Of a stretch of 64,000 bases of DNA, positions 1-64,000 are shown one piece after another (the stretch's first letter is position 1; each line of letters begins with the position of its first letter). Source of the DNA: Schmidtea polychroa (Eukaryota); the NCBI GenBank assembly GCA_044892525.1, contig CM097885.1, positions 36,024,001 to 36,088,000 on the forward strand, in the 5' to 3' direction. Position numbers and translations under genes: made by a program. Below the pieces are notes generated by a model. It was not told where the DNA came from. It saw only the letters and a list, made by a program, of their open reading frames with translations, and made no database searches.

Positions 1-403
1 TGATTTCGAGGAGTATATAAGCAAAGGGAAAATCAGAGAAAATCGGCATTCTGCCTCAGCTAGGGTTCGAAGAATTAGACTGTAGGAAAAGCTGGTAGAC
101 GAATTAGGGAAAGTAGGGAAAAGAAGAAATAGAATTAAGAATACGGAAAGGCGAAAAGGGATCAAACCAAACAGAAACCGAGGAAAACGAGAGTCAAGAG
201 AACTAAAGGATCAAAAGGTGAATATTGTTTGTTTGCAAAGCATCAACGCCGAGCGGAGAATCGTATAAAACTTTGATTGGTAATTGTAGCGTGATAATAA
301 ATTGTGAACCTGTTGTTTCAATATACGTTGGGTCGTTCATTGTTTTAATTTAAAGAACACAGGAGTCAGAGAGAACCGACTTGAAATAATCCAAAACCCA
401 ACA
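1..403 (+). mobile_element. LTR-like repeat (3' part of a probable retrotransposon LTR)
   Basis: Bases 1-70 are similar to the reverse complement of ~50770-50840. TATA-like TATATAA at 14, AATAAA at ~296, ends ...CCCAACA. Confidence 0.5.
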
Positions 404-1689
404 CTTGTTTTGTTCATCTTCCTTTGCTTTGTGTTCTAAGTCAACTTTTAATGATAACTATCAACCCTGCAATGACCTGACTCTCGCGCCACTGACTCGT
501 TTTCCCTCCAGGGAATAATCATACCGGAAGATAAAGAACCTTGATTTCAAATTATTAGACATTGACGTAAGCCCTACTATCGGCAGTCTCGAACCCGTTG
601 AGATGGTCTACTGAGGAGTAGTCTTAACACAGAGGCTCACCTGCTTTATAGCTTTCGGCGACTTAGTACATTTTCAGCATGGTCACAACCATTGGTACTT
701 AGTCGTTTTGAAACAAGCATATAGTGGCTTACGAAAGTTCGTGATCACACTGGACACTCCTGTTCAAACCTAGTATCAATTTTCCTTTTATCTTCTCTTC
801 TCGTAAGCGTCAATTATTTGAAACGCGCAGAATTTGTGTGTTTATATTTTATTGACATACTTTTCCCGTGCATAAAAATATCCTAAATTAACAACAACCG
901 CCCCCTTTTTCTATCTATTTTCTGCTTTTGATTAATCCTCAGAATATAATTATGTGATTCTCTAAGTTTTCAAAACAAAGGAATTATAAATGTCCTTTCT
1001 ATAATAATGGGAGCACGGACGATTATTTTTCAATTTATTTTGTTAATTCTTTTGATGAATGAACCTGTTGTTGATTGAGAAGCTTGTAGCTTGATATATT
1101 AAAAACAAATGTCACAAAATTATTAATATTATTAAAACTTTGACCAGCACAACTAAAAAGTGTAAATTAAAAACTGAAAATTCAATAAATAATAGCAGTT
1201 GAATTATTATAGAATGTTGAATTTTTTATGTCATTATTAATAATTGTAGTTCACATTTGTACATGACACAGGTTGATTATTTATAGTTTTTTATTGTTAT
1301 TAGGAATGATCGGATTCGAATGGGCTACTGAGTTGGCGTTGAGTTCTTACTAGGTGATTTCTGTTTTTCTGATAGTTGTATGTTTTGAATTAATCGAAAA
1401 TTTTATTTTTATAATTTTTCTATTTTATATAACAATAAATTCAATTAATGATCGCAGATCTTAAAAACTCTAATTATAAATGACCTCATTGAAAATCTCC
1501 ATTTGAATGATAGAAATTCGACATTCATAGATCATATTGGAAAATAATGACATTTCCACCTGTCAAGCCAAAAAAATACAATCGATGATAAACATAAAAT
1601 TTCTCAATTGTTTTTATTTTTAGAAATCAATAAAGGCCTTCCTGGACATACTTTTAACTATAGATTACGTCGGATGACACATAGGGTAA

Positions 1690-2209
1690 CTTTTGGAATA
1701 TGAAAGATAAAAGTGTCCAATGGAACAGGTTATTAAAAGAAATGAATTATCAATAAGTTCCATTAGATGGCAAAGCATAAAAACTGGACACAAACTAGGA
1801 GAGACAGGAAAAATTTACGACGGGAGAAATTTGCGAGATTTTAAGAAAATTGATGAGAAGCAGGAAAATAGCTGGAAGAGAGACGAGAAGAAAACTTGCG
1901 TATTAAATTTATAAATCAGAAGTAGTTGAGAAACTCAAATCAAGCTAAAGATAACCAGATCAATTTTCTGAATCGCACATTACTGACAGTAGTCAATTGG
2001 TTGTGTTCTCAGAGTATTATCATTGTTGTGCTATTCCTCCCGAATGGTTATAAAAAACATTTGAAACCTTTGAGGTTTGTTGAAAATTGGTATCGTTGTA
2101 ATCAATAAAGTTTTACGTCTTTGGGATTTGTCGCTATTAAATAACACGCTCAAAGTCAGACCAGTAATTGGTAGTTTAATAATCACCAACTAACTACAAT
2201 ATACCCAAC
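1690..2209 (+). mobile_element. Possible solo LTR remnant
   Basis: Purine-rich body, AATAAA at ~2104 and the same ...CCCAACA end as 1-403. Left boundary uncertain. Confidence 0.3.
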
Positions 2210-2652
2210 ATTTTTAATCCTTTTATCTATATATCTTTGTAAAAATTGTTATATAGATGGCAAGACATTAGCAGCCGGGTGTTCTCCTCATAATATCTGA
2301 TTTATTAAATGTCGGAATATACTGTCTCTTTAGGTAATGCATTAATAATTCAAAGTTAAAACAAATTATAAATATAATGCAATAGACAAAAGAGAAAATC
2401 AATGCAAATGACATCATTTATTCGCTACAATTAAATACAAGATATACAAAATAGCAATAATCTTCATCATCAACTCGTTCATACAAAATTAAAATGATCT
2501 AAAAGTACAATTTTACAAAGCTGATCCGTAAAGCGACAATGTTGCTTGTTTTAATATCTAACGGATCGATTTTTTTATTATCTCAAGGGCAACTCAATAG
2601 GCACTTTATCTAGCGGGAATCATTGGGATCCAAGCGAATTGCTACTGATCGA

Positions 2653-4617
2653 TTATAGTGTCAGATCAGGAGAATGGATTTCATCAGCTGTTGATTCAAC
2701 CAATCGATCGCAGCTGACATTTGATTGGCTCAGTGAATTATTGAAATTGATCATATCGATCCGATCACTGTGTAGATCGATTCCTCTAATTTCCCGCGGA
2801 ATATCCACAACACAATTGATATTTTCCGATTTGATTGCGCAATCGATTATATCACCACCAGAACTGGATTTCTCACCAATCTCCCCATGCCAACCGTTAT
2901 TTGTGATTAAATCCCCCTCATCGGATCGAGTTTCAATTGTTTCTTTCTCTAAGTCCAATCCAATATCGATTTCCGTTATGAGCTGTTGCTTAATCTCAAC
3001 TTTACACAGTTCTTCTTTCTTTTCACATTTTATCCGCTTACTCTGATTAGATTCGTCGCTTTCTCGAGCTGAAATCGGTCTCTTATTGTCGCTGTAGGTC
3101 TGAGTGACGTTTTTCGGTTCCCTTGCACTAAATGTCAACTTCAAATGAAAGACTTGATTCGTATCGGGAATTATGATTGGTTTATGATTGAGCACCGATA
3201 AAGCTACTAACGAGTCTTCCAGCCGATGGAATTCAAACAATCCAATACACTTTTTCACGTGGTCATTCTTATTGTTGAAAATGATAATATTCAAAGGTCT
3301 CGGAACGCCCGATTGCATAATCATGTTACTCAGATCGGATTCGAGGAAAGTGTAAGGAGCATTAAAGAAATGAAGAGTTCGATTAGGTTCGAGGATTTTA
3401 TTGCTGTTGATTCCGTGATCATTCAAAAATCGATTGTTGGCATCGGTAGAGAAGTCTTTAAACGCCGGAGTTCCGTTCGGAAGAAATTCGATGGTTTTAG
3501 ATGGGAAAATTTCCGGTTTGGAACATTTGACAAGCCGCATTTCTTGACCGAATAAAGTCTTACTGTTATAGTACTGAATACAGATGTCCACCGATGATTT
3601 GGAACCCATCTGTACCATTGCAGTGCCCGGTTGGTTGAGGAGAAATCGAACTTTACTAACATTGCCATACAAACAGAAAATATTGAACAAATGATCAACG
3701 CAAATAGTAAAAGACAAATTATAAACCATAAATACAACACCTGATTCAATAACAAACGCGTCTTTATTAATATCTAATTTGGGTTTGATTTTGGAATTTT
3801 TTTGTAAATTAGAGTAATTATAAAGCAAATTTTGACAAGCGAAAGGATGTATTGGCGTTACGGGTATGGGATTATGATATGAAATTGGAGGAGGGTAATT
3901 ATAAATAGGAGGATACATAGATGGATTACCTGGTTGAAACATGTTAATAGCATTATTTGAAACCGATCCATTGACTGGAGGTTTCAAAATACCCTGCTTA
4001 ACTTGTGATTTAGTAAAATCCCAAGATTCATCATCATTCCTTAATACTGGGACACTGGACATCTTTGAATATTTTACATCTAAGGAACAACAGCCAGAAT
4101 ATATATCTTCTCCATGTAAAGCTTCTTTGGCAGCTTTGGCTTCAGAAATTTTATCAAATTCTACTAGACATTCAACAATATTTTCCAAATTCTTTTTACC
4201 AATAAAAATTCGTAATATCTTGCCGAATTTTAGGCAAATCTGTTTAATAATATCCACAGTAATAGGATATTTTACATTTGACACATTAATATTTAATATA
4301 TTTGTTGAATTGTCAAGAGATTTATTATCAACTAAATTAATTGATTGAGATGAACATTCTAATTTAATTTTATGTGATTCAATGTAAAACGGCTTGAATT
4401 TTGCATTTTGGACAAGAGTTGTTGCTGCGCTGCTTTCTGAAAACTCAATTAAACAGCAAGATAGATTTGAAAGCTTTTGAATTTTATTTATAGATCCATA
4501 CTGTTTAAATATCTTATATAGTTCAGATTCTGAAACGGTTAGAGGAATGTCTGTAGCCAATATGGTTTGATTGTTATTTTTAATATTAAATTTTTTATCT
4601 ATGTTTTGATGACTCAT
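2653..4617 (-). CDS. HNRNPL: hnRNP L-like RNA-binding protein (PTB/hnRNP L family, 4 RRMs), single exon, 654 aa
   Basis: Uninterrupted ORF. hnRNP L RRM2 motifs (YPITVDII...ALHGEDIYSGCCSLDVKYSK), Pro/Tyr-rich linker, RRM3 (VFMVYNL...LFNIFCLYGNVSKVRF...GTAMVQM) and RRM4 (TLHFFNAP...GLFEF...LKLTFS). Confidence 0.9.
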   Translation of the reverse strand: MSHQNIDKKFNIKNNNQTILATDIPLTVSESELYKIFKQYGSINKIQKLSNLSCCLIEFSESSAATTLVQNAKFKPFYIESHKIKLECSSQSINLVDNKSLDNSTNILNINVSNVKYPITVDIIKQICLKFGKILRIFIGKKNLENIVECLVEFDKISEAKAAKEALHGEDIYSGCCSLDVKYSKMSSVPVLRNDDESWDFTKSQVKQGILKPPVNGSVSNNAINMFQPGNPSMYPPIYNYPPPISYHNPIPVTPIHPFACQNLLYNYSNLQKNSKIKPKLDINKDAFVIESGVVFMVYNLSFTICVDHLFNIFCLYGNVSKVRFLLNQPGTAMVQMGSKSSVDICIQYYNSKTLFGQEMRLVKCSKPEIFPSKTIEFLPNGTPAFKDFSTDANNRFLNDHGINSNKILEPNRTLHFFNAPYTFLESDLSNMIMQSGVPRPLNIIIFNNKNDHVKKCIGLFEFHRLEDSLVALSVLNHKPIIIPDTNQVFHLKLTFSAREPKNVTQTYSDNKRPISARESDESNQSKRIKCEKKEELCKVEIKQQLITEIDIGLDLEKETIETRSDEGDLITNNGWHGEIGEKSSSGGDIIDCAIKSENINCVVDIPREIRGIDLHSDRIDMINFNNSLSQSNVSCDRLVESTADEIHSPDLTL

Positions 4618-6798
4618 CTAAAATTTAAATTTAAATTTCATGAAAATTAAGTTTTAGAATTATTTATTTTACTTGTAATGGAAGAGCATAAAAGTAGAAT
4701 ATTTAAACAAAATCTAATGTAGGCTTAAAAGTTTATTTAACATTAAAATATTAAAATAATAGCTGTATAAAGAAATTGAATAAAACTTTAAATTAAAGCT
4801 TCTTCAATATAAAGTTTTAATTATATTAATTAAATTTAATTATACAATAGAAAGATGGATTGAAATACTAAAAATAATTTCGACAAATGCATTACTTATT
4901 AATTTAATATTTTATTTATTCTACGATGTAAAAAGTCTATGAGTTTATAAATTGTTTCTTTTTGATAATAAATAAATTAAAGCCAAATCTTCTTTTTGCG
5001 AACTGCAAAATAAAGAAAATGCTTTTGTCAATTTTAGAAACATTCACCGGTAATCTTAGATCAGTTGTAATATATAAGCGGGAGAAAATATTTCTTTAAA
5101 TATAATATAATTTTCTTATTATGGCTAGCATTTTTCAGAAACCTTATTCTTATTTATCAAAAAGCGTTATTTAATTTAAGACAATTTAATTAATCATTAC
5201 TCCTCAATATTCAGGTCTTGAATGCACTGACTTCGATGTCTCGAAATCATTTTCTAAGCTTGCCCCGTCATTTGGAATTTCTTGCACCAGCGTTTGTGCA
5301 TTCGTTCAATTCGTCAAGGCTTCATTTGTGCTTCCCCAATAAGGATGACTGGGGCAAACTTGGTGGTGCTTATTTCACATTCGGTTGTGTTGGAAATAAT
5401 TTGGTGTTTACATACGAGGTAGGTTGAATTATTTGCTACTACACTTATCCCTCGTTTTGTATTGAAATAAGCTAGCTTTCACTTTTCGTACATTCAGTTT
5501 ATATATCCGTTTATAAAAATATGTAAATATTCTGTTTTATTTTTGTTTTGGTGTATACAAATCCAATTTATTTCATCGTTATGATTAGTTGTAAACAATC
5601 TATGTAATGTATAGTTGAATAATAATATTTTATTTCATGGTGTGAGTTAAATAAATTAACATAATAAAAAGGCGATAGATTACAATTCAAAACCATTAGA
5701 ATATGTCATTGACCACTTTAAAAAATAAAACTTTTGAAATCTAAAATAAATATTTGAAAACTATTGGGGTTAGAAGTTATCAATATTTTACCCTTTCGTG
5801 CTGATTTCAGCGTAACCTAAAATACAAGGTTGTTTTACCACTCGATACCCATTGAGTTATCAACGTTAGAAATTTACTGAATTAGTAAATGATGTTTTAT
5901 ATTAATAATTATTTTCTTCAATCGTTTTTGGTCAATTTTCTTCATTGGACATGGTCTTTCTAGCGTAACCCAGAATACAAGGTTTCTTAACCACTCGATA
6001 TCCAGGTGATCTCAATATCCCGGAACCGTCACTTGAGTTTGTTTACTCTAAGTGGCAGATCTTCCATCTGTTTCTATGCCAGCTCTCTATCAGCCCTTAG
6101 GTTTTCAATCAATTGAATCACTAAATGAGAGAAAATAGTTGAATTTAAATTATTTTTATGCCTATATTAAGATAATTCCGGAGTTAAAGGCGCTTTACTA
6201 CTGGTACCCTATCTAACCATAACAGTATGTACCGATCAATGACCTATTTACTTTTATTGGCTATTTTTATCCTTAATACTTTTAATTGCATTTTAACCTA
6301 TTGCAAAATTATTAATTCGTTGTTAATTAAAATTTCCATAATTCGTCACCTTTGTCCTACATTCATTCCTTGCACCATTCAGCGACTCATCATTCCCATT
6401 CAAAGACAAAACATTAACAAAATTTATTTATTAATTAATACATACAGAGAGCAAAAGAAATATGGAAAGATGAGATAGAAATTTGTTTCTTTTTTATCCA
6501 TTTTGTTTTACTAATGCTTAGGATCCTCTCCTTTAATATACCAACACAGTTTTATGTGGGCTTTCAAATGGTACTATTTGTGAAACAATATGATGTTTTA
6601 AGACTATATTTTTATTGCTATTTTGTAACCATATTAAATTTTGAATCAAAAAAGTATGGAAACATTTTACATTTATATGATTTTGTTTAAATGCATCAAT
6701 TATACATGTGTTTCTGAAATTTTCTACGACAGTATAAAAGCCACATTGATCATTTCATTTCTAATCCGAATGAACTTTCTTTACAATTCAGTAGTCTC

Positions 6799-7500
6799 AT
6801 GCCGACAAGAAAGTATTTGTCAGGCAATATTCGAGAAAGAATGGTGGATCTTTGTATTAATGATGGAAGAAAGAAAATTGACATTGCAAAGGATTTTGCA
6901 TTGCAGCAGAGTTCGGTAACTAAAGTTATCAAAAAATACCAAAATTGTGGAAGTGTTCAAGATGCAAAAAATGTGGGAGACCTCGGAAAACAGACGAACG
7001 CATGGATCGAACTATCGTGAAAGAGTCCAAGAAAATCCCATACATAACTGTCAAAATCATTCAAGATAACTTGAACCTCCATCACTCGAACAAGCAAACT
7101 ATTTTAATACAGAGAGATAAGTGTTGGATTTCATGCATGTAACCCTGCTAAAAAGGCATATGTTTCTACTAGAAATCGTCGGGAAAGAATTGCCTTATGC
7201 CAGGGTAAGAATGCCTCATAAATGGAAATTTCAACAGGAAAACGATCCGAAGCATTCCTCCAGTCCTACAACAGTGGTTTGTGAAGAAAAAGGTCAATGT
7301 CCTGAAATGGCCGGGCTCTTATCCAATCGAATATCTTTGGGATGAGATGGGAAAACGTCTTGGAGCTCAACATTTCTTAAACCCAAATAAGTTGTGTGAT
7401 AAACTTCATGAAATTTAATCTAAGATTCCTGTTAGCATTTGTGAGCTCCTTGTGGACTCATGCCACACCCTTGTCAGGCAGTTTTGGATGCTTGTGGATA
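6799..7500 (+). mobile_element. Degenerate, internally deleted Tc1 transposase
   Basis: Across frameshifts: HTH region (IAKDFALQQSSVTKVIKKY), GRPRKT linker, WKFQQENDPKHSS and PIEYLWDEM-like catalytic motifs. Confidence 0.8.
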
Positions 7501-7775
7501 CATGCATTTTATGTAATAAATCATACTTATGCTTCTGCTGAAATAACATTGGAATTTATTAATTTTCTTAATTTTTACATCAGGTTAGACTTTCACTTTA
7601 GGTAACTAATATATATATTTGTAGAAAATTTGCTAGATTTATACCATTAATCATTCAATTTCAACATTTTATCAATCAATTTCAACATTTCAAATCTTAA
7701 ATATTTTATACAAATTTATAAAAGTACAGATACTGTTTAGCGATTATAATTAAAAATTAATAAAATACCCCAATT

Positions 7776-8280
7776 TGAGGTGTTTTCAGCTGAGAGTTAA
7801 ATATTTCAAAAAATTATTAAGATAATTTTAAATGATAAATAATCGACTATTTAAAATAACTTTGAAAATAATTTTTAAACTGAAATTTTTAAATTTTTAA
7901 ATTAAACAAGCTTTTTAACCGGATCATTTTTAAATAAATATATGTTAAATATCGAAATTTTAATAAATGGATTTTGAAATATTTTATTCAACGCTGAAAA
8001 TTAGTTTGGAAATTATACAATATTTCATTAAATAAATACTTGGAATTATGACGCTAACTTTTGAACCGGATTTAAAAAATAATTTAGAAGATGTTTTAGC
8101 AGCTTCTAATATGTCGACCACGTCTATGGATTTCTTCATAAAGAAGCTATTTCCAAACGATTATCATAGAGGAGATGATGTCGAAGCATTCATTAAAGAA
8201 TGCGATAAATATTTTAAATTGGTACAAATGCCTACTTCAAGACAAGAAGTGATGATCGAATTACTGACCGATAAACAGAT

Positions 8281-8337
<57 letters not shown>

Positions 8338-8450
8338 AAGTTGACCAAAATATCAAATGTTATAAGAAAAGATTGCGGAAGGTATTCGTCAAGAAAACAA
8401 GTTTGGCAGAGGATTTACAATCTGTTATGTCTTATAGACAGAGGAGTTTG
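7776..8450 (+). mobile_element. 5' leader and gag-like fragment of an LTR retrotransposon, disrupted by a (TA)n expansion
   Basis: ORF 8048 (...DDVEAFIKECDKYF...) resumes after the TA run (EVDQNIKCYKKRLRKVF...LAEDLQSVMSYRQ). Bases 7776-8110 are repeated at 13426-13783. Confidence 0.5.
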
Positions 8451-10780
8451 GGAAACGAACTCTTATTATCCTATCCATAGATTGTAGATTGAGTTTTAAG
8501 TTTGAATTAGTGGTCGACTTGCACTATAGCTAATTAATTAATTAATTAATTAAATTGTTGGTCGCACCAGCCCACTGGACTCGGTACAGCGAACCCTTAA
8601 TGTTGTATGGGGACCTCACAGCTACACACGAATTAAAGATTCGCCGTAACATCGGTCAAGTTTATTTAATTGAATTACACTATATGTAGGCAATGTAAAT
8701 GATGTCAATTGTCTACATCGGTCATCACGAAGTACCTGATGTACAGGCTGGTAAAACTGCTCCGTATACACGGCGCAGTAACACCAACACTCCGGGTTAT
8801 AGATCAATTACTAGCTTGTATGTAGGTGACTGTGTGCCCAAAAAGTATATAATAATACACATTGTAAGTAATTTATGGGAGAAATGATTTCGCTTTTGAG
8901 ACAAAAAGTAACATCAAAAGCCCAAAATCTATTGACCAATTCATTACATTACATACATTACAATAAATAACAAAATATTACAAAAAACATAAAAATTTAG
9001 ATAATATAATTTAGATAATAAATAAGATAATATGTTGACAAAAGTAATATTTATGATATATTTTTATTCGTCTCATGCGTCTTGTAATGCATATGTTGAT
9101 GACGTATATATCCGTCATAGCCAGTTATGTAAGTTAAAAATTCAAGTCAGATTTTTTTTCGCAATAATATTCCCAGAATAATATTGCATTCAGTACTGAC
9201 ATCTAGTGATTAGTAATTGATTAAATTTTGCAGACTTTTTTATAAATATTCTATAAATATTCTGGTAATTTAAAATAGTATTTAATGTCTTTTATGTATT
9301 TTGAACGAATTTTCTTTAGTTAGGTTTCATGAACATGCTCGTTGTTCATGGGTTCACCACCGCTGGTGTAGAGCGTATCTCGTTGCAGTAGCAAAAAATA
9401 ACATCAAAGTGAATAGGTGTGTTTCTATATTATAACGTTATTGATTTTTTTGATATAATATAGAACAAGTATAATCTAAGTGGGTAATAACGCCACTTTG
9501 TGGGCGTTTGAGACCTAGAGGGGGGTGTTAAAGGGCCCAGAAAAATGGGGGCGTTGACGTGGGTTAAGAGGGCGATGGTAGATTTGTAATTTCATTTACT
9601 TTATATTCTAAATTTCACTAAAATTAAAACCTACCTACTACACAATAACGAATAATTAGTTTATACGATAGTATGATAGTATAAAAACTTAAAATATTTA
9701 ACATAGATTTCGTAGGATAGCCCACACGCCGTACGCAATGAAGTTGTAACAAGTTTCTGTTAAATAACACTATTGGAGCAATCCAGTAGCAATCGGCTGG
9801 TTCATCGATACTTGTCCTAACTTGCTCAGTACGATTGAGCGTCGAAAGAGATATTTATATATTATATAACCTCATTTTTTACTAATCACTAACTTCCTTA
9901 TTAGTACCATCATATCCTATCTTGATCATCACTTTCCATATTTGTTAATTATTCCTCATCCGGGAATCATTTTCCGTTTCTAATCAATCAGATTCTTTTA
10001 GCATATGCAACTAATATATATTTCTGCTTAAATGCTATTAAATTTTAAAAAAAGCCAGGAGGCGCTGATTAATAATTTTTGTGGAAAGGGGGGGGGGTGG
10101 TAGATCAAATAAGTTTGGGAGCCAATGATATAGAAAATGAATTTCTGTTTAGTGTGGTGGATAATTTTTCAAATATTAATATAAAAATTATTGAATTAAA
10201 AAAATAAAGGATGAAACCAAAAGATAAATATCAAATCATTTTTTAAAAAAATATTTTATAGAATGATGCTAAAAAGATTAAAATTTTTATTTGTCGAATA
10301 TATTACAAAAATCAAACAGCGTAAGCTTTGTAAAACCCAGTCCAAAATCTAATAGTAGACTAGTTTCGAGCTTTTGGCTTTCATTAGTACTATGATAAAA
10401 ATATATATACATCACTGCTCCCAAATGAATTAATAGATATATATCGATTATTAGCCTCAATTTATCCTAAATGTCGTAAACATATTGTAAATTACTGATG
10501 AGTATGGTCTGAATAATTTACTGATCTATTTCTTTGATGCAATATCTTAAAAAAACAGAGAACGACCTATTTTAAAAATTAAATCAATAAAAATTTTATT
10601 CTAAAAAATTTATTGATAATTCAAAATTTGTTTATTCTAACAAAATAAAGTATTAGTATTTAAAAGGAGTAATTTTAATTTTAATTAAAATATAAGTTTA
10701 TGAATAATTTCAAAGGAAATTTGGTTTTATAAAATTTTAAAGTAATAATAAATTCATTAAATAATTTTAGATTATAAATT

Positions 10781-47990
<37,210 letters not shown>

Positions 47991-48942
47991 AATAGGAAAT
48001 CTTTCACAAGATCAACATCTAAACGGCACAAATGATAAGCATGTATAGGATTTACCAGATTGTAGGTAAACATTATTTGTATTTTAACTTTATTTATCTT
48101 CAAAATTCAATAATCAAAAAATAATCAATAATCAAAAAAAATCTGAACTGGGAATATATTAACAATAAAGCACATTGACAACATGAAAACATCGAAATCT
48201 AGAAATAGTAACGAAATATAAATTATATAAAAAATACACAATTATATATATTTAATAATTGACTATTGGACATATAAATATAATAAAAATAAAAAATTGC
48301 TGATAATAAAAGATAAATATTAAATAAATGATTGATGATGTTTGAAAAATGTTGCAAATTGACATTAACAAATTATTGAAAATGTGTGAAAATATAAAAT
48401 TGGAATTTTTGGACAACGAAAATTAGGATATCAATGTACTTATATGTGGTAATGTTATTATAACATCTTCTAAGTTGTTTTGAAAAACATTTTCTGTGAT
48501 TGAACTCATATTCCAAATTGTATTCATAATGGCAATATTGTCTAATATTTAAACAAACTTTTCGGCATTGAATCAAACAATCTCAAAACAATTTATCAGA
48601 AGAATTCAATATTAAAATTCAAATCGAATTATTTTTTTATTTAAATTTATATTTTACAATTAGAAATTTAATTTGAATCTTAATTATTTACGACTTAAAT
48701 TTAAATCATTCCAACAACTCAATTTAAAATATTTATTCAAAGAATTTAATATTTAAAATTTAAATGGAATTAAATTCTTTTAACTAGTTTATAATTATAA
48801 AATTTATTTCTAATTTTAATTATTTTTAACTTAAATTCATTTTAAACTATTCCGACAAATCATCCGAAATATTTAACTCTCTTGCGAAAACAACTCACAA
48901 TATACAAAGGCACATTTGCCATTTTAAACAAGTAAAATATGG

Positions 48943-49002
<60 letters not shown>

Positions 49003-49442
49003 CTAAAAATATTTACAATAATTAAATTTAGATAAACTAAATTTTTCAAATTAATATGAAGATAAATTTTATTTAATTAATATGAAGTAAAGTTAATTAC
49101 ATACGTTTAATTCTAGATAATGTATAATTTATTTTTATTCCAGATATTCTTTCACGCAGAATTGTAAAGTTGCTCAAAATTATTTACTGATCTTGATGTT
49201 TATTTTAAAAGATTATTTTAAACCAAGTCTTGATGCTATGAAATTATTTTTTATTTGAATTTTGAATCATTATTATTATATTATTTATTGTTTTGTACAC
49301 AAACTTGATAATTTCATTTATATTTATGATTTTGTCCTTTATTTATGTTTACTGATAATTCGAGTAAAACGAAAGTTTCATTTAATGTGACATCTAAATG
49401 TTGTTCATAATAGATCCGTAATGTAAAAATTGAGATCAGTGG

Positions 49443-49487
<45 letters not shown>

Positions 49488-49623
49488 TCATAACCTAAAT
49501 TTTAACTCTTGAAATGCGAGTTGATGATAAATCCGAATCACTGAGGATTTCTGAAAACGAAATTTGGATTTATGCAACGCTCTATGGATATCTGAAATTT
49601 AGTCCTGAAGGTGAATACAAATC

Positions 49624-49690
<67 letters not shown>

Positions 49691-50659
49691 TGCGTGGAGT
49701 CAGAGTTAATACCGACTTTAACAATAATAACCCAGCATTAATTTTATTTTTACTTTTGTGTTTTTCGATTTTGGTGTTATGTTGAATCATTCTATTGATT
49801 TTTATTTGATCTTTCCACGTGTTGATTTTTATTTTAGTTATGTTTGTGTGTTATTTTTCGGAACATTTTCAACAAGAATCTCTATATAATTCATGACATA
49901 GGTCAGTTTTCACCCAAAATAATGAATATTTAAAAGACATTTCAAAAATTATTATATATTTTATTAAAATTTTACTAAGAACTTCCTATGAAATAATTAT
50001 TTAAAATTATTTTAGAAATTCCAATGTTGCATATTTAAAATTAAAAGCTTGATAATTTGTAAATTAATATTAATTATACATGTCCGTAAGACTGTAAAAT
50101 TTACTAACAATAAGATTCTGCGAGAAGTTCCATCCGAATTTTAATGTAAAAAACATTTGAGAAAAACCATAGGTTTTTTTTTAAATTTCCATTTAAAAAT
50201 GTAAAAAAAATATTTGTAAACTTTTCATGACCTACTTTACATATATGTAAAAAATTCTTTAATGAAAATTGATTTTTACTTTGGTAACTATGCTAATAAC
50301 TATGGTAGTTATGGTAATTAAAAATATATCTATAGGAATTAATATCTTATATAAAAGAGTTTGAAGTCTATAAATCAGTAATTGTACTCAAAATATAATT
50401 TATCAATTTTTAAATTCTCAATAAGTGAAAATAACGGACAATGGGGAAATTTTATGTAAAAAATATTCGGTAATGATCTAAAATTTAGATTCTAAATTAT
50501 ATTTATAAAACCCATTATCTCTTTATTCAACATTCATAAGATCGACCAAAATGTATCATTTTCGTCTATTGGCCTGATCTAATAATAATGATTCTTTATC
50601 GAGACATTACAATATATTTTACTTAAAGGCAAGTGAAAATATATAAATAACTGTTTTCC

Positions 50660-51376
50660 TTCTACTATTTGATTTAATTCCTTTCCACCTTTTACGTATT
50701 TCCTGGTTCTATATTTTCTTTTTCCCTAAACTTCTTAATTCCTCTTTTTCCTTTTCCTATACTAGTTTTCTTCTAACTCCTAGCTGAGGCAAATTCAGAT
50801 TTGCTCTGATTTTCCCATTCCTTATATACTCTTCAAAATCGGGATGACAATGGTTACTGCCGAGCCAATCTATCCCTTGACATTCGACTCCACATATCTG
50901 CTTTGGCTGTCACTCAGAATGGTCCAACGAACAAAGACAATTAATGGTCCACCCGGGCTTTTCTGCACGCACTATCTTTTTCTTGGACTTCTCCCATTAA
51001 TCATTGTGACACGATAATGAGCCCAAATCTTCTTTCTGTTTACTTTTCTCTTTGTTTACCAAGCTCGAGATTTCTTTCTACTAGCTGATTAATTAATTAA
51101 TTTCATTTTCTTGTTTGTCACCTTTTCGCACTTTTCCTAGCACTTTCTGAAAATTTCATTATCGCCATATTATTCCCTACTATCTGTTCTCCCCACGACC
51201 TACTTTTCAAACTTAAATCCAAACTATGAATCTTTTATCGATTTTTCTCAAATCACTTTTTTTTTGCTTTTCCCATATACTGATGCACCTTCTCGAGCCT
51301 TTCTAGCCACTTCATATCTTCTATTGTAAGTTCTCTCTTTTACCAGTCTTACCCTTCTTTCATTTCTTTAATTACA
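50660..51376 (-). mobile_element. LTR-like repeat related to 1-403
   Basis: Shares the ~70-bp core with bases 1-70 in reverse orientation; begins TGTAAT on the minus strand at 51376. Confidence 0.5.
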
Positions 51377-51621
51377 AATATAATTCAATTTTAATTTTAA
51401 TTATTTTATAACCTCGACAATATGAACTGAGAGAAGAGATAACTACCTTTCTATCAAGTAAAAATAGTGATCTAGTTAAGTCCTTCACCAAATGGCAAAT
51501 TTTATTATCACTTTTAATTTTAATCGACTACATGGCAATTTAATTTTTATTTTATCTGAAAATCGACTTTCCAATATCGAATGATGCATAATTTGTCTAA
51601 TTCGGACCATTAAATATTAGT

Positions 51622-51649
51622 CCGTCATTTTTGACGGGTTATAGCTAGT
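51622..51649 (+). mobile_element. Helitron 3' terminus
   Basis: Hairpin CCGTCA-tttt-TGACGG followed by gttatag-CTAG|T. Confidence 0.6.
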
Positions 51650-51869
51650 AATAATAATATTTAAACAACGTAATTTTTGTTTATTTCATTTGTAATGCAT
51701 TTTAATTAGTTTTTATATATTTTGAATAGGATTAATATACACCAAAGCGCATTTGATTATCATAAATGAGACATTCATTTTGCAATGTCAAATGAGCTTT
51801 GTTTTGGATTTTAGTTAATTTTAAGATTTTTTGTTAAAATAATGAATAAAGAAGTAAGTAATTTATTTA

Positions 51870-52655
51870 TTTATTATAATATACATTAAATTTTTCATAG
51901 TTCACCTAAAATATCCAGTATTTAGGGAAGAATCTTTAATATGATTATTAATATGACTTTAATATGATTTTTGAAATTACTGTGATCTGGTTTTCGAAGT
52001 TCCTCGTCAACTGCTTGGGATTTTGCAGTAAATCATTCATTGAAGGTAAATCTGTCTGGTAAATCTATCAGTCGAAGAAACTTTAGTCCTTACCCAATTT
52101 TAATTTTGCTAAACACTTTCGATGGGGTTCAAAAATGGATTATATGGCAAATTTTCCATTTTAATAGTCAATGAAGATATATTATTGTAAATGGATTAGC
52201 TCATCTTTGGATATTAGGACCTCGATTTGTTGGCATATTGTTATAAATTCTATTGCCTACTCGTGATTTACCGAATCTCTTGTTCGTCCATGTATTGAAG
52301 AGTATTCATCTATGAATTTCTTGAAATGAAATAGTCGATTCTGATGAAGTTTCTGACATATTCTCGTATATTTTTTTATAATTAATTAATTTTAAATTAA
52401 AATTTTTTTGAATAATTGAATGTCCGCATGATAAATCAATGTCCTATAGTGTGTATTTTTTATTATAGAAATTTTGTGAACCGTGTTTGTATGTATTTAT
52501 TTATTTTTCTTCCAACAGTGATTTTTTCTATCTTTCTATAGTGTAATTGCTAATTCAATGTCCCTTCTGGCTATGACACACACACATTATTTATAGGTAA
52601 GTTAATATTTATATTATTAAATTTGCAAATCAATGGCCATTTGATCATAATCAAT
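51870..52655 (-). mobile_element. Degenerate IS630/Tc1-mariner-like element, copy B
   Basis: Inverted copy of 11990-12650; additionally retains the LPYNPFLNPIE catalytic-E motif. Confidence 0.65.
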
Positions 52656-53280
52656 TGCCGGTTGGTGTAAGAATTAAATATTGATGTCTGGGGCACTCGA
52701 CGCATATTGACAGTGATTAATTTGTTCTTGAAGACCTAATGATTCAAATTTTCAGTTAACCGGTTTCGTTAAGGACATTAAAGGTCCTAATAAGATTATC
52801 ACACAATTTTATTCAAGTTAAAAAGTGAAAGTTTCGATGGTCATTTCAAGGTCACATGTTTATGTCCCATGAGAATATGAATAATAATTACATAATCAAA
52901 TAGATATATTATTTATGTCGTCATAGCTTAAATATATTTATGTGAATAAGTTGCCAGTTAAACGACTCACGAGGATTAAATCCTTATTATGTGGTCAAAT
53001 AGAGCTTATGAAGATTTGAAAAGGCTAATAAAATATAATATATAAAGATTGTAAGCAAAAAATGAAAGAATTCGATTGTATGTAAAAAAATACTAAAATC
53101 AAAAAATTTTTCATTTCCATATTAAGAGGAATAACATAAAAGATGTTGTAAAGGAAATTTTCACTTCAGGCAATTTTTAAGAAAACAAGACAATTAATAA
53201 TATTTCTAATAAATGCAGTTTAGCACACTTAAATAAACTTTTACAGTCTTAATTTTATATGAGATTGACTTAATAAGACT

Positions 53281-53868
53281 CTAAACTCTCTTCCAGACAG
53301 AAGTGATTTCCAAACATTTGAAAGCCCTTGAAAATGTCTCATGAAATTCATTGGCAAATATTTTATCGGTCTCTACTGCTTCCTTAAAGCTATCTCTTAT
53401 TTTATCGAAATGTTCCTCCAGAATTTTCACATAAGAAATGTGCATAGCTTGAATATCAATTTCAAATGCTTTTTTAGCTTCAATTAGTTCTTTTTCCAAA
53501 GCTTCGAGTTTCTCATTTGCAATTTTCAATTCGTTCTCGCAGTCTTTTAATTTCCTTTCGGTAGCTTGAAGTTGACTTTGGACTTCGTAAAGATTTGCTT
53601 TAGACTGAGCCTGAAATGTTTTAAGAGAAGTAATTAAAGCATGAATAACGCTTTCTAACTCATCAATCGACAGAATTGCGTCAATTTCCATTTCATGTTT
53701 CGTAATCGCCATTTCTCGCATGCTTTCATTTACTTGGCTAACCTTAAATCGACTTTGAGAATGTTTCAGTAACATTATATTGTGAATATTTTGAAGCTTT
53801 TTTATAATAATTTCTTGCTCGATTTCTTTTTGAGTTTTACGATCAGCATTGACTTTCTTTGGAGGCAT
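53281..53868 (-). CDS. Coiled-coil protein, CCDC153/DRC12-like (ciliary dynein regulatory complex), 195 aa, single exon
   Basis: MPPKK start, long heptad coiled coil and C-terminal IQAMHISYVKILEEHFDKI motif recall CCDC153 (M...YE.IL...LD.L). Family call is from memory. Confidence 0.6.
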   Translation of the reverse strand: MPPKKVNADRKTQKEIEQEIIIKKLQNIHNIMLLKHSQSRFKVSQVNESMREMAITKHEMEIDAILSIDELESVIHALITSLKTFQAQSKANLYEVQSQLQATERKLKDCENELKIANEKLEALEKELIEAKKAFEIDIQAMHISYVKILEEHFDKIRDSFKEAVETDKIFANEFHETFSRAFKCLEITSVWKRV

Positions 53869-54255
53869 TTAAATATAATTAATTTATAAATAATAAATTA
53901 TTGATCTCTTTTGTTTTAATGGAATCCATTACAATTTCACTAAATAAATTTTTATTTCAATGCTGTTGAAAAGGTTTCAAGGATTTATGGTTGATTTTCC
54001 AACAATATATTAATGTAAAGTTATGCCCCTAACCCTTGTATCATTATTTTTTATATATAAATAAAGTTTTTGTGATTTTTAATGGTAATTTTTCATTTAA
54101 CTGCTGTTTTTTTCCGAATTTAAACCGTACGTATTATATTCGGAGTTAAAGAAAAAAATTAATTTTTGAAAGTTTGAGCTTTAATTTATGTTCTAAGTTT
54201 GAAAGTATTATATTTATTAGAATTGCAATATATTTATAATTAAATGAAGGAGATA

Positions 54256-54619
54256 TGTAAATATTTGGTCAGGGAGAAAGTCGATAGTGTAAAGAAATAA
54301 AAAGAGAACAAAGGTGTGAGAAAGTGAAAAAGTGAAAAGCACAAAAATGTGAATTGTGAAAAATCGATAAAAGATTCAAATATTCGAATTGAAATCTAGA
54401 AAATTGATCATATGTGGAACAAGTAGAGAGGAACTGTGACGGAATGTGGTAGTACACAACATGCAGACCAAGCATTAAGTTTACTTAAATAAAATATATA
54501 AAAACACCAAGTAAACAATGATAATAGAGAGATAATATACCCAAAAATAAAACACCTGAATTAAAAATAAATAAAACATCGCCAGAGGTATCACAAGAAA
54601 ACTGACTCAAAATATAACA
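54256..54619 (+). mobile_element. Possible solo LTR
   Basis: TGTAAATATT...AATATAACA ends, internal AATAAA signals, near-matching 4-bp flanks (GATA/GAGA). Confidence 0.35.
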
Positions 54620-54625
54620 GAGAAG

Positions 54626-56630
54626 TAGGGTTTCTGAAAACGGCACTTTTTGAAAAACGGCCGTTTTTTCTTTTATATTAATAAAGTAAAATATAATTAA
54701 GGTAAATACATAAACAAACTCTTAATTTATTGTTTATTCATTATTTTCATGCTAAGTATTTAAATCATTTGTTGTTTATTAAACCACTTTCTATATTTTC
54801 GACTTGTTATAATAGAATTTGAGAAAAACTAGAGCATTAAGCGAATTATCTGTCAATCTTGAGTGAATTTGGTACAAAAAATTGTGCAAACTGAGAAAAC
54901 TCGTTCTATATCAGTAGCTGTTGGTTTAATACAAAGAAGAGCATCATATGAGTTTTCCAAATCATCGGTTCGCTTGCCAGTATTGCGAAAAAGAGTAAAC
55001 TCCTGTTTCACCCACGAACTTATCACTTGATCCAATTAATCATTTGAGAACCTTTATTCAGCAACATGTGCAACTCATCTTGCAATGAAAGTTCTTGTGC
55101 AGCATCAGTTTGAGCATTGGATTCATCATTTAGGGTTGAATCGGCGTTATTAGTGCCAAATAATCGTGATGATAAATTTCCAGCAAAATCAATTATGAAT
55201 TTAGAAGGAATACTAGAAGGATCCCTAAGACATTTTAACAAATTTGTCACATCACGATTCCATCTTTCGTCTATGTGCTTTTTGAGGTTGGCAAATAGTT
55301 CACTGCTAATGCCAGAATTCAATTCTACGAGCTTGCTATAAGTAAATTCAATAACTGTATCAGCTGTCAACAAAGTCAAATCCTGTCTACTGAGAACTTT
55401 AACTGCGAGTTTGATTGGGCCCATAGCCTAAGAAGTGTTTCCAATCCATTGAAATCCCAATTATTTATGATGTCCAAGTTATTCAATTCCGAGAACGTTT
55501 CAAATAATGCAATTTTCGTCTTTAAAATTGTCTCAATAATTGTAGGAATCGAATTCCAAAGTTGTATAACATCCAAATGAAGTTCAATGCCATGGCCGTG
55601 ATGTAATTTGACTTTCTCTTGAAATATATGATTACGAACTGTTGAATTTTTGATAAATTAAACAAATTCCCGTGCTCTTTTTAGCAATTCATGAAAGTCA
55701 ATGTTCTCATCAAATTGATCGTCAAATATTTCAATATCTAATTCGTCAAAAGAATCCTCTTCGCTTGTATCAAGACTATAAAGATCATTTGTGTCGATTA
55801 AATCATCTCGCTTTTTATGAAGTGTATTACAAACCGCTAAATGAATTGCATGATTAACCACTTGCCGGGTGATTTTTTTTCATGTTTTCAGTCAAAAAAA
55901 ACTATTTTTTTTAAAATCATTAATTTATAGTATATGTTAAGTTAATAAGTTCCTATTATATTTGTGTGTGTTATGAAATTTGATAAGCCCGAAAGAGTCA
56001 CCGTTAAAAATGTGGCGGGACAATCGGGGTGCGTGTTATGTATATTTACAAGTTAAATAAAAATAGAAGTAAAATTAACAATAAACAATAATAACACTTT
56101 TATTAAAAGCAAAATAAAGAACCTTAATATTCACCTTGAACACAATTTAGTCCAACTTCGCGATTTAATAGTTTATTCCTTTCGATTCCCGTTCTTCTTG
56201 TCCATATAGTTTTCATAATTTTCTTGTATACAATTTCAATTCAATTTTAATTTTCAATTTTTGTTTTTGATTTTTTTGATCGCTATATAGTTTTTTTTTA
56301 ATATTTTTTTATTTCAGACAATTAAAAAATGTAAAATGCTATTACAGTATATAATCAAAATATAACGTAAATATATATTTTTAATTTTCCGAGTTTGTAT
56401 TCACTAATTTTTTCTATATGAGTTGGTGCTCACATGTGAGCGCTCGCCCGAAATGGTACACATTTTGGCGCGCTCGGAAAGTGGTTAATACAAAATTGAC
56501 AAACAACATCCATTATTTTCATGTATTTCTTATTTATGGCTGCACCATCTTGCGTTGAAGCTACGATATCTCGATCTGATTCTATACCAAATAATTTTAA
56601 ATGATCCTTCAAGCTATCTGCCATGCTTTC
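54626..56630 (-). mobile_element. Decayed Ac-type hAT transposon (transposase pseudogene)
   Basis: TAGGG terminus at 54626. Motifs TQDGAAIN, C..HAIHL.V, WNS and dimerisation-domain PTATDIERVFS lie across ORFs 54853-56630. Interrupted by two younger insertions. Confidence 0.85.
55858..56484. mobile_element. TTAA-targeting (piggyBac-type) non-autonomous element nested in the hAT transposase
   Basis: TTAA at 55854-55857 and 56485-56488; TIR CCACTTGCCGGG / CTCGGAAAGTGG. Excision restores CQFCINHAIHLAV. Confidence 0.8.
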
Positions 56631-56638
56631 AAGTAGAT

Positions 56639-59194
56639 CATGGGTTCCCAACCGGGGGTCTATGGACCCCATAGGGGTACGTGGAGCACTCCTATTGGGT
56701 ACGAGAAGCGCGGCCGGTAAGGATTTTTGTCTCGAATTTTTATTGATAATATTTCATTGTTTTAAAATTTAGTAACAAACAAAAATCGCAATTTTTTTGA
56801 ACACGGTTCGGTTTTTTCAAAGTAAATTTCCTAAAACTAAATACAATAACAAATATGTACATATGGATTTCTTATTTTTGAAATAATAAATAAGTCGTTA
56901 TATGAAAAAGCATCAGTAGTCTTTGAAATTTTGGTTGTCATAGAAAAGACATATATATAACAGCAAAATAGTAAGAAGATTCATTATAAAAACTACTTGT
57001 AAGGATTTGGTTGAATTTTAAAAGTTCCTGAGTTTTTAATTTTATTCGTTTCTCTGTGCACTATTGAAGTAGTTTAATTATCAAATTTATATTGTTTTTA
57101 CTACTAAAACGTGTACAAAAATAAATATCTATAACGGGTTTCAATTTATTTGGATAGTTACAATAAATAAACCAGTGCATATTTAATTGTCTTAGTTTTT
57201 AGAAATAATTATTTTTTATTATCGACAGCTAACCCATACTGTCACAATGTCAAAGAAGCGTTGTTATCAGGACTCATATATTCAATTCGGTTTCACTTTC
57301 TTAGTTGACAAAGATGGATTGGAAAGGCCACAATGCATACTTTGCTCGAAAGTACTTAGTAATGGTTATATGAAACCATCCAAACTTAAGGAACATCTAC
57401 AAGCAGTCCATCCAAACAACGTTAATGACACAGAATCTTTATTCAAAATTAAGAGAGACCGATTTGAAACAAGCACAAAGCTCACCAATCACGGATTTGT
57501 TCCCGAGAAAAAACCAGCTTTAGAAGCAAGTTATCGTGTGGCATTGAGGATTGCGAAAGATAAAAAACCTCATACAATCGCGGAAACTTTGATTAAACCA
57601 TGTGCGATGGAAATGGCCGAGATTATGTGTGGTAAGGACGCAAAACTTAAAATATCACAAATACCACTATCAAACAACACAATTCACGATCGAATTAAAG
57701 ATATGTCAGAAGATGTCTTAAAGCAGATTGTAGAACAAATAAAAGAAAGTTCAACAAAAATTGGATTGCAATTGGATGAATCCAATGATGTTTCTAATTG
57801 TGCTCAACTTCTTGTTTTTGTTAAATATGTGTTTAGAAACGAAATCAAAGAGGATTTTCTTTTTTGTGAACCTCTGACAGAAACTACAAAGGCTGTGGAT
57901 ATTATGTCAATTATGAATAATTTTTTTGTTGCCAATGGGCTTTCTTGAAACAATGTGGGATCTATTTGTACTGATGGTGCTCCAGCTATGCTCGGGAAAA
58001 AATCTGGATTTACTGCTCTTGTGAAACAGATAAACCCAAATGTTTTTTCTAGTCATTGCATTCTTCATCGTCATGCTTTGGCATCAAAGACTCTTCCTTC
58101 TTATTTCAAAGAGGTATTGGATATTGTCGTGAAAACCGTAAATTTTATCAAATCAAAGGCATTGAATGACCGCCTATTTAAAGTGTTATGCGAAGAAGTT
58201 GGGTGCGAACATACCGTACTTCTTTTACATACAGAAGTACGTTGGCTATCCAGGGGAAAAGTTCTTAGCCGGGTATTTGAACTTAGATATCAAATTGAGA
58301 CATTTTTACGTGACAAAGAATCGACTCATTCGCTTCACTTCACAGATACCAGCTTTGTGCTCTCTTTAGCTTACCTTGCAGATATATTTAGCCATCTAAA
58401 CTCCTTAAATATATCACTCCAAGGTAGAGGTATGAATGTATTAGATGCCGAGGAGAAAGTTACATCGTTTCAAGAAAAGCTGGCACTCTATAGCAAAAGA
58501 GTTGAAAGTGAAAATTACGCCAATTTTTCGCTTTTTGATGAAATAGTTTCCTTGCAAGTTAAACGTGAAATTGATATCATGGTTCTGGACTGTATTAAAA
58601 TACATTTGGAAAATCTTCAAGTTACTTTCGATGGCATTATTTTTCGCACATTTGTTGTTGATAACTGGATAAGAAACCCTTTCACCATTTCATTGGATCA
58701 AATTAGTGATGCTGATGACGCAAAGGATGAACTGCGGAATAACAAAAAAATAAGCAGTGACTTTGAAACAATGGCGTTGGATGTATTCTGGTGTAAGCAA
58801 AGCGAGGCATATCCTGTTTTAGTCAACCGGGCGTTGAAGGCTCTTTTTCCGTTTGTACTACTTACCTTTCCGAATCTGGATTTTCAGTGCTTGTGTCAAT
58901 AAAAACAAAATTAAGGAACAAACTAAATGCTGAACATGACATGCGTTTGGCTCTTTCACACACCCTACCACGAATACAACATTTGGTTGACGGTAAGCAG
59001 CAACAACGTTCCCACTAAATTTAATTTATTTTGTAATTTTTATTTAATTGCTTCTAAATATAAAGTGAATAAATGTTTTTTCTTTATATAATATTGTTTT
59101 TTGCTGTATATAAATAACAATAAAAGTTAAGGGTACGTAAGATTCCAAATTGTTACCAAAGGGTACAATTACCCCAAAAGGTTGGGAACCATTG
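56639..59194 (+). mobile_element. Full-length Buster/SPIN-like hAT transposon
   Basis: TIR CATGGGTTCCCAACC / GGTTGGGAACCATTG; 8-bp TSD AAGTAGAT (56631-56638, 59195-59202). Confidence 0.95.
57247..59018 (+). pseudogene. Buster-family (ZBED5/SCAND3-like) transposase with a premature stop and a 3' frameshift
   Basis: BED finger (PQCILC...LKEHL...H), [23 protein letters not shown] and EVRWLSRG motifs. TGA at 57946-57948, frameshift near 58850-58860, native end QQQRSH* at 59018. Confidence 0.9.
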
Positions 59195-59225
59195 AAGTAG
59201 ATCAAATAAACAGAGTATTCACGTT

Positions 59226-60234
59226 ATGGACCAAGAAAGCATAAACTCAGATATTGGAACAATAATCGCAATTAATTCGTGTAGAAAGGAGCTAGTAAAT
59301 TGCCAAATAAACTCGCACGAGGTGCTTATGGAGGTTGACACGGGTGCAGATGTGTCCATAATATCGTCCAGGATGTGGGAGAATATAAGTAAACCTCATT
59401 TAACCCATTCACAAGTTAGATTTTCAGCATACACGATGGTCATACGATGATGTGCCGAGGTCAGTTTCTTGCTGATGTAGAAACTAAAACTAAGCATCAG
59501 GTCATAATATTAACTGTTATTGAATCAGATAAAACATATGGTCTTTAAGGCAGAGATCTTTAAAAAGCAATCACAATGTCACGATGAAGAGTATATTTCT
59601 TCCCACAATCAAAGAAATTCAAGCCACAATGATACCAATCAAAGAGGCCAGGAATGTATTCTGTAAAGCAAGAGCCGTACTGTTGGCAATGGAAACAAGA
59701 ATCAACGAAGAATTATCACGTCTTGAGGAAATGTGAGTCATCTCACAATGCAAGGATCCAGTAATGAATTGTTCTCCCGTAGTATAGATAAAAAAAGAGA
59801 ATGGAGATTTAAGGATGTGTGTGTATTTCAAAGTTCATATAAACTAGAAAATCAAGACGGAATCATATACTCTACCGAAGATAGAAACTATATTCGCACC
59901 CATAAAAAATGCAAAAAGACCTGAAATCGGCCTATTGGCAAATCGAGCTTGATAAAAAGGCACGACAACTATCAATTATTATACTATGTAAATCGCCTGC
60001 AGATGGGCATAAAAAATGCTTCAGCTATATTTCAAAGAACCACGGAGTAAATTTTATCAGATATAAAAGGTATTCTTATATACCAAGATGACGTCCTGGT
60101 TTTTGGAGAGAATGATGTTTCGATAAAAAACGGTCAGACGCAGTCAAGCAACGCCTAAAAAAAAGAAAATCACTGTAAACAAAGAAAAGTCATTTGAATA
60201 CGTCGCTGAAATTACGTTTTTAGGATTCAATATA
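59226..60234 (+). mobile_element. Ty3/Gypsy pol remnant (protease and reverse transcriptase)
   Basis: VDTGADVSII protease motif; RT motifs GDLRMCV, DLKSAYWQIEL, MGIKNASAIFQR, IYQDDVLVFG and ITFLGF. Many stops and frameshifts; cut off at 60234. Confidence 0.85.
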
Positions 60235-60903
60235 AGTAGGTAGTTAGTAGCCCCCTGCCGCAACACTCCGAGAAGGGGTGGTTTGCGACAACTCATTTTT
60301 TTTTGCTTTTTTGATTACGTAATTGCGGCAGTGAGCTACTCATATTTTTTTCAATATAAATAAAGGGCCTATAGAAAAAAGCCAAGGATTTTTCTGACTA
60401 TTTTAGGGGATCTCCTTGGTCCTGGGATTTTCAATACAAATATCCGACTATCACTAAAAAGCATGAAATTTTCCAAGTAAATTAAGGTGGGTCACCTTGG
60501 TCCTGGGATTTTCAATACAAATATCAGTCCACACTAAAAAATCATGGTAAATTAAGGATAAATAGGTAAATTATGGGTCAAATTTTTAAAAAATGAAAAT
60601 CTTACCATGTTTCGTATATGTAGATTATGACGGAAATAATAAAACCAATACTATTGTTTATTACTTCTTAATAAATGTCATAATAATTAATGGATTAAGG
60701 TTAATGTTATTTATTTAATTATATTACATAATAATTAAAGGATTATGTTTCTTATTTAGATTATTGTTGTCATTGAAGATAGTTTCATGTGTTATTTAAA
60801 TCCTCAAACATAGAGGATTATCATCATTACATAATTCAACTAACAACAAATTATTTACTCTAATACATCAATACTCTTTATTTAATACAAAAACAATACA
60901 TTT

Positions 60904-61292
60904 TTATTCAAATTTTATTTCATTGACTTTAACCAAGCCAAACAATATTGTCCCCATGTTTTGTCATGGTATTTTGGTAACGAATTCGATTGTATTCAAT
61001 TGGTATAAGCATTGATTGTAGTTTATTGATTAATAAAGGCGTATAATAGAACCTCATTGGATCAAATGCATGTCTTTTGTCGGGCTTCGCGTAATATAGC
61101 AAGCCAATGTTCACCATTCAGATTAGCGGATTGTTTATTTACAATTATTGCTTTGTTGACATGTAAATACGGTATTTTGTCTAATAGGAAACACCAAGAA
61201 ATTCTGATCTTAATATTTTTCTTCCGATAATTTGTATCTGAATAGAACTGAATTAATAAAAATTAATTAATTTAAATTATTTCTTACTTCAT
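60904..61292 (-). pseudogene. Polinton adenain-like cysteine protease (frameshifted; putative 40-nt intron 61248-61287)
   Basis: Reconstructed MNSIQIQIIGRKILRSEFLGV..LDKIP...IIVNKQSANLNGEHWLAI...AFDPM...EYNRIRYQN...GQYCLAWL, the adenovirus/Polinton protease pattern (GEHW, FD, Q, CGxYC). Confidence 0.8.
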
Positions 61293-61332
61293 ATTTTGAT
61301 TAATTGTATTTCTATATTTGGTTTATATTTGA

Positions 61333-62322
61333 TCAAACCAAAACAGTATGAGTAGATGTAATTTGAATTTCTTTTTCAAAAGTTTCATATACAAATACAG
61401 AAACAACTTCAGTAAGTGAAGATGCAAATTTAATATCTAATTATAAATTTCCACTTTGAGGTAACTGACTTTGATGAAGATCAAAATCAGGTGCCAATAC
61501 AAATGTAAAGAATGGATACTTATTCTTAAATTCAGACATGTTGATACCACAATTCATATTTTTATTTAGATATCCCATATTTCTAACAATTGATTGCATA
61601 GAACTTGTACTATAATCATCTTTCTCAAAATCTTGACTATATTTTTCACGATAATCACTTCCTTTACTTAAAGTTATCGACTTGACATTAGAGTGATCAA
61701 ATACTGAAAATGTTTCTGAAAATGATCCACTAAATCTTTTACTAGATTGAAATGCAATAAGAATAAAATTAGGTAAACGTCTATCTCCAAATATTTGTTC
61801 TTTATAAAAAGAGGAAGAACCAATAGGTAATGAGAAATCAACAACTTCTTTGCTTCTTAAAGGACAAATTGCATTTTTTGTAGACAGACCAATTTGATGA
61901 CCTGCTTAAACTGATGCACGAAGTCTTCTAACCATTAATTTTGCATCTAATAATACAATTAATTATAAGTGTTTCTATTAATGCTTTGTGTGCAAATCTA
62001 TCATTTGATCCCTCGACTTTGATTGAATTAAAAATTAATTCAAAGTCTTTAAAAAGGGTTTGGAAGAAGAAATTATTTGGAATTACTTCTGATTCACCTA
62101 AATTCTCACCTAAATTATTAACAACTGTCAATTTAATATATTACAAAGTATCATTCAAATCGAATATTCAGTTTGCGATCCATTAATGTAAAATTGAATC
62201 GAACAAGAACCAGGATCTGTAATTGAATTCCTTGGGTACATATCTTTAAATGCTCCATGTTCAATTACTGATTGGGGAGAAGGTATATCGAAAAGACATA
62301 ATTCTGATTTAGCGCTAATCAT
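61333..62322 (-). pseudogene. Polinton double-jelly-roll major capsid protein (stops, frameshifts, internal deletion)
   Basis: MISAKSELCLFDIPSPQSVIEHG...IQFYINGS..Y.DLNDT...PNNFFFQTLF...ALIETL, then C-terminal LPNFILIAF...FVLAPD...GNL.LDIKF...VYETFEKEIQI, matching the Polinton MCP consensus as I recall it. Confidence 0.85.
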
Positions 62323-62610
62323 TTTTCAAAGATGGTACCATATCCTTTCATTCTTTTGTTTATAAGTTTCTTCATAATTTTTCGTCGTTTAAATGTTCCA
62401 TCTTTTTGTTCTATTTCATTTTTAAATACATCGGATGCTTTATTAATTATTTCAGGTAAATGTTGCATCACGGCAGGCAATGAATCTTTCATTTCAGAAA
62501 TTGCATTTATTTTAAAGCAGGCAAGATTTTTGAATTATTTCTTATTACGTCATTAGCTGTTTTCATACCAAAATTTCCAATTCGTCTAAGAATCAGGAGT
62601 GCAAATCTAT
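62319..62610 (-). pseudogene. Small basic/amphipathic Polinton protein upstream of MCP (core/pVI-like, unnamed)
   Basis: RFALLILRRIGNFGMKTANDVI...QKDGTFKRRK...GYGTIFEK* with one frameshift; its TGA overlaps the MCP ATG (ATGA). Confidence 0.55.
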
Positions 62611-64000
62611 CTGTTGAGGTCTCGATATTTGAAACACTCAACTTATCTGGTTCTTATATAAATGTAAAAAAAACAAGTTTTGATATAAATATTTATTGAC
62701 AATAAAAATTACCTAAGATAAGTAATGCAAATTCCAAATGCAAGACATTACTTTGAAGGAATTAAAAATGTCCAATGAGGAATAAAGACATGAATGAATG
62801 ACGAAAAATTTGTGGAAAATGTTTATCAACCAAGGACATGGAAATGATGATTGAATGACGTTGAGGTTTTTCGAATGTGAAGATAGTGAAGATAGTCGAA
62901 GCTCTCACCGAAATGGCCTGTGAAATAGAGAAAAGATAGACAAAAGTGATTATGTTATATTTCGATGAACGGTTTGGAAAGGACGTGAAGGTATCATGAT
63001 CGAAATCCAAATGGCATGGTTAATTATAGTTAATTTTTGTTGGATAAATAATTCGTGATATAATTTATATGCTTTATTTGTATTTCATTAAGATCATAAT
63101 AATTTGAGTCGATCCGTTCCTCGTGATGATGTGAGTACGGTGGGTAGTAATACCTATGGTCCTCAGGTTTGTCATGGGGAGTGATGAAACTCCGAGTTGA
63201 ACCAATAAAAATGAGATGAAATTCTGAGAGAAATCCTGAGATCTTCATTGAATTGCGATCGAAGTAGAGTTCCAGAAGAAAATTCCAAAATGATATCAAT
63301 AATTCCATCTTGAGTTCAACCATCATCAGTCACATAGATTGAAAATCAGTCTTTACTATTCGCCATAACTAGGAAATTCGTAGCCATACCTTCGAAGTAT
63401 CTAGCAGTCGACCTTTCGCTTCAATAGCTCTGTAGAAAATCGCATTAAACCCGTTACGAGCAAAGACAGATCCACTTACGTCATCTAAGCAAATAGATTC
63501 ATCTTGGTGGGGCAAAGTCACTGGTAATTGCTAGAATCCAATATTTCTTCGTTAATCGATGAGAAATTCAATCGATCAAACCAGTCGTCCTCTATAGATA
63601 TTATTTTATCGAGGTGTTCAAAGAGAGATTTCAAAGAGAGTACAAGAATACCCAATTCAGGATGGAACTAATGTGTTCCAAATTCATCTTCAAAACGACG
63701 GTGGGTCACGACTGTCGACCAGTTGTGCGGGCTATGGATTTCAGTTTCCACTCATCAACGAACCTATCTTGTCGGGAACAACCAAGAAGGCGAATTTCCA
63801 GTCAGCTACAATTCAGAACGTGTCCCCACGCCATCGACTCTTCAATTCATCGCAGCTACAACTTCGGCCCCGAAGAAACGTAAACGTCCTTCACGAGCGG
63901 CGAAAAATCAGAAGCGCCGAAACACTATTGCGGCGATGGAAACTTCGTTATTTGCCGCTAAACCTCAATCAAGGCGATTTCACAAACACATGAGCTGTTA

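What the first reader, a model, noticed from the sequence alone, without database searches (positions are those of the whole stretch)
61248..61292. Putative 40-nt spliceosomal intron in a Polinton/Maverick viral protease gene
Seen (minus strand): ATG AA|GTAAGaaataatttaaattaattaatttttattaattCAG|T TCT ATT CAG ATA. Unspliced, the ATG reads M-K-stop. Removing 61287-61248 gives MNSIQIQIIGRKILRSEFLGV, the typical 'MN..QI...F.GVF' start of Polinton adenain proteases. The intron size resembles host micro-introns (47 nt at 40373-40419). Inference: this viral lineage splices its maturation protease transcript, possibly as an expression control. Polinton genes are usually annotated as intronless, and ORF finders would miss this start.
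Basis: partly seen in the sequence, partly recalled or inferred. Interest (0 to 1): 0.7.

Follow-up and report, generated by a model that had tools for sequence, protein, structure and literature searches.

The report
Conserved intron in Polinton protease gene
A virus-like jumping element (Polinton/Maverick) has a tiny host-type intron inside the second codon of its capsid-maturation protease gene, kept at the same spot in distant relatives, although the core genes of such elements are described as intron-free.

Summary
Confirmed: a 40-nt GT-AG segment at 61287-61248 (minus) interrupts codon 2 of an adenain-type protease gene in a broken Polinton remnant. It is not chance or a private insertion. 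Of 24 related loci with the protease, 13 carry a 37-47-nt GT-AG segment at the same phase-2 position; capsid identity among carriers is 45-64%. Donors match the U1 consensus, interiors are no more alike than shuffles, and removal puts the conserved Gly at residue 20, as in two intron-free relatives of the same clade. An ATAAAC box 31-37 nt before the ATG suggests the gene's own promoter and a very short first exon. Other genes of the clade carry similar introns; capsid, ATPase and integrase frames are unbroken. No spliced RNA junction was seen (poor RNA data). 'Expression control' is unsupported: the early stop follows from the donor consensus. The flatworm host is unverified. Papers read call Maverick core genes intronless. 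Verdict: real, lineage-conserved spliceosomal intron; new variant of a known kind.

The parts
61248..61287 (-). 40-nt U2-type intron, phase 2, in codon 2 of the protease gene
   Evidence: same position in 13 related loci
61288..61292 (-). Coding part of exon 1: start codon plus two bases
   Evidence: same layout in all intron-bearing relatives
60915..61247 (-). Exon 2 of the adenain-type (Peptidase_C5) protease gene; broken in this copy by several frame breaks and a substituted catalytic position
   Evidence: tblastn to P0039/P0040 in two frames; relatives L006 and P0039 pass the PF00770 cut-off; end read from the three-frame translation
61321..61327 (-). TATAAAC box, ATAAAC starting 34 nt before the protease ATG; probable promoter element (inferred)
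   Evidence: lies between the capsid stop and the ATG, so outside coding sequence in this copy
61333..62322 (-). Major capsid protein gene (double jelly-roll), broken; no intron
   Evidence: 89-94% identical pieces to 407-aa P0002 in two frames; PF21738 weak hit; Atlas feature score 0.98 to clusters in which 24-30% of members carry PF21738
62358..62363 (-). ATAAAC box 41 nt before the capsid ATG
   Evidence: read; found before 12 of 12 capsid starts in relatives
62510..62608 (-). Remnant of the small core-protein-like gene that precedes the capsid gene
   Evidence: tblastn to the L004 homologue, E 3e-6
60235..60600 (.). Element end: AG-starting terminus and subterminal direct repeats; very high copy; no partner arm in the window
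   Evidence: depth; internal repeat 60348-60460/60428-60540, no inverted partner; inner boundary approximate

Best explanation
The segment is an ordinary U2-type spliceosomal micro-intron that is an inherited part of the protease gene in one clade of Polintons. Shown: position, phase and splice signals are conserved while the interior has turned over, and exon 1 supplies only the start codon, so most members cannot make the protease without splicing. Inferred: the gene is transcribed in the host nucleus by RNA polymerase II from its own ATAAAC box about 30-37 nt before the ATG (possibly read by the element's TBP-like protein), giving a first exon of about 5-15 nt; the host spliceosome removes the intron and the 111-122-residue adenain is translated. 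The intron was probably gained once, near the base of an intron-prone lineage, and is kept because the start codon depends on it and exact loss is rare; one lineage lacks it exactly. The window's copy is a dead remnant that still shows the layout.
For: 13 of 24 loci with a protease carry the segment at ATG+5; capsid identity among carriers 45-64%, median 55, 55 pairs. In 11 non-redundant carriers including the window: GT 11/11, +3 purine 11/11, +4 A 11/11, +5 G 10/11, +6 T 9/11, AG 11/11; interior identity 0.60 vs 0.59 shuffled, exon 2 0.53 vs 0.28. Lengths 37-47 nt in all three classes modulo 3, yet the conserved Gly falls at residue 20 in 12 of 13 loci (18 in L023), as in intron-free L005 and L031. 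In 6 of 10 non-redundant relatives there is no in-frame ATG upstream and the first one in exon 2 is at residue 57-108; in the window, L004 and L014 an in-frame stop stands one codon before the acceptor codon. 9 of 10 relatives keep His, Asp and Cys motifs in an open frame; the tenth ends with its contig. ATAAAC 31-37 nt before the ATG in 12 of 14 carriers and before capsid (12/12), ATPase (5/5) and one more gene (4/4). Similar 40-53-nt introns in other genes of the clade, no candidate in 31 kb of outgroup loci.
Against: No spliced junction seen in three RNA-guessed runs: only X7 covers the site (depth 15-20) and no joint there is among the 15 listed, with 47 not shown. No conserved branch-point motif at a fixed distance: 3 of 11 have no YTRAY at all. 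L001 and L014 have an ATG early in exon 2, L011 and L023 one upstream in frame, so these four could make a variant without splicing. In most relatives the ATAAAC box lies in the last capsid codons and may be held by coding; outgroup L018 has a box but no intron. Loss in L005 is favoured (0% of bootstrap trees group the carriers) but not proven (AU p 0.227). Other GT-AG pairs give open frames in single loci; the ATG+5 solution was chosen because it is the one all 13 share.
Confidence: 0.88

Rival explanations
1. The intron is real and is kept as a control device: splicing efficiency gates or times the amount of maturation protease relative to capsid, and unspliced RNA yields only a one- or two-codon frame.
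For: Unspliced reading stops after one or two codons in 13 of 13 loci and the window. Among the virion and packaging genes examined only the protease is split; capsid, minor capsid, ATPase and integrase are single open frames. Retained over deep divergence.
Against: The early stop is forced by phase 2 plus a GTRA donor, so it is no separate evidence. Donors are strong consensus sites, not weak regulated ones. L005/L031 lack the intron and keep an intact protease. Like introns sit in polymerase-leader, TBP-like, phosphatase and accessory genes.
Confidence: 0.25
2. The acceptor is used by a donor further upstream (an adenovirus/adomavirus-type late leader, a trans-spliced leader, or a donor at the capsid end giving a capsid-protease fusion), and the ATG-proximal donor is secondary.
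For: Adomavirus late genes use acceptors just before their ATG with a three-exon leader (10.1101/341131, passages); possible Hexon-Adenain fusions are mentioned for adintoviruses (10.1101/2024.03.25.586562, section 16). In L006, L007 and L014 a GT at the capsid end could join in frame to this acceptor.
Against: The acceptor lies inside the coding frame, after the start; the consensus donor is fixed at ATG+5 in all carriers; the fusion donor appears in 3 of the 16 in-clade loci scanned and is non-consensus. A leader ending in AUG, as recalled for flatworm spliced leaders, would be out of frame at a phase-2 acceptor.
Confidence: 0.06
3. Not spliced at all: the segment is a non-coding spacer after a mini-frame, and the protease starts at a later or non-AUG codon, by reinitiation after the capsid stop or by a ribosomal jump.
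For: The ATG lies -1 to +7 nt from the capsid stop in 12 of 13 loci, a spacing that suits stop-start coupling; no RNA junction was seen.
Against: It does not explain +5 G in 10 of 11 donors against 6% G in interiors (binomial about 1e-11, relatedness not modelled), an AG at the frame-restoring place in all, or the exact match to intron-free L005/L031. Residues 3-20 are conserved yet have no start codon in most carriers.
Confidence: 0.04
4. A chance or post-integration insertion (for example an introner or local duplication) in one decayed copy.
For: The window's copy is decayed; introners enter dinoflagellate Polinton-like proviruses mostly after integration (PMC12166617, passages).
Against: Same position in 13 loci whose capsid proteins are 45-64% identical and whose proteases are intact; interiors unrelated, unlike an introner family.
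Confidence: 0.02

Closest known systems
Polintons/Mavericks of animals (adintoviruses, eupolintoviruses), PRO/adenain gene
   Same: Gene set and order in relatives: ATPase, integrase, minor capsid, core, major capsid, adenain, opposed large polymerase-sized frame.
   Different: Vertebrate and nematode Maverick core genes are reported as intronless (PMC8097293 passages; 10.1101/2022.07.12.499685 passages, where only cargo genes have introns). Here a core virion gene has a conserved intron, and the clade carries a TBP-like gene (PF00352).
Introner-bearing Polinton-like proviruses of dinoflagellates (PMC11957031 / PMC12166617)
   Same: Spliceosomal-type introns inside Polinton-like elements.
   Different: Those are young repeated transposons mostly gained after integration (passages); this is one old position with unrelated interiors, shared across an animal-associated clade.
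Spliced late transcripts of adenoviruses and adomaviruses (10.1101/341131)
   Same: Related viruses with an adenain whose late genes depend on the host spliceosome.
   Different: There a shared leader is spliced to acceptors in front of intact frames (passages); here the intron splits the protease's own second codon and each gene seems to have its own promoter box.
Start-codon-proximal introns of cellular genes (actin, tubulin, ribosomal protein genes; recalled, no call)
   Same: First exon that codes little more than the initiator Met.
   Different: Here in a virus-like element, with a predicted first exon of only about 5-15 nt.

Membership tests
U2-type spliceosomal intron | 5' GT with U1-complementary +3 to +6 bases | tested here: met
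   GT 11/11, R 11/11, A 11/11, G 10/11, T 9/11
U2-type spliceosomal intron | 3' AG preceded by a pyrimidine, T-rich end | tested here: met
   AG 11/11; -3 is T or C in 10/11; -4 T in 10/11; interiors 55% T
U2-type spliceosomal intron | Removal gives the homologous reading frame, matching intron-free homologues | tested here: met
   Gly at residue 20 in 12 of 13 loci, as in L005 and L031; window counted by eye
U2-type spliceosomal intron | Branch-point motif near the 3' end | tested here: inconclusive
   YTRAY in 8 of 11 at varying distance, in A+T-rich sequence where it arises easily
U2-type spliceosomal intron | Excised from RNA in vivo | tested here: inconclusive
   No matching joint listed in three RNA-guessed contig runs; one of three covers the site thinly; 47 joints not shown
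U12-type intron | RTATCCT donor (motif recalled) | tested here: not met
   Donors are GTAAGT-like
Introner (intron-generating transposon) | Family of similar intron sequences at many unrelated sites | tested here: not met
   One position, interiors at shuffle-level identity; a genome-wide search was not possible
Polinton/Maverick | Double jelly-roll major capsid protein | tested here: met
   PF21738 weak hit; Atlas 0.98; 37 homologues
Polinton/Maverick | Adenain-type protease after the capsid gene | tested here: met
   PF00770 above cut-off for L006 and P0039; window matches P0039
Polinton/Maverick | rve integrase and A32-type packaging ATPase | tested here: met
   In relative L004 (PF00665, PF04665); absent from the window remnant
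Polinton/Maverick | Protein-primed B polymerase | tested here: inconclusive
   L004 has a 1148-aa frame in the expected place, but its only Pfam hit is endonuclease VII, a domain also listed for Maverick POLB in PMC5803895; not in the window
Polinton/Maverick | [quoted passage not shown] | tested here: inconclusive
   One high-copy AG-starting end at 60235; no partner arm in the window

The most novel reading that the evidence does not exclude
This clade runs a host-nuclear late programme of its own: an element-encoded mini-TBP starts capsid-module transcripts a few bases before each ATG, and the codon-2 intron makes the host spliceosome a rate-limiting switch for the maturation protease alone among the virion genes. 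The long-kept splice signals and intact catalytic motifs would then be evidence of continued selection on virion maturation in animal Polintons, whose particles have not been observed (PMC8097293 abstract).
Probability: 0.22. Interest if true: 0.72.

Novelty: new variant of a known kind. Interest (0 to 1): 0.5.

Why it matters
Maverick core genes are treated as intronless, and surveys call elements intact by unbroken frames, so spliced lineages get truncated or mis-started proteases or are scored as decayed. A splice site held under selection in a virion-maturation gene shows that the late genes of this clade are made by polymerase II in the host nucleus and are really used, which bears on whether animal Polintons still build particles and do so without a cytoplasmic helper virus. 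The junction is also a marker that separates true Polinton late transcripts from DNA carry-over in a genome full of copies, and the presence/absence pattern offers a small test case of intron gain and exact loss in a DNA-replicating element.

Tried and rejected
No whole genome is held, so copies in the host could not be surveyed. The look-up of sequencing runs: no RNA holder listed. Contigs of X9 and X10 do not cover the intron; X7 covers it thinly and may hold DNA: no evidence either way. The DNA run X2 shows one contig joint 61242-61289 (46 skipped, between not known, depth 48 against 3259-5662 in those bins); it is not the 40-nt junction and may be a copy with a diverged interior; unresolved. 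Word-indexed protein searches with the decayed protease found nothing; Pfam did not recognise it. IMG/VR scans found no relative; the prokaryote-genome scan gave one half-capsid contig, L034. Single-sequence fold of the L005 protease was too poor to use (pLDDT 41); PDB sequence matches were not significant (E 0.36-0.87). The first tree was an unfinished quick tree with a mistranslated row (L033); it was replaced, which left out near-duplicates, short rows, L033 and rows of unknown state (19 rows kept). Host taxon not found (exact look-ups blank). A capsid-protease fusion splice was considered and rejected as not conserved. Stop-start reinitiation was my first idea for how the gene is expressed; I lowered it after the ATAAAC box proved to precede most genes.

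Full report
Observation. The minus strand has an ATG at 61292, two more bases, then a 40-nt A+T-rich segment (61287-61248) that begins GTAAGA and ends TTCAG. Read without splicing, the ATG gives two codons and a stop. The frame after the AG matches residues 3-21 of a protease relative (63%). The gene lies directly after a broken major capsid gene (62322-61333; pieces 89-94% identical to the 407-aa protein P0002) and about 650 nt from a high-copy element end at 60235. The window's copy is dead: the exon-2 frame closes at residue 23, later parts lie in other frames, and a catalytic position is substituted.

What the gene is. A full HMMER search with the decayed protease gave 29 relatives; P0039 and the relative in locus L006 pass the Pfam cut-off for adenovirus endoprotease, and locus L004 holds rve integrase, A32-type ATPase and a TBP-like gene. 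Most distant relatives start with a contiguous Met followed by a polar residue and Ser/Thr, whereas the closest gene calls (P0039, P0040, P0041, P0043; also P0042) start with a low-complexity hydrophobic leader and then an extra Ser, which is what reading through an intron and its AG gives. P0061 starts normally; whether it is a spliced model or an intron-free gene is unknown.

The comparative test. A capsid-profile scan of metagenome contigs gave 33 loci; 24 hold the protease. Of these, 13 carry a GT-AG segment five bases after the ATG (L001, L004, L006-L011, L013, L014, L016, L017, L023), 2 in-clade loci lack it exactly (L005, L031), and 9 more distant loci have contiguous starts. L002 shows the donor at its contig end. 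Lengths are 37-47 nt and cover all three classes modulo 3, yet removal puts the conserved Gly at residue 20 in 12 of 13 (18 in L023), as in L005 and L031. Other GT-AG pairs give open frames in single loci; only this one is shared by all. In 11 non-redundant carriers, the window included, the donor reads GT 11/11, purine 11/11, A 11/11, G 10/11, T 9/11 and the acceptor AG 11/11, while interiors are 0.60 identical against 0.59 for shuffles and exon 2 is 0.53 against 0.28. Background rates for GT and GTRA at that offset are 5.4% and 1.0% of 4894 ATGs. Capsid identity among carriers is 45-64%. Nine of 10 non-redundant relatives keep the His, Asp and Cys motifs in an open frame of 111-122 residues, and in 6 of 10 no ATG could start a protein before residue 57 without splicing; four have an alternative ATG. 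No fixed branch point was found.

History. In a 19-row capsid tree the 12 carriers and L005 form a clade (100/100) against six intron-free outgroup rows; two changes are needed, and no bootstrap tree groups the carriers alone, but the AU test does not reject that grouping (p 0.227). One gain with a later exact loss is favoured, not proven. The lineage is intron-prone: a 40-nt intron splits the TBP-like gene of L002 where L004 has none, 43- and 46-nt introns split an L004 gene and an L014 phosphatase gene (read by eye), L005 and L031 have 40-43-nt candidates in an accessory gene, and three 45-53-nt candidates precede the polymerase-sized frame of L004. The scan gave 22 candidates in 76 kb of clade loci, some clearly false or alternative, and none in 31 kb of outgroup loci. 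Capsid, minor capsid, ATPase and integrase are single frames in the long loci (that output was partly cut).

How it most likely works. An ATAAAC box starts 31-37 nt before the protease ATG in 12 of 14 carriers and 30 nt before it in L005/L031, and in 0 of 8 outgroup loci, though L018 has one. It also precedes capsid (12/12), ATPase (5/5), the gene before integrase (4/4), minor capsid (3/5) and core (3/10) starts, against 63 of 1708 ATGs overall. In most loci it overlaps the last capsid codons; in the window it lies in the 40-nt spacer. I took this lead from earlier notes of this scan and tested it here. If it acts as a TATA box (inference), the transcript starts a few bases before the ATG, exon 1 is about 5-15 nt, and the host spliceosome must act before the protease can be made. 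If capsid transcripts also run through, the donor lies 4-47 nt after the capsid stop, inside the roughly 50-nt zone that is recalled not to trigger nonsense-mediated decay. The two-codon unspliced frame follows from a phase-2 GTRA donor and is no sign of regulation; a control role stays possible at about one in four.

RNA. No RNA holder was listed. Of three RNA-guessed contig runs only X7 covers the site, thinly, and no joint there is among the 15 listed (47 not shown). One DNA contig skips 46 nt with unknown letters between, which is not the predicted junction. Splicing is therefore inferred from conservation, not observed. The DNA run laid 4238 contigs on 2.8 kb, so the family has many related copies.

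What is known. Passages read: PMC8097293 reports no introns in intact vertebrate Mavericks, citing Kapitonov and Jurka 2006; 10.1101/2022.07.12.499685 calls the nematode core genes intronless, with introns only in cargo; PMC11957031/PMC12166617 report introners in dinoflagellate Polinton-like proviruses; PMC12220804 reports group I introns in protist elements; 10.1101/341131 reports leader splicing in an adomavirus; 10.1101/2024.03.25.586562 section 16 mentions possible Hexon-Adenain fusions. Term look-ups in PMC8502044, PMC11296320, PMC10748475, PMC6431247, PMC10175614, PMC5803895 and 10.1101/2024.01.15.575659 showed no spliceosomal intron in a Maverick core gene. Eight searches listed no paper on a spliced Polinton protease; I saw most hits as listings only, read no supplements, and could not see Repbase records or the 2006-2007 papers, where such a gene model might be annotated. 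This scan's own unchecked notes describe intron-bearing Polintons on other DNA (capsid, integrase, many genes) and polymerase-leader introns in this genome; look-ups for a protease intron returned nothing.

Verdict. A real, clade-conserved U2-type intron in a Polinton core gene (confidence 0.88), seen here in a dead copy. It works like any short host intron; its interest lies in where it sits. New variant of a known kind; interest 0.5.

Noticed in passing
L002:377-416 (+), TBP-like gene; compare L004:927-1370: A 40-nt GT-AG intron splits the element's TBP-like gene in L002, while the L004 homologue is one frame (coordinates read by eye; PF00352 hit for L004).
   Followed up: partly
L004:11315-11661 (-): Three candidate introns of 45-53 nt cut a mini-exon leader in front of the polymerase-sized frame; L017's polymerase starts without such a leader.
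   Followed up: partly
L005:2543-3007 (-); L031:2260-2663 (-): The two loci that lack the protease intron carry two and three 40-43-nt intron candidates in an accessory gene.
   Followed up: partly
L014:436-1033 (+): Dual-specificity phosphatase cargo gene (PF00782) with a 46-nt intron at 646-691 flanked by CAG|GT on both sides.
   Followed up: partly
L023:3029-3071 (+): 43-nt intron candidate in the gene after the protease; the L006 homologue appears as one frame.
   Followed up: no
L020-L022, L026-L028, L030, L033, capsid end: In the outgroup the protease ATG overlaps the last capsid codons and no ATAAAC box is present, suggesting translational coupling rather than a separate promoter.
   Followed up: partly
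L034: A Polinton capsid gene half sits in a contig of a cyanobacterial metagenome-assembled genome, probably mis-binned.
   Followed up: no
window 2653-4617 (-): 654-aa single-frame RRM protein gene resembling hnRNP L/PTB (family name inferred), apparently without introns.
   Followed up: no
window 57196-58902 (+), 55023-56753 (-), 59196-60200 (+): Decayed hAT-type transposase frames and a Gypsy-like protease remnant flank the Polinton end; the Polinton end adjoins the retroelement remnant.
   Followed up: no
window 60348-60540: Subterminal direct repeat (116 nt, 77% identical, 80-nt offset) with far higher read depth than the coding part, as expected if many gene-less derivatives share the end.
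   Followed up: no
P0042, P0061: Two database proteins are chimeras of this protease with unrelated parts (histone H2A-like by eye; RING finger by Pfam), probably faulty gene models.
   Followed up: no
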